This document shows positions 1 through 38,157 of a stretch of 38,157 nucleotides of DNA, in pieces; positions within the stretch are counted from its first letter, which is position 1; the number at the start of each line of letters is the position of its first letter. The stretch comes from Candidatus Woesearchaeota archaeon. GTDB lineage: Archaea; Nanobdellota; Nanobdellia; SCGC-AAA011-G17; ARS1178. A program made the position numbers and the translations under genes. The DNA lies in assembly GCA_964367025.1 (NCBI GenBank), contig CAYIWE010000001.1, positions 1-38,157 of the forward strand, written 5' to 3'. Under the pieces are notes generated by a model. The model did not search any database. It was not told the origin of the DNA and was given only the letters and a program-made list of their open reading frames with translations.

Positions 1-1
1 A

Positions 2-79
2 CATGATAAAAAGATTTTAGAAAAAGAAAAACCATGGAAGATAATTAGAAGTGTAAGAGATTTACCAAAATATATTTAA
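2..79 (+). CDS. 3' end of a CDS truncated by the left window edge
   Basis: Frame 2 is open from the window edge to TAA at 77-79 (HDKKILEKEKPWKIIRSVRDLPKYI*). It is too short to assign a family. Confidence 0.3.
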   Translation, partial: HDKKILEKEKPWKIIRSVRDLPKYI

Positions 80-81
80 AT

Positions 82-114
82 GAACCTTTCTTATAAAGAA
101 ACGTTCACGAAAGA
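82..114 (+). promoter_or_regulatory. Conserved intergenic element, copy A (GAACCTTTCTTATAAAGAAACGTTCACGAAAGA), containing a TATA-like TTATAAAG
   Basis: Nearly the same string recurs at 23318-23348. Both copies start 1-3 nt after the stop codon of the upstream gene and lie upstream of the next same-strand gene. Confidence 0.45.
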
Positions 115-161
115 GATAAAAGGGGTGATTAAAGGTTAATCCATATTTAGATTTTGTAGAC

Positions 162-1403
162 TTGAGTTATAAACCTAAGAATTCTGATTTAATATGTTTG
201 TTTAGAATTGAGCCTGCTAAAAGTATAAGTTTAAAGGAAGCTGCTGGCATGGTTGCTTCTGAATCCAGTAATGGAACATGGACAGAATTAACAACATTAA
301 AAGAACACATAAGGAAGATAAGAGGAAGAGTTTTTTCTATAAAAAAAGATTATGTAAAAATTGCTTATCCTATTGATTTATTTGAATTAGGTAATATGCC
401 CCAAATAGTGTCTAGTATTGCTGGGAATATTTTTGGAATGAAGGGTGTTAATAATTTAAGACTAGAAGATGTAAAATGGCCTAAGCAGATAATTAAAAGT
501 TTTAGAGGACCCCAATTTGGTGTTGAAGGTATTAGAAAATTCATGAAGATTAAAGAAAGGCCGTTATTGGGTTCTGTTCCTAAACCGAAGGTTGGAATGA
601 ATACTAAAGAACATTGTGATACTGCTTATGATATATGGTATGGTGGTTTAGACTTGTTAAAGGATGATGAAAATTTGAGTAATCAAAAATTTAATAGATT
701 TGAAAAAAGATTAAAAGGTTGTATGAAAATTAGAGATAGAGTGGAGAGAGAAACTGGTGAAAGAAAATCTTATTTGATAAATATTACAAGTGAAACAAAG
801 GAAATGATAAGAAGAGCTAAACTTGTTAAAGATTATGGGAATGAATTTGTTATGGTGGATATATTGACTGCGGGTTTTAGTGGATTTCAAACTATTAGAA
901 GTGAGTGTCAGGATTTAAAATTAGCAATACACGCGCACAGGGCGTTTCATTCAACTTTTACAAGAAATCCAATACATGGAGTTTCAATGTTAGTTGTTGC
1001 TGACATAGCAAGATTAATTGGAGCGGATAATTTACATATTGGGACTGTATTTGGTAAATTAGTTTCTCCTGAGGAAGAGGTGATTAATTTAGAAGACGAG
1101 ATTCAGAAAAAATTTGTGAAAGATGGCAAGAATAGGTTAAGTGAAAATTGGTATGATAAAAAGAGAATGTTTGCTGTTTCTTCTGGCGGTTTATATCCAA
1201 GTTTAATTCCAAAAGTCATTAAGATTTTAGGAAAGGATATAATATTGCAAGTGGGTGGAGGAGTGCACGGACATAGATACGGAACTATGGCTGGAGCAAG
1301 AGCAGTTAGACAAATTGTAGATGCTACAATGAAGGGAATAAACTTAAAAGATTATAGTAAAAACAATAATGAACTGAGAGTAGCATTGAGGCAGTGGGGT
1401 TAA
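162..1403 (+). CDS. rbcL: Ribulose-1,5-bisphosphate carboxylase/oxygenase large subunit, archaeal form III
   Basis: RbcL signature blocks are present: ESSNGTW, AGNIFG, PKPKVG, GGLDLLKDDENL, HAHRAFH, SSGG, QVGGGVHGH. The start is TTG at 162, but homology appears to extend upstream (see finding). Confidence 0.92.
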   Translation: MSYKPKNSDLICLFRIEPAKSISLKEAAGMVASESSNGTWTELTTLKEHIRKIRGRVFSIKKDYVKIAYPIDLFELGNMPQIVSSIAGNIFGMKGVNNLRLEDVKWPKQIIKSFRGPQFGVEGIRKFMKIKERPLLGSVPKPKVGMNTKEHCDTAYDIWYGGLDLLKDDENLSNQKFNRFEKRLKGCMKIRDRVERETGERKSYLINITSETKEMIRRAKLVKDYGNEFVMVDILTAGFSGFQTIRSECQDLKLAIHAHRAFHSTFTRNPIHGVSMLVVADIARLIGADNLHIGTVFGKLVSPEEEVINLEDEIQKKFVKDGKNRLSENWYDKKRMFAVSSGGLYPSLIPKVIKILGKDIILQVGGGVHGHRYGTMAGARAVRQIVDATMKGINLKDYSKNNNELRVALRQWG

Positions 1404-1478
1404 AAAATAAGAATTGTTAGATTTTTCCTACTTATCCCTATCCTTAATAAACCAAAACTATATGTGAAGATTTAATAT

Positions 1479-1898
1479 CTACACATACTGTTGTACACAT
1501 GCTCCACCAGTTACATTATGGCCTTTAAAATATCCACCACGTAAAGTGGAACACTTAAATTTTGTAGAACCTATAGAAAACTTACTACAATCAAAATTCG
1601 TACTTCTACACACGGGTTTTCCAATAAGTGGACTAGCTATATAATATTCCCGTAATATAGTTTTAGAAAGACAACGATCAGTATAACCATAACTACTACC
1701 GACCTCAATACTCCCACATGTTCCCGGTAGCATAACAACGTAACCACCGTCAGTATCACGCAGACGACCATAACCTGTACTAGAAAGACCCAAAAATTTT
1801 CCAGTTGGCAAACCAGAATCGCTTAATAAAAGAACAACAACGATAAAAGCAATTAAAGAAACAAATAACCAAGTATTAGAATTCTTTTGTTTTTTCAT
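1479..1898 (-). CDS. Small secreted or membrane-anchored Cys-rich protein
   Basis: N-terminal hydrophobic segment WLFVSLIAFIVVVLLL. The C-terminal Cys-rich module (DTDGG ... YTDRC ... REYY ... GGACV) is shared with the 255-aa protein at 3432-4199. Confidence 0.6.
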   Translation of the reverse strand: MKKQKNSNTWLFVSLIAFIVVVLLLSDSGLPTGKFLGLSSTGYGRLRDTDGGYVVMLPGTCGSIEVGSSYGYTDRCLSKTILREYYIASPLIGKPVCRSTNFDCSKFSIGSTKFKCSTLRGGYFKGHNVTGGACVQQYV

Positions 1899-1946
1899 TA
1901 AATTGATTAAATGATATATATATAAAACTTTCTATGAAAAATTGAT

Positions 1947-3017
1947 TTAGTGTTCTTTTATTATTAATTTTCCTTTTTTTGCAATAAAAATAACTTCTTG
2001 GTCGTCTTTAAAAGTTGTGACTTTATTAATAACTTCTGGCAATTTTATGATTCCTGCTTTTACTTTTATGTTTGTTATCATTTCTTTTATTTCGTTTGAT
2101 TTTTCTACTTCCAATCCCTTAATAATTTTTTTGTAATCTGTCTCTTTTTGTTCTTTAAAAAAGTTGTTTGTTTGTTCTTTTAAAAATTTAGCAATTTCTA
2201 AAGCAATATCTTTTTTTGTTGCTTTTGCCAATCCTTGTATTCCTGGAGATAAGTTTGTTTCTATTACAACCGGTTTTCTGCCTTCTAAAATATCTATACC
2301 GCAAATATCTGCTTCTATTTTTTGGGCTGTTTTTATTGCTATTTCTTCTACTTCCTTGTCCACTTCATAATTTATTCCAATACCACCTCTATGAATATTT
2401 GCCCTTAATTCGTTTGGTTGGGCTTTTCTTTTCATTGCTGCAACAACTTTATCACCTAGAACTAAAACTCTTAAATCTGTGGCATTTGTTTCTATATACT
2501 CTTGGATAATATAAGGTTGTTTAAATACTTCTAAAGTATCTAGAATTGATTTTGCAGAAGTTATTGAATCTGCAAACATTATACCCTTGCCTTGTGTTCC
2601 TGAAGGAATTTTCATGATTATTGGGTAATGGACGTGTTCTAGTAATCTTTTTGCTCCTATTGTAGTTGCTGCTAAATAGGTAGTCGGTATTGGGATTTTT
2701 GATTTTTGTAATTCAAGTGCTGTTAGAAATTTATCGTGACCAACAAAGGATAGAGGTTTTAGTGGCATGTAAGCAGTGTGATTTTTTGCTAGGGTTATTG
2801 ATTTCTTAAGTGAAACATATTTGTAAGAACCTCTGATGTATAAACAATCAAAGTGTTCTAGTGGTTTTCCTTGATATGTTATATGAAGTCCATTTGAGGT
2901 TATATGAACCTCGATTTCTCTTATGTCAATACTTTTTGTCTTTGAAAAATGCTCTTTACATTTATTCAATATATCCTTACTGGAAGGACCACCCAAACTG
3001 ATCAATCCTAATTTCAT
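1947..3017 (-). CDS. RimK-family ATP-grasp ligase with a C-terminal extension of about 70 aa
   Basis: RimK-like ATP-grasp blocks: MKLGLISLGG, IIMKIPSGTQGKGI, IIQEYIE, DLRVLVLGDKVVAAMKR, CGIDILE, VIETNLSPG. Its start overlaps the stop of the retropepsin-like gene by 4 nt. Confidence 0.82.
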   Translation of the reverse strand: MKLGLISLGGPSSKDILNKCKEHFSKTKSIDIREIEVHITSNGLHITYQGKPLEHFDCLYIRGSYKYVSLKKSITLAKNHTAYMPLKPLSFVGHDKFLTALELQKSKIPIPTTYLAATTIGAKRLLEHVHYPIIMKIPSGTQGKGIMFADSITSAKSILDTLEVFKQPYIIQEYIETNATDLRVLVLGDKVVAAMKRKAQPNELRANIHRGGIGINYEVDKEVEEIAIKTAQKIEADICGIDILEGRKPVVIETNLSPGIQGLAKATKKDIALEIAKFLKEQTNNFFKEQKETDYKKIIKGLEVEKSNEIKEMITNIKVKAGIIKLPEVINKVTTFKDDQEVIFIAKKGKLIIKEH

Positions 3018-3358
3018 TTTTTAGATGGGTCTATTAAGAAACCTCGTTTTAAAATATTTTTACCTAATAATAGTTTGTATTTCATGTTTTGCCTATTTGA
3101 TAAATTAAATCTTGCTTTGATCTTTTTATTTTTTATAACTATTGTTGCCTTTATTATTGGTCTTACAGATTTACCTTCACTAGAGATTATTTTTTTTGTA
3201 TCTAAAATCGGGCCTAATTGTAATTCTGAGGCCAAATGTATGTCCATTGAGCTTATATCCGCTCCAGTATCTATTTTTGCTGAGACCTCTTTTTCTTTTA
3301 TGCCTATGACTTTAACTCTTTCTATTAAACCAATGGTTTTTTTTTCATTGTTATCCAT
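3014..3358 (-). CDS. Retropepsin-like aspartic protease domain protein (RimK-associated family)
   Basis: 114 aa with the D-T-G signature KIDTGADISSMD. It is translationally coupled (4-nt overlap at 3014-3017) to the downstream ATP-grasp gene. From memory this matches the COG4067-type family that partners RimK. Confidence 0.7.
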   Translation of the reverse strand: MDNNEKKTIGLIERVKVIGIKEKEVSAKIDTGADISSMDIHLASELQLGPILDTKKIISSEGKSVRPIIKATIVIKNKKIKARFNLSNRQNMKYKLLLGKNILKRGFLIDPSKK

Positions 3359-3431
3359 TACAACATGAAGATAAATTTAGTTATATTTTAAGTTTTCTTA
3401 ATTAAAAATAAAAAAAAAGAAAAAGTTGGTT

Positions 3432-4199
3432 TTATATACATGCACCAGTATCACAGATTGTTGTTTCATTTCCTGCACAACTAGTTGTCATATTCCATCC
3501 CCTGTTTTGAAAACAATAGTATTCTAGCAATGTGGTGTTACTTACACAATAATCGGTGTTAGTGTAGTTAGTATCGTAGTAAGAACCACTAATAGTTCCC
3601 TGTATAGTATAATTTTGTCCATTATCAGTATCGCTACATGAGTTAGGGATTAAACTGTAATCAACCAAAGCATATACTTGTGCAACATAACCACCATAAG
3701 AAGATGTATATGTTCTCATCCCTGCTTCTAATGCATTAAGGTCTTGAACTGTCCATGAACTGCCTGTTGCTGGATTTGTACCATAGGTATAATAGTAGTA
3801 TGAGTAATTACTTCCAAGGTTAAAGAGCCAAGAAACATAATTTGTATTGTTGATTCTTAATAACGGTTGTATCTTGTAGTGTGTGGAGTCATATTGTTTT
3901 GAATAATAATACATTTTAAGATTGTATATAGTTGCTTCTGATAAACCAGTATCTGTAAACCCAAATGATTCTGCAGTTGCATTGCCATTTGAGTATAAGT
4001 AGTCTGCTGTATTTGCTGGATCTTCATCAACACAATCCCATTCAGATGTAGAATTACACCCAACATTATTCCAATTAGAGTATACTCCTTGGCTATTTGG
4101 TCGTAAAGTAATTGTTGCTGCATATACGCTTGTTGACAAAATTCCAATTGTTAATAGAACGACTAATAAAATACTATTTTTTGTTAAACTCAAAGACAT
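3432..4199 (-). CDS. Secreted Asn/Tyr-rich protein with a C-terminal Cys-rich module
   Basis: Signal peptide SILLVVLLTIGILSTSVYA, many N-x-S/T sequons, and a C-terminal SCSDTDNG ... TDYC ... LEYYC ... TGACI module. Confidence 0.65.
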   Translation of the reverse strand: MSLSLTKNSILLVVLLTIGILSTSVYAATITLRPNSQGVYSNWNNVGCNSTSEWDCVDEDPANTADYLYSNGNATAESFGFTDTGLSEATIYNLKMYYYSKQYDSTHYKIQPLLRINNTNYVSWLFNLGSNYSYYYYTYGTNPATGSSWTVQDLNALEAGMRTYTSSYGGYVAQVYALVDYSLIPNSCSDTDNGQNYTIQGTISGSYYDTNYTNTDYCVSNTTLLEYYCFQNRGWNMTTSCAGNETTICDTGACI

Positions 4200-4334
4200 T
4201 CACCTCCTTTGTTTTTTATTTTTAATTAGATTATATGTGGAATATATATAAACTATTGTGCTCACTGTCCAATTAATCTTGGGGGTGGTGGGATAGGGTA
4301 AAATTTATATAATAGAAAAATTAATTTTGATGTA

Positions 4335-5345
4335 ATGGAAAATATTAGTCTAAAGGAGTATTCAAAGTATTTTTTTGTGTTTAGTTTTGTTATGGTTACA
4401 ATAATCTCTTTTCTTATGGTTAAATCATTTGTCCCTGTCATTTTGGGTGCTATTATAACAACGTATACCTTCAATCCAATAAAGAAATATTTGCTTAAGG
4501 TTTTTAAAAATAAGAATTTGTGCTCTGTTTTAACTCTAATCTTGGTCTTTTTAATTATTATATTACCTATATTCTTTTCAATAAAAGTTATTGGCGACGA
4601 AGTTGTTAGTGTTTATAATTATATTGTTACACATGATGTTATTAAAAGTATACCTGGTTTGTCCTTTATTAAACCTGAGTATTTGGTATATTTAGAGGAG
4701 CAGATGGATAGAATAGTTGAAAGAGTGAGTATAGATATAATTAACAAAACAATCCCAGACTTTTTACTGCGTTTACCTAACTTGATTATATCTTTGTTTA
4801 TTATGGTTTTTATAACATTTTATCTGTTTAGAGATGGTGATGAATTTGTTAAAAATGTAAAAGAGTGGTTGCCTATTAATAAAAAAGAGAAAGACAGGTT
4901 ATTTGATAGGATTAATAAAGTAAGTTATGCTGTTATTTACGGTCATATAGTGACTGCATTGATTCAGGGTGTATTAGGTACGATTGGTTTTTTCATTTTG
5001 GGAGTTCCTTCTCCGGTTTTATGGGGTCTTGTAATGTCTATATTTGCTCTAGTTCCTTTTGTTGGCACACCAATTGTTTGGATTCCAATTGGTTTAATTC
5101 AAATAGCTGCTGGCAATACAATTACAGGTATTCTAGTTTTATTATATGGAAGTTTAATTATAAGTTCTGTTGATAATATTATAAAACCAAGGATTATTAG
5201 TAAAAAAGCAAAGGTTCATCCAATCCTCATTTTATTGGGTGTTGTTGGAGGTATAAAATTCTTTGGTGTTGTTGGTTTTATAATCGGGCCTTTAATTTTG
5301 GCCATATTTATGGCGTTTTTAGAGTTTTACGTGGAGGGAAATTAG
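4335..5345 (+). CDS. AI-2E family (PerM/UPF0118-like) transporter
   Basis: Polytopic membrane protein. It has the family-typical block GHIVTALIQGVLGTIGFFILGVPSPVLWGLVMSIFALVPFVGTPIVWIP. Confidence 0.8.
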   Translation: MENISLKEYSKYFFVFSFVMVTIISFLMVKSFVPVILGAIITTYTFNPIKKYLLKVFKNKNLCSVLTLILVFLIIILPIFFSIKVIGDEVVSVYNYIVTHDVIKSIPGLSFIKPEYLVYLEEQMDRIVERVSIDIINKTIPDFLLRLPNLIISLFIMVFITFYLFRDGDEFVKNVKEWLPINKKEKDRLFDRINKVSYAVIYGHIVTALIQGVLGTIGFFILGVPSPVLWGLVMSIFALVPFVGTPIVWIPIGLIQIAAGNTITGILVLLYGSLIISSVDNIIKPRIISKKAKVHPILILLGVVGGIKFFGVVGFIIGPLILAIFMAFLEFYVEGN

Positions 5346-6821
5346 GTGAGGTTTAAGGTCAGAGATATTGATATTTCTGCTGGTGATCTTTTTATTGTAC
5401 TTCTTAATAAGAAAGATGCAGATAAATTAAATTTAATAGCCTTGGATAGGGTAAGGATTAGAAATAAAAAAGAGATTATATGTGTAGTTGATATTTATGA
5501 GGGATGGAAAAAAGTTAAAGAGGGCGAAGTTGGTTTATTTGAAGAGGTTCTTAAAGAGATTGGAGTAAGAAATGGTGAAATTGTTGATGTTGTTCCTGTT
5601 GAAAAACCGATAATTTTAGAGTATATAAGAAAAAAATTAGATGGGAAAAACTTGGAAAGAGAAGAGATTAATGGAATTATAAAAAGTATTTTGAAAAATG
5701 AATTAACTGAAATTGAAAGAACTTATTTTGTTTCTGGGTGTTATGTTCATGGTTTAAGCTTAGACGAGAGTTATTATTTAACCATGGCTATTGTGAATAA
5801 CAGTAAAAGATTAGATTTTGGTAAAAAAATCATTGTTGATAAACATTCTATTGGTGGCGTTCCTGGGAATAGAACAACTATGATTGTTGTACCAATATTA
5901 GTAGCAGCTGGTTTAACTGTTCCTAAAACAAGCACAAGAAACATTACAAGTGTTAGCGGCACTAGTGATACTATGGAGGTTTTAGCTAAAGTTGATTTTA
6001 ATGCTAAAGAAATTAAGGAGATAGTTAATAAAGTAGGTGGTTGTATGGTTTGGGGTGGTGCATTGGAATTGGCAAGTGCTGATGACAGATTAATAAAAAT
6101 TGAGAGACCGTTAAGTTTAGACCCAAAGGGTATAATGTTGGCTAGTATAATGGCAAAAAAGAAGTCTGTTGGTGCTACTCATGTGATTATTGATTTGCCT
6201 TTTGGTGAGGGAAGTAAATTAAAAGATATGGGTGAGGCTATCAAATTAAAGAGTAAATTTATAGAATTGGGCGGGAAATTAGGGATTAAAGTTAAAATAA
6301 TGATTAGTGATGGTACACAACCTGTTGGAAATGGTGTTGGACCTTGTTTGGAATCTATTGATGTTTTAAATGTTTTACTGAATAAAGGACCTGAAGATTT
6401 AAAAGAAAAATCAATTAAAATGGCTAGTGATGTTTTTGAAATGTTGGGTTATAAAAATAGCAGAAAAAAAGCTTTGGAAATTTTAGAGAGTGGCAAGGCT
6501 TATGAAGCTATGGAAAGGATAATAAAAGCACAAAAAGGCAAGATATTTAGACCTGAACAAATAAAACTAGGTAAATTTAAATATAATGTAAAGGCTAAAA
6601 CAAAAGGCAGAGTAAAAAGTCTTGATAATAAGTTAATTAATAAAATTGGTATGGTTTTGGGTGCTCCTAGAGATAAAGGGGCTGGTATTTATTTTAATTT
6701 TAAGAAAAATAGTAAAGTTAATAAAAACGACTTATTGTTTACTTTATACTCAAATAGTGAAGAAAAGTTAAAAAATAGTTTAGAGATTTTAGAAAAAAAA
6801 AGTTTTATAAAGATAGAATAA
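5346..6821 (+). CDS. deoA: AMP phosphorylase (archaeal thymidine-phosphorylase-family enzyme of the AMP/RuBisCO pathway)
   Basis: GTG start directly after the preceding stop codon. It has the AMPpase-specific N-terminal domain (MRFKVRDIDISAGDLFIVLLNKKDADKL) plus HSIGGVPGN, PKTSTRNITSVSGTSD, VWGGALELASADD and SLDPKGIMLASIMAKK. Confidence 0.88.
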   Translation: MRFKVRDIDISAGDLFIVLLNKKDADKLNLIALDRVRIRNKKEIICVVDIYEGWKKVKEGEVGLFEEVLKEIGVRNGEIVDVVPVEKPIILEYIRKKLDGKNLEREEINGIIKSILKNELTEIERTYFVSGCYVHGLSLDESYYLTMAIVNNSKRLDFGKKIIVDKHSIGGVPGNRTTMIVVPILVAAGLTVPKTSTRNITSVSGTSDTMEVLAKVDFNAKEIKEIVNKVGGCMVWGGALELASADDRLIKIERPLSLDPKGIMLASIMAKKKSVGATHVIIDLPFGEGSKLKDMGEAIKLKSKFIELGGKLGIKVKIMISDGTQPVGNGVGPCLESIDVLNVLLNKGPEDLKEKSIKMASDVFEMLGYKNSRKKALEILESGKAYEAMERIIKAQKGKIFRPEQIKLGKFKYNVKAKTKGRVKSLDNKLINKIGMVLGAPRDKGAGIYFNFKKNSKVNKNDLLFTLYSNSEEKLKNSLEILEKKSFIKIE

Positions 6822-6943
6822 TAAGCGGTATTTTAGAAGTTACATTCGAAGAAGAGGCATAGAAAACTTTATATATTACTTATGATTTTAGAAGTATTAA
6901 TAAAACTTAATTATTAAAAGAGGTTAACACGGAGGTAATCTAG

Positions 6944-8785
6944 ATGATATCTAAAAAATTCATTCTAACTTTAGTAGGTATGCTAATTCTAGTTGGTTTA
7001 AGTCAAGTTGTTTTTGCTGAAGATTTTCTTGTACATGGAAATACAACATATAATATAACTAGTAGTACTGGTCCTGATAATTGGACTGCTGGTTATGGTT
7101 GTTTTGATAGTGAGGATGATTTTGCAGGTACAAATAATCATACTGGAACTTATGAGCTTAATATTACTTTGTTTAATAATGCTGATACAAATATAACTAA
7201 TATTAGTATTACTTTTGATATAAAATATCTTAATGTTAGTAATTTTGGTGCTGAGGACACTTTAACAAATATTACTATAAATTGTAGTGAAAATGGAACT
7301 GGTGATTTTGTAGATAATGATGCAGCAATTGGTTTTAATGCATCTCTTATTACAACTGATGGGGAAAATGTATACTTTGGTAATGCAAGTAGTGAATGGA
7401 CTAATTCAACTTTTATAGAAATAGGTATTCCTATATCAGTAAATTATAGTTATTGTGGTGAAGTAGTCAGTGAAATTGAGATAAGAACAATGAATGATAC
7501 AGTATCAATACATACCCTTAATCTCACAATAGGTGTTGATTCAAGTCCACCAACAATTAGGTTTTTAAACGCTACTGATGGTATTAATAATTTAAGTGAT
7601 GCTGCTGGTTCATTTAATGGTACTGATTGGTTATTAAATGGCAGCAATATTATCATAGTAATTGAAGCAGATGATAATAATAATGGCTGGGGTCTTACTA
7701 ATGATACAACATTGTGTTTTGCAAATAACAATGATACAGGTATAGAAAACTGTGTAGATAATGCAAATGTTGGAACAGTGGAAAGAACTAATGCAACTTC
7801 TCAACAAGCTTATAATACAACAAAAAACATATATCATTATGTTTTAGATGCAGCTAATTTCAGTAATGGTACTGGTGCAAATTTAAGCTTTGTATTGTGG
7901 GTTGAAGATGTATTTAATCACTCTAAAACATACAATAATACAGATATTTGGTATTCATTTAGGATGGATGGGGAAGATCCTACAACAAATTTAGTTTTAC
8001 CAGATGATACAACTATATTTACAAGAAGGTCAATAGAACTAAAATGTAATTACGCTGATGGTTATAGTGGAATAAATGGGAGTATTTTAAGAGTTACTAA
8101 ACCTGGTGGAGCTGCAACAGACTATAGTTTGGGTACTTCAGCAATAGCTCAAACATTAACTGATACTGACACATTAGCAGCAGGAACATATACTGCACAG
8201 TGTTTAACAGAAGATAATGTAGATCTGGCAGGTTCAAGTACTACAGGAACATTTACAGTATCTCACCAAGTTACTGCTAGTGGTAGTGCTGCTGCTGCTG
8301 CTCTGGGTGCAATTAGTGTTGATATGGACTTTTCAAAACAAGGTGTAACAAAAAGAACATTTGTTAAAACAAAAGGTAGTGCAATTGAGTTTAGTTTAGA
8401 TGGTAAAACAGAACACAAGATAACTGTGGACAGTATAGGTGAAAAAGATGTTAAATTGACAATAGCTTCAACACCTTCTGAAGCAAGCTTAGTTGTTGGA
8501 GAGAGTGTAGAAGTTGATGTTAATGAGGATGGTGTTAAAGATATAAAAGTTACATTAAAGAGTACAGAAATCTTAAAAGAACAAGCAACATTAGATGTAG
8601 AAAAGATTGAAGGGCAAGCTGTAACTAAACCAACAGTAGAGGAAACAGAAGAAGTAACTGGTGGTGAAGGAGTAACAGGTGAACCAAGTAGCAAAACAGG
8701 ATTGATGATAGCTATAGCAATAATATTGATAGGTATTATAGTCTACTTTTTGGTATTTGGTAAAAAGAAGAAAAAGAAGAGATAA
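6944..8785 (+). CDS. Large surface glycoprotein candidate with a C-terminal TM anchor and poly-Lys tail
   Basis: Signal peptide LTLVGMLILVGLSQVVFA and very many N-x-S/T sequons. C-terminal TM segment GLMIAIAIILIGIIVYFLVF followed by GKKKKKKR. SD GGAGGT lies upstream of the ATG. Confidence 0.75.
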   Translation: MISKKFILTLVGMLILVGLSQVVFAEDFLVHGNTTYNITSSTGPDNWTAGYGCFDSEDDFAGTNNHTGTYELNITLFNNADTNITNISITFDIKYLNVSNFGAEDTLTNITINCSENGTGDFVDNDAAIGFNASLITTDGENVYFGNASSEWTNSTFIEIGIPISVNYSYCGEVVSEIEIRTMNDTVSIHTLNLTIGVDSSPPTIRFLNATDGINNLSDAAGSFNGTDWLLNGSNIIIVIEADDNNNGWGLTNDTTLCFANNNDTGIENCVDNANVGTVERTNATSQQAYNTTKNIYHYVLDAANFSNGTGANLSFVLWVEDVFNHSKTYNNTDIWYSFRMDGEDPTTNLVLPDDTTIFTRRSIELKCNYADGYSGINGSILRVTKPGGAATDYSLGTSAIAQTLTDTDTLAAGTYTAQCLTEDNVDLAGSSTTGTFTVSHQVTASGSAAAAALGAISVDMDFSKQGVTKRTFVKTKGSAIEFSLDGKTEHKITVDSIGEKDVKLTIASTPSEASLVVGESVEVDVNEDGVKDIKVTLKSTEILKEQATLDVEKIEGQAVTKPTVEETEEVTGGEGVTGEPSSKTGLMIAIAIILIGIIVYFLVFGKKKKKKR

Positions 8786-8867
8786 ATTTTCTTTTTTTAT
8801 TTCTTAATTCTTTTATATATTTTTGATTATAGAAAATTATTTAAATTGTTATTAATAAAGAGTCTAT

Positions 8868-9383
8868 ATGAAAAAGATTTTGTTATTTATTGTATTTTTG
8901 ATTTTAATTCAGATCGTTATAGCTGGTGATATGTATAAAATAGATATTGAAAAAAATGACCAGACTTTTTTTACATTGAAAGAGAGAGATTTGATGAGGT
9001 TTGATTGGAAAGATAAGGAACATAAAATAATGGTAAGACAAATTAATGAAGACAAGAAAAGTGTTGATTTAACAATATATGTGGATGGTGCTCCTACACC
9101 ACAATATGTTAGTGTTTCTCCCACTCGGTTTGTAAAAGTTGATTTTGATTTAGATCGCATTGATGATTTACAAGTAAGGCTTGATTCCATTGAAGGAAGT
9201 AATGTAACTCTTGGATTAACAAAGATTAAAGAGGAGAAGATTAATAGTATAACTGGTAATGCAGTTAAAGACTTAAAAATAGATACTAAAATTGGGTGGA
9301 GTATTGTTGTTGGGATCATTGTTCTAGGATTAGTTGTTTATTCTTTTGTATTAAGAAAGGGTAGAAATAAGGATTTAGAATAA
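8868..9383 (+). CDS. Small secreted protein with a C-terminal TM anchor
   Basis: Signal peptide ILLFIVFLILIQIVIA and C-terminal TM segment WSIVVGIIVLGLVVYSFVL. Its central domain (EHKIMVRQI ... VDL ... VDFDLD) resembles the pre-anchor domain of the 613-aa protein. Confidence 0.62.
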   Translation: MKKILLFIVFLILIQIVIAGDMYKIDIEKNDQTFFTLKERDLMRFDWKDKEHKIMVRQINEDKKSVDLTIYVDGAPTPQYVSVSPTRFVKVDFDLDRIDDLQVRLDSIEGSNVTLGLTKIKEEKINSITGNAVKDLKIDTKIGWSIVVGIIVLGLVVYSFVLRKGRNKDLE

Positions 9384-9417
9384 AGGGGATTTGTGGGTTA
9401 ATTCTTTGGTAAAAATT

Positions 9418-9596
9418 CGCCGAGGCTGGGACTTTCAGACTTTTTAGTGAAGTTTTTTCCTAAAAAAGTTCATTCGAACCCAGATACCCCGAAGGGAACA
9501 GGCTTTCTATCAATCTGGCTCAAGGCTTACACACCCTTTTCCGTGAACGCTTTTCTTAAAAGGGTTCTGCGCAATACCAGATTATGCGACCTCGGC
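9418..9596 (-). tRNA. tRNA-Ser(UGA) with three predicted introns
   Basis: Acceptor stem GCCGAGG/CCUCGGC with discriminator G73. D-arm GCAU-AAUCUGGUA-UUGC. The anticodon arm CAG[intron ~9566-9527]GC-CUUGAG[intron ~9518-9505]A-GCCUG gives stem CAGGC/GCCUG and anticodon UGA. Long variable arm CCC-UUCG-GGG. T-arm CUGGG-UUCGAA[intron ~9472-9432]U-CCCAG. A TATA-like CTTTAAAAATA lies about 25-33 nt upstream. Junctions are accurate to about 2 nt. Confidence 0.68.
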
Positions 9597-9633
9597 ATAA
9601 GAATAAAGAGAATCGCTGTATTTTTAAAGTTTT

Positions 9634-9870
9634 TTATAATTCTATTTCGCCCCAGTTCCATGGCCTATTCAAAATTAGATGTTTGCATTCGCCTTTTAAT
9701 ACATTAATATTTTTGTTTTTTAGTTTATTAAAGTAGTAATCATCCTCTGAGTTATCAATTAAAAGCACTGAATAATTTTCATAAGTTAAATTGTTTATAG
9801 ATTGGGAATATTCTTCTAAACAATATTCTTGATACTTGGAAGTTGGACATCCAACTAAAATTTTAGGTTT
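9634..9870 (-). pseudogene. Start-less fragment resembling the N-terminus of a GT-A-fold (family-2-like) glycosyltransferase
   Basis: Minus-strand frame reads KILVGCPTSKYQEYCLEEYSQSINNLTYENYSVLLIDNSEDDYYFNKLKNKNINVLKGE..., ending at TAA (9636-9634). It has no ATG/GTG/TTG start. The frame overlaps the end of the methyltransferase gene and runs into the tRNA-Ser promoter region. Confidence 0.35.
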
Positions 9871-10453
9871 CGTTTTCAGACAAATAAATTCTATAACCTG
9901 TTTTTTTTGTTATGACTTTTAAATTTCCAAATATTTGTTCCATATATTCTGATAAATATTTCCCGCCTTTATTGTGTCTAGCCACTAGTTCTAATAAACC
10001 GTTTTTGTTTAAGTGCTCTTTTGCATGTTTGACCATATCTAAACATATTTCTTTTCCTGCTGTTTGCGGCGGGTTTATCAAAATTGTATCAAACTTTATA
10101 TTTTTTAATGGTTCGTATAAATTGCCTTGAATAACTTTTGCATTTCTTATGTTATTTATCTTTAAGTTTAACTCTGCTATTTGACATGCTCTTTTATTTA
10201 TATCTGTTAAATAAACATCCTCTTTTGTTAATTTTGATGCAACTAAACCAATTATACCGTAACCACAACCTAAATCAAGGGTTTTTCCCTTTATAACCAT
10301 ATTATCTATTAAAATTACTGTTCCTTTATCTATTCTTTTGGGTGAAAACATTCCAGAAGCAGTGTATATTTCAAAACTAAAATTTCTTAAATTTACTCTT
10401 AGTTTTTTTAGTTTTAGTTTTGATGTTTGGGTTTCAGAGTAGTAATGGGTCAT
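9863..10453 (-). CDS. Class I SAM-dependent methyltransferase (MTS-domain, RsmC/RsmD-like)
   Basis: Motif I LDLGCGYGIIGL, the DIN motif (LTDINKRA) and ILINPPQ (NPPx motif of N-methyltransferases). Its start overlaps the upstream gene stop by 4 nt. Confidence 0.8.
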   Translation of the reverse strand: MTHYYSETQTSKLKLKKLRVNLRNFSFEIYTASGMFSPKRIDKGTVILIDNMVIKGKTLDLGCGYGIIGLVASKLTKEDVYLTDINKRACQIAELNLKINNIRNAKVIQGNLYEPLKNIKFDTILINPPQTAGKEICLDMVKHAKEHLNKNGLLELVARHNKGGKYLSEYMEQIFGNLKVITKKTGYRIYLSENET

Positions 10454-11037
10454 TTCATAACACCTAATAAAGTTAATATTAATCTGTCTGTTAATTTGAT
10501 TAAATCATCTTCATTTTTTGCTTCTATTATAATACAGTATCTATCTCTATAAATTTTATTTTCTTCTTTATCGTGTTCTAAATCAATCACAGTTACCAAA
10601 TAATTAGAATCATTGCAAGTTTTGATTGGTGCTTCCCCACCCGGTTTTGTTAAAGTATTTTCTGTTCTTATTTTAAAAACTCCCCAATCTGGGTGTAATC
10701 CTAAAACTTTACTCAAGTGCATCATTGCTATAGATGTTTTTCCTGTTCCGTTTGGGTCTGTTGTTATGAATACCTGAGTTGAATTTAAGACTATATTTTT
10801 TATAGAATCATCAAAAGTAATGTTCTCTTTTTCTAAACTTCTTGGATCATATCTTAAGTCTACTAATACAACTCTCTCTTTTTTTCCTGTTTCTTCCAAG
10901 AAAACTGTGGCTGCCCAACCATACTGATTTTTAGTTATTGTAAATCCATTATACTCATACCTATCACTTCTTCCAAAGCAACCACTGATAAAAATTAGAG
11001 ATAATATTAAAAACAAAAATAGTATCTTTTTATTCAT
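10450..11037 (-). CDS. Lipoprotein-like secreted protein, paralog of 11034-11624
   Basis: Signal peptide with lipobox-like LIFISGC. It shares the PIKTC ... Y..(N/R)(C/YC)(L/I)II ... D(K/R)L(L/I)L motifs with the upstream gene. Confidence 0.6.
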   Translation of the reverse strand: MNKKILFLFLILSLIFISGCFGRSDRYEYNGFTITKNQYGWAATVFLEETGKKERVVLVDLRYDPRSLEKENITFDDSIKNIVLNSTQVFITTDPNGTGKTSIAMMHLSKVLGLHPDWGVFKIRTENTLTKPGGEAPIKTCNDSNYLVTVIDLEHDKEENKIYRDRYCIIIEAKNEDDLIKLTDRLILTLLGVMK

Positions 11038-11624
11038 TTTTCTATTAACATATCGAGAAGTAATTTATCTATTTTCTTTGTTATTTCCTGGTTATTTCCT
11101 TGAATTATAAGGCAGTTTTCAGAGTAAAAAATTTCTTGTTCTTGTGATTGCTTAAATAAGATTATTTTTTGTTGTGTTGTAGCATCTTTACAGGTTTTTA
11201 TTGGTATATTTGGACACTGTTCATTCTCTTCTGAACATGAGTTTATTAATGGAGTATTCAGGAATTGTTGTAGATTCCCTAATAATTCAATTTGCATATA
11301 ATTTGTGGTTTCTTTGTAATTTCTTGTGACATATATTTTCTGTGCTGAGTTTAAATCATTTAAAAAAACTTTTGGGATTTGTATTTGTTCTAGATCTTTT
11401 GGGTTAGAAGATATCATTATTGGTTTATTGTCTATATAAGTTAACCATTTATCATTTGCTTTTGAAAATGTTTTTTGTTTATACTGGGTTCTTTCATCTT
11501 CTGTTTCTCTTACAACTACAAAGCCAAGGACACTAAATACCATTAAAAAAATGATTATTATGGCCATTAATAATCTTGATTTGTTAGAACTGACATTTCT
11601 TGGACTCTTAAATTTTTGTTTCAT
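11034..11624 (-). CDS. N-terminally anchored extracytoplasmic protein, paralog of 10450-11037
   Basis: TM segment LLMAIIIIFLMVFSVLGFVVV. C-terminal motifs PIKTCKD and ENCLIIQGNNQEITKKIDKLLLDML parallel PIKTCND and RYCIIIEAKNEDDLIKLTDRLILTLL in the next gene. Confidence 0.6.
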   Translation of the reverse strand: MKQKFKSPRNVSSNKSRLLMAIIIIFLMVFSVLGFVVVRETEDERTQYKQKTFSKANDKWLTYIDNKPIMISSNPKDLEQIQIPKVFLNDLNSAQKIYVTRNYKETTNYMQIELLGNLQQFLNTPLINSCSEENEQCPNIPIKTCKDATTQQKIILFKQSQEQEIFYSENCLIIQGNNQEITKKIDKLLLDMLIEK

Positions 11625-11705
11625 AGTATAAAGTATTTAATGATATAATAAAAATCTTTCGGCTTTAGAAATGATAAATAAAAAGAAAAAAAAGAAAAAG
11701 TTTTA

Positions 11706-14111
11706 TTAGACTGTTGTAACCTTTATGTTGGCTGTTTCTAAACCACTTCCAGTTACTTTTGCTTCTGTACCGGTTAGAGTAAAGCTTCCGTAATTTTGCA
11801 ATACTTTAGTTGCTCTTCTAGTATCGTCTGCATTGTAACCTGCTACAACCAAAGCTACATTACCACCATTCTCAACAACCTTCAAAACAGCTTCTCCTGC
11901 TTTGTATGTTGTTCTAAAGTCATCTGCTGTCATTGCCAAAAATTGTGCTGTTAGTGTGTTAACTGCTGGTCCACCAACCAAAATTAAGTTGTGTGAACTT
12001 GGTGCACTAACTTCTGAGTCCAATACGTTTATATTGGATGGCAATGGGTTAATTTTGTAGCTTCCACCTGAAGAAACTGTTGAAACACTTGTTCCTTTTA
12101 CAAGAACATTTGCTTTAACATTGCTTCCTGGTATTTCTAATACTTCTTTGTCACTAGCACTATTTGAAGTTGGGTTTCTTATGATAATACCATATATACT
12201 TCTATGATCTTCATCTTTTGAACCTTTTTCAAGAGTAGCTGCATCATTTCCCCATAAGATATCATCACCCTCTGCTGTTCCTCCTCCCTTGTCATCACCA
12301 ATAGAATCAAATGCAGCACCACCAGTAGCTACATTAAAACCTGTCCTTATTGTAATATTATCGTCTGTGTAAGGTAATTCTGTGGCCACATATGGTGCAA
12401 AAGTTAAGTTTGCAGTTGTATTTAGTGATGAGTCTTGACCATAGTATATTTTTATGTCATCGCCTTTTGTATCTTTGAAATTGATGTAACCTATCCAAGT
12501 CTCATTTAAAACTCCAAGATCACTAACTTGAGTTACATTACCTGCAAATTGTATTTTATTACCTGTGTCTTCATAGTAAATTTCTACCATATCTGTATCT
12601 CCTACACCACCAGCAGCAGGAGTATCTACGGTTGTTGCATTACCTCTCCATAACCAAATATTATCTGTTTTAATGTCTGCTGTGGATGAAGCATTTGTAG
12701 TATGCCAACCATTACCACCACCAGCACTTTGTTTTACTACTAATCCTTCTGCTTGGCTAGATTGTATGTGAAGTGTAGCTTCGTTTGAACCCCTTCCATA
12801 TCCTGCTTCACTCAAATCTGTTGAAGTTAAAACTTCTACTGTAACAGTCATATAGTCATCATCTGGTACTGTCAAACTATCCAAACAGATTGAAACATAG
12901 TTATTTGGTAATTCAAGACATTCACCAACTGTTAAAGCGTCTCTTGATGCTGTATCTTTAAGCACATAGTTTATTGCACCTAATCTTGGTGTTGCTAAAC
13001 CATTACTATCTACTTCTGTACCCATTCCAGTTTCGTTGTTGAATAAATCACTGGCTTGATTATTGGATAAACCGTCAATATCCCATTTCCAATTTGGACT
13101 TTCTGAGTCTTCTCCAACATAAGCGTCTCCATCTTTAAAGGTTTGTTGTGATTCTTTTCCAATAACTAATGAAGCTGAATTTTGTTCTTTTGCAATTGAA
13201 GTGTAAAATGCTTCATCATTAGTTACTTCAATTCCATTACAAGTTTCTGTACTACCAGTTGAGATAATACAGGAAACACCGTCTACGTCTACAACAATTG
13301 AGTCTGTTGAACCAACATTTGTCAAGCTTATTGTTTTACCTTCAACAACAACAGAGTCACCAACATCCATGAAGTATTCATCTCCAACATAAGCTGTAAA
13401 CTTAGTGTGAGAATCTGTTGTGTCAGTACTTGTTATCTTCAAAGACTTACCCAAGAATTTTAATTCTAGTGGTTTTGAAGCTGTTGCTTTAGATATGTTG
13501 ATTGCTTCATCAAACAAATAGTAGTAACCAATACTATACCTTCCAATTTCCATCCTTACATCTGTTTGGTAATCGTCATCAGAACTTGAAATACTTGTTT
13601 GAACAGAAATATTGTTTAAAAATCCAAGTACTACTGCTTCTCTTACATCGTAATCTGCACTTTGGAAGGTAATTTCTGTATCTTGTAGTGTTGATATATC
13701 ATCATCTTCTAGTTCACCATCTAAACCAATAACAGTTGAACCCACTGTTTGAGCGGTTCCTGCTACACCGTCACCACCCCTAATGTTCATACGAAGTGGG
13801 ATATCTGCTGTAGCTCCACCTGCAACAGTTACACTACCTGAAGTTGATACTGAGGTTTTTGCTGCATACTGAAGACCTCCAACAATATCGGATGCACCTA
13901 AGTTATCTGATGGTTGTGATTTTGAACCTATAACAACCAACATAGAAGAATCTGGCACTCCATTAGCGCCTACAAAAGGTGCTGGGTAATCAGCTAGTGT
14001 TGTTGCTGCCATTGCTCCTGTCATTGTTGCACCTAACATTGCAACACCAGTAGATATAGCTGCGACTTTTTTGATGGCTTTTTTAGCCCTCAATACAAAT
14101 TTTTCCTGCAT
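11706..14111 (-). CDS. S-layer (surface layer) protein, Methanococcales-like N- and C-terminal blocks
   Basis: Signal peptide KKVAAISTGVAMLGATMTGAMA followed by LADYPAPFV. C-terminal NLILVGGPAVNTLTAQFL block. The composition is Gly/Thr/Ser/Asp-rich and visibly more GC-rich than neighbouring genes. SD GGAGGTG lies 8 nt before the ATG, and the 5' leader is long. Confidence 0.8.
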   Translation of the reverse strand: MQEKFVLRAKKAIKKVAAISTGVAMLGATMTGAMAATTLADYPAPFVGANGVPDSSMLVVIGSKSQPSDNLGASDIVGGLQYAAKTSVSTSGSVTVAGGATADIPLRMNIRGGDGVAGTAQTVGSTVIGLDGELEDDDISTLQDTEITFQSADYDVREAVVLGFLNNISVQTSISSSDDDYQTDVRMEIGRYSIGYYYLFDEAINISKATASKPLELKFLGKSLKITSTDTTDSHTKFTAYVGDEYFMDVGDSVVVEGKTISLTNVGSTDSIVVDVDGVSCIISTGSTETCNGIEVTNDEAFYTSIAKEQNSASLVIGKESQQTFKDGDAYVGEDSESPNWKWDIDGLSNNQASDLFNNETGMGTEVDSNGLATPRLGAINYVLKDTASRDALTVGECLELPNNYVSICLDSLTVPDDDYMTVTVEVLTSTDLSEAGYGRGSNEATLHIQSSQAEGLVVKQSAGGGNGWHTTNASSTADIKTDNIWLWRGNATTVDTPAAGGVGDTDMVEIYYEDTGNKIQFAGNVTQVSDLGVLNETWIGYINFKDTKGDDIKIYYGQDSSLNTTANLTFAPYVATELPYTDDNITIRTGFNVATGGAAFDSIGDDKGGGTAEGDDILWGNDAATLEKGSKDEDHRSIYGIIIRNPTSNSASDKEVLEIPGSNVKANVLVKGTSVSTVSSGGSYKINPLPSNINVLDSEVSAPSSHNLILVGGPAVNTLTAQFLAMTADDFRTTYKAGEAVLKVVENGGNVALVVAGYNADDTRRATKVLQNYGSFTLTGTEAKVTGSGLETANIKVTTV

Positions 14112-14170
14112 GTCTAAGACACCTCCGTCTTTTACACGAATTTTTATTTTAATAAATAAATTTTCTGATT

Positions 14171-14215
14171 GTCCTATTAGAAGGACTTGCCTCTCTTTTA
14201 TCCTATTAGAAGGAC
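14171..14215 (-). promoter_or_regulatory. Two copies of the palindromic 15-16-mer GTCCTTCTAATAGGA(C) in the S-layer gene leader
   Basis: Copies lie at 14171-14186 and 14201-14215, with starts 30 nt apart. Each can form a 5-bp stem (GUCCU/AGGAC) with a 6-nt loop. They sit between candidate TATA boxes and the SD. Confidence 0.45.
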
Positions 14216-14240
14216 GTATTTATATAATTAATAACCTCGG

Positions 14241-14254
14241 TATTTAAAGCTTTT
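14241..14254 (-). promoter_or_regulatory. Candidate BRE/TATA of the S-layer gene (AAAAGCTTTAAATA on the minus strand)
   Basis: The core is the same as in the promoters of the five-paralog array (AAAAGCTTTAAATATT at 17837, 19513, 20064). A second TATA-like stretch lies at 14217-14232. Confidence 0.45.
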
Positions 14255-14390
14255 GGTTGCTCTGTTTCCTATGGAAAATTAATATTTTACCGAATATAAA
14301 ATAAGTGATTTTGAGGTTTATAAGGGTTTGTTTATTTTACGATTTTTTGTTTAAATTTGTGGGTAAAATATTAAAATTTAATGTTTATTT

Positions 14391-14409
14391 TTACTACTAT
14401 TAGTAGTAA
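14391..14409. repeat. Perfect 9-bp inverted repeat TTACTACTA-T-TAGTAGTAA downstream of tRNA-Val
   Basis: Seen directly in the sequence. It is flanked by T/A-rich tracts and may be a 3' end or terminator hairpin for the tRNA-Thr/Val transcript. Confidence 0.35.
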
Positions 14410-14430
14410 AACCTTTTCTTTAATAATAAA

Positions 14431-14571
14431 TGGGCCCGGTGAGACTTCCTATAATCTAATGCTGATACAAGCCCTAGTTCTTATGTTCGAACTCACGACC
14501 TTTTGGCCTTAATTTTGTGATTAAGTCCACCATGTCAAGGTGACGTCATAGCCAGACTAGACCACGGGCCC
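14431..14571 (-). tRNA. tRNA-Val(GAC) with two non-canonical introns (variable region and T-loop)
   Basis: Acceptor stem GGGCCCG/CGGGCCC with discriminator A73. D-arm GUCU..UGAC. Anticodon arm UCACC-UUGACAU-GGUGG. A 25-nt insertion (~14525-14501) lies between position 43/44 and GGUC. T-arm GUGAG-UUCGAA[~14485-14445]U-CUCAC. Confidence 0.72.
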
Positions 14572-14574
14572 AAA

Positions 14575-14690
14575 AGCCTCAGGAGGGAGTTGAACCCCCG
14601 ACCTATTGCTTTCTTATTGTTTTTTTGGTGAAACTTTTTACCAAAAAAGGTTTTACAAGGCAATTGCTCTACCAACTGAGCTACTGAGGC
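14575..14690 (-). tRNA. tRNA-Thr(UGU) with a canonical 37/38 intron
   Basis: GCCUCAG-UA-GCUC-AGUUGGUA-GAGC-A-AUUGC-CUUGUA[intron ~14653-14611]A-GCAAU-AGGUC-GGGGG-UUCAACU-CCCUC-CUGAGGC-U. It lies 3 nt upstream of tRNA-Val. Confidence 0.85.
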
Positions 14691-14728
14691 TTAATAAAAG
14701 ACTTATTTTAGAAAATTTATATATTTTT

Positions 14729-15304
14729 CTACTTAATCTTTTTTAGAACTCTGACATCACACACAGCAACAGGGTAAATTTTACTTAGCGTACTTTTTAA
14801 TTCTTTTTGTAGTGTGTACGATATTAAAGAGGTTATTAGTTCACTATAATCTTGTTTTTGAATTTTAGCTGTTAAGAATTCCTTGGATTTGTGCCTTAAA
14901 TTAGATAAAATTGAACGTTTTGTTTTTGATTTTGTCATAATAAGTAATTTTAGAACTAATTTTATGTTATTTTTTGTTTCATAAATATTTACATCGTCTA
15001 TTTTTTCTCTTCCTGTCCTTGTGATTCTTTTAATAAAAGATGGTATTAATTCATAACCTATTACTTCTGTTAAAGCATTACTTTCATTTACATTATTTAT
15101 TGAAAAAATAATTTTTATATTTTGGTGTTTTATTTCTCTTGTTAAATTCATTAGGCTAACTTTTATGGTTCTGCCTATCAGTGATTTGGGATCAGAAGAG
15201 ATAGTTTCAGCAATGACTTGTTTATTGAACTCTGATGAAGCGAGAACAGTATACCATTTCTTCTTTTTCTTTTTTACTTTTTCTTTTTTTATTTGTGTAT
15301 TCAT
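14729..15304 (-). CDS. rps3ae: 30S ribosomal protein eS1 (S3Ae)
   Basis: KKKKKWYTVLASSEFNKQVIAETISSDPKSLIGRTIKVSLMNLT ... IYPVAVCDVRVLK follows the archaeal S3Ae pattern. Confidence 0.88.
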   Translation of the reverse strand: MNTQIKKEKVKKKKKKWYTVLASSEFNKQVIAETISSDPKSLIGRTIKVSLMNLTREIKHQNIKIIFSINNVNESNALTEVIGYELIPSFIKRITRTGREKIDDVNIYETKNNIKLVLKLLIMTKSKTKRSILSNLRHKSKEFLTAKIQKQDYSELITSLISYTLQKELKSTLSKIYPVAVCDVRVLKKIK

Positions 15305-15330
15305 TTTTAGGGAATTATTGGTTACTATTT

Positions 15331-16752
15331 TTAAACATTTTGTTTTATTTCTTCTTCCATAGTTTTTTGTTTTAAGATTTCTATTGCATTTTTTATGAAA
15401 ATTGCTTCTTTTTCTTGTGAGATTACTGCTCCTGCTGCTGTTTTATGGCCTCCAGTTTCATAACCTATTTTTTGGGTTATTTCTGAGAGTAATTGTTTAA
15501 GGTCTAAATCTGGATTTTTATTAGTTGTTCTAAATGAGATTTTTGTTTGTCCATCTAAAGTATGGGCTAATGATAGAATAAATGTATCTTCTTGGTATAA
15601 ATTAGATTTGGAGAGTATTGAAGAGAGTGTCCCTATTAGGGTGTCTCTTATTTGGTCTTCTGCATTTATAATTGTGAAACCTGTTTTTTCTATAATTTTT
15701 TCTGTATTTCTGTTCTTATAAAACCAGTTAATAGCCTCACTAATTTCTTTTTTATATTGTGTTAGTGTCTTTAGTGCCATTTCTTTTATTTTTTTATCTC
15801 CAAGACATAGTCCTAAACCAAGGGATTCTTTATTGAGTCTTCCACATGCATTTAATAGTGTAGAGAATTCTTTTGCGTCTTTTGTTGGGTTTTCGTTTTC
15901 TTCTTCTTCCAATATATAAACGGGTCCTAAAACATCGTCTGGGCTTTCTATTTTATTTAATCTTTTTAGTATAATTCCTGTTATTAATCTCTTTAATTCT
16001 TCTTCTGATAAATTAACTAATTTTTTAAAGCGATTTCCTTCTCTTGGATTAATGCCAAGTTCATTAAGGAAATTTAATGCGTTTTCTTCTGAACCGGTTA
16101 TTCCTGGAATGAATGGGTCTGTTGAGTATTCTAAAACTTTGTGTATGGGTCTTGTTTGTGCACCGAATATTCTTAATCCAGTTATGACTTTGATTTTTTT
16201 AATTTTTATGGCATCTTCTAGGATTTTATTATTTAAGTGTTTAAATCCTTTATACTCTTGAATATCTCCGATTGCTCCAATTATTGCTAAATGTGCTAAA
16301 TCCTCGTTTTTCTTATTCAATGATTTTGCAAACAAATAAGCGATGCCAGAAGCAGAAATTTCTTTTGAACCGTCTATATTAAATAAGTGTGGGTGTATTA
16401 AGTTAATTGGTTCAGGGTTTACTTCTTCCATCTTATGATGATCTAAGATAAATATTGTTTTATTTGGTAGTATTTTTTTTATTTCAGATAAAGAAGAAGA
16501 ACCCAGATCAGTAAATATATAACAAGGGTAATCTTCTTTTGAAAGTTCTTTTAAAATATCTGAATTTAGTTGTTTAATAATCGAGGAACAAAGTGGTATC
16601 TGTTCTCGTTGTAATGCTTTTATTATTATGGAGCATGCAGTTATACCATCTGCATCTAAATGGGAAATTATTCTTACTGGCTGTTTATTTAATTCTTTAA
16701 ACAATTTTGATGTTTTTTCCACTATTTCAAAAAAAAATTCATACTCTTCCAT
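15331..16752 (-). CDS. DHH/DHHA1 phosphoesterase, archaeal RecJ/GAN (Cdc45-like) nuclease
   Basis: DHH motifs ISHLDADGITA, FILDHHK and GGHKTAAGA. It lies directly downstream of rps15. Confidence 0.78.
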   Translation of the reverse strand: MEEYEFFFEIVEKTSKLFKELNKQPVRIISHLDADGITACSIIIKALQREQIPLCSSIIKQLNSDILKELSKEDYPCYIFTDLGSSSLSEIKKILPNKTIFILDHHKMEEVNPEPINLIHPHLFNIDGSKEISASGIAYLFAKSLNKKNEDLAHLAIIGAIGDIQEYKGFKHLNNKILEDAIKIKKIKVITGLRIFGAQTRPIHKVLEYSTDPFIPGITGSEENALNFLNELGINPREGNRFKKLVNLSEEELKRLITGIILKRLNKIESPDDVLGPVYILEEEENENPTKDAKEFSTLLNACGRLNKESLGLGLCLGDKKIKEMALKTLTQYKKEISEAINWFYKNRNTEKIIEKTGFTIINAEDQIRDTLIGTLSSILSKSNLYQEDTFILSLAHTLDGQTKISFRTTNKNPDLDLKQLLSEITQKIGYETGGHKTAAGAVISQEKEAIFIKNAIEILKQKTMEEEIKQNV

Positions 16753-16763
16753 TTTTTAAGAAT

Positions 16764-17219
16764 TTATTCAATTAGTAATTTAGCTTTCTTGGAATCGTAT
16801 TTCCAGTCTTGTGGAAGTTTTCCAGATTCTTTGTGGTGTTTTACAAGCCTATTAATTTTTGATTCTGTTAAAGTTAAGCCCCTTTTACTAGGCTGGTCTT
16901 TTTTATTTGTTTCTAGGTGCTTCATTATTTTTATTTGTTTTTTTATTAAATTAGTAAGATCTTCTGGCAATTTTTTTGAGAGCCCTTTTTCTTTTAGGAT
17001 AATTGTAATTTTTTTCTTTAGTGTTGATTTAACATCTGGAACACCATAGGTGTCTCTTAATATTAACCCTATTTGAGATGAGGTTTTGCCTTCTTTTGCT
17101 AGTTTAGTTATAAAGTGTTCTACTTCTTTATTTGTGTATCTAAGCCAGGTTAATTTTTTTGTGCTTATTGGTTTTGTTGAACCTGATTTTCCTTTTTTTC
17201 TTGAATACATACGTGCCAT
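16764..17219 (-). CDS. rps15: 30S ribosomal protein uS15 (S15P/S13e)
   Basis: MARMYSRKKGKSGSTKP ... SQIGLILRDTYGVPDVK is the typical archaeal S15P/S13e sequence. Confidence 0.92.
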   Translation of the reverse strand: MARMYSRKKGKSGSTKPISTKKLTWLRYTNKEVEHFITKLAKEGKTSSQIGLILRDTYGVPDVKSTLKKKITIILKEKGLSKKLPEDLTNLIKKQIKIMKHLETNKKDQPSKRGLTLTESKINRLVKHHKESGKLPQDWKYDSKKAKLLIE

Positions 17220-17328
17220 TTTTTTAAATTGGGAAACGTAGAAATACGTCTCCGGTATAAGTTAGTCTTTCAACTATCTTATCCTTTGAATTTGAAAATG
17301 AGATTTCTGGTTATTTATAAAGTTTTTG

Positions 17329-17583
17329 TTATTTTACTAAGTATACCCTGTCGTTTGGTCTTACCCTATCAACCACTTTAATCCCTATTTCATCACCCTT
17401 TTTTGCAGACTTAACTTCTTTTCTATTTATCTGCAGGGATGCTATTTTTTGGGTGAAGTCTGTTGTATTGCCTTTTATGCGCACTTGGTCGTTAATTTTC
17501 AAGGCCCCTGTTAATCTTATTGCAGCTACACTTATATTTGTATAATAACTCATTACAGTACCGATTTCTTTTTCTTCTGACAT
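17329..17583 (-). CDS. Small EF-Tu-domain-2-like beta-barrel protein (translation elongation factor-like)
   Basis: 84 aa. The pattern GTVMSYY ... RIKG ... INRKEVKSAKKGDEIGIKV resembles EF-Tu domain 2 stand-alone proteins. Confidence 0.55.
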   Translation of the reverse strand: MSEEKEIGTVMSYYTNISVAAIRLTGALKINDQVRIKGNTTDFTQKIASLQINRKEVKSAKKGDEIGIKVVDRVRPNDRVYLVK

Positions 17584-17677
17584 TTTAATTCATTGTTAGA
17601 TAAGAAGTGGATATATATAAAATTTGTTATGTGAGACAGAAAACTTTTTAAAAGTAGGAATTGTTCTTTTGTAGTAT

Positions 17678-17828
17678 AGCCCCGTAGTGTAGCGGTCAAA
17701 TAATCCTACCTCTTTTTTGAATAGGATAGACAAATCATGGTGCCCTTTGGAGGCATCGACGGAGGTTCGAATATAAGGATTGCATCCTTATCAACCTGCA
17801 ATCTTTTAAGGAAATCCTCCCGGGGCTA
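17678..17828 (+). tRNA. tRNA-Gln(UUG) with two non-canonical introns (D-loop and T-loop)
   Basis: Acceptor stem AGCCCCG/CGGGGCU with discriminator A73. D-arm GUGU-AGCGGUCAAA[intron ~17701-17734]UCAU. Anticodon arm GUGCC-CUUUGGA-GGCAU. T-arm GGAGG-UUCGAA[intron ~17772-17814]U-CCUCC. TATA-like TTTTTAAAA lies about 30 nt upstream. Confidence 0.74.
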
Positions 17829-17910
17829 TTTTTTAATAAAAAGCTTTAAATATTAGGAAATTTTATTATGCAATAAGCTTGGACTAAAAAACAAGAGAGG
17901 TGTTTAGATA

Positions 17911-18339
17911 ATGGCTAAAGCTAAAAAGGTTGAGAAAACAAATAATAAAAATTTAATAACAATAGTTCTTTTGATTGTTGCAGGCATAGTTATTTTAGGT
18001 TATACAAATAACATAGGAAATGTTGCTAAAGGAGATTTGGCAAAACTTACTGTTACCAAAAGCGAGGGTAGTTCTACTGCTACAATAAAGATTGATGCAG
18101 GACATTACGGTGTTCAAAGATTTTATGAAGTTCTTGGTCCTGATAAAAAACTAGCATCTAATGGTAGGAATACACTTTGCAATGCCAATACTCTTTGTAC
18201 GGGTTCTATTAAAAAGAACATTGGAATTCAACAAAGTTGGAGACAAAAACCAGGAATTTATACGGTTAAAGTGTATGATAAAAACAGAGAAAGAGCTGGT
18301 GAAGATCCATATATAACAGCCACTTTTAGGGTTCCATAA
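17911..18339 (+). CDS. Signal-anchored small surface protein, tandem family member 1
   Basis: N-terminus MAKAKKVEKTNNKNLITIVLLIVAGIVILGYTN. Ectodomain motifs GHYG, C-x5-C and KPGIYTVKVYDKNRERAG ... FRV. Confidence 0.75.
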   Translation: MAKAKKVEKTNNKNLITIVLLIVAGIVILGYTNNIGNVAKGDLAKLTVTKSEGSSTATIKIDAGHYGVQRFYEVLGPDKKLASNGRNTLCNANTLCTGSIKKNIGIQQSWRQKPGIYTVKVYDKNRERAGEDPYITATFRVP

Positions 18340-18433
18340 ACTGTTTTCTTTTTTATTTTTAAATAAAAAGTGTTAAATATTAGAAGAGATTTTTATTAAG
18401 TAAATTATGATAATTAAAAGGGGTGTTTAGATA

Positions 18434-18904
18434 ATGGCTAAAGCTAAAAAGGTTGAGAAAACAAATAATAAAAATTTAATAACAATAGTTCTTTTGATTG
18501 TTGCAGGCATAGTTATTTTAGGTTATACAAATAGTACTGGTTTCGTTGGTAAGGGTGAGGGGATTAAGTTGTCCAGTGTAAAAGTAGTACCTAGGTTTAA
18601 TTGGGATGATGAAATTAATCCGGGTGATTATATTACAATTAAATTTAAACCAGGAACATATGGTTATGAAGGGTATTATGAAATATTTAAAAAAGGAAAT
18701 CCTGACAAAAGAGTAGTTGGTCGTACAAAAATATCTGCTGTTTCTGGATGTAGTATGACTTGTAAAAAAGAATGGGACCAGGGTGTTAAGACAAGTGATT
18801 GGAAACCTGGAATTTACTATGTGAAAGTATATGATAAAAGCAGAGCAAGAAGTGGTGCTGTAGGAGATGAGAGGTATATAAAAGCTGAATTTGAAGTTGT
18901 TTAA
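18434..18904 (+). CDS. Signal-anchored small surface protein, tandem family member 2
   Basis: Same N-terminal 35 aa as the other members. Ectodomain motifs GTYGYEGYYEIFKKG, GCSMTC and WKPGIYYVKVYDKSRARSG ... FEV. Confidence 0.75.
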   Translation: MAKAKKVEKTNNKNLITIVLLIVAGIVILGYTNSTGFVGKGEGIKLSSVKVVPRFNWDDEINPGDYITIKFKPGTYGYEGYYEIFKKGNPDKRVVGRTKISAVSGCSMTCKKEWDQGVKTSDWKPGIYYVKVYDKSRARSGAVGDERYIKAEFEVV

Positions 18905-18991
18905 TATTTTTTATTTCTAAATAAAAAGTGTTAAATATTAGAAGAGATTTTTATTAAGTAAATTATGATAATTAAAAGGGGTGTTTAGATA

Positions 18992-19489
18992 ATGGCTAAA
19001 GCTAAAAAGGTTGAGAAAACAAATAATAAAAATTTATTAACAATAGTTCTTTTGATTGTTGCAGGCATAGTTATTTTAGGTTATACAAATAGTACTGGAC
19101 GTAGTGTTAGTAATCAGTATTCTAGTGTAAAAATAAGTCCAAATACAATTTATGAGGGCGAGGTATTTAAAATATTATTAGAATCGGGTAAATACGGTTA
19201 TGATGATGATTTTGAGATATATAAAGTTGATTATACAACAAATTCACGTGGTGAAAAAGTTAGGAGTGATAACTTTTTGATTAGACAAAAAATAAGCGGG
19301 TGTAGTGGTGTTTGTAAAAAAGATGTAGTATTTAATTATAAGTCAATGATAAGTTGGAAAGGTACAGAAGAGGGAGCAGAGTATTATATAAAAGTATATG
19401 ACAAAAGCAGAGAGAGAGCAGGAAAAACTGGTGAAGATAGATATATGAAATATTCGTTTTTTATTAAGACAAAAGAGCCTACTCTTTAA
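18992..19489 (+). CDS. Signal-anchored small surface protein, tandem family member 3
   Basis: Same N-terminal cassette. Ectodomain motifs GKYGYDDDFEIYKVD, GCSGVC and YYIKVYDKSRERAG. Confidence 0.75.
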   Translation: MAKAKKVEKTNNKNLLTIVLLIVAGIVILGYTNSTGRSVSNQYSSVKISPNTIYEGEVFKILLESGKYGYDDDFEIYKVDYTTNSRGEKVRSDNFLIRQKISGCSGVCKKDVVFNYKSMISWKGTEEGAEYYIKVYDKSRERAGKTGEDRYMKYSFFIKTKEPTL

Positions 19490-19580
19490 GTTTTCTTTTT
19501 TATTTTTAAATAAAAAGCTTTAAATATTAGGAAATTTTATGATGGTTAATAGTCTTAAAAAAAGAATAAGAGGTGTTTAG

Positions 19581-20012
19581 ATGATGGCTAAAGCTAAAAA
19601 GGTTGAGAAAACAAATAATAAAAATTTGATAACCATAGTTCTTTTGATTGTTGCAGGTATAGTTATTTTGAGTTATACCAATAGTACTGGTTTCGTGAGT
19701 AAAGAAGGAAAAACAAAAATAATGGTTTCAGCAGCAAATCCCCCAGAGATTAATGCTGGAGAAGAAATATATATAACTATTGAACCGGGTGTTAAAGGTT
19801 ATGATGGTAATACTTTAGACCTCTATCAAAAAGGAACTTTAGGAAAGAAGACCATAGCAGCTGAAGTGAAGGTACAGTACTGTGGTTCTACGTGTAAAGA
19901 AAAAAGAACTTTAAAATATAGAACTTCAACTAGTTGGAGTGGTACATATTATGCAAGTGTAAAGGACTTAAGTACTAAGAAGGTAGTAGAAACTAGTTTT
20001 AGAGTCTTATAA
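19581..20012 (+). CDS. Signal-anchored small surface protein, tandem family member 4
   Basis: Same N-terminal cassette with an ATGATG start. Ectodomain motifs GVKGYDGN, YCGSTC and YYASVKD ... FRV. Confidence 0.75.
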   Translation: MMAKAKKVEKTNNKNLITIVLLIVAGIVILSYTNSTGFVSKEGKTKIMVSAANPPEINAGEEIYITIEPGVKGYDGNTLDLYQKGTLGKKTIAAEVKVQYCGSTCKEKRTLKYRTSTSWSGTYYASVKDLSTKKVVETSFRVL

Positions 20013-20133
20013 TTAAGTAATTCTTTTTTATTATATTTTTTAATTTATCTTGTTTTTTTAACAAAAAGCTTTAAATATTAGAAGAAATTTATTGAGTTAG
20101 TTAATGATTTAATAAAATAGACGAGGTGTTTAG

Positions 20134-20607
20134 ATGATGGTTAAAGCTAAAAAGGTTGAGAAAACAAATAATAAAAATTTATTAACAATAGTTCTTTTGA
20201 TTGTTGCAGGCATAGTTATTTTGAGTTACACTAATAGTACTGGTTTCGTTACTAAAAGTACGAGAGGAGTAACAACAGTAGAAGTCAGTCCAACAGATGT
20301 AGGAAGTGGTGATATTCTTCTTGTGGGTGTTAAGGCTGGTGCAAAGGGTTATAGTAACCCATTAGAAATTTGGAAAGTTGATTATGCTGATATTAATGAT
20401 GATGGTATTTATAGTGAAAGTGAAAGAAGAGATAATAAAGTAGTCGATATAAAAACTGCATATTGTGGACCTATTTGTACTAAAGATGCAAGTGGAAGAA
20501 GTATAATAAAATATAAAGTAACTACATTGAAAAAAGGAGAATATTACGTAAAAACCACTGATATTGGCACAGGTAATAAAATAAAAGTTTACTTTGATGT
20601 TGTTTAA
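20134..20607 (+). CDS. Signal-anchored small surface protein, tandem family member 5
   Basis: Same N-terminal cassette (MMVKAKKVEK...). Ectodomain motifs GAKGYSNPLEIWKVD, YCGPIC and EYYVKTTD ... FDV. Confidence 0.75.
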   Translation: MMVKAKKVEKTNNKNLLTIVLLIVAGIVILSYTNSTGFVTKSTRGVTTVEVSPTDVGSGDILLVGVKAGAKGYSNPLEIWKVDYADINDDGIYSESERRDNKVVDIKTAYCGPICTKDASGRSIIKYKVTTLKKGEYYVKTTDIGTGNKIKVYFDVV

Positions 20608-21275
20608 TTTTTTCTTTTATATCTTCCTCTTTTTTCTACTTGTTTTAATCTGTTAACAACTTCTTGGTATTGTTTTGGTATTGATTTGTAACCATTTAGA
20701 ATGTAATTAAATGAGGTGTTTGATACAGCGTAATGCTTGCTTTCTAGAGCTTGTTTTAATAGTTTTAGGTCTACTGCTTTATCTTCTGTTTTGAGTGAAA
20801 TAAAGCTTAAACCAAAGTCTATAAAGTATAATTTTTGGTCTTTTAAAATCATATTAGATGTTGTTAAATCATTATGGATTATATTATTAAAGTGGAGTAT
20901 GGCTATTTGTTTGCCCATTTGTTTACATATTTCATTTCTTTTTTTTATAGTTAAATCATTAAAAATATTTTTTAATAGTTGACCTTTTAGGAACTCCATT
21001 TGAATCTTATTTTCTTTGTCAGAATGAGATAAGAGTTCTGGAACAGGGATTAATTTAGAGGCTTTTTCTAGAATACGTGTTTCTCTTCTTGTATTAGATT
21101 TTCTTATTTTTTCATCTAATTCCTTGATTCTGTAAGACTTTTTTATTCTATCTTTAGTTATTACTCCTTTTTCTAGATAGAGTATAGATTCTGCTCCCTG
21201 AGCTAAAATTTTTGACATATAAAAGATAAGAAAAGAAGGTTTATAATGGTTTTTGTGTTTTTTGAATTCAAGCAA
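20604..21275 (-). CDS. bud32: Bud32/PRPK-type Kae1-associated atypical kinase (KEOPS subunit)
   Basis: Motifs GAESILY, RRETRILEKA, IIHNDLTTSNMIL and FIDFGLS. The true start may be the internal Met at about 21218 (MSKILAQGAES). Confidence 0.8.
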   Translation of the reverse strand: MLEFKKHKNHYKPSFLIFYMSKILAQGAESILYLEKGVITKDRIKKSYRIKELDEKIRKSNTRRETRILEKASKLIPVPELLSHSDKENKIQMEFLKGQLLKNIFNDLTIKKRNEICKQMGKQIAILHFNNIIHNDLTTSNMILKDQKLYFIDFGLSFISLKTEDKAVDLKLLKQALESKHYAVSNTSFNYILNGYKSIPKQYQEVVNRLKQVEKRGRYKRKN

Positions 21276-21370
21276 TAGAAGGCCTGTAGTGCCAGAATTC
21301 TTGAGTTTTGGGGATAGAAAGGTTTATAAATAAGGGAGTGTTATTTATGATAGAAAAATACTCTTTTTAG

Positions 21371-23317
<1,947 letters not shown>

Positions 23318-23348
23318 GAACCTTTCTTAAAAAAAAGTTCACGAAAGA
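23318..23348 (+). promoter_or_regulatory. Conserved intergenic element, copy B (GAACCTTTCTTAAAAAAAAGTTCACGAAAGA)
   Basis: It starts 1 nt after the gyrB stop and ends 7 nt before the gyrA ATG. It matches copy A at 82-114 apart from the A/T-rich centre. Confidence 0.45.
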
Positions 23349-23355
23349 AGAAAAA

Positions 23356-25761
23356 ATGCCAGAAGAGATTCAACAAAAACTGATTGAAGAGGAAATGAAA
23401 GAGAGTTATCTAGATTATGCTATGTCTGTTATTGTTGGAAGAGCTTTACCTGATGTTAGGGATGGTTTAAAACCTGTTCATAGAAGAATTTTGTATTCTA
23501 TGCATAATATGGGTTTACAATATGATAAACCCTTTGCAAAATCCGCAAGAATTGTCGGTGATTGTTTTAAGTACCATCCACATGGTGATGCTGCTATTTA
23601 TGACACTTTAGTAAGAATGGCTCAAGATTTTTCTTTGAGATATCCTTTAGTAAAAGGACATGGTAATTTTGGTTCTATAGAGGGGTTTAAAGCTGCACAC
23701 ATGAGGTATACTGAGAGTAAATTAGCTAAAATATCTGAAGAAATGTTGAAAGATATTGAAAAAGAAACTGTTAAATTTGTTGATAACTTTGATAATAGTT
23801 TAAAAGAGCCCTCTGTTTTGCCTTCTAATTTTCCTAACTTGTTGGTTAATGGTTCTAGTGGTATAGCTGTTGGAATGGCAACAAATATTCCACCACACAA
23901 TATAAAAGAAATTGTTGATGGAATAATCAAAGTTATTGAAAATCCCAAAATAGAATTGAATGAGTTAATGAGGTTTGTTAATGGTCCTGATTTTCCAACT
24001 GGAGGAATTATAATTGGTAAAAATGGTATAAAAAGTTCTTATTTTGATGGTAGGGGCAAAATCTTATTGAGAGGTAAAACTGAAGTAGAAGAGAAAAAAG
24101 GTAGAAAAAGTATTATTATAAAAGAAATCCCTTATATGGTTAACAAGAGTAATTTAATAGAAAGTATTGCTAATTTAGTTAGAGATAAAGTTGTAGATGG
24201 CATAAGTGATATAAGAGATGAGAGTGACAGGGATGGTATCAGGGTTGTAATAGAATTAAAAAAAGATTTTGATGAAAATGTTATTCTAAATCAATTGTAT
24301 AAGAGTACACAATTGCAAACTACTTTTGGTGTTATTAATTTAGCCTTAGTTGATAATGAGCCTAAAGTTTTGAGTTTAAAAGAATTAATTAATTACTTTA
24401 TTTTACATAGAAAAGATATAATTGTAAAAAGAAGTAAATTTGATTTAGAAAAAGCTAGAAAAAGAGTTCATATTTTAGATGGTTTGAAGATAGCTTTAAA
24501 GAATATTGATTTGGGTGTTAAACTCATTAAAAATTCTAAGAATGTTGAAGAGGCACAGAAATCTTTAATTAAAGAATTTAATTTAAGTGGTGTTCAAGCA
24601 AAGGCAATTTTAGAAATGAGATTGCAAAGATTAACTTCTTTAGAACAAAATAAATTAGAAAATGAGTATAAAGAATTGTTGAAGTTAATTAGTGAATTAG
24701 AAATTATTTTAGCTTCTGAAGAGAGAATTTTAGGAATAATTAAGGAAGAGTGTTTAGAGTTAAAAGAAAAATATGGGGATGAAAGAAGAACAGAAATTAT
24801 TGATAGTGAGGATGATTTTGAAATAGAGGATTTAATTCAAGAAGAGGGTGTTATAGTTACTATGACAAATAAGGGTTATGTTAAGAGAGTTCCTATTTAC
24901 ACGTATAAAGAACAGAAAAGGGGCGGAAAAGGAGTGATTGCTACTGGCACCAAGGAAGAGGATTTTGTTAAAGAATTGTTTATTACAAATACTCGCGATA
25001 GTATTCTATTTTTTACTGATAAAGGAAAAGTGCATTGGTTAAAGGGTTATGAAATACCAAGTGGAAGCAGATATGGAAGTGGGAAAGCTATTGTTAATTT
25101 ATTAAATTTAAAAGGTGAGAGTGTTACAACAATGATTCCTGTTAAAGATTTTAGTGAAGAAAAATATTTAGTTATGGTTACTGGGAGAGGTTTTGTGAAA
25201 AGAATTGAATTAGATGCTTTTAGTAAACCGAGAAAGGGGGGAATTTTAGGTATTAAATTAGTTGAGGATAAATTGGTTGATGTAAAATTAACAAGTGGTA
25301 GTGATGAATTGATAATTGGAACTAAAAAAGGGTCTGCTATAAGGTTTAATGAGAAGGATGTAAGAGTAATTGGCAGAAGTGGAAGAGGAGTTAGAGGTAT
25401 AAGAATTAGTAAAGAGGATACTGTAAAGGGTATTGAAATTTGTGAGAATGATTTGTTGACTGTTACTGAGAACGGTTATGGAAAAAGAAGCAAGGTTGAG
25501 GAGTATAGGTTGATAAAAAGAGGTGGGAAGGGAGTGAAGAATATTAAAACTAGTGAAAGAAATGGAAGAGTTGTTGGTATAAAATCAGTTAAAGAAGATG
25601 ATGAGATTATGGTTATTACTAAAAAAGGCAAATTGATAAGAAGCAGTGTTAAAGGAATTTCTTTAGTTGGTAGAAATACACAAGGTGTTAGGATAATGAA
25701 ATTAGATGATGGTGATAAAGTTATTGCCTTGACAAAAGTTGTTGGGGAGAATGGTGATTAA
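23356..25761 (+). CDS. gyrA: DNA gyrase subunit A
   Basis: Motifs [34 protein letters not shown], the active-site region AHMRYTES, and C-terminal beta-pinwheel repeats with the GyrA-box-like QKRGGKG. Confidence 0.95.
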
Positions 25762-27104
25762 CCCATCGGTATCTTCCCTTTAAACTTTTTTAATAGTTTT
25801 GTTGGATCCTGTTCTGCGCCTTTCATTAACTTCATCATTTTTTTACTTTGTTTGTACTGTTTTAATAATTCCCTTACTTCCCTTGATGTTGTTCCTGAAC
25901 CTTTTGCAATTCTTTCTATTCGTGAAGAGCTAATTATTTCTGGATCTTCTAATTCTTTTTTAGTCATTGATTGAAGAATGAATTTCCATTTTTTTAATTT
26001 TGATTCTTGAACTTGCAGTAATTCCTGTGGCAGTTTTATTTTACCAAAACCGGGGATCATTTCAACAAGTTTATTTAGGGGGCCCATTTTTGACATTGCT
26101 TCCATTTGTTCATACAGATCAATTAAACTAAATTCGCCCTTTATGAATTTTTTACCAAGGTCTTTTGCCTGTTCTTGATCAAATGCTTCTTCTGCTTTTT
26201 CCAATAAAGTTTGCAAGTCACCCATACCTAAAAGCCTAGAAACAAATCTTTCTGGATAGAATTTTTCTAAATTATCTACTTTTTCGCCAACACCCAAGAA
26301 ACTTATTTTTGCTTTTGTTGATGCTGCTGCTGTTAAAGCACCACCTGCTTTTGCTGTTCCATCCATCTTCGTTACAATTATAGAAGTAATATCACAACTT
26401 TTATGGAATTGTTCTGCCTGAGCTTGTGCTACTTGTCCTATGTCTGCAGAGATAACTAAAATTTTTTCATCCGGGTTTATTTCTTTTGTTAAAAGTTCAA
26501 TTTCATCTATCAAATCTTTTGATAATGCATCTCTTCCTGCTGTGTCTATTAACAAAATATCATATTTATCAAATTCTTTTTTAAAAGTATTATATATTTT
26601 TAGTGGGTCTTTTTCTTTGCTTATATAACAAGAAATATTTAATTTATCACACAATTGTTTTAATTGCTGTGGTGCTGCTGGTCTATGGATATCTAATCCT
26701 AAAGCTGCAATTTTATAGCCTCTTTTTTGAAAGTATTTTGCAACTTTTGCTATTGTTGTTGTCTTACCAGAACCAAAAAGCCCCAAAAACATTATTTTGA
26801 ATGGTTTTTTCTTTTCTATTTTTAGATCGTAATCTTTTTCTCCTAGAAATTTAACTAATTCCTCGTAAACTATGCGTATTAGATGTTCTTTTTTTGAGAG
26901 TGATTTTGGTGTTTTTTCTTTTAATGCTCTTTCTTTTATGTCTTTAGAGAGTTGAAAAACCAATTGTACATTAACATCTGCACTTAATAAGGCTCTTTGA
27001 ATATCTTTGATTAATTCATCGATTAATCGTTCGTCTACAAAAATAGACTTGGCTATCTTGGATAAAGTGTCTCTTAATGATGTTGAAAGTTTTTCTAGTA
27101 CCAT
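25758..27104 (-). CDS. srp54: Signal recognition particle protein SRP54
   Basis: N/G domain motifs [15 protein letters not shown] and TKMDG, plus a Met-rich M domain ([17 protein letters not shown]). Confidence 0.95.
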
Positions 27105-27105
27105 T

Positions 27106-28257
27106 TTAATCCAATATACTGTTTATTAAATTATTTTGATTAAAGGATTCTAAGTCTTCATAATTTTGTCCTGTACCTAAATAGATTATTGGTTTTTTTG
27201 TTATATACGAAATGGAAATTGCTGCTCCTCCTTTTTCATCAATATCGGCTTTTGATAAGATAATGGCATCAAAATCTATGGCTTCGTTAAATTCTTTTGC
27301 TTGCTCAATACAATCATTTCCTGTAATGCTTTCACCTATGAAGATTTTTAAATTCGGTTTTGTAACCCGTATTATTTTTTTCATTTCGTCTTTTAAGTTA
27401 ATATTTGAGTGCATTCTCCCTGCTGTGTCTATTAAAACAACATCTATGTTTTTAGATTTTGCGTGTTTTATTGCATCAAATGCAACTGCTGCTGGATCAG
27501 AACCGTAATCGTGTTTTATAACTTTTATATTCAAATTATTTCCGTGTTCTTCTAATTGTTCAATAGATGCTGCTCTAAAAGTATCTGATGCTGATATTAC
27601 TGATTTTATATTGTTCTTTTTTAGTAAATTTGCAATCTTTGCTATTGTTGTTGTTTTACCAGAACCATTAATACCAACAAAACATATTACAAATGGTTTT
27701 TCTGAATCTTTTATTGTATTTATTAAATTTATTTTTTTTACAGGAAATAACTCCTCTAAACTTTCTTTTAGTGTTTCTTTGATTGCTAAATCAATATTTT
27801 TTCTTAGAATTGGTTTTTCCACTAATTGTTCCTTTAAATCTTTTTTAATTTTATCAATTACTTCTAAAGCAACATTATTTTCTAAAAGTGCTATTTCTAA
27901 ATCTTCGAAAATAGAATCAAATTGTTTTTCTGGGAGTTTTTTTGTTATAACTTTTTCGGTTATTCTTTTGATAAAACTCTTTTTTTCTGGTTCAGCTTCT
28001 TCTTCTGATTTAATTGGTTCTAATACTTCTTTTATTTTTTCATCAATCTTTTGTTTATCTTCTATTTCTTTTGTTAATTGTTCAAAAGGTTTGATTAGTT
28101 TCTTAGATTTATCTCGTTTTATTTTTTTTGGTTTAGTTTCTATTGGTTTAGTCTCTTCCAGCTTAACTTCTGTACTTACTTCTTCAGATTTAGATTCAAC
28201 TTCCTTAGAAAACCTACTTAAAGTTTTTTGCAGTTTTTCTTTTAAAAATTTAAACAT
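27106..28257 (-). CDS. ftsY: SRP receptor FtsY
   Basis: Acidic and basic N-terminal region followed by an NG domain with GINGSGKTTT, DTAGR and LSKADID. Confidence 0.92.
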   Translation of the reverse strand: MFKFLKEKLQKTLSRFSKEVESKSEEVSTEVKLEETKPIETKPKKIKRDKSKKLIKPFEQLTKEIEDKQKIDEKIKEVLEPIKSEEEAEPEKKSFIKRITEKVITKKLPEKQFDSIFEDLEIALLENNVALEVIDKIKKDLKEQLVEKPILRKNIDLAIKETLKESLEELFPVKKINLINTIKDSEKPFVICFVGINGSGKTTTIAKIANLLKKNNIKSVISASDTFRAASIEQLEEHGNNLNIKVIKHDYGSDPAAVAFDAIKHAKSKNIDVVLIDTAGRMHSNINLKDEMKKIIRVTKPNLKIFIGESITGNDCIEQAKEFNEAIDFDAIILSKADIDEKGGAAISISYITKKPIIYLGTGQNYEDLESFNQNNLINSILD

Positions 28258-28801
28258 TTTCTTGTTTTTCTAGATTCATTTCTTGAATTCCTTTTTCTAA
28301 TTTTTCAGTTAATTTTATTTTATCAAGTTTTGTTTTTAAATCGTCTTCACTAATGTCAAAATAATCGTAGAATTCTGGAGTTAATTTCAATAGTTTGGTT
28401 CTTGAGTGTTTTTCTGTTGTTATTAAATTTTGTTCTTTTAAGAAACTAATGTGGTCGTAAGCTTTATTGCCCCTTATGTGAATAATATCTGATTGTATGG
28501 CTGGATTTTTATAGGCTATTATTGCCAGTGTTTTTTGTATTTGTTTGTTGAATTCTGAAATTGAAAGTAATGATGATGTTAGATGTGTGTATTCTCTCTT
28601 TATGTTTAATTTAAATTTGCTGTCTTTTTCTTCTAAGGTTAAAGATGTATTCTTTAATTCATAATCTTTTTTTAGTTCTTCAAGTGCTTGTTTTATTATG
28701 CCTTTAGAAGCAATTCCGCAAGCTTCAGAAAGTTCATCAATTGACATAAATTTACCTACTGTAAAGAGTACTGCTTCTATTTTATTTTTATATTCTTGCA
28801 T
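28250..28801 (-). CDS. scpB: Segregation and condensation protein B (ScpB)
   Basis: IEAVLFTVGKFMSIDELSEA ... LAIIAYKNPAIQSDIIHIRG shows the tandem winged-helix pattern of ScpB. It overlaps ftsY by 8 nt. Confidence 0.78.
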   Translation of the reverse strand: MQEYKNKIEAVLFTVGKFMSIDELSEACGIASKGIIKQALEELKKDYELKNTSLTLEEKDSKFKLNIKREYTHLTSSLLSISEFNKQIQKTLAIIAYKNPAIQSDIIHIRGNKAYDHISFLKEQNLITTEKHSRTKLLKLTPEFYDYFDISEDDLKTKLDKIKLTEKLEKGIQEMNLEKQENV

Positions 28802-28834
28802 AATAAAATAAGATAGATTTTAAGTTTTTAAAGT

Positions 28835-31189
28835 TTATGATATCCTAAATCTTAAAATTGCTGCAATTCCGCCCAAATCCCTTAATTGAACGCCTTCTCT
28901 TGATTGAACAGAGATTATTTGTAAATGGGTGTGTGTTTGTTCTGCTAATTCTTCTAATTGATCTACTGAAGATTCTTCCACTGATTCAGAAATTAAGAGT
29001 GTATCTACTGCACCTAATTCCAATGCTTTTTTAACCTCTGTAATACCATAAGCTGTTTTTTCGGGTTCTTTTGAGAGTAATTCAAGAAATTTCCCCATTA
29101 TTTCTTTTTCCTGCATTATCTCTTCTTTTATTAACAAATCCCTGCTTTTCTCAACTAATTCCTGTAAACCAAACTCACCAGTGTAGGATAAATCAAAAAT
29201 ACCTATGATCTTTTCCTTTAATTGATTATTTATAGAGTGACCATCTACAAATTCATTTTTTGTTTGTCCGGGTCCACCCACTATTATTCCTTTTAACTCT
29301 TTCATTGGCAAGAATTCTTTATTTACAATTTCTCCAATCCTTTTATAGAATTCTTTTGCTGCTATTTCTCTTAATGATTCAAAACGTTTTGCTGAATTAT
29401 GGACAATTAGACCGTTTGCTATGAAGTTTTGGTTTTTTACTGAAATATCTACCATTTTTGTTAGTTTGTTTGTTATTTGAATGTCTTTAATTTTTACTGG
29501 AATCAATTGATATTGTAGAATTTTGCTTAATTTATTTTTTAGGTTTTTATTTGTTATTTTATCTAAAATTGATGTTTTAAATGCTTGTTTGCTTATTTTT
29601 CTTTTACCTTGTAAAAACATATTTGCTGTTAAGAAATCTCTATGGATAATATAACCTTCTTGTTCAAGAATTTTTCTTATTTCTGTTCCTAAAGGTATTA
29701 TCTGTCTATTAAAACTTTTATATTGTTTTTTTGATATTTCTTTTATTGCTAATTCTAATTTGTTTTTCTTTTTTGAGTATGTAAATCCTATTTTTTCATT
29801 GAAGATTTTTAAAGAATGTATATCTGAAACGTCTATGGAATATCTTATGTTGTTTGAATAGGGATTTCTTCTATTGTCATAGGTTAATAATGAAGACAGT
29901 ATTCCGAATCTTAATAATACAAATTGCAGTTGTTGTGCAAGTAATTTATTATTTACACCTAAACCTATTCTGTTTCTTGAAACATAACCCTCGGCATCAA
30001 AGAATCCTTTTAAGAATGTTGCAACTATTTTGTTTTTTGATTTTAAGATCTTAGAAGGCATTAAAGATTCTTTTGAAGTAGTAATTTCTGGAAATTCTTT
30101 TTTGAATAATTTAACTAATTCTCTTGAATATGTTCTTATAAGGTAATAATTTTTAGTTTTTCTAAATCTTAATGTTGTATTTATTTTTAAAGCTTTTATT
30201 ATTTTTTCTTGATAGTATTTTGCTATTTCTTTGTCTCTTTCATGAAAATTTAGTCTATCTATTTCATAAGAACCATCACCTAAAAAATAGCCAAGTATTT
30301 GAGCAATATCTTTAGGTAATATTTTATTTCCAAAATTTTGGTTTTCTCCTTTAATTTCTATTTTTTCTGGTATTAATAAATAATCCCCAATTTTTAATTC
30401 CTCTGCTGGTTTTTCTTTAATTATATCTTCTCTTACAAAGAACAAATGGTCTTTTGAAGTCTGAATTTCTGTTCTTGGGTGTTTTGTAATAATCTTGTAA
30501 ACTTGGGATTTTTTAGTTTCCCATTTATCTGTAATTGGAGAATCTTCTATTTGAAAATTTGAAAGGTCTGCTGTTTTTAGAATGTAAGGATTATGGGAAT
30601 CTTTTATTTGAATTATTTCTCCATTGTTTGCTTGTATCAAGGTATCTGGAATAATACACTGACCACCAGCGCGACTCTTTCCTGGAACACCAGAAGTTAG
30701 ATGCGCAATTTCATTTATTTGGGTTCCTTTTAATAAACCAACACACCCATCTCTTCTGTCCATAACAACCAAACCATAAAGTTGTTTGGATTCTATCATT
30801 TCAATTAATGGGTCAAGAACAAAAGTTTGATCACACCTGTAAATTCTAATTTTTAGTGGTTTTGGCGGTTCTATTGAAAAAACTTCGATGTGAACTTTAT
30901 TATCTGATTCCGAAATGTTTCCAGAAAACACTGCTAAACCGTTTTTGGGGGTTTTATCAACTAAACGCAAATGCCTAATCAATCTTTCTAGAGAATCAAT
31001 AACGTGTGTTCTTGTTGCTTTATCTTTTATGTTAGAGGCTGTTCCCTGTTCCTGTGCCAAATGATTTATAATTTTATTTAAATCGTAACCTTCAGGAATA
31101 TAAACAGAGACTAATTCAGTATGCCTTCCTCTAAAAGAAGATAATTCTTTTATGAATTTTTTAAATTTGTATTTTTCTTTTGAATCCAT
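28835..31189 (-). CDS. prf1: Peptide chain release factor aRF1, interrupted by an intein
   Basis: Extein motifs TASNIKD (NIKS region), YRCDQTF (YxCxxxF) and GKSRAGGQ|...|SAKRFESLR (GGQ). The combined extein is 177+186 aa. Confidence 0.9.
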   Translation of the reverse strand: MDSKEKYKFKKFIKELSSFRGRHTELVSVYIPEGYDLNKIINHLAQEQGTASNIKDKATRTHVIDSLERLIRHLRLVDKTPKNGLAVFSGNISESDNKVHIEVFSIEPPKPLKIRIYRCDQTFVLDPLIEMIESKQLYGLVVMDRRDGCVGLLKGTQINEIAHLTSGVPGKSRAGGQCIIPDTLIQANNGEIIQIKDSHNPYILKTADLSNFQIEDSPITDKWETKKSQVYKIITKHPRTEIQTSKDHLFFVREDIIKEKPAEELKIGDYLLIPEKIEIKGENQNFGNKILPKDIAQILGYFLGDGSYEIDRLNFHERDKEIAKYYQEKIIKALKINTTLRFRKTKNYYLIRTYSRELVKLFKKEFPEITTSKESLMPSKILKSKNKIVATFLKGFFDAEGYVSRNRIGLGVNNKLLAQQLQFVLLRFGILSSLLTYDNRRNPYSNNIRYSIDVSDIHSLKIFNEKIGFTYSKKKNKLELAIKEISKKQYKSFNRQIIPLGTEIRKILEQEGYIIHRDFLTANMFLQGKRKISKQAFKTSILDKITNKNLKNKLSKILQYQLIPVKIKDIQITNKLTKMVDISVKNQNFIANGLIVHNSAKRFESLREIAAKEFYKRIGEIVNKEFLPMKELKGIIVGGPGQTKNEFVDGHSINNQLKEKIIGIFDLSYTGEFGLQELVEKSRDLLIKEEIMQEKEIMGKFLELLSKEPEKTAYGITEVKKALELGAVDTLLISESVEESSVDQLEELAEQTHTHLQIISVQSREGVQLRDLGGIAAILRFRIS
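29396..30658 (-). mobile_element. 421-aa intein with a LAGLIDADG homing endonuclease domain, inserted after GGQ of aRF1
   Basis: Cys1 (CIIPDTLIQ) lies directly after GGQ. Block B is TSKDHLFFV. LAGLIDADG motifs are LGYFLGDGS and LKGFFDAEGYV. The C-terminal LIVHN is followed by Ser+1 (SAKRF). The codons were checked at 30658-30656 (TGT), 29398-29396 (AAT) and 29395-29393 (TCA). Confidence 0.85.
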
Positions 31190-31210
31190 TTTAAAAATAA
31201 AAAAGAAAGG

Positions 31211-31579
31211 TTAAGTCTTTGCTTTCTCTGGCAATTCAATTATTATCCTATGTTTATTTTCTGGGTGTATTAAAACCTCTTCCCCTTTTTTAAGATTTGT
31301 GAAATTTGCTATTTTTTTATTTATGGTTATTGCAATTGATGTCCCTACTCTGTTAATTTTTGTTTGTGCATCTAAACCCCATAAACCTTTCTTCTTTGCT
31401 ATTTCATCAATTTTATCTGAAGTTTCTTCATCAAAAACTTTTTCTCCACATTTTAGGCAAACTTCTGCCGGAAACTTACCTAATATTTCTCCATATAACT
31501 TAAACTCTACTTTCTTTTTTATTATTTTTCCTTTACATTCTTCACATATTCTTCTTTCCATTTTCATTACCTTAATCAA
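31211..31579 (-). CDS. Antitoxin candidate: YgiT/MqsA-type zinc ribbon fused to an AbrB/SpoVT-like domain
   Basis: The CEECKG ... CLKCGE four-Cys ribbon with the FPAEVC spacing is typical of YgiT-type fingers. The C-terminal VGTSIAITINKKIANFTNLKKGEEVLIHPE resembles an AbrB/MazE swapped hairpin. It overlaps the upstream gene by 8 nt. Confidence 0.62.
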   Translation of the reverse strand: MIKVMKMERRICEECKGKIIKKKVEFKLYGEILGKFPAEVCLKCGEKVFDEETSDKIDEIAKKKGLWGLDAQTKINRVGTSIAITINKKIANFTNLKKGEEVLIHPENKHRIIIELPEKAKT

Positions 31580-31781
31580 TAAAAATTGTTTTTATTTTAT
31601 ATAAATTTTTTCCAATTTTTTTATAAGCAACTTTTAAGTATGTATATGACGCTAAATAACCATCAGTTTGTTTAATTTTACTTCCTTGTGTTATTGCAAG
31701 TTTTATTAATTCTTTTGTTATAGCAAGTTCAGCCATCCTCGTTTTTGCATGTTCTGTTATTTTTAATCTGATCCCATCCAT
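31572..31781 (-). CDS. Toxin candidate, DUF4258-like small protein
   Basis: 69 aa. I recall the pattern ITEHAKTRMAELAITKELIKLAITQG ... IKTIF for DUF4258 toxins, which pair with YgiT-type zinc-finger antitoxins. The gene order is toxin first. Confidence 0.55.
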   Translation of the reverse strand: MDGIRLKITEHAKTRMAELAITKELIKLAITQGSKIKQTDGYLASYTYLKVAYKKIGKNLYKIKTIFID

Positions 31782-31819
31782 ACTTATCCATTATAATCAA
31801 TATTAATATATAAAACTTT

Positions 31820-34204
31820 CTATCTAACAAATTTTATTTCAAATTTTCCTTGTTTTATTTCTTCTGCTTTTACTGTTGATTTTAGGTCTTCTAAAGCTGG
31901 TTTAATTAAAGTAAACTCTTTTTTATCTAAAGTTAGGATTATTGGTTCTTTAAGGGATTTATTATTTTTAGATTTAAATTTTCTAACTTCTGTTGTTATT
32001 TCTATAAATTTATCACCAATTTTTTCTATGTTTTTGTCAATTTTTTCGTGTTTTGGCCATTCAGAAATATGAATGCTTTTTGTTTTTTCTTTTTTACTAA
32101 AATAGGATTGATAAATCTCTTCTGTTATGAAAGGAGTTATTGGGGCCATTAATTTTAGTATTGTTAATAGGGATGTATGAAGGGTGTATTGTGCTGATAA
32201 CTTTGCTTCTTTACCTTGTTTATTGGGGTTGTATAATCTATCCTTTATAATTTCGAGATAATAGTCACAAAAAGTGTTCCAGAAAAAGTTTTCTGTATCT
32301 AGTTTTGTTCTTACATATTCGTAATTTTCAAATGATTTAGTAGAGGTTTCTATTAATTTGTTTAATTTTAATAAAAGCCATTTATCCATCACTTCTAATT
32401 CTTTTGGTTTTTTTTGATTGTAATCTTCTAAGTGCATTAGTGTAAATTTAGAGGCATTCCATAGTTTTGTAACAAATTTTTTTCCAGTTACTAAATCTTT
32501 TTCTTGAAATGGCAAGTCTTCTCCTAATTTTGAACCTGCTGCCCAGAATCTTAATACATCTGCACCGTATTGTTGCAGTTTTTCCCTTGGTTCAACTACA
32601 TTGCCTTTTGACTTAGACATTTTTTTTCCTTTTGGATCTAGTGCCCAACCGCTTATTGAAACGTCTTTCCATGGATTTTTTTTATAGTGCAATTGAGATT
32701 TAACTAGTGTGTTAAAAAGCCAAAAAGTAATAATATCGTGTGCTTGCGGTCTTAGTGACATTGGAAATAGTTTTTTTTGAAGAGATTTATCTTTGATTAA
32801 TTCTATTGCTAATTGTGGTGTTAAAGAAGAGGTTGCCCAGGTATCTAAAACATCTTTTTCTGGAGTAAAGGTGTTGTTACCACAGGAACATTTTGTTTTT
32901 GGTTTATCAACTAAAGGGTCTACTGGCAAGTCTTTTATTTCTGCTAATTTAACTTTTTTACATTTATTACAATACCATACTGGGAAAGGAATTCCGAAAT
33001 ACCTCTGACGAGAGATACACCAATCCCATTTCAAACCCTTTATCCAGTTTTCGTATCTGCTAATAAAATGTTTTGGGTACCAGTTTAATTGTTTTCCTGC
33101 TTTTAGAAATTCTTCTTTTAAATCAAGGTATTTTATGAACCATTGATACGTCATTAAAATTTCTGTTTCTGTTTCGCATCTTTCATGAACATTAACTATA
33201 TGTGTTATTGGTTCTATTTTTTTAATTCTTCCTTCTTTTTTTAAATCTTCAATTATTTTTCTTCTTGCTTCTTTTGATTTTAGGCCTTTGTATTTTCCTG
33301 CTAATTCATTAAATGTTCCGTCTTTATTCATTATTTCAATCGGTTTTATTTTGAACTTTTCTATCCATTCTGCATCATCCATATCACCAAAAGTACAGTG
33401 ATAAACTGCACCAGAACCAAAATTCATATCTACATCTCTGTTTGAGTATATTTCAACTTCTCGGCTAAAAAAAGGTATTTTTGCTTTTTTCCCTATAAAT
33501 TCCTTGTACCTTTTATCTTCTGGGTGAACGTGTATTGCTACACACGCCGGCATTAACTCCGGTCTTGTTGTTGCTATTACAATTTGTTTATTTAATGAGG
33601 TATCAAAAGAAATGTAAACAAATTCTGATTCTGATTCTTTGTCTTTTAATTCTACTTGGGCTATTGCTGTTTGACATTCTGGACACCACATAAATGGTGT
33701 TTTTTTCCTGTATTCTCTCCCTTGATTATATAATTCAATAAAAGATCTTTGAGAAATTCTTCTTGAGTGTTCGTTTATTGTTGAGTAATAAATATCCCAA
33801 TCACAACTAATACCTAAATCCTTCCAGTCTTGGATGAAAATCGGAAGGTGTTTTTCTAAGTAATCCAAACATAATTTAATGAATTCTTCTCTTTTTAATT
33901 TTTGGGCTTTTACATTTTTTTCTCTTTCTACTAATCTTTCTGTTGGTAAACCATTATCATCTGTACCAAAAGGATAGAATATGTTTTTTTGATTCATTCT
34001 TTGGAATCTAACTATGAAATCCTGTTGTGAGTAGGAGAAAGCGTGACCCATGTGCATTTTACCAGAAACAGTTGGAGGGGGCGTGTCTATAGAATAAATT
34101 GGTTTCTTTGAGTTTTGATTAAATTTGTAGATTTTGTTTTTTTCCCAGTATTCTTTCCATTTTTTTTCTGATTCTTTGTGGTCGTAATTTTTTAGGTTTA
34201 TCAT
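31820..34204 (-). CDS. valS: Valyl-tRNA synthetase
   Basis: HIGH-type motif PTVSGKMHMGHAF, KMSKSKGN, the editing domain, and the CPECQT/CNKC zinc-like motifs of class Ia ValRS. Confidence 0.93.
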   Translation of the reverse strand: MINLKNYDHKESEKKWKEYWEKNKIYKFNQNSKKPIYSIDTPPPTVSGKMHMGHAFSYSQQDFIVRFQRMNQKNIFYPFGTDDNGLPTERLVEREKNVKAQKLKREEFIKLCLDYLEKHLPIFIQDWKDLGISCDWDIYYSTINEHSRRISQRSFIELYNQGREYRKKTPFMWCPECQTAIAQVELKDKESESEFVYISFDTSLNKQIVIATTRPELMPACVAIHVHPEDKRYKEFIGKKAKIPFFSREVEIYSNRDVDMNFGSGAVYHCTFGDMDDAEWIEKFKIKPIEIMNKDGTFNELAGKYKGLKSKEARRKIIEDLKKEGRIKKIEPITHIVNVHERCETETEILMTYQWFIKYLDLKEEFLKAGKQLNWYPKHFISRYENWIKGLKWDWCISRQRYFGIPFPVWYCNKCKKVKLAEIKDLPVDPLVDKPKTKCSCGNNTFTPEKDVLDTWATSSLTPQLAIELIKDKSLQKKLFPMSLRPQAHDIITFWLFNTLVKSQLHYKKNPWKDVSISGWALDPKGKKMSKSKGNVVEPREKLQQYGADVLRFWAAGSKLGEDLPFQEKDLVTGKKFVTKLWNASKFTLMHLEDYNQKKPKELEVMDKWLLLKLNKLIETSTKSFENYEYVRTKLDTENFFWNTFCDYYLEIIKDRLYNPNKQGKEAKLSAQYTLHTSLLTILKLMAPITPFITEEIYQSYFSKKEKTKSIHISEWPKHEKIDKNIEKIGDKFIEITTEVRKFKSKNNKSLKEPIILTLDKKEFTLIKPALEDLKSTVKAEEIKQGKFEIKFVR

Positions 34205-34287
34205 ATATCTCTATTTTGATTGGTGATTTTTAAATTTTTGGGTAATAAAAAGGTTTAAATAGGTTTTTTGGTTTTTTAGGTTTTAAT

Positions 34288-34477
34288 GGGTCGGTAGCTC
34301 AAAAATAAGAAGAATCTCTTCTATTTGGCAAAGCCTGGGAGAGCACTACGCTGAAGATGATCTCATTGGCATTCCTAATGTCAAAGAGGAAATTTGACAC
34401 GTAGGCGTCGTGGGTTCAAAAATAAGGGTTGCACCCTATCAACCCGCAACTTTTGTTAGAAAATCCCGCCCGACCCA
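34288..34477 (+). tRNA. tRNA-Phe(GAA) with three predicted introns (D-loop, canonical 37/38, T-loop)
   Basis: Acceptor stem GGGUCGG/CCGACCC with discriminator A73. D-arm GCUC-A[intron ~34302-34332]GCCUGGGA-GAGC. Anticodon arm CUACG-CUGAAG[intron ~34357-34398]A-CGUAG. Variable region GCGUC. T-arm GUGGG-UUCAAA[intron ~34421-34463]U-CCCGC. TATA-like TTTAAATA lies about 30 nt upstream. Confidence 0.74.
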
Positions 34478-34546
34478 GTTTCTTTTTGATTTCTTAACTA
34501 AATCATTATACTCTGTATTCTTATATTCTGTTAATACTTACATTTA

Positions 34547-34571
34547 ACGTTTTATTACTTATATAAAACGT
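34547..34571. promoter_or_regulatory. Perfect 9-bp inverted repeat ACGTTTTAT-N7-ATAAAACGT overlapping the TATA-like region upstream of 34600
   Basis: Seen directly in the sequence, 29-53 nt upstream of the ATG of the duplicated-HTH protein. It is a candidate operator. Confidence 0.35.
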
Positions 34572-34599
34572 AATATTTAAATAGTTTTACTTACATTCT

Positions 34600-35223
34600 A
34601 TGTATTATCATAGCGCTATGAAAACTAAGAAAGATAGTCTGGAGAGTAGAAAGAATGCTATTTCTTTCTATTCTAAACTATCTAAAAAAGAAAAAGAGCT
34701 TTTTAGAAAATGTGCAAACCTAATTCTTCCTGAAAAAAAAATACTTACATTCAATGATCTGATAGAATTTGAAAAAGTAAGAGAATCTTTATTACCAATA
34801 AAAGAAAAATATAGTTTAAGTTTAAATGAATTATTTTCTTTAGCTAAGGAACAGTTATTCTTACCTTCTAGTATTTTTAATGAGAAATTAACTGTTTTAG
34901 AATCTGTTGTCAAATATTTGAGAGAAGAAAAAAAATTCTCTTTAAAGAAAATTTCTGATTTAGTTGGAAGAGATCAAAGGAATATATGGTCTATTTATAA
35001 TAGTGCTAAGAAAAAATATTCTAAACTTTTTATTGTTAAAGATGTAAAATATTGGGTTCCTGTTTCAATTTTCTTAGATAAATTATCAGCTTTAGAATCT
35101 GTTGTTTTGTACCTAAAGGAAGAATTTTCACTTAATTATCACGATATCGCTCTTTTGTTGAAGAGAGATGATCGTACAATTTGGACTGTATATCAACGAG
35201 CTAGAAAGAAGAATGCAAAGTAG
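34600..35223 (+). CDS. DNA-binding protein candidate with an internally duplicated HTH-like module
   Basis: There are two repeats: LPSSIFNEKLTVLESVVKYLREEKKFSLKKISDLVGRDQRNIWSIYNSAKKKY and VPVSIFLDKLSALESVVLYLKEEFSLNYHDIALLLKRDDRTIWTVYQRARKK. The layout resembles sigma-70 region 4 or LuxR-type HTH. Confidence 0.55.
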   Translation: MYYHSAMKTKKDSLESRKNAISFYSKLSKKEKELFRKCANLILPEKKILTFNDLIEFEKVRESLLPIKEKYSLSLNELFSLAKEQLFLPSSIFNEKLTVLESVVKYLREEKKFSLKKISDLVGRDQRNIWSIYNSAKKKYSKLFIVKDVKYWVPVSIFLDKLSALESVVLYLKEEFSLNYHDIALLLKRDDRTIWTVYQRARKKNAK

Positions 35224-38157
35224 AGATAGAAGAAGGATAGAGAAACTTAGGAAGAGAAAGACAGAGTTAATTAGAAGACTAGAGTATTGTGAATACCACA
35301 AAAAGAAGATACATAGTTTTGTTAAGGAATTAAATGGACAGTATAAACACGGATTGATTAGTCATAAAGAGTATTACAAGAAATTAAATAAGACATTAAA
35401 ACAAAGAACACCAGAACAGTGGATTAGTTATTACAATGACTGGATTAAACACTATAATAGAGATTTAAGAGTTTGTGAAAAAGAAATAAGAGAAGAAAAG
35501 AAAGCACCTGATTTTGTTCCTGTGATAGCGGTAATAGCTATGTTGTTGCTTTTAGGAATTAGTGTGGTGTTCATTAAACCAAGTATTACTGGTTTAACTA
35601 TTAGTGATGGTACAGAGAGTTTAGAAAGTGTAAGCAGTATTATTGAAGGGGGTGTAACAGAAGCAATAGGTGGTGTTGCTGAAGAGAATATAAGTGAAAT
35701 TAGTGAAGAAGGAAAAGTGGAGGTAATAGAAGGTATTGGTGAGATTAGTGAAAATGGTATTGTAGAGACATTACAAGGAGTAGCGGAAATAAATAAACCT
35801 GTTAAATGGATTAAGAAAGTTAAATTAGACAGAGATAGAAGTGGTTTGAGTGTTAAACTACCTGAAAATGTATCTGAAATTAAAATTGAGAAATCACTTA
35901 ATGAGATTAGAGAAGAGATTAGTAAAGAAAAGTTAAAAGAAAGAAAAGAGAGTGGTGTAACTGAAATAGTTATAGAAGACAGTGTAAAAGATATTGAGAT
36001 AGAGTACTATACAGAAGGTCCTAAGATTAGTGAAGAAACAGTTAATGAATACAAGAAAAAAGTATTGATTTATTCTGATGTCCATTATGAAAATATAATT
36101 ACATATACAACAATTACAGAAGCCCCTAAGAATTCAATTAAATTATATAGAACTACTAGCGGAGTAAAAGAACTAGTAGAAATAACAGATTACATAGATA
36201 CAAATAACAATGGTTTAATTGACAAAATTGGTTGGGTAGTACCTTCATTATCCAGTGAAACTTATGAGGTGGAGATTACAATATTGAATGTACAAAGTTA
36301 TCCAATGGTTGGTGGAAATTGGATTGTAGAGTTTACAACTATTGGCAAAGCTGATTTAACAATAAAAGTGTTTAATGGTACTACATGGGACAATATAAAT
36401 GAAGACAATGATTTGAGATTCTTAGAGGTTAAATGTGGTGATAGAATATTAGATTATGAGTGGGTGGACAATTCAGTAACTATTAAAAATTATGAGTGTA
36501 ATGAAGTTGGTTATGAAATAAGCAAAGTTTTAACTGAAGGTGTACATACATTAGAATTTGAGTTTGGTGGACAAAAAGCTTATGCATATAATCAAGCAAT
36601 TAACTTTGCAGGAAGTGAGGCTGTTGATGTTGCAATTACTCCTTTAAGTGAAACTACATTTGCCTTAGCCTGGGTTGATTTTGCTACCCAAAGTGTAATA
36701 TTTAACGTATATAATACTAGTGGAGTAATTATACTTAATAATGTGATTGTTGATTCAACAGCACCTACAAATGATTCAAGAGTTGACATAGATAGAATAA
36801 ATGATACTGATGTTGTAGTTGCTTGGATTGATGGTAGTGAAAGTGATATAAGTTTTGGAATTTACAATATTGCTGGTGGAAATTGGACTGGTGTAACTGA
36901 TTTAGATACTGCTGTTTCAACTGTAAGGAATGCTACAGATGTTTCTGTTGCAGAAATGGGAAGTAATTTTGTGGTTTGTTATGTTGATCCTGATGAAAAT
37001 GATAGTGATTCATATACAAGAAGTAATGTTGGTGCTGCTCTTGCTGGTGAATACAATATGGATACAGAAATACTTATGGAACTTCAAAATCAAAACCTTC
37101 AAGATTGTAGTGCAATAAATAGTACTGCTTTTGCGGCTTTTTGGTTTGATGATGCAGATGATGATGTAACTCTTGCAATATATGACCCAGCGAGTACTAC
37201 TGCTATTTATGCTGCAGGAGATTTAGATACTAACGTAAGTGGTATTAATGGCCAGGGTGAAAAAGCGCAAGTTGCAGTAACAAATCTTAAACTTGATGAT
37301 GATGCGTTTGCAATGGCATTTTATGATGCTGATGATGATGATATAACAATAGCGATTAGATATGCTAATAATTCAGTTAGACTTGCACCTACTGACATAG
37401 ATACTAATGCTGGAACAAATTCAAGTATTGCTATTGCAGCAATAAATAATAGTGATAATTCGGATAATTTTGTTGTAGTATGGCTGAGTCAAGCCAATAG
37501 TGATATAAGAGCCGGTGTTTTTGATGCTAATGGAACACAAGTAACAAGTACATTTACAATAGACAGTGAAGAAGATGATAATTATCAGTTACTTGATGTT
37601 ATAGGTAAAAATGCTGTAACAGGAATTTCTTTATGTAATAATGCCTTTGTTGTTGCATACACCAATTCATCAAATTTAGCTACATTTAACAAATATTGGA
37701 TGAATGGTACTGAATGGGATGGAGTTTGCCCTGTATCAGTAACCAACACAGCACCAAGTATAACACAAACAGCTCCAGCTACACCTGATACGATTGATGA
37801 ATCTAGTAATGAAAGCTTTGATATTAATGTTAGTGATGCTGAAGCAGATACTTTAGATGTTAGTTGGTATTGGGATTCTGGATGGATAAAATCAGATAGT
37901 GGTGTTAATCTTGATAGTAATTATTCAGAGTTTAATTTCACTGGTAATTTTACAAGTGCTGGTAGTTATAATATTTCTGTAAATGTTACTGATGGAGCCA
38001 TTGAAGCTTGGTATGAATGGAGTTTAACTGTAGATAATAACAACACTATTCCTACTGTTGATAGTTTTGCTCCAGTAGATGACCCATCAGTTGCAGAACC
38101 TAATAATGAAACATTCTCAATTAATATTACTGATGTAGATGAAGATACTGTGTTTAA
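35213..38157 (+). CDS. Giant surface protein (5' part, more than 980 aa, runs off the window): basic cytoplasmic N-terminus, one TM segment, propeller-like repeats, then Ig/PKD-like repeats
   Basis: I read the frame codon by codon from ATG 35213 to 38155 and found no stop; an alternative ATG lies at 35168. The TM segment is FVPVIAVIAMLLLLGISVVFI. There are about 7 repeats of the type V.V....(D)...VVAW.D....DI.F.IY. These are followed by repeats of the type P.(I/V)....P......E..NE.F.IN(V/I).D...DT. The ORF is absent from the ORF track (no stop in the window). It overlaps the upstream gene by 11 nt. Confidence 0.82.
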   Translation, partial: MQSRDRRRIEKLRKRKTELIRRLEYCEYHKKKIHSFVKELNGQYKHGLISHKEYYKKLNKTLKQRTPEQWISYYNDWIKHYNRDLRVCEKEIREEKKAPDFVPVIAVIAMLLLLGISVVFIKPSITGLTISDGTESLESVSSIIEGGVTEAIGGVAEENISEISEEGKVEVIEGIGEISENGIVETLQGVAEINKPVKWIKKVKLDRDRSGLSVKLPENVSEIKIEKSLNEIREEISKEKLKERKESGVTEIVIEDSVKDIEIEYYTEGPKISEETVNEYKKKVLIYSDVHYENIITYTTITEAPKNSIKLYRTTSGVKELVEITDYIDTNNNGLIDKIGWVVPSLSSETYEVEITILNVQSYPMVGGNWIVEFTTIGKADLTIKVFNGTTWDNINEDNDLRFLEVKCGDRILDYEWVDNSVTIKNYECNEVGYEISKVLTEGVHTLEFEFGGQKAYAYNQAINFAGSEAVDVAITPLSETTFALAWVDFATQSVIFNVYNTSGVIILNNVIVDSTAPTNDSRVDIDRINDTDVVVAWIDGSESDISFGIYNIAGGNWTGVTDLDTAVSTVRNATDVSVAEMGSNFVVCYVDPDENDSDSYTRSNVGAALAGEYNMDTEILMELQNQNLQDCSAINSTAFAAFWFDDADDDVTLAIYDPASTTAIYAAGDLDTNVSGINGQGEKAQVAVTNLKLDDDAFAMAFYDADDDDITIAIRYANNSVRLAPTDIDTNAGTNSSIAIAAINNSDNSDNFVVVWLSQANSDIRAGVFDANGTQVTSTFTIDSEEDDNYQLLDVIGKNAVTGISLCNNAFVVAYTNSSNLATFNKYWMNGTEWDGVCPVSVTNTAPSITQTAPATPDTIDESSNESFDINVSDAEADTLDVSWYWDSGWIKSDSGVNLDSNYSEFNFTGNFTSAGSYNISVNVTDGAIEAWYEWSLTVDNNNTIPTVDSFAPVDDPSVAEPNNETFSINITDVDEDTVF

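What the first reader, a model, noticed from the sequence alone, without database searches (positions are those of the whole stretch)
9418..9596. tRNA-Ser(UGA) split by three introns, hidden under a spurious 86-aa ORF
Seen: minus strand 9596 to 9418 reads GCCGAGG-UC-GCAU-AAUCUGGUA-UUGC-G-CAG[40 nt]GC-CUUGAG[14 nt]A-GCCUG-UU-CCCUUCGGGG-UAU-CUGGG-UUCGAA[41 nt]U-CCCAG-CCUCGGC-G. Removing the three insertions gives a perfect 7-bp acceptor stem, anticodon stem CAGGC/GCCUG and loop CUUGAGA. It also gives a long variable arm and G73, which are class II serine features. One intron lies inside the anticodon stem (29/30), one at the canonical 37/38 site and one in the T-loop (59/60 or 60/61). Established: multi-intron tRNAs with non-canonical positions are known mainly from Thermoproteales, Korarchaeota and some ARMAN/DPANN lineages. 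Standard gene callers tend to miss them and call ORFs instead, as the ORF track did here (9447-9707).
Basis: partly seen in the sequence, partly recalled or inferred. Interest (0 to 1): 0.62.

Follow-up and report, generated by a model that had tools for sequence, protein, structure and literature searches.

The report
Three-intron serine tRNA gene, DPANN archaeon
This is very probably a real serine tRNA gene cut into four pieces by three short archaeal-type introns, in a groundwater nano-archaeon in which all five tRNA genes I found in the window are interrupted this way, which is why standard gene finders miss most of them.

Summary
The minus strand 9596..9418 contains four exons (30, 8, 32 and 14 nt) and three insertions (40, 14 and 41 nt). 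Joined, the exons give an 84-nt class II tRNA-Ser(UGA) whose lowest-energy fold is a perfect cloverleaf.

ARAGORN and Rfam miss the unspliced gene, and ARAGORN calls the spliced form.

The strongest evidence is comparative. An orthologous locus from another metagenome is 88% identical over 5.3 kb. It has all four exons and intron 2 identical, a diverged intron 1, and an unrelated intron 3 at exactly the same site. Other relatives lack one, two or all introns at the same junctions.

- **Introns 1 and 3:** both fit the bulge-helix-bulge register (4-bp helix, two 3-nt bulges).
- **Intron 2:** fits only a relaxed version.
- **The 86-aa ORF:** spurious.

Splicing itself is not shown, because no RNA data exist.

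The window also holds four more intron-bearing tRNA genes (Thr, Val, Gln, Phe), giving 11 introns in 5 genes. Two intron sequence families recur at different sites, as in Thermoproteales.

This is a new member of a known kind, and moderately interesting.

The parts
9418..9596 (-). Whole tRNA-Ser(UGA) gene, 179 nt, four exons and three introns. No CCA is encoded.
   Evidence: An independent per-run contig of 1291 nt covers 9300-9800 with 0 differences.
9567..9596 (-). Exon 1 (30 nt, tRNA positions 1-29): acceptor 5' strand, D arm, G26 and C27-G29.
   Evidence: Exact 26-nt matches occur in 17 loci from Nanoarchaeota/Woesearchaeota-type genome assemblies. It is invariant in A1.
9527..9566 (-). 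Intron 1 (40 nt) at 29/30, inside the anticodon stem. It is an HBh'-type motif. The central helix is G24-C27 / GUGU. The bulges are AG^A and AA^G. The intron helix is 8 bp. It belongs to the 'UUCAC' intron family A.
   Evidence: Relatives carry 22-, 29-, 41- and 67-nt introns at the same site, with GUGU or GCGU keeping the helix.
9519..9526 (-). Exon 2 (8 nt, GCCUUGAG): positions 30-37 including anticodon U34-G35-A36.
   Evidence: A relative's DNA reads ...GCGC-UGGCCUUGAG-AGCCUG with no intron 1 or 2.
9505..9518 (-). Intron 2 (14 nt, CCAGAUUGAUAGAA) at the canonical 37/38 site, with a relaxed bulge-helix-bulge or bulge-helix-loop motif. The anticodon stem is the outer helix. The central helix is C-G, U-A, U.U, G.A. 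The 3' bulge is AA^A.
   Evidence: only the 37/38 register puts the 3' bulge against the anticodon stem. The intron is identical in L021 and L023.
9473..9504 (-). Exon 3 (32 nt): A38, anticodon stem 3' strand, variable arm, T stem 5' strand and T loop to A59.
9432..9472 (-). Intron 3 (41 nt) at 59/60 in the T loop, with a full hBHBh' motif. The T stem is the outer helix. The central helix is U54-G57 / UGAA. The bulges are AA^U and AG^U. The intron hairpin belongs to family A.
   Evidence: The ortholog L023 has an unrelated 43-nt family-B intron at the same junction.
9418..9431 (-). Exon 4 (14 nt): U60, T stem 3' strand, acceptor 3' strand and discriminator G73.
9619..9628 (-). TTTAAAAATA, an archaeal TATA-box-like element centred about 27 nt upstream of G1. 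This is inferred, not tested.
   Evidence: Read directly. It is conserved in L023 and partly covered in L021. The assignment rests on established knowledge of archaeal promoters.
9411..9415 (-). T5 run 2 nt after G73, a likely oligo-T transcription stop. This is inferred.
   Evidence: Read directly. It is conserved in L023.
9447..9707 (+). 86-aa ORF antisense to the tRNA; spurious.
   Evidence: It has no Pfam family. In the ortholog L023 it is broken into unrelated 55- and 50-aa ORFs, and only the stretch antisense to the conserved exons is kept.

Best explanation
The locus is a functional tRNA-Ser(UGA) gene of a low-G+C DPANN archaeon from groundwater. It resembles Woesearchaeota/Pacearchaeota, which GTDB places in Nanoarchaeota. 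Three protein-spliced archaeal introns interrupt it at positions 29/30, 37/38 and 59/60.

**Inferred pathway.**
1. A 179-nt precursor is transcribed from a TATA-like box about 27 nt upstream and stops at the oligo-T run.
2. The tRNA splicing endonuclease (EndA) cuts in the 3-nt bulges on either side of a 4-bp helix at each intron.
3. An RtcB-type ligase joins the four exons.
4. CCA is added.
5. Seryl-tRNA synthetase recognises the long variable arm and G73.

**What is shown.** The exon/intron architecture, the cloverleaf of the joined exons, the bulge-helix-bulge register of introns 1 and 3, and strong purifying selection on the exons while the introns are replaced.

**What is inferred.** Transcription, cleavage, ligation and charging.

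**Order of splicing.** The central helix of intron 1 uses G24-C25 of the D stem. The anticodon stem does not exist until intron 1 is removed. Intron 1 therefore probably has to be removed before the site of intron 2 is presented properly.
For: - **Sequence and fold.** The sequence is as described, and the spliced form is called tRNA-Ser(tga). Its lowest-energy fold is a cloverleaf.
- **Intron-less relatives.** tRNA-Ser(UGA) genes in L011, L016 and L018 score 57.6-60.9 bits on Rfam tRNA. They align with the spliced sequence at 81-85% identity, with at most a single 1-nt gap in the variable arm.
- **Covariation.** Over 12 Ser tRNAs, 99.3% of cells are paired and 9 pairs change on both sides, including 4 of the 5 anticodon-stem pairs that intron 1 splits. 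Slid controls give 35-54%.
- **Ortholog L023.** It is 88.4% identical over 5.3 kb. Exons are 84/84 identical and intron 2 is 14/14. Intron 1 has diverged with a compensating C-G to U-A change. Intron 3 is replaced by an unrelated intron at the same junction.
- **Other relatives.** L021 has a different 67-nt intron 1 at the same junction. L024 has only a 29-nt intron 1. Contigs in other groundwater runs lack introns 1 and 2, or intron 2 alone.
- **Splice-motif register.** The register table covers 23 introns. For intron 1 the central helix is GCGC/GUGU or GCGC/GCGU. For intron 3 it is UUCG/UGAA, and UUCA/UGAA in relatives.
- **Genomic context.** The window's other four tRNA genes are also interrupted, three of them at 59/60.
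- **Assembly.** An independent contig confirms the assembly.
- **Literature.** Sites 29/30 and 59/60 and three-intron tRNAs are known in Archaea (PMC4090602, PMC4033280). Undetected disrupted tRNAs were predicted for DPANN (PMC5829648).
Against: - **No RNA evidence.** No RNA run holds the locus, so no spliced species has been seen.
- **Intron 2 is weak.** Only 2 Watson-Crick pairs plus U.U and G.A form its central helix. Free-energy folding does not form it.
- **Folding support is modest.** Local junction folds are not unusual against shuffles (z = -1.15, -1.58 and -0.60). The lowest-energy fold for intron 3 leaves a 7x7 internal loop instead of the 4-bp helix. The splice-motif case therefore rests on register and comparison, not on energy.
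- **No outer helix for intron 1**.
- **Conflicting assemblies.** Two other assemblies of the same site (L001/L022 and L002) continue after the identical exon 1 and intron 1 as tRNA-Ser(GCU). One of the two versions may therefore be a chimeric join at this 70-nt repeat.
- **Position 37.** Most intron-less relatives have A37, not G37.
- **Missing context.** The endonuclease of this organism is not in the window. The rest of the genome was not available to check for a second tRNA-Ser(UGA).
Confidence: 0.9

Rival explanations
1. The same gene, but intron 2 is excised one to three bases further 5' (34/35 to 36/37). The mature anticodon loop is then CUUGAAA (A37) instead of CUUGAGA (G37).
For: The intron-less Ser(UGA) genes L011, L016 and L018, and the single-intron gene L024, all have CUUGAAA. 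One relative's contig reads GCCUU-GAAAGCCUG, which is exactly this alternative join.
Against: Only the 37/38 register places a 3-nt bulge directly against the 5-bp anticodon stem with any central-helix pairs. All the other registers score worse. Another relative's contig has the intron-less loop CUUGAGA with the same exon 2 and exon 3 sequence. The 14-nt intron of the sister tRNA-Ser(GCU) fits the 37/38 register with a 4-bp helix. From general knowledge, G37 (m1G) is usual in archaeal tRNAs that read UNN codons.
Confidence: 0.1
2. A decaying tRNA pseudogene riddled with insertions. It is no longer processed to a working tRNA, and another gene supplies tRNA-Ser(UGA).
For: No RNA evidence exists. 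Intron 2 has a poor splice motif. The rest of the genome was not examined.
Against: The exons are 84/84 identical in an ortholog at 88.4% overall identity, while the introns were replaced. My calculation gives P about 3e-5. Every stem is intact. The promoter-like box and T-run are conserved. All five tRNA genes in the window are interrupted in the same way, so interruption is the normal state here.
Confidence: 0.04
3. Assembly chimera. The window joins the 5' part of one serine tRNA gene to the 3' part of another across a shared 70-nt repeat (exon 1 plus intron 1).
For: L001/L022 and L002 come from the same site and have the same upstream methyltransferase gene and identical exon 1 and intron 1. 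They nevertheless continue as tRNA-Ser(GCU) with a different downstream flank.
Against: A per-run contig of 1291 nt spans 9300-9800 with 0 differences. In another metagenome, L021 links the methyltransferase side to exon 2 (UGA), intron 2 and exon 3. L023 links exon 1 through the complete gene to the downstream genes. Because their intron 1 sequences differ, no long repeat exists there. Even if the window were chimeric, the shared part is identical, so the tRNA sequence would not change.
Confidence: 0.04
4. The 86-aa ORF 9447-9707 (+) is a real protein-coding gene and the tRNA-like reading is coincidental.
For: An ORF of that length exists.
Against: The ORF has no Pfam match. It is not conserved as an ORF in the ortholog L023. 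Conservation falls exactly on the tRNA exons, not on a reading frame. The tRNA evidence above also argues against it.
Confidence: 0.01

Closest known systems
Multi-intron tRNA genes of Thermoproteales (Pyrobaculum, Thermofilum, Caldivirga), reported by Sugahara et al. 2007/2008 and Fujishima et al. 2010 and summarised in PMC4033280 and PMC4090602
   Same: Both have up to three bulge-helix-bulge introns per gene. Both use non-canonical sites including 29/30 and 59/60. In both, similar intron sequences recur at different sites and in different tRNAs, which has been read as intron transposition.
   Different: The host here is a mesophilic, 30% G+C, ultra-small DPANN archaeon from groundwater, not a hyperthermophilic crenarchaeon. 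The introns are A/U-rich. The endonuclease type is unknown here, whereas it is (alpha-beta)2 with the crenarchaeal loop in Thermoproteales.
Non-canonical tRNA introns of ARMAN-2 / Micrarchaeota, cut by the epsilon2 endonuclease (PMC3239211, PMC3488258, PMC12397907)
   Same: Both hosts are in the DPANN superphylum. Both have relaxed motifs (hBH, bulge-helix-loop) at non-canonical positions and require a broad-specificity EndA.
   Different: It is a different DPANN lineage. PMC5829648 suggests that alpha4 enzymes with an 'L3' insert serve Woese-/Pacearchaeota-like lineages. That could not be checked for this organism.
Methanopyrus kandleri pre-tRNA-Glu(UUC) with a D-loop HBh' intron plus a canonical intron (PMC5829648)
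   Same: Both combine a canonical intron with an HBh' non-canonical intron in one precursor. In that case the canonical intron was experimentally removed before the non-canonical one.
   Different: There are three introns here. Intron 1 splits the anticodon stem, so the opposite order is expected, with the non-canonical intron removed first.
Split and permuted tRNA genes (Nanoarchaeum equitans, Caldivirga, Cyanidioschyzon merolae)
   Same: Both are disrupted tRNA genes repaired through bulge-helix-bulge recognition.
   Different: Here all four exons are collinear on one strand within 179 nt. The gene is neither split nor permuted.

Membership tests
Archaeal endonuclease-spliced (bulge-helix-bulge) tRNA intron | Removing the insertion restores a standard cloverleaf tRNA | tested here: met
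   Searches show that the lowest-energy fold of the joined exons is a cloverleaf. Covariation supports it. The joined exons are collinear with the Rfam-scored intron-less homologs.
Archaeal endonuclease-spliced (bulge-helix-bulge) tRNA intron | Two 3-nt bulges separated by a 4-bp helix, with the splice site after the second bulge base on each strand, flanked by outer helices (hBHBh') | tested here: met
   This holds for intron 3 (59/60). The outer helix is the T stem. The central helix is UUCG/UGAA (3 Watson-Crick pairs plus G.U). The bulges are AA^U and AG^U, and the intron forms a helix. The same register holds in L002, L005 and L015 with UUCA/UGAA.
Archaeal endonuclease-spliced (bulge-helix-bulge) tRNA intron | The same motif for intron 1 (29/30) | tested here: met
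   The relaxed HBh' form is met. The central helix is GCGC/GUGU, the bulges are AG^A and AA^G, and the intron helix is 8 bp. There is no outer exon helix. The helix is kept as GCGU in L024, L022 and a contig.
Archaeal endonuclease-spliced (bulge-helix-bulge) tRNA intron | The same motif for intron 2 (37/38) | tested here: inconclusive
   The register and lengths fit: the anticodon stem, the bulge AA^A and 14 = 1+2+3+2+4+2 nt. However, the central helix has only C-G and U-A plus U.U and G.A, and folding does not form it. There is no sequence variation among the orthologs with which to test it.
Archaeal endonuclease-spliced (bulge-helix-bulge) tRNA intron | Cleavage by EndA and ligation by RtcB, producing the mature tRNA and linear or circular introns | not testable with these tools
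   No RNA run holds the locus. No endonuclease gene was found among the window's ORFs scanned.
Class II tRNA-Ser | Long variable arm with its own stem, discriminator G73, 3-bp D stem and a serine anticodon | tested here: met
   The variable arm is CCC-UUCG-GGG. G73, the D stem GCA/UGC with U13.U22, and anticodon UGA are all present. The body is the same as in Ser(GCU), Ser(GGA) and Ser(UGA) of relatives.
Class II tRNA-Ser | Charged with serine by seryl-tRNA synthetase | not testable with these tools
   This needs biochemistry.
Transposed tRNA-intron families (Thermoproteales type) | Similar intron sequences at different positions and in different tRNA species | tested here: met
   Family A occurs as Ser intron 1 (29/30), Ser intron 3 (59/60) and the Thr intron (37/38). 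Mean column identity is 74%. The motif occurs at 3 loci against 0.79 expected. Family B occurs in Gln and Phe (59/60), L023 Ser (59/60) and L021 Ser (29/30).
Split or permuted tRNA gene | Exons on separate loci or in permuted order | tested here: not met
   All exons are collinear on one strand within 179 nt.
Self-splicing group I / group II intron | A ribozyme core of hundreds of nucleotides that matches Rfam intron models | tested here: not met
   The insertions are 14-41 nt. The region has no Rfam hit other than two chance-level matches to unrelated families.

The most novel reading that the evidence does not exclude
Bulge-helix-bulge introns are currently mobile in this DPANN population.

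- Two short intron families (A and B) sit at 29/30, 37/38 and 59/60 in different tRNAs.
- Populations only about 12% diverged carry different families at exactly the same junction of otherwise identical exons.
- Two contigs from a single metagenome (L021 and L023) differ in intron 1.

If this reflects ongoing site-specific intron insertion or exchange, this would be a second, independent and mesophilic natural system for studying the still-unknown mechanism of archaeal tRNA-intron transposition. The alternative is old paralogy plus gene conversion.
Probability: 0.4. Interest if true: 0.65.

Novelty: new member of a known kind. Interest (0 to 1): 0.5.

Why it matters
- **Annotation.** In this window ARAGORN finds none of the five tRNA genes and Rfam finds one. 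tRNA counts, completeness estimates and codon-usage inferences for Woese-/Pacearchaeota-like genomes will therefore be badly underestimated, and spurious ORFs will be called over tRNA genes.
- **Biology.** This extends extreme tRNA gene disruption from hyperthermophilic Thermoproteales to a mesophilic ultra-small DPANN lineage: 11 introns in 5 genes, and three introns in each of two genes. It implies a broad-specificity splicing endonuclease in that lineage.
- **Evolution.** The exons are identical while the introns are swapped at fixed junctions. This is a clean natural illustration that selection acts on the splice motif and the mature tRNA. It also gives concrete material for studying intron gain and turnover.

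Tried and rejected
- **Standard finders on the unspliced gene.** ARAGORN on the window and on the unspliced locus, with intron options, found nothing. Rfam at gathering and at E<=10 found no tRNA at the locus.
- **ARAGORN as a test.** ARAGORN alone is a weak test. It accepted hundreds of arbitrary D-loop deletions in the Gln gene. I therefore added a random-deletion control and relied on homologs and covariation instead.
- **RNA evidence.** No RNA run was available.
- **Free-energy folding of the junctions.** It did not reproduce the 4-bp central helices, and z-scores were unremarkable. I rejected it as a criterion and used register and comparison.
- **D-loop pairing with intron 2.** The 7-8-bp pairing between the D loop (AAUCUGG) and intron 2 (CCAGAUU) dominates the precursor's lowest-energy fold. 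By my rough estimate such a match has about a 0.1 chance of arising by accident. It is absent from the sister tRNA-Ser(GCU) intron. I left it as unexplained rather than functional.
- **C/D-box guide RNA in the introns.** There is no convincing C box, so I rejected this by inspection.
- **Other positions for intron 2.** All fit worse.
- **Intron family motifs outside the close relatives.** No copies were found in the more distant genome loci. The single Family A pattern match in L004 was not examined.
- **Exact-match scan of metagenome contigs.** It returned only 4 loci, so there was no deep alignment for intron covariation statistics.

Full report
**1. The observation**

In window coordinates the segments are as follows.

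| Segment | Coordinates | Length | Content |
|---|---|---|---|
| Exon 1 | 9596-9567 | 30 nt | |
| Intron 1 | 9566-9527 | 40 nt | |
| Exon 2 | 9526-9519 | 8 nt | GCCUUGAG |
| Intron 2 | 9518-9505 | 14 nt | CCAGAUUGAUAGAA |
| Exon 3 | 9504-9473 | 32 nt | |
| Intron 3 | 9472-9432 | 41 nt | |
| Exon 4 | 9431-9418 | 14 nt | ends in G73 |

No CCA is encoded.

ARAGORN finds no tRNA anywhere in the window or in the unspliced locus with intron options. Rfam finds nothing at the locus, either at gathering threshold or at E<=10.

ARAGORN calls the 84-nt joined sequence tRNA-Ser(tga). Its minimum-free-energy and centroid structures are a complete cloverleaf (-35.5 kcal/mol, z = -2.4). The cloverleaf has these features:
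- a 7-bp acceptor stem;
- a 3-bp D stem;
- a 5-bp anticodon stem;
- a 3-bp variable stem closed by UUCG;
- a 5-bp T stem.

ARAGORN proved permissive, so I ran a control. Random triple deletions of the same three lengths gave a full-length Ser call in 3 of 300 trials. Exons are 61% G+C, against 27-40% in the introns and 30% in the window.

**2. Where it comes from**

The window is archaeal. It encodes:
- ribosomal proteins S3Ae and S15;
- an S-layer protein;
- SRP54 and FtsY;
- aRF1 with an intein;
- a class I aminoacyl-tRNA synthetase;
- form III-like RuBisCO plus an AMP-phosphorylase-like protein.

The neighbouring methyltransferase gene is found on contigs of a 0.1-µm-filtered groundwater metagenome (Hain_H43). 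Only groundwater DNA runs hold the locus.

The first 26 nt of the tRNA occur exactly in 17 loci from genome assemblies, most of them labelled Nanoarchaeota or Woesearchaeota. The host is therefore a DPANN archaeon of the Woese-/Pacearchaeota type. This is an inference from gene content and those hits.

**3. Comparative evidence, which is the core of the case**

*Intron-less relatives.* tRNA-Ser(UGA) genes in L011, L016 and L018 score 57.6-60.9 bits on Rfam's tRNA model, whose threshold is 29. They align with the window's joined exons at 81-85% identity, with at most a single 1-nt gap in the variable arm.

*Covariation.* On an alignment of 12 Ser tRNAs, some natural and intron-less and some spliced in silico, the cloverleaf gives the following:
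- 99.3% of cells are paired.
- 9 pairs change on both sides, including 4 of the 5 pairs of the anticodon stem that intron 1 splits.
- No shuffle out of 500 reaches these values.
- Slid controls give 35-54% paired.

*The ortholog L023.* This contig (Ga0209541_10042363) comes from a different metagenome and matches the window at 88.4% identity over 5.3 kb. In it:
- All four exons are identical (84/84).
- Intron 2 is identical (14/14).
- Intron 1 is a diverged copy of the same family with a compensating C-G to U-A change in its hairpin.
- Intron 3 is replaced by an unrelated 43-nt intron at exactly the same junction.

Under 88.4% identity, 84 unchanged bases have a probability of about 3e-5.

*Other relatives.*
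- L021 comes from the same metagenome and covers the methyltransferase side. It carries a different 67-nt intron 1 at the same junction, followed by identical exon 2, intron 2 and exon 3.
- L024 has a tRNA-Ser(UGA) with only a 29-nt intron at 29/30, and it still scores 39 bits on Rfam.
- Contigs of other groundwater runs include one with neither intron 1 nor intron 2 (...GCGC-UGGCCUUGAG-AGCCUG). Another has a 22-nt intron 1 and no intron 2.

The three predicted junctions are thus the places where relatives gain, lose or exchange sequence, while the exons stay fixed.

**4. Splice motifs**

I used the standard register: a 4-nt exonic strand ends two bases before the 5' site, a 4-nt intronic strand ends two bases before the 3' site, and 3-nt bulges flank the helix. 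I tabulated 23 introns on this basis.

- **Intron 3 (59/60) is a full hBHBh' motif.** The T stem is the outer helix, the central helix is U54-G57/UGAA, the bulges are AA^U and AG^U, and the intron forms a hairpin. The alternative 60/61 placement does not pair, so 59/60 is the site. Relatives with A57 have UUCA/UGAA, which also pairs.
- **Intron 1 (29/30) is the relaxed HBh' form.** The central helix is G24-C27/GUGU, and GCGU in three other sequences, which turns G.U into G-C. The bulges are AG^A and AA^G, and the intron helix is 8 bp. There is no outer exon helix.
- **Intron 2 (37/38) fits in length and register.** The anticodon stem is the outer helix and the 3' bulge is AA^A. Its central helix, however, is only C-G and U-A plus U.U and G.A. 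Every other placement is worse.

Free-energy folding does not reproduce the central helices, and junction z-scores are unremarkable. The motif evidence is therefore geometric and comparative, not thermodynamic.

Some relatives have the loop CUUGAAA. An A37 product from a shifted intron 2 therefore remains a minor alternative.

**5. Likely mechanism**

The pathway below is inferred, apart from the architecture.
1. Transcription starts from the TATA-like TTTAAAAATA (9628-9619) and ends at the T5 run (9415-9411). Both elements are conserved in L023.
2. EndA cuts at the six bulge sites.
3. An RtcB-type ligase joins the exons.
4. CCA is added.
5. Seryl-tRNA synthetase charges the tRNA through the variable arm and G73.

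The central helix of intron 1 borrows G24-C25 from the D stem, and the anticodon stem cannot form until intron 1 is removed. Intron 1 should therefore be removed before intron 2 is properly presented.

Non-canonical and relaxed motifs require a broad-specificity endonuclease. For DPANN lineages, alpha4 enzymes with an 'L3' insert have been linked to increased tRNA disruption, and undetected disrupted tRNA genes were explicitly predicted (PMC5829648). No endonuclease gene was found among the window's ORFs that I scanned.

**6. Rivals**

- **Pseudogene.** This is contradicted by perfect exon conservation with intron turnover, and by the fact that all tRNA genes in the window are interrupted.
- **Coding ORF.** This is contradicted by the lack of any family match and by loss of the frame in L023.
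- **Assembly chimera.** This deserves mention. L001/L022 and L002 come from the same site and share the upstream gene and an identical exon 1 plus intron 1, yet they continue as a three-intron tRNA-Ser(GCU). Against it, a separate 1291-nt per-run contig matches 9300-9800 with no differences. L021 and L023 also support the window's arrangement without a long repeat. The shared part is identical in any case.

**7. Comparison with what is known**

- Three-intron tRNAs, the sites 29/30 and 59/60, and intron families shared between sites and tRNAs are established for Thermoproteales (PMC4033280, PMC4090602).
- Relaxed motifs and special endonucleases are known in ARMAN-type DPANN (PMC3239211).

This locus works like those systems. 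It passes the sequence-level membership tests for introns 1 and 3, and intron 2 is inconclusive. It is a new member of a known kind in a lineage where such genes were expected but remain poorly documented.

**8. Wider context found on the way**

A simple acceptor/T-arm scan and reading of the hits show five tRNA genes in the window, all interrupted.

| tRNA | Introns |
|---|---|
| Ser(UGA) | 3 |
| Thr(UGU) | 1 |
| Val(GAC) | 2 |
| Gln(UUG) | 2 |
| Phe(GAA) | 3 |

Four of the five have a 41-43-nt intron at 59/60. Two intron sequence families recur:
- Family A (CUUUU...UUCAC...AAAAG) occurs at 29/30, 59/60 and 37/38.
- Family B (AUAAGG.UUGCA.CC.UAUCAACC.GCAA) occurs at 59/60 in Gln and Phe, at 59/60 in the L023 Ser gene and at 29/30 in the L021 Ser gene.

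This pattern is the basis of the more novel reading, that these introns are currently mobile in the population.

**9. Verdict**

Splicing has not been observed. Interest is moderate (0.5). The kind is known, but the density of disruption, the failure of standard finders and the population-level intron swapping are worth recording.

Noticed in passing
window 14431-14571 (-): A hidden tRNA-Val(GAC) with two introns. One is 25 nt in the variable region; the bulge-helix-bulge register favours 43/44, with central helix UGGU/GCCA. The other is 41 nt at 59/60. Both ARAGORN and Rfam miss it. The spliced form is called tRNA-Val(gac). It starts 4 nt after the tRNA-Thr gene.
   Followed up: partly
window 14575-14690 (-): tRNA-Thr(UGU) with one 43-nt canonical intron of family A (central helix CUUG/UAAG). 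It is the only tRNA in the window that Rfam detects (60.8 bits). ARAGORN misses it.
   Followed up: partly
window 17678-17828 (+): A hidden tRNA-Gln(UUG) with a D-loop intron of about 35 nt, whose boundaries are not resolved, and a 43-nt family-B intron at 59/60. Both ARAGORN and Rfam miss it.
   Followed up: partly
window 34288-34477 (+): A hidden tRNA-Phe(GAA) with three introns: one of about 29-31 nt in the D loop, one of about 42 nt at 37/38, and a 43-nt family-B intron at 59/60. Both finders miss it. The D-loop boundaries are not resolved.
   Followed up: partly
window 9432-9472, 9527-9566, 14598-14640; 17766-17808, 34417-34459; L021, L023: Two intron sequence families recur at different tRNA positions and in different tRNAs. 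They replace one another at the same junction between close relatives. Exon 1 plus the first ~29 nt of intron 1 reach very high depth, up to ~2200x, in other groundwater metagenomes. Loose ends on both sides suggest that the same intron occurs in other exons and the same exon occurs with other introns.
   Followed up: partly
L001/L022 and L002 (same sampling site as the window): These contigs have the same upstream methyltransferase gene and an identical exon 1 plus intron 1. They continue as a three-intron tRNA-Ser(GCU), with introns at the same three sites, and have a different downstream flank. The cause is either a chimeric join at a 70-nt repeat shared by two Ser genes or a strain difference.
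   Followed up: partly
window 9505-9518 versus 9577-9583 (-): Intron 2 (CCAGAUU...) is perfectly complementary to the D loop AAUCUGG of exon 1. This 7-8-bp helix dominates the lowest-energy fold of the precursor. It may be chance (rough estimate ~0.1). The sister tRNA-Ser(GCU) intron lacks it. Intron 2 is nevertheless 14/14 conserved in two orthologous contigs.
   Followed up: partly
L005 5881-~6000 (+) (Candidatus Woesearchaeota MAG, CALDOJ010000003.1): This tRNA has a serine-type body: the same acceptor and D arm as tRNA-Ser, a long variable arm and G73. Its anticodon loop is CUGAAAC, which gives the phenylalanine anticodon GAA. It also has a 32-nt intron at 59/60. ARAGORN calls the spliced form tRNA-Phe(gaa), 84 nt. 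It could be a recoding tRNA, a mutant copy or an error.
   Followed up: no
window 28835-31189 (-): The peptide chain release factor aRF1 gene is interrupted by an intein with a LAGLIDADG homing-endonuclease domain.
   Followed up: no
window 162-1403 (+) and 5346-6821 (+): A RuBisCO large subunit and an AMP-phosphorylase-like protein lie close together. This is the nucleotide-salvage pair typical of several DPANN lineages.
   Followed up: no
L006 5770-6043 and L016 5726-5998: In two related genomes, the archaeal SRP RNA gene lies close to the tRNA-Ser gene. In L006 the two genes directly abut.
   Followed up: no

Follow-up and report, generated by a model that had tools for sequence, protein, structure and literature searches.

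Judged from their sequences, the T-loop introns of tRNA-Gln and tRNA-Phe in the 38,157-nt stretch of DNA that we analysed (the window) quite probably belong to one mobile family of bulge-helix-bulge (BHB) introns, like the one proposed for the Thermoproteales, in an archaeon of the DPANN group. Near-identical introns sit in tRNAs of different identity and at different positions of the tRNA. A preliminary description of the window had proposed that different tRNAs acquired members of one structured intron family at the same T-loop site; this proposal is supported, and the shared core occurs in many tRNAs, at several positions and in several genomes. The G+C content of the window is 30%, and its ORFs include form III RuBisCO, an AMP-phosphorylase-like protein, gyrase, SRP54/FtsY, the ribosomal proteins S3Ae and S15, and an intein-bearing eRF1. 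In a search with the RecJ-like protein of the window, the homologs were labelled Woesearchaeota or Nanoarchaeota by their sources. A contig from the Hainich groundwater metagenome (L143; H43, 0.1 um fraction) is 99.4% identical to the window over 4 kb.

The tRNA sets of DPANN genomes are incompletely predicted, according to the passages of PMC5829648 that treat them, and the window is alike in this respect: ARAGORN found no tRNA in the raw sequence, and Rfam reported one of five tRNA genes, a tRNA-Thr with a 45-nt canonical intron. Standard finders missed the other four, and interrupted genes of this kind partly explain why DPANN tRNA sets look incomplete. We placed the insertions by reading the intergenic regions, deleting candidate insertions and re-running ARAGORN. 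This gave five tRNA genes with eleven insertions, namely tRNA-Ser(UGA) (9418-9596, minus strand; three insertions), tRNA-Val(GAC) (14431-14571, minus strand; two), tRNA-Thr(UGU) (14575-14690, minus strand; one), tRNA-Gln(UUG) (17678-17828, plus strand; two) and tRNA-Phe(GAA) (34288-34477, plus strand; three). Once the insertions were deleted, ARAGORN called tRNA-Gln(UUG), tRNA-Phe(GAA), tRNA-Val and tRNA-Ser. The exons of tRNA-Gln match intron-less orthologs at two other loci (L153 and L157), and the intron-less orthologs read contiguously as GGUUCGAAUCC. Besides its T-loop intron, tRNA-Phe carries a D-loop insertion (34302-34331) and a canonical insertion at 37/38 (34357-34398). The D-loop insertion first described in tRNA-Gln is real as well; it lies at 17700-17734 on the plus strand and has 34-35 nt, the boundary being ambiguous within a CAAA repeat at its flanks. 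It is not present in the ortholog of the closest relative (L137), which has a different intron at 10/11. No splicing endonuclease gene was found among the ORFs of the window.

The T-loop introns of tRNA-Gln (17772-17814) and tRNA-Phe (34421-34463) are both 43 nt long, lie on the plus strand and interrupt the gene between A59 and U60; that of tRNA-Phe is identical in L143. Their coordinates and sequences had been given exactly in the preliminary description, which held the two to be homologous and named shuffled controls as a check. In a global alignment the two insertions score 22, while shuffled sequences have a mean of -6.3 (sd 3.7, maximum 7). The similarity is far above the shuffles (z = 7.7), none of 2000 being as good, and the homology is confirmed. 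Common to both introns is a 29-nt core, AUAAGGRUUGCAYCCUUAUCAACCYGCAA. In tRNA-Gln this core lies at 17773-17801 on the plus strand (AUAAGGAUUGCAUCCUUAUCAACCUGCAA) and scores 48.9 bits with the covariance model R1. In tRNA-Phe (34422-34449, plus strand) it is a G-C variant with a one-base deletion (AUAAGGGUUGCACCC-UAUCAACCCGCAA; 42.7 bits) and a member of a G8-C14 subfamily that we also saw in metagenomes. A covariance model had been suggested as a further check at the outset, and these scores are its result within the window.

The T-loop intron of tRNA-Val(GAC) (14445-14485, minus strand) reads AUAAG...CUUGU-AUCAGC with the tail AGGAAG. Its likeness to the other two, claimed earlier, holds for the AUAAG start and for the 59/60 geometry, which is that of tRNA-Gln, but the alignment with the tRNA-Gln intron is weak (z about 3; 12 of 2000 shuffles). 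From these sequence features it is probably a decayed member of the same family. A true family copy occupies the T-loop site of a tRNA-Val in another metagenome (L141).

One might suspect that the similarity is a chance or low-complexity resemblance of AT-rich DNA, or that the interrupted genes are dead pseudogenes. The G+C content of 30% and the failure of ARAGORN on the raw window would fit such a reading, but we find it hardly credible and consider it refuted. It does not agree with the z of 7.7 against the shuffles, nor with the identical 29-mers in unrelated assemblies. The exons restore full cloverleaves, the genes stand at the syntenic positions of intact, intron-less orthologs, and the tail of the intron co-varies with the exon.

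To follow the family in other genomes, we used a 22-base pattern from the shared core, AAGGNTTGCANCCN{1,2}ATCAACCNGCAA, on a collection with one genome per species (185,579 species). It returned 17 matches at 15 loci, and all 17 lay inside tRNA genes of Woesearchaeota or Nanoarchaeota MAGs from groundwater and similar samples. The same pattern had no match among 2.9 million viral contigs. A pattern of only 14 bases proved too short: it gave more than 120 chance matches in viral contigs, and its loci (L001-L120) were discarded. Altogether at least eight MAGs and several metagenomes contain the core, and a single MAG has as many as about five copies. Among the 17 copies of the genome collection, nine distinct ones are at the T-loop site 59/60; others are in the D-loop (L125, L126, L129, L131 and L132) or the anticodon stem (L122 and L128), and one is at the canonical 37/38 (L135). 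Two tRNA genes (L129 and L132) have the core twice, in the D-loop and the T-loop. The flanks of the D-loop are among the most conserved parts of a tRNA and would suit copying through short homology. By eye, we counted about 15 different acceptor-stem 3' strands in the printed contexts of the T-loop copies. Isotype calls for these foreign tRNAs are uncertain, and the calls of ARAGORN, which is unreliable there with arbitrary deletions, were not used.

Of the 17 genome-collection copies, 16 have the same 29-nt core, ATAAGGATTGCATCCTTATCAACCTGCAA, a uniformity that is partly built in because copies outside the window were found with window-derived patterns (22 pattern positions). At the seven core positions that the pattern leaves free, 118 of 119 cells still equal the consensus, while pairwise identity between the tails 3' of the core averages 0.69. 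The scores of the R1 model are bimodal, either 43-49 bits or below 16, with none in between. When metagenomes were scanned for copies with a base other than A at intron position 8, 16 loci were returned. Six distinct copies are T-loop introns, among them those of a tRNA-Val and of the tRNA-Phe of the window (in L143) and two longer forms with a second hairpin (L141 and L151). Three other loci (L140, L144 and L146) were rejected as family copies, being chance matches inside ORFs.

In a canonical archaeal BHB intron, an outer helix is joined to a central helix of 4 bp that separates two 3-nt bulges; the cut sites are symmetric, one after the second base of each bulge. The introns of the present family are laid out as one variable base, the 29-nt core and a tail of 12-14 nt; the leading variable bases number two in D-loop copies and three in one anticodon-stem copy. 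For an intron at 59/60, BHB geometry predicts the T-stem as the outer helix and pairs between positions 54-57 and the intron bases from -6 to -3. The predicted bulges are then A58, A59 and intron base 1 on one side, and the last two intron bases with U60 on the other. Across 18 T-loop introns, 52 of the 54 possible pairs at positions 54-56 are formed. The base opposite position 57 tracks the exon (A-U in eight introns, G-C in three and G.U in one), and the remaining six introns have an R.A mismatch there. The mismatch carriers are tRNA-Gln, tRNA-Phe and tRNA-Val of the window, its close relatives (L136 and L137) and Hainich-site contigs (L149). A MAFFT alignment of the T-arm with the intron misplaced the 3' ends, and the pairs were instead counted from both ends by a script.

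The same rule applies away from the T-loop: four tail bases complement the four exon bases that end two bases 5' of the 5' splice site. In the D-loop, the exon/tail pairs are GCUU/AAGC (L126), ACUU/AAGU (L129), CUGG/CCAG (L131) and GCUU/GAGC (L125, paired by hand from the sequence). In the anticodon stem they are GCAC/GUGC (L128) and GCAC/GUGU (L122, also paired by hand from the sequence), and at 37/38 the pair is UUCC/GGAA (L135). The pairing of exon and intron in the central helix is maintained by compensatory change. Among the equivalent boundary shifts in the window introns, only 59/60 yields a BHB-like geometry. This also gives a reason for the purine run before U60 that had been noticed at the ends of the T-loop introns, because the run is the 3' strand of the central helix, complementing U54-U55-C56-R57, together with two bulge bases.

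In tRNA-Gln, U54-U55-C56-G57 (17766-17769, plus strand) would be the 5' strand of the central helix and pair with 17810-17812, G57 being mismatched with A17809. The segment 17809-17815 on the same strand reads AGGA and then the bulge A, A and U60, and holds the 3' strand of the central helix and the 3' splice site. In tRNA-Phe (34459-34464, plus strand), GAA is followed by the bulge A, A and U60; the GAA pairs with U54-U55-C56 (34415-34417) and A57 is opposite A34458. In the MFE fold there, the T-stem forms together with a central helix of 3 bp and a bulge of 3 nt. Most copies elsewhere show a complete central helix (4/4), a T-stem of 5 bp and two 3-nt bulges. The window copies in tRNA-Gln and tRNA-Phe differ from the canonical motif in having a central helix of 3 bp with a purine-A mismatch (G.A or A.A), and their inner helix begins 2-3 nt past the bulge. 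As modelled, the BHB motif of the window copies appears relaxed and would need an endonuclease of broad specificity. With guessed boundaries, no strict BHB could be fitted to four other introns: those in the D-loops of tRNA-Gln and tRNA-Phe, the one in the variable region of tRNA-Val and that of tRNA-Thr. Kaneta et al. (2018; PMC5829648) reported, in the passages bearing on this point, more disrupted tRNA genes in DPANN lineages whose alpha4 endonuclease has an L3 insert. Those passages do not describe intron families or conserved intron sequences such as the one found here.

When the T-arm and intron (60 nt) are folded together (z about -3), the T-stem forms with a central helix of 3-4 bp and a 3-nt bulge, and the inner helix is long, UAAGGNUUGC pairing with GCAANCUUA. 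In tRNA-Gln this long helix, helix 2, spans 17775-17806 on the plus strand (17775-17784 with 17797-17806); it would be the inner helix h' and closes a 12-nt loop. It is found in both the MFE and the centroid fold of the tRNA-Gln precursor (z = -2.98). The core can alternatively form a short hairpin, AUAAGGAU-UGC-AUCCUUAU (hairpin 1, 17773-17791, plus strand, in tRNA-Gln), which is not the MFE fold of the precursor; forcing it costs 3-9 kcal/mol compared to the long helix. Two helices had been proposed at the beginning from differences that preserve pairing. Both of them exist and pairing is kept in both copies, but they share nt 7-9 and are mutually exclusive.

The comparison with relatives bears on the age of the introns. 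Six syntenic loci (in the range L152-L158) were chosen by their RecJ-like protein (58-61% identity) and not by the intron, and they keep the gene order S15, RecJ, S3Ae. The T-loop intron was absent from all four tRNA-Gln genes found there and from all six tRNA-Val genes, five of which lack any intron; tRNA-Thr was intron-less in three of three. The covariance model of the module found no copy in about 99 kb of these syntenic relatives. Since the syntenic orthologs of tRNA-Gln, tRNA-Val and tRNA-Thr lack them, these introns are recent gains with a fast turnover and are dispensable to the tRNA. Relatives that lack the insertions and keep the same exons had been expected to speak against the proposal; such relatives were observed, and they argue for recent gain and for a tRNA that does not need the intron, not against the existence of the family. 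By eye, no target-site duplication was visible at the insertions in the printed sequences.

In the closest relative (L137; 86% nucleotide identity), tRNA-Gln also carries the T-loop intron. Compared to the window, only two core positions are changed, an A to G and a U to C, and these pair with each other in the short hairpin; of about 13 tail positions three are substituted, and one base is inserted. The core changes less than the tail despite the fast turnover of the introns.

We come to how such a family could work, in a model that is built from the sequences. The 5' part of the core (UAAGGNUUGC) would form the inner helix with GCAA-N-CUUA, which straddles the junction of core and tail. The next-to-last four tail bases would make the central 4-bp helix with exon bases, which in the T-loop are U54-U55-C56-R57. 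The T-stem would act as the outer helix and the splice sites would fall in the two 3-nt bulges, so that the T-arm would offer a geometry equivalent to that of a canonical 37/38 intron in the anticodon arm. The splicing endonuclease would cut both bulges, and an RNA ligase would then join the exons. The family may have multiplied as copies of the whole cassette entered other tRNA genes, and with the four tail bases altered a copy would be redirected to the D-loop, the anticodon stem or 37/38. Because the T-arm sequence GGUUCRAAUCC is the same in all tRNAs, one tail would fit every T-loop, and 59/60 would therefore be used repeatedly. Copying may have taken either of two routes, DNA-level conversion through short conserved tRNA flanks or RNA-level reverse splicing with the four tail bases as guide, which fit equally well.

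Canonical 37/38 BHB introns are treated by Marck and Grosjean (2003), as cited in PMC11291895. Compared to these, one copy of the present family (L135) is at 37/38, and most copies are at 59/60, with the T-arm replacing the anticodon arm. Transposition of tRNA introns has been proposed for the Thermoproteales (Fujishima et al. 2010, Mol Biol Evol 27:2233, through PMC4033280 and PMC4090602). In the passages of the latter two papers on these introns, their distribution is said to suggest recent gain, the BHB motif is thought to define landing sites, and the mechanism is called unknown. The introns described here are like those in showing recent gain, and near-identical introns are found in different tRNAs and positions. 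However, the Thermoproteales are hyperthermophilic Crenarchaeota, and the host here is a mesophilic, AT-rich member of the groundwater Woesearchaeota. The present family also differs in its 29-nt core, identical across species-level genomes, in its exon-matching tail, and in a hairpin that is present outside tRNA genes as well. The sequence of the family was found only in Woesearchaeota and Nanoarchaeota, and it is a different family from the Thermoproteales introns.

A selfish neutral intron would be expected to decay, yet the core is near-invariant while the tail varies. This invariance may stem from a requirement of copying, from a function of the hairpin RNA or from a very recent spread. 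Moreover, the intron model alone does not explain four copies outside tRNA genes. In these four distinct contexts the module is on the sense strand, and its UAA is, or overlaps, the stop codon of an ORF. It follows a TFS gene upstream of PCNA in L145, stands between two genes of T2SSF-domain proteins at two sites with orthologous loci (L147 and L150), and follows a small ORF in L139 and another in L138 and L148. The copies keep ATAAGGGTTGCACCCTTATCAACCTG and are without the tail, and no BHB can be drawn around any of the four. We considered whether the two T2SSF-domain ORFs of L150 are one gene split by a BHB intron, and rejected this, as there is no BHB and each ORF looks complete. The non-tRNA copies speak for a hairpin that is more than intron filler, and the intron-less orthologs for a host that does not need it.

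The preliminary description had named, as an alternative to intron spread, a conserved function of the intron RNA itself. In a second reading, the hairpin and its 3' flank, a module of 27 nt (AUAAGGRUUGCAYCCUUAU, then CAACCUG), would be a functional RNA that is hosted by tRNA introns and mRNA 3' ends and whose core is kept by selection; it could be a protein binding site or an element that stabilises or processes RNA. We regard this reading as rather doubtful. It would account for a core far better conserved than the tail within the same introns, and for sense-strand copies that overlap the stop codons of protein genes in four independent cases without tail or BHB. The pair of nt 8 and 14 of the hairpin is A-U in 18 cases, G-C in about 10 and G.U in one (L139) over all contexts, with no mismatch. 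The A-U pair of tRNA-Gln is replaced by G-C in tRNA-Phe and in the tRNA-Gln of L137, and the tRNA-Gln cores of the window and L137 differ only by this compensated pair, several tail positions being different. A diverged intergenic hairpin in L129 (AUAAGAAAC-UGC-GUUUCUUAU-CAAC) also favours it, keeping the base of the stem, the UGC loop and the 3' flank CAAC with three pairs changed, in a single case. However, the G-C form may trace to a few events or even to a single one, so that the covariation would represent few independent changes. The intron-less orthologous tRNAs of the relatives and the lack of copies in their 99 kb would make any such function lineage-specific and dispensable, and the hairpin is not the favoured fold in the precursor. 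Neither the introns (at E up to 1) nor the module matched an Rfam family, and no partner protein of the module is known. By eye, we saw no ribozyme, known-RNA feature or promoter in the module. Its AACCUGC matches seven bases in what we take to be the 3' end region of 16S rRNA, which we judged to be chance.

Short palindromes with a conserved flank, present in many copies and often just downstream of genes, are typical of the REP elements and MITEs of bacteria and archaea. The perfect 8-bp palindrome of the module with its conserved 3' flank, and the many copies, near-identical across genomes and in part intergenic, would suit such a DNA repeat moved by a DNA enzyme, for example a transposase that binds single-strand hairpins. 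The repeat would land widely, and in tRNA genes only spliceable insertions would survive. This seems unlikely to us. Most copies are in tRNA genes as predicted spliceable introns, all of them, as well as the four intergenic copies, are in sense orientation, and no target-site duplication was visible by eye, nor was a transposase linked to the module. The G.U pair of L139 and a U.G pair in the tRNA-Val copy suit pairing of RNA, not of DNA. Random insertion would not bring four exon-complementary tail bases, which every tRNA copy has, and viral contigs gave no match to the pattern. Returning to the mobile intron family, it is possible, and we suggest it tentatively, that the hairpin with CAACCUG is a selected, autonomous cis-element for an RNA-level factor, which the four-base guide tail would turn into a retargetable cassette and which would also serve at mRNA 3' ends in Woesearchaeota. 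If this is true, the family would be the first sequence-defined mobile BHB intron with a landing site set by base pairing.

Conserved introns with a functional product are known from tRNA-Trp, in which a C/D box sRNA is encoded in the intron in Haloferax and Pyrococcus (as cited in PMC12558985). That intron is conserved because the excised RNA functions, and in one tRNA; in contrast, the present module is in many tRNAs. A C/D box pair (RUGAUGA or CUGA) was not seen by eye in the window introns, which also had no Rfam match. Several introns in a tRNA gene, including introns in the D- and T-arms with BHB-like junctions, occur in Cyanidioschyzon merolae (PMC3728597, PMC9602550). The host there is the nucleus of a red alga and here an archaeon, and both have several introns per tRNA gene. 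To our knowledge, no shared core has been reported for the ectopic introns of that alga. Very high intron densities have been reported for some Asgard genomes. In our literature search, the 29-nt core sequence was in no paper found, and no DPANN tRNA intron families were found described.

How non-canonical archaeal tRNA introns originate and multiply has been a question since the work on Thermoproteales. The present family provides a clean test case, with an invariant core that can be searched and four tail bases that predict the landing site. Filled and empty orthologous sites are available within one group of syntenic relatives, and the copies are from repeatedly sampled groundwater sites. 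The non-tRNA copies point to a connection of tRNA introns with a genomic repeat of a more general kind, a connection that we did not find described in the literature.

The same T-loop site of the window also holds an intron of another family. In tRNA-Ser(UGA), the T-loop intron (9432-9472, minus strand) has a CUUUUUU-AGG-AAAAAA hairpin followed by CUUCAC, and by alignment against shuffles it is unrelated to the family of tRNA-Gln and tRNA-Phe. In L152, tRNA-Ser(UGA) is interrupted at the three positions used in the window, and a related intron stands at its T-loop site.

Three introns in the window share a second architecture, in which a CUUUUU...AAAAAG hairpin is followed by (G)UUCAC (9432-9472, 9527-9566 and an intron inside 14575-14690, all on the minus strand), and they form a second intron family inserted at three distinct positions. 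A related intron was found in the T-loop of tRNA-Ser in L152, one of the syntenic loci fetched via the RecJ-like protein. The window intron at 9527-9566 is the anticodon-stem intron of tRNA-Ser and contains a CCCTTTTAAGAAAAGCGTTCAC motif at 9543-9564 (-). In related loci (L125, L131, L149, L150), the motif was found 5' of a tRNA gene and of ORFs, and also immediately 3' of a tRNA gene. The motif resembles a promoter of the BRE/TATA type, so an internal promoter may lie within the anticodon-stem intron, as predicted for a gene en route to a split tRNA.

The module, i.e. the hairpin core of the T-loop introns of tRNA-Gln and tRNA-Phe, also occurred in variant forms. One tRNA gene in L132 has a module copy in its D-loop (2058-2100, +), where ATCAACCTGCA is duplicated with GGATT between the repeats; this looks like a rearranged copy beside the normal T-loop copy of the same gene. 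In longer forms, present in the T-loop introns of L141 and L151 and at 1040-1083 (-) of the metagenome locus L138, the GCAA-CUUA part at the junction of core and tail is replaced by a second hairpin such as GGCGACCU-GAA-GGUCACC. The L151 tRNA intron has about 46 nt in common with a 3' untranslated region in L138, which follows a small ORF and ends with a terminator consisting of a hairpin and a T-tract. In the window, a hairpin ahead of gyrB, 18 nt from its start (AAAGGGU-UUU-ACCCUUU then UCAAACC; 21392-21419, +), matched the covariance model of the module weakly (10.7 bits, E = 0.27), and its resemblance to the module may be due to chance.

In L137, the closest relative, the tRNA-Gln ortholog (about 1330-1420, -) has a 21-nt intron at 10/11 in place of the D-loop intron; 10 nt of the gene's 5' end are tandemly duplicated just upstream. 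The 10/11 intron seems to be present also in L156 and L158. Directly downstream of tRNA-Gln in the window are five tandem ORFs of 142-165 aa (17911-20607, +), for which no Pfam family match was obtained. They are paralogs, because segments of L137 could be aligned to several of them with 81-88% identity. The site in L152 that approximately corresponds to tRNA-Gln and this paralog array, next to the S15 and RecJ genes, is occupied by a reverse-transcriptase ORF (RVT_1, 342 aa; 683-1711, +) flanked by two 121-aa ORFs. Reverse transcriptases are therefore present in relatives.

Elsewhere in the window, an intein carrying a LAGLIDADG domain interrupts the eRF1 gene (28835-31189, -). Another tandem set comprises three ORFs of 195-196 aa (9863-11624, -); two of them were scanned, and one of this pair is a methyltransferase of the MTS type.

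Follow-up and report, generated by a model that had tools for sequence, protein, structure and literature searches.

Five tandem genes in a 38,157-nucleotide stretch of DNA from a Candidatus Woesearchaeota archaeon (hereafter the window) have near-identical 5' ends that are very probably kept alike by concerted evolution, or gene conversion, and their ectodomains belong to types that are, on this reading, old paralogues. By its gene content, the host is a DPANN-like groundwater archaeon with a low-GC genome (30%). As the preliminary description had reported, the five open reading frames lie on the plus strand between 17911 and 20607 (Table 1). The tRNA-Gln(UUG) gene on their left is kept as the flank in the related contigs L002, L003, L004, L005 and L013, and the promoter of copy 1 begins 8 nt past its 3' end. 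Each gene is monocistronic, with a near-consensus BRE/TATA, a strong Shine-Dalgarno (SD) sequence and a T-rich terminator of its own, and encodes an N-terminal Sec-type targeting segment followed by a small predicted beta-sandwich domain of ~100-130 aa, which differs from copy to copy and is closed by a Cys-x3-5-Cys loop.

Table 1. Coordinates of the five-gene array and its upstream boundary in the window
Feature	Position	Strand	Remarks
tRNA-Gln(UUG)	17679..17828	+	two non-canonical introns; upstream boundary of the array
Copy 1 ORF	17911-18339	+	
Copy 1 cassette	17836..18018	+	BRE/TATA 17836-17858; variable spacer; SD/start 17893-17913; SD GAGGTG; ATG at 17911; codons 2-36 17914-18018, ending ...YTNNIG
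Type-1 ectodomain and stop codon	18019..18339	+	predicted Ig-like beta-sandwich; C-x5-C pair
Copy 2 ORF	18434-18904	+	
Copy 2 cassette	18363..18541	+	BRE/TATA 18363-18385; SD/start 18416-18436; codons 2-36 18437-18541
Type-2 ectodomain	18542..18904	+	predicted beta-sandwich; C-x3-C pair
Copy 3 ORF	18992-19489	+	
Copy 3 cassette	18921..19099	+	BRE/TATA 18921-18943; SD/start 18974-18994; codons 2-36 18995-19099
Type-3 ectodomain	19100..19489	+	orthologues L002 gene 3 (89% aa), L010, L013 gene 3
Copy 4 ORF	19581-20012	+	
Copy 4 cassette	19510..19691	+	BRE/TATA 19510-19532; SD/start 19566-19586; codons 2-36 19587-19691
Type-4 ectodomain	19692..20012	+	orthologue L002 gene 4 (88% aa), dN/dS 0.20
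Copy 5 ORF	20134-20607	+	
Copy 5 cassette	20061..20244	+	BRE/TATA 20061-20083; SD/start 20119-20139; codons 2-36 20140-20244
Type-5 ectodomain	20245..20607	+	fastest-evolving type, with indels

A repeat search of the window returned a single five-copy family of 192 nt (at 17826, 18349, 18907, 19499 and 20052). The near-invariant block of 175-190 nt proposed at first holds for the BRE/TATA core (23 nt; mean pairwise identity of the five copies 0.90), the SD and start region (21 nt; 0.87) and codons 2-36 (105 nt; 0.94), but not for the ~30-35 nt spacer between the TATA core and the SD, which varies among the copies and is the same only in copies 2 and 3. These two copies are indeed identical upstream of the ATG, over 74 nt rather than 73, and also over 45 nt downstream of it. 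Past codon 36, mean pairwise identity of the five copies is 0.37 in the first 45 nt and 0.30 in the next 45 nt, which is the random expectation (0.30 +/- 0.07). For copies 4 and 5, the likelier true start is the second ATG (19584 and 20137), because it aligns with the starts of copies 1-3 and with a GTG start in a related genome. The promoter core was also said to be shared with the S-layer gene. A 16-mer of it does recur, with two mismatches, upstream of the S-layer-like gene (14239-14254, minus strand); it looks like a generic strong BRE/TATA consensus of this genome, not a special shared element. Other SD-led genes in the 38-kb window are the S-layer-like gene, two genes for signal-peptide proteins and one intra-operon gene (5346-6821). 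Within the window, the array genes have the pairing of a near-consensus promoter with a strong SD in common with genes for secreted proteins only, which would fit high expression.

By inspection, the targeting segment consists of a lysine-rich, net positive n-region of 14 residues (M1-N14), an h-region of ~15 hydrophobic residues (L15-L29) and a polar c-region, GYTNSTG, which places S at -3 and G at -1. In layout and length it resembles the evident signal peptides encoded elsewhere in the window, by the S-layer-like gene and ORFs 6944 and 3432. The edge of the cassette coincides with a conserved hydrophobic-T/S-G motif: [IFLM]-[TS]-G follows an uncharged stretch of ~16 aa in 107 of 113 small relatives, and its G is the sole invariant column in an alignment of 35 sequences. 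The motif is at least as likely to be a cleaved Sec signal-peptidase site as the segment is to be a signal anchor; large hydrophobic residues at -3 in the relatives are atypical for a Sec (class I) site. That the proteins are lipoproteins, as in lpl or vlp/vsp-type variable families, was rejected, there being no lipobox and no cysteine in residues 1-90 of any copy. We infer that the array proteins are secreted or surface-located. The preliminary description went further and suggested abundant display, perhaps as a variable adhesin or host-contact repertoire of an episymbiont.

The ectodomains are confidently predicted to fold as beta-sandwiches, with AlphaFold2 models of type 2 (m33e45ba78d9b, residues 45-156) and type 5 (md57b7081bb4c, residues 46-157) reaching pLDDT 82-93 and 82-97, respectively. 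The protein skeleton described earlier (G..G, the Cys pair, Y, D and F) matches invariant alignment columns. In searches of Pfam, NCBIfam and PDB sequences, neither the five window proteins nor their small relatives had a match that reached threshold; for the five proteins this includes the Ig-like families CARDB, Big, Fn3, GEVED and TapA. Borderline GEVED matches were found only in multi-domain relatives (P0025, 39.7 bits). The best Foldseek matches had TM-scores of 0.4-0.56 and were CARDB (3idu), TapA (8aif), the MG domain of alpha2-macroglobulin (2p9r) and the Fn3-like C-terminal domain of GH3. Judged from the models, the likeness to Ig-like, Fn3, CARDB, macroglobulin and TapA folds is generic and at the fold level only. 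A diversity-generating retroelement target was also considered and rejected: the repeat search of the window showed no repeat in the ectodomain regions, inspection of the translations revealed no RT-like ORF in the window, and ectodomain divergence is global, not limited to adenine sites.

The five ectodomain types recur in other genomes. In contigs L001 and L002 from the Rifle aquifer, all five types stand in the order seen in the window, between the tRNA and the genes for a Bud32-like kinase and gyrB, and L013 carries types 1b, 2 and 3 behind the same left flank. Array and synteny are stable, with the five-gene order complete in independent assemblies from two aquifers (the window, L004, L001 and L002), and JGI and ENA assemblies of Rifle samples alike recovered the array. 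Orthologous ectodomains are 61-89% identical, paralogous ones 25-47%. Type 1 has orthologues in L002 gene 1 (78% aa) and L003 gene 1 (66%), with dN/dS of 0.27-0.58; type 2 orthologues share 77-83% aa (dN/dS 0.17-0.23); type 3 has dN/dS of 0.13-0.23; type 5 orthologues share only 61% aa (dN/dS 0.52-0.77). Protein P0020 is a more distant type-4 orthologue with a wholly different N-terminus. On these comparisons the five types are old paralogues that predate the split of at least three genomes. The ectodomains had been taken to be diversifying. This was partly wrong: all five are old lineages that keep one order, and types 1-4 have dN/dS of 0.13-0.27 in most orthologue pairs (0.17-0.27 between the window and L002). 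Type 5 and the type-1 pairs involving L003 (dN/dS 0.43-0.58) do evolve fast. By these ratios, types 1-4 are under purifying selection in most comparisons and type 5 evolves faster.

The block and the ectodomains show different histories. Across the 90 nt of the coding block, two paralogues from one genome are on average 2.87 positions apart, while between genomes the figure is 9.64 for orthologues and 9.66 for non-orthologues. Block sequences cluster by genome rather than by orthologue (label-shuffle test, p = 1e-4), incongruent with the ectodomain tree, which groups by type. In the block, dS is 0 between window copies 1-3 but 0.28-0.40 between them and their orthologues; between paralogous ectodomains dS is ~1-2, that is, saturated. 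In L013, the blocks of the three paralogues are identical or 1 nt apart and jointly carry ~12 substitutions not found in the window, several of them synonymous. The sharp boundary had been attributed to gene conversion or recombination limited to the 5' cassette, and the grouping by genome and the synonymous states shared by paralogues bear this out.

Homogenisation is patchy. An ACA/GGC variant is found only in window copies 1, 2, 3 and 5; copy 4 retains the ACC/GGT/TTG-AGT states of other genomes, so that, to judge from these states, it has not been overwritten by the variant. Over the 90-nt block, copy 4 differs from its orthologue at 1 position and from its neighbours at 5-6. Upstream regions mostly track orthology, the copy 2/3 pair being the exception. 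Mosaic blocks are also found: both L009 genes carry GTT-AAG, type 2 of L009 shares GCG-ATT with type 3 of L010, and the type-3 ectodomain carries two different mosaic blocks in L009 and L010. Both of the latter are shorter than the k-mers used for assembly and fit a single 127-141-mer, so that they are unlikely to stem from assembly joins. Conversion is not the sole force, because the low dN of the block (0-0.05 within genomes) indicates that purifying selection on the signal peptide contributes beside it.

We propose that recurrent non-reciprocal recombination (gene conversion) among the tandem copies keeps overwriting the segment coding for the signal peptide and, in some copy pairs, the promoter and 5'UTR too; unequal crossing-over could also be involved. 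The conversion tracts would end near codons 36-38, past which the copies are probably too diverged for homologous pairing, and selection on the distinct mature proteins would also act there.

Other explanations were weighed against concerted evolution. The N-terminal module, made up of a basic leader, NK-x-L, ~16 hydrophobic residues and hydrophobic-T/S-G, is common to ~190 representative sequences, mostly small proteins with archaeal-type N-termini. It is conceivable, though unlikely, that this module goes beyond a generic signal peptide and specifically directs the sorting or assembly of a surface structure not yet described, that selection homogenises the array so that five Ig-like heads share one machinery or co-assemble, and that cassette recombination also yields real copy-number and promoter-swap variants (L005, L003 and the P0002-type junction).

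These same junctions could point to programmed or high-frequency cassette shuffling, with the 5' blocks as recombination handles for copy-number or phase variation of surface proteins, which we consider quite unlikely. In contig L005, which is without copies 1-2, a 1081-bp deletion has brought the type-3 ectodomain directly behind the promoter and block of copy 1; L003 has a type-2-like promoter joined to the type-4 ectodomain, across two strains. Both junctions fall exactly within the block, and protein P0002 has a type-3-like junction (GRSVSN) fused to a type-2 ectodomain. The L005 and L003 contigs may, however, be assembly chimeras: the coverage of L005 is 3x, and L003 joins two strains at the repeat, as a chimera would. 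The full gene order in assemblies from both aquifers and the purifying selection on most ectodomains further argue against shuffling, and no recombinase or invertase gene lies nearby among the ORFs of the 38-kb window.

That the proteins are type IV pilin- or archaellin-like subunits, with a class III signal peptide and an assembly helix kept alike for co-polymerising five heads in one filament, strikes us as improbable. Copy 4 gave a weak match to Pfam Arch_flagellin (PF01917; E = 0.16, residues 17-126, 12.7 bits against a cut-off of 29.5), the predicted models follow the general pilin layout of an N-terminal helix then a beta-sandwich, and the family-wide NK-x-L precedes the hydrophobic stretch. 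There is also the precedent of the six Haloferax volcanii pilins PilA1-PilA6, small archaeal surface proteins which, like the array proteins, combine a conserved N-terminal hydrophobic domain (the H-domain, almost fully conserved) with divergent C-terminal domains (PMC4371748). However, the PilA proteins are processed by PibD, which requires one of G/A/S at -1, preceded by a charged residue at -2, and their genes are scattered (PMC4371748), whereas the array is tandem and homogenised at the nucleotide level. Its proteins fail the -1 rule, with N at -1 in ...N-N-K-N|L-I-T-I-V (typically D-N-K|x-L in the wider family), and their hydrophobic stretch is shorter, at merely ~15-17 residues. Moreover, no pilin or archaellin family reached threshold in the Pfam, NCBIfam and PDB sequence searches, every NCBIfam hit being far below its cut-off. 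Neither the 38-kb window nor the neighbourhood of the single-copy relative P0038 contains PilB/PilC (ArlI/ArlJ) or prepilin peptidase genes, although the pilA genes of H. volcanii are likewise unlinked to such genes.

The preliminary description had also raised a constraint at the nucleic-acid level, in which the DNA or mRNA of the block would serve as an RNA structure, an sRNA- or protein-binding site or a recombination site. Copies from one genome do agree at synonymous positions, and the promoter core and SD are shared as well. Between genomes, however, the synonymous sites of the block do change (orthologue dS 0.10-0.53), and L013 has an identical coding block behind three unrelated 5'UTRs. 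Folding energies were no better than those of shuffled sequences (z from -0.48 to +2.26), the consensus structure reached -2.6 kcal/mol with one covarying pair, and an Rfam search gave no match. We regard this function as very improbable and largely refuted.

All related sequences are short-read metagenome contigs, and assemblers can go wrong at repeats. Between the window and the independent assembly L004, 3005 of 3007 nt match, and the two mismatches hit one homologous codon of the block, codon 16, in copy 3 (position 19037, TTA vs ATA) and copy 5 (position 20182). An artefact or trivial cause, be it assembly collapse, recent whole-gene duplication or protein-level purifying selection without exchange, is very unlikely: short-read assemblies are error-prone at repeats and signal peptides are under selection, but independent assemblies agree, copy-specific differences inside the block are preserved, the paralogues are older than the divergence of at least three genomes, and selection on the protein cannot account for synonymous states common to the copies of one genome yet different in another. 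Judged by these comparisons, the near-identity of the 5' ends is due neither to recent duplication nor to a nucleotide-level function.

Concerted evolution has precedents elsewhere. In the lipoprotein-like lpl cluster of Staphylococcus aureus (Tsuru and Kobayashi 2008, PMC2568036), a highly conserved nucleotide segment in every ORF is the site of homologous recombination, phylogenies on either side of it are incongruent, and strains differ by rearrangements. Like the array, that cluster consists of tandem paralogues for exported proteins with a conserved segment in each ORF. The lpl segment is, however, central in the ORF, whereas that of the array lies at the 5' end and covers the signal peptide, in some cases along with promoter and UTR. 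The lpl evolutionary unit reaches from a 3' end across the intergenic region into the following 5' end, whereas the array types stay in fixed order. The array proteins also lack a lipobox cysteine, come from an archaeal host and are unrelated in family. Interlocus gene conversion leaves homogeneous stretches and paralogues more alike than orthologues (PMC2720389), and the CEACAM family is an Ig-domain example of concerted evolution (PMC7042247). The array shows this diagnostic pattern. Those cases are eukaryotic, whereas the array tract is ~100-190 nt long and covers the signal peptide and expression signals only.

The array is very probably a clean archaeal case of a known process, concerted evolution, in an uncharacterised protein family. 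To our knowledge, archaea offer few if any documented examples of conversion confined to such a cassette, and DPANN-like lineages none; a search of the literature for an archaeal case found none. Near-identical 5' ends in metagenome-assembled genomes do not prove recent duplication, and they are hotspots for chimeric contigs. A small beta-sandwich family without a Pfam model, and with a conserved N-terminal motif, is now defined and merits a family definition. Surface proteins are considered to play a central part in the life of small-genome archaea. As a well-resolved natural example, the array illustrates that gene conversion can be limited to ~100-190 nt of signal-peptide and expression sequence, with mature domains that remain distinct for long.

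The five paralogues (copies 1-5) lie in tandem and encode proteins of 142-165 aa. The left edge of the array is 8 nt 3' of a tRNA-Gln(UUG) gene, and its right edge faces a convergent Bud32/RIO-type kinase gene. A repeat search found a 192-nt family with five copies, placed at the 5' ends of these genes and absent elsewhere in the window. When all five copies were anchored on codon 2, mean pairwise identity was 0.90 in the 23-nt BRE/TATA core (AAAAAG[CT][TG]TTAAATATTAG), 0.87 in the 21 nt with the SD (G[AG]GGTG) and the start codon, and 0.94 in codons 2-36; it was 0.37 in the 45 nt directly after codon 36 and 0.30 in the next 45 nt, the value given by random 45-mers from the array region (0.30 +/- 0.07). 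The cassette of promoter core, SD and codons 2-36 therefore has a real and sharp boundary, as the preliminary description had proposed. Its near-invariant 5' block needs amendment: the core, SD and codons 2-36 are alike, but the 30-35 nt between TATA and SD vary except in copies 2 and 3. These two copies are identical upstream, as had been noted, over 74 nt before the ATG and also over 45 nt after it. For copies 4 and 5, the true start is probably not the ATG first assigned but the second one, which lines up with the starts of copies 1-3 and with the GTG start of a related genome. The promoter core said to be common with the S-layer-like gene (PF05124, E = 1.8e-17) does recur there with two mismatches, but it resembles the generic strong consensus of this genome; the SD context of that gene is also similar to that of the array (GGAGGTGTCTTAGACATG).

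Coordinates of the array and of other features discussed in the text
Feature	Position	Strand	Remark
Copy 1 ORF	17911-18339	+	
Copy 2 ORF	18434-18904	+	
Copy 3 ORF	18992-19489	+	
Copy 4 ORF	19581-20012	+	second ATG at 19584
Copy 5 ORF	20134-20607	+	second ATG at 20137
tRNA-Gln(UUG)	17679-17828	+	two introns: D-loop, ~35 nt; T-loop, ~42 nt
tRNA-Gln exons	17679-17699, 17735-17771, 17814-17828	+	
Strong SD (GGAGGTG-like) starts	4199(-), 6944(+), 14111(-), 17911-20134(+)		long 5'UTRs
Exported-protein ORFs with SD	6944-8785, 3432-4199		
Further SD-led gene	5346-6821		within operon
Repeats in S-layer-like 5'UTR	14150-14215	-	GTCCTTCTAATAGGA twice
aRF1-like gene	28835-31189	-	784 aa
ORFs with signal-peptide-like N-termini, no Pfam match	9863-11624 (-), 1479-1898, 3432-4199, 6944-9383		
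P0038 gene	8001-8414 in contig L015		
tRNA-Gln counterpart	~1500-1660 in contig L013		

A search of 5.8 billion proteins gave only 19 close relatives, each orthologous to one of the five ectodomain types, on contigs from groundwater metagenomes (Hainich H43, Rifle). The independent assembly L004 differs from the window by two bases over 3007 nt. Contigs L001/L002 carry all five types with order and flanks as in the window, the more distant genome L013 shares the left flank and has three or more of the array genes, and single genes or pairs came from L007, L009, L010, L011 and L012. Ectodomains cluster by type in a neighbour-joining tree, with 61-89% identity between orthologues and 25-47% between paralogues, so the five paralogues arose before these genomes diverged, and the array is stable.

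The 5' ends behave differently from the ectodomains. In the 90-nt coding block, paralogues within one genome have on average 2.87 differences, compared with 9.64 for orthologues and 9.66 for non-orthologues across genomes (p = 1e-4 with genome labels shuffled). The three paralogues of L013 have identical blocks (0-1 difference) despite mutually unrelated 5'UTRs, and these blocks differ from those of the window by about a dozen substitutions, some of them synonymous (TTA, GCT, ATT and GTG codons). Synonymous states can also be specific to the window: copies 1, 2, 3 and 5 have ACA at codon 17 and GGC at codon 25, whereas copy 4 and all copies in other genomes have ACC and GGT. By Nei-Gojobori estimates, the block dS is 0 among window copies 1-3 and 0.28-0.40 between these copies and their own orthologues, while the ectodomain dS of paralogues is about 1-2 (saturated). 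Uniform divergence along the whole gene does not describe these data: the same five orthologues are found in related genomes, but the block does not follow the ectodomains.

Mosaic genes are also present. The same type-3 ectodomain is joined to two different block variants in L009 and L010, one of which has the GCG-ATT and GTA states of the type-2 gene of L009, and in the related protein P0002 a type-2 ectodomain follows a type-3-like GRSVSN. The edge of the tract shifts by a few codons, with GGTTTTGTAAGTAAAGA common to types 2 and 4 of L002 and GGTTTCGT common to types 2, 4 and 5 of the window. Both differences between the window and L004 fall in one homologous block codon, in copies 3 and 5. 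Blocks that group by genome, ectodomains that group by type, genome-specific synonymous states and mosaics uphold gene conversion confined to the 5' cassette, one of the explanations first offered, and we conclude with high confidence from these sequence comparisons that the 5' similarity stems from interlocus gene conversion. The pattern matches the definition of concerted evolution through such conversion given in PMC2720389 and is its textbook signature.

Two contigs with deletions were not counted as evidence because their junctions fall in the repeat. L005 equals the window minus 1081 bp, its junction inside the block placing the copy-1 promoter before the type-3 ectodomain; in L003, a type-4 ectodomain follows a type-2-like promoter. 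Such products are expected from unequal recombination between cassettes and equally from an assembler at a repeat. The coverage of L005 is 3x, and L003 changes between two co-occurring strains at the junction.

The other explanation first offered, a constraint on the nucleic acid itself, would also keep synonymous sites alike, but is rejected. Across all orthologue pairs the block dS is 0.10-0.53, compared with 0.26-0.66 for the ectodomain, which shows that no strong constraint acts on the block's own nucleotide sequence. There is no relevant Rfam match, and the 5'UTR plus block folds no better than shuffled sequences (RNAfold, z -0.48 to +2.26). A consensus structure of 15 copies has -2.6 kcal/mol and one covarying pair (RNAalifold). 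A 5' end with so little structure is more consistent with efficient initiation of translation than with a riboregulator. A diversity-generating retroelement (no RT or template repeat was found) and a phase-variable homopolymer (runs reach only A5-A6) were dismissed.

The preliminary description regarded the ectodomains as diversifying, and this holds only in part. For types 1-4, the majority of orthologue comparisons give a dN/dS of 0.13-0.27, a sign of purifying selection on these ectodomains, but type 5 (0.52-0.77, with indels) and type 1 in comparisons with L003 (0.43-0.58) evolve fast. From these ratios, the array appears to hold five proteins that are maintained and not redundant, with one or two evolving fast, rather than a rapidly diversifying repertoire. 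A diversifying host-contact adhesin is unsupported. In an anchored form, the domain (about 100 aa) and its linker (about 10 residues) would stay near the membrane, which would argue against direct host contact across an S-layer.

No family scored above threshold for the five proteins and their relatives in Pfam, NCBIfam or PDB sequences, and no Pfam or NCBIfam model covers the ectodomain. AlphaFold2 models of copies 2 and 5 show a helical hydrophobic segment and a confident beta-sandwich (pLDDT 82-97), with a disordered linker at residues 29-47 in copy 2. Foldseek searches of both models (PDB, BFVD) gave only generic Ig/Fn3/MG/CARDB/TapA-like sandwiches (TM <= 0.56). The paired cysteines (C-x3-C here) are near-invariant, with a spacing of x4-x6 in relatives, and probably form a disulfide that closes a loop.

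Among 1.84 billion representative sequences, a profile search detected 190 relatives at E <= 1e-3. Most have 125-160 aa and the layout of the array proteins; some others are larger, exported, and repeat the domain 2-9 times in tandem. The related protein P0038 (L015-L017) is a distant single-copy member, encoded between truD and ftsY in another archaeon and present on 22 contigs, which shows that members can occur outside arrays and that the family is widespread in the same aquifers. Another, P0020 (L011/L012), is a type-4 orthologue that keeps the ectodomain behind a wholly different leader (MGGGEKSIGDIIKEFKNKNLL...) and is apparently a copy that escaped homogenisation.

The array N-terminus has a basic n-region of 14 residues, about 15 hydrophobic residues (L15-L29) and a polar GYTNSTG. 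An [IFLM]-[TS]-G motif lies near residue 29, after about 16 uncharged residues, in 107 of 113 small relatives, and its glycine is the sole invariant column of a 35-sequence alignment; the cassette therefore ends exactly at a conserved N-terminal motif. In its position and small residues at -1 and -3, the T/S-G motif fits a Sec signal-peptidase site, and the dimensions of the N-terminus match evident signal peptides of this genome. Predicted cleavage is somewhat more likely than a signal anchor; if cleaved, the proteins would be secreted or part of the envelope. A resemblance to the archaellin segment INTSGFLQQK suggested a pilin-like protein. Class III signal peptides of pilins and archaellins need G/A/S at -1 (PMC4371748); the array residue is none of these, and profile searches (Pfam, NCBIfam, PDB sequences) were negative for this class, so membership of it is rejected. 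The proteins lack a lipobox Cys, which rejects a lipoprotein.

The window (30% GC) encodes archaeal informational genes, SRP54/FtsY, gyrase, an S-layer-like protein, a form-III-like RuBisCO and an AMP-phosphorylase-like gene, a content that we take to fit a DPANN-type groundwater archaeon. Nearly all SD-led genes encode exported proteins (the S-layer-like gene, two further ORFs and the array), with a sole further SD-led gene within an operon. An SD is lacking from most housekeeping genes of the window, which may be leaderless; this suggests two translation-initiation classes in this genome. The S-layer-like 5'UTR (~100 nt) holds two direct copies of GTCCTTCTAATAGGA, each able to fold into a small hairpin (TCCT...AGGA). 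Uncharacterised envelope proteins are plentiful in the window: several further ORFs with signal-peptide-like N-termini lack a Pfam match, among them two neighbouring genes of ~195 aa, cysteine-rich small proteins and a 613-aa N-x-S/T-rich protein with a C-terminal anchor. The aRF1-like protein is about twice the usual size; inspection of its translation by eye shows LAGLIDADG-like motifs (e.g. LGYFLGDGS) in a central insert that is probably an intein. The tRNA-Gln is interrupted by two non-canonical introns; it was missed by ARAGORN, intron options included, and by Rfam, and gave a clean tRNA-Gln fold when spliced by hand. In its L013 counterpart the D-loop intron is missing and the first intron lies elsewhere, after nt 9; the positions of introns therefore change between close relatives.

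The closest mechanistic analogue that we found is the S. aureus lpl cluster of tandem lipoprotein-like genes, where a conserved intragenic segment is the recombination site and its flanks have incongruent histories (PMC2568036). In outcome, the closest archaeal analogue is the set of H. volcanii adhesion pilins PilA1-6, with a near-fully conserved H-domain (PMC4371748). Compared with both systems, the array represents another protein family, its conserved segment is the signal peptide, alone or together with expression signals, and its gene order is fixed. In the literature covered, which is incomplete, neither this family nor a cassette of this kind in DPANN-like archaea was found to be described. 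The array is an archaeal case of a known evolutionary phenomenon, and the family is a small, fairly widespread, uncharacterised beta-sandwich with an unusually conserved N-terminal motif. The locus would gain in significance if the N-terminal module turned out to be a signal dedicated to sorting or assembly, or if the recombinant variants were real.

Follow-up and report, generated by a model that had tools for sequence, protein, structure and literature searches.

A tRNA-Phe(GAA) gene with three introns, very probably functional, in a woesearchaeote whose tRNA genes are widely interrupted

Transfer RNA genes with several introns have been described in the Thermoproteales (Sugahara et al. 2007, 2008, cited in PMC4033280 and PMC8450103), where many genes are interrupted and the junctions take relaxed forms of the bulge-helix-bulge (BHB) motif. 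These sources give three introns per tRNA gene as the described archaeal maximum (PMC4033280, PMC8450103) and Pyrobaculum calidifontis as the record, with 71 introns in 46 tRNA genes (1.54 per gene), set against means of 0.84 introns per tRNA gene for Thermoproteales and 0.21 for archaea (PMC8450103). Transposition of tRNA introns in the Thermoproteales, as far as it is summarized in PMC4090602 and PMC4033280 (Fujishima et al. 2010), has left near-identical introns at different positions in unrelated genes. The T-loop site 59/60 is an EndA-type junction in the permuted tRNAs of Thermofilum pendens, and is found with a BHB motif in those of both T. pendens and Cyanidioschyzon merolae (Chan et al. 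2011, PMC3218864). The tRNA genes for Tyr and initiator Met in T. pendens are permuted at 59/60. For the DPANN archaea, Kaneta et al. (2018, PMC5829648) surveyed one Woesearchaeota and one Pacearchaeota genome, linked DPANN α4 enzymes to more tRNA gene disruption, and took incomplete predicted tRNA sets as a pointer to unidentified disrupted genes.

Multi-intron tRNAs of archaea are therefore a known kind, already suspected in DPANN, and the tRNA-Phe(GAA) gene described here is a further case. It lies in a stretch of 38,157 nucleotides, here called the window, that comprises positions 1-38,157 of the forward strand of contig CAYIWE010000001.1 in assembly GCA_964367025.1 (Candidatus Woesearchaeota archaeon). 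Unlike the Thermoproteales, the organism belongs to the DPANN (Woesearchaeota/Nanoarchaeota), comes from mesophilic groundwater and has a G+C content of about 30%. The junction at 59/60 is shared with T. pendens and C. merolae, but the genes of those organisms are circularly permuted, whereas the genes reported here are colinear with an ordinary intron at this site. In addition, the earlier DPANN survey was based on tRNAscan-SE output, whereas the present analysis consists of a gene-by-gene census with splice junctions and of evidence that tRNA genes are under-called in 40 genomes belonging to the same order. We conclude that the locus is very probably the organism's functional tRNA-Phe(GAA) gene, the sole one in the assembly, and that its transcript would be spliced by the endonuclease EndA together with the ligase RtcB.

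The gene occupies 190 nt of the plus strand (34288-34477), inside a 395-nt gap between two open reading frames, and its division into four exons and three introns is based on parsing, ARAGORN and orthologs. Exon 1 (34288-34301) contains the 5′ strand of the acceptor stem, U8, A9, the 5′ strand of the D-stem and A14. It is followed by intron 1, which is 31 nt long and interrupts the D-loop at 14/15 (34302-34332), and by exon 2 (34333-34356), which holds the remaining D-arm, position 26, the 5′ strand of the anticodon stem and loop positions 32-37. [quoted passage not shown] Exon 3 (34399-34420) runs from position 38 through the 3′ strand of the anticodon stem, the variable loop and the 5′ strand of the T-stem to T-loop positions 54-59, where the T-loop is interrupted at 59/60 by intron 3 (34421-34463, 43 nt), a member of a repeated T-loop intron family. 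Exon 4 (34464-34477) supplies position 60, the 3′ strands of the T-stem and acceptor stem, and the discriminator A73; all of these features lie on the plus strand. The acceptor stem is paired at seven of seven positions (bases 1-7 of the gene with bases 183-189, followed by the discriminator A), and the CCA end is absent from the gene sequence.

Joining the four exons gives a 74-nt product that ARAGORN recognizes as a canonical tRNA-Phe(gaa). Its D-stem has 4 bp, its anticodon loop 7 nt and its variable loop 5 nt, and its T-loop is of the standard form; the product keeps the identity features A73 and G18 G19. A sequence-only reading of this DNA had proposed that the gene collapses to a tRNA of about 74 nt once about 31, 42 and 43 nt are removed, and these sizes proved to be exact. 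The exons have a G+C content of 63.5%, the introns 34.5% and the window 30.2%. The cuts in the D-loop and T-loop can slide by 1-3 nt within A-runs at the junctions, leaving the spliced product unchanged; positions 14/15 and 59/60 were assigned from BHB geometry. A TATA-like box, with an A-rich BRE-like stretch immediately 5′ of it, is found 27-34 nt before position 1 (34254-34261, plus strand). The same box at the same spacing precedes both intron-less and interrupted tRNA genes of the genome, as well as the Phe genes of relatives, and it is the putative promoter. Directly 3′ of the gene, a T-rich tract read from the sequence (34479-34487, plus strand) is likely to act as an archaeal terminator.

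Other identities for the inserts were considered. Group I or group II introns require a ribozyme core of hundreds of nucleotides, as against 31-43 nt here, and self-splicing was rejected; no Rfam intron family matches the window even at E = 10. A C/D-box guide RNA inside the anticodon intron was likewise rejected, as the boxes fail to match.

In the archaeal BHB motif, each strand comprises a flanking helix, a 4-nt central strand and a 3-nt bulge that is cut after its second base. Because of this layout, the six exon bases that precede the 5′ cut and the six that end the intron each consist of a 4-nt pairing segment and two bulge bases. At intron 1 of the Phe gene, three of the four central pairs form (G10, C11 and U12 with the 3′ end of the intron), adjoining a 5-bp inner helix that leads into a hairpin. 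At intron 2 the anticodon stem (5 bp) acts as the outer helix, and the central helix forms three of four pairs, one of them G-U, with one U-U mismatch. At intron 3 the T-stem serves as the outer helix, while positions 54-56 pair with the 3′ end of the intron. All three junctions take the relaxed BHB form (three of four pairs plus a 5-bp outer or inner helix) and none has the strict hBHBh′ motif; most junctions of the genome are relaxed, not strict. The minimum-energy fold of the whole precursor (z-score -4.2) keeps the acceptor, anticodon and T stems together with the T-loop motif, which appears in the unconstrained fold as the T-stem (5 bp) followed by helices of 3 bp and 12 bp, each preceded by a 3-nt bulge. 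The geometry of site 59/60 matches that of site 37/38, namely a 7-nt loop closed by a 5-bp stem, and from the T-loop architecture in the precursor fold, 59/60 is therefore a structural copy of 37/38.

Across the genome, motifs were scored for 37 curated introns in 20 genes, the spliced products of which are recognized by ARAGORN in 20 of 20 cases, against random placements of equal lengths in the same genes. A central helix with at least three of four pairs is present at 36 of the 37 introns (27% of random placements), all four pairs at 19 (5%), and at least three central pairs combined with a flanking helix of at least 3 bp at 30 (4.6%), statistics that are partly circular since some registers were picked with the motif in mind.

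The exons can be compared with uninterrupted genes. When the Phe gene was searched by BLAST against 40 genomes of the same order, exon 2 was matched in many of them. Among the loci fetched, six relatives carry an intron-less tRNA-Phe(GAA) that is uninterrupted across all three junctions, with a D-arm and anticodon arm identical or near-identical to the window exons; exon 2 agrees with the intron-less Phe gene of G004 at 26/26 nt. One relative has a 13-nt canonical intron in its Phe gene and another has an acceptor-stem intron, and in two genomes of the same family BLAST gave only a chance AT-rich match. The interrupted gene itself recurs on a separate contig, ERZ1292629 (Hainich well H43, 0.1-um fraction), which is identical at 291/291 aligned bases, introns included. 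This was the one contig found in a metagenome scan for the locus and, being identical to the window, it shows zero sequence variation. Gene finding relied on acceptor and T-arm seeds, followed by a cloverleaf-with-introns parser. On the reversed genome the scan and parser gave a best score of 60.4 and none of 66 or above, compared with 66.9-85 for the real genes.

Four other tRNA genes of the window were found by the acceptor and T-arm scan and parsed by hand, and their spliced products are all correctly typed by ARAGORN. The gene for tRNA-Ser(UGA) (9418-9596, minus strand) has introns at 9527-9566 (29/30, 40 nt), 9505-9518 (37/38, 14 nt) and 9432-9472 (59/60, 41 nt). That for tRNA-Val(GAC) (14431-14571, minus strand) is interrupted at 14502-14526 (43/44, 25 nt) and 14445-14485 (59/60, 41 nt), and that for tRNA-Thr(UGU) (14575-14690, minus strand) at 14611-14653 (37/38, 43 nt). 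The tRNA-Gln(UUG) gene (17678-17828, plus strand) carries introns at 17700-17734 (D-arm, 21/22, 35 nt) and 17772-17814 (59/60, 43 nt). Its D-arm junction is fixed by intron-less orthologs in G008 and G032, at this position the Gln gene of G038 carries another intron, and the U13-U22 mismatch of tRNA-Gln is common to the lineage. The least secure intron is the 14-nt intron of Ser(UGA), which has the weakest motif (two of four central pairs); its removal is required for a 7-nt anticodon loop. The sequence-only reading had counted three introns in Ser, two in Val, one in Thr, two in Gln and three in Phe (11 in five genes), with a T-loop site common to four of the five. Hand parsing and ARAGORN bear out the counts, and Ser, Val, Gln and Phe each have an intron of 41-43 nt at 59/60. 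Intact intron-less copies, which would speak against this reading, do not occur: none of the five isoacceptors has a second gene in the assembly. The Thr and Val genes (window 14571-14575) are spaced by just 3 nt, as are those for Asn and Ile (G000:C20:5622-5626), and both pairs are presumably co-transcribed from the promoter of the upstream gene.

The assembly, a metagenome bin that is 77% complete, comprises 80 contigs with a total of 628,886 bases. Our hand census identified 29 tRNA genes, which together contain at least 38 introns (at least 1.3 per gene): eight genes are intron-less, 20 are interrupted and complete, and one, for Leu, is truncated at a contig end. Twelve of the 21 interrupted genes have two or three introns, and there are three in each of the genes for Ser(UGA), Phe, Ser(GGA), Ile(GAU) and Ile(UAU). 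As the automatic parser allows at most one intron per arm, Ser(UGA), Gln, Ile(GAU), Ile(UAU) and Ser(GGA) were curated by hand with ARAGORN. Positions 37/38 or 38/39 account for 15 of the 37 curated introns and 59/60 for 11, plus the truncated Leu gene, which brings the genes with a T-loop intron to 12; the remainder lie at 29/30 (four), 30/31 (three), and 14/15, 21/22, 43/44 and 45/46 (one each). Unlike in the Thermoproteales, the single site 59/60 here holds about a third of all introns. The intron density of the window had been described from the sequence as near the upper range for archaea. With 2.2 introns per gene in the window and at least 1.3 in the genome, this description is fair in view of the published maximum, record and means, as given in PMC8450103 and PMC4033280: three per gene equals the described maximum, and the density of the genome is comparable with the Thermoproteales record of 1.54.

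A second Phe gene is absent from the 77% of the genome that is assembled, and a second scan seeded on intact D-arms revealed no further hidden tRNA genes. No method recovered genes for tRNA-Tyr or tRNA-Asp, and looking directly for anticodon arms of Tyr(GUA) and Asp(GUC) gave only noise. These genes may belong to the 23% of the genome that is not assembled; alternatively, they may be split, permuted or disrupted to a greater degree.

Many of these genes are overlooked by ordinary tRNA finders. With default settings, ARAGORN detects none of the five window genes and nine tRNAs in the genome. Its intron option raises this to one of five and 17, still short of the 29 in the hand census, and four of the 17 calls are assigned the wrong amino acid when compared with curated splicing. 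The Rfam tRNA model finds one of the five window genes even at E = 10 and 14 of 29 genome-wide, and no gene with a T-loop intron exceeds its threshold; tRNA-Thr(UGU) is the sole window tRNA caught by standard tools (Rfam RF00005, 60.8 bits). Across 40 relatives, the Rfam model finds 8-36 tRNAs per genome and never 40, even at 95-100% completeness. The systematic under-calling that had been anticipated for the lineage is thus seen with two tools, ARAGORN and the plain Rfam tRNA model. G040 (same order, 98% complete) and G015 (98% complete) yield only 8 and 15 tRNAs, respectively. Many copies of the T-loop intron module are present in G040, the tRNA genes of which may be more disrupted than those of G000, the genome described here. 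The training of the splice-motif models in tRNAscan-SE 2.0, which offers an intron-aware mode for archaea, drew on Crenarchaeota, Euryarchaeota and Thaumarchaeota (PMC8450103). For Woesearchaeales-like genomes, a plain covariance-model or ARAGORN search recovers about half of the tRNA genes and mistypes some of them, and claims that such DPANN genomes lack tRNAs, have a reduced capacity for decoding or use codons in an odd way are untrustworthy unless the tRNA set has undergone intron-aware curation.

Intron 3 of the Phe gene shows 84-91% identity to the T-loop introns in other tRNA genes. A common architecture is seen in ten T-loop introns, comprising a conserved start, a hairpin with a covarying stem, a conserved single-stranded block and an A-rich 3′ end, which forms the central helix of the splice motif. 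A pattern scan of species-representative genomes returned 60 matches, 36 of which are closed by a fitting T-stem strand, and nearly all of these 36 come from assemblies of Woesearchaeota, Nanoarchaeota or Pacearchaeota. A loose regular expression aimed at the hairpin of the introns returned mostly AT-rich noise and was not used. Paralogs elsewhere were found for 17 of the 37 curated introns, and none in the genome for the D-loop and anticodon introns of Phe. The T-loop hairpin module also occurs at 29/30 and 30/31, in inverted orientation in a His intron, and at non-tRNA sites. The His gene (G000:C32:4410-4533) carries the inverted module in a 52-nt intron at 37/38, an arrangement that fits DNA-level insertion better than RNA-level copying. 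Hairpins close to that of the T-loop intron number 13, six of them in tRNA genes, and the reversed-genome control has 0. The intergenic copies are located at 21394-21414 of the window and at C40:942-962, C39:3872-3892, C12:2224-2244, C33:1432-1452 and C4:12593-12613 of G000, often 20-45 nt before a start codon or right after a stop codon, and could represent a mobile element, a terminator or a promoter-proximal element.

The Ser(UGA) intron at 29/30 has as its core a second module, about 30 nt long. This module has 14 copies in the genome, 13 of them outside tRNA genes (including G000 C8:12611-12629, C2:13649-13667, C19:1934-1952 and 3190-3208, and C37:2405-2423), compared with one in the control, and many copies at 90-97% identity are present in other families of the order. 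It often precedes another small palindrome, and the copy on C2 has an identical 17-nt stretch, including a start codon, on both sides. In the gene for an ATP-dependent DNA ligase (G000:C21:5794-7518, minus strand, locus L039), the second module forms an in-frame insertion of 12 residues, which is absent from six aligned relatives; the Pyrococcus furiosus ligase has a gap of 16 residues over the region. A BHB intron in the ligase mRNA was rejected, as no placement restores the ortholog sequence. Since no BHB placement excises it, the insertion is probably translated.

A spread of repeat modules of this kind would resemble that of the palindromic elements of Rickettsia. Near-identical introns in unrelated genes and at different positions also recall the Thermoproteales, but the modules here are in addition intergenic, inverted, and in-frame in a protein gene, features for which we found no report in the parts of PMC4090602 and PMC4033280 that deal with Thermoproteales introns. 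Much of the intron load may have arisen by DNA-level insertion of genome-wide palindromic modules that survive in tRNA genes only at sites EndA can cut, an idea that we put forward tentatively and at somewhat less than even chances. If true, it would provide a concrete route of arrival for archaeal tRNA introns, along with a plain-looking α4 enzyme of broad specificity. The introns of the repeat family provide a case in which intron gain can be traced.

Splicing enzymes are encoded in the genome. A single gene on contig C18 matches the EndA families PF01974 and PF02778; its 182-aa frame has the catalytic Tyr, His and Lys, and its best structure match is the catalytic subunit of Nanoarchaeum equitans EndA (1.3e-37). 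The protein is without the 6-residue insert found in the N. equitans subunit between the catalytic Tyr and His, and aligns without gaps to the strict α4 enzyme of Methanocaldococcus jannaschii. A sensitive search of all reading frames of the genome revealed no EndA paralog or second subunit, and exactly one PF01974 gene is present in 28 of 30 relatives that are at least 90% complete. On subunit count and on the insert near the catalytic His, the protein falls outside the broad-specificity classes ((αβ)2 or ε2); Crenarchaeota have an (αβ)2 EndA with a specific loop, in contrast to the single α-type gene of this genome. RtcB is encoded on contig C40 (PF01139 match). Homologs with 64-70% identity carry the names Woesearchaeota or Nanoarchaeia in their source records. 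The intron density had been taken to imply strong dependence on a permissive splicing endonuclease. Such dependence is plausible, and a reasonable deduction from a single α-type EndA, RtcB and mostly relaxed junctions, but the EndA sequence shows no obvious basis for permissiveness. With a near-record intron density, a dominant T-loop site and a strict-looking α4 EndA, the organism is a good system for tests of substrate range.

From these components, we infer the following course for the Phe transcript. An ordinary TATA-type promoter would give rise to a precursor of about 190 nt, in which each intron and its flanking exon would fold into a relaxed BHB motif. A 4-nt exon segment ending 2 nt before the 5′ cut would pair with a 4-nt segment ending 2 nt before the 3′ end of the intron, the outer helix being contributed by the anticodon stem or T-stem and the inner helix by the intron hairpin. 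The single α-type EndA would cut both bulges and RtcB would ligate the exons to form the 74-nt tRNA, to which CCA would be added after exon joining. The Phe gene is one instance of an interrupted state that is genome-wide and lineage-wide.

The locus could instead be a dead gene, disabled by insertions of dispersed repeats, with Phe decoding provided by a copy in unassembled DNA. The repeat family of the T-loop insert is indeed found outside tRNA genes as well, and almost a quarter of the genome is missing, but the exons are intact and near-identical to functional-looking orthologs, the promoter is intact, and the boundaries of the inserts match splice motifs far above chance. The same state is seen in 20 other genes covering most amino acids, all of which would then be dead; moreover, relatives that are at least 95% complete are also left short of full tRNA sets by a plain covariance-model search. 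We consider a dead gene very unlikely. An artefact of assembly or binning, as might be feared in a fragmented metagenome bin of 80 contigs, deserves almost no credence: the independent contig is identical over its 291 aligned bases with every intron included, the inserts lie at motif-compatible sites in 20 genes, and the T-loop intron type is present in dozens of other Woesearchaeota and Nanoarchaeota assemblies.

A different objection concerns the enzymes, in that the inserts might be removed or tolerated by some route other than EndA and RtcB, for example by an unknown nuclease acting on the intron hairpins or by retention of the T-loop insert. The resemblance of EndA to the strict α4 type, which has none of the known specificity loops, would be in keeping with such a route, as would the conserved blocks that T-loop introns hold beyond the needs of the splice motif. 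However, EndA geometry is present at junctions of every position class. Contact between the T-loop and D-loop is needed by every tRNA, and a 43-nt insert in the T-loop would disrupt it. Site 59/60 is already an EndA-type junction in the permuted tRNAs of T. pendens (PMC3218864), and DPANN α4 enzymes have previously been linked to disrupted tRNA genes (PMC5829648). A route of this kind therefore appears highly improbable, and splicing of a functional tRNA-Phe precursor by EndA and RtcB is the reading that we favour.

Two further genes of the census bear on decoding. The tRNA-Leu gene at G000:C8:12642-12768 has the anticodon AAG (A34) once its T-loop intron is removed; to our knowledge, A34 is unusual in archaea, where G34 is the rule. 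A tRNA-Ile gene with the anticodon UAU and three introns is found at G000:C48:3598-3773, which suggests that AUA is decoded by a UAU tRNA in this genome, as is known from N. equitans and Korarchaeum.
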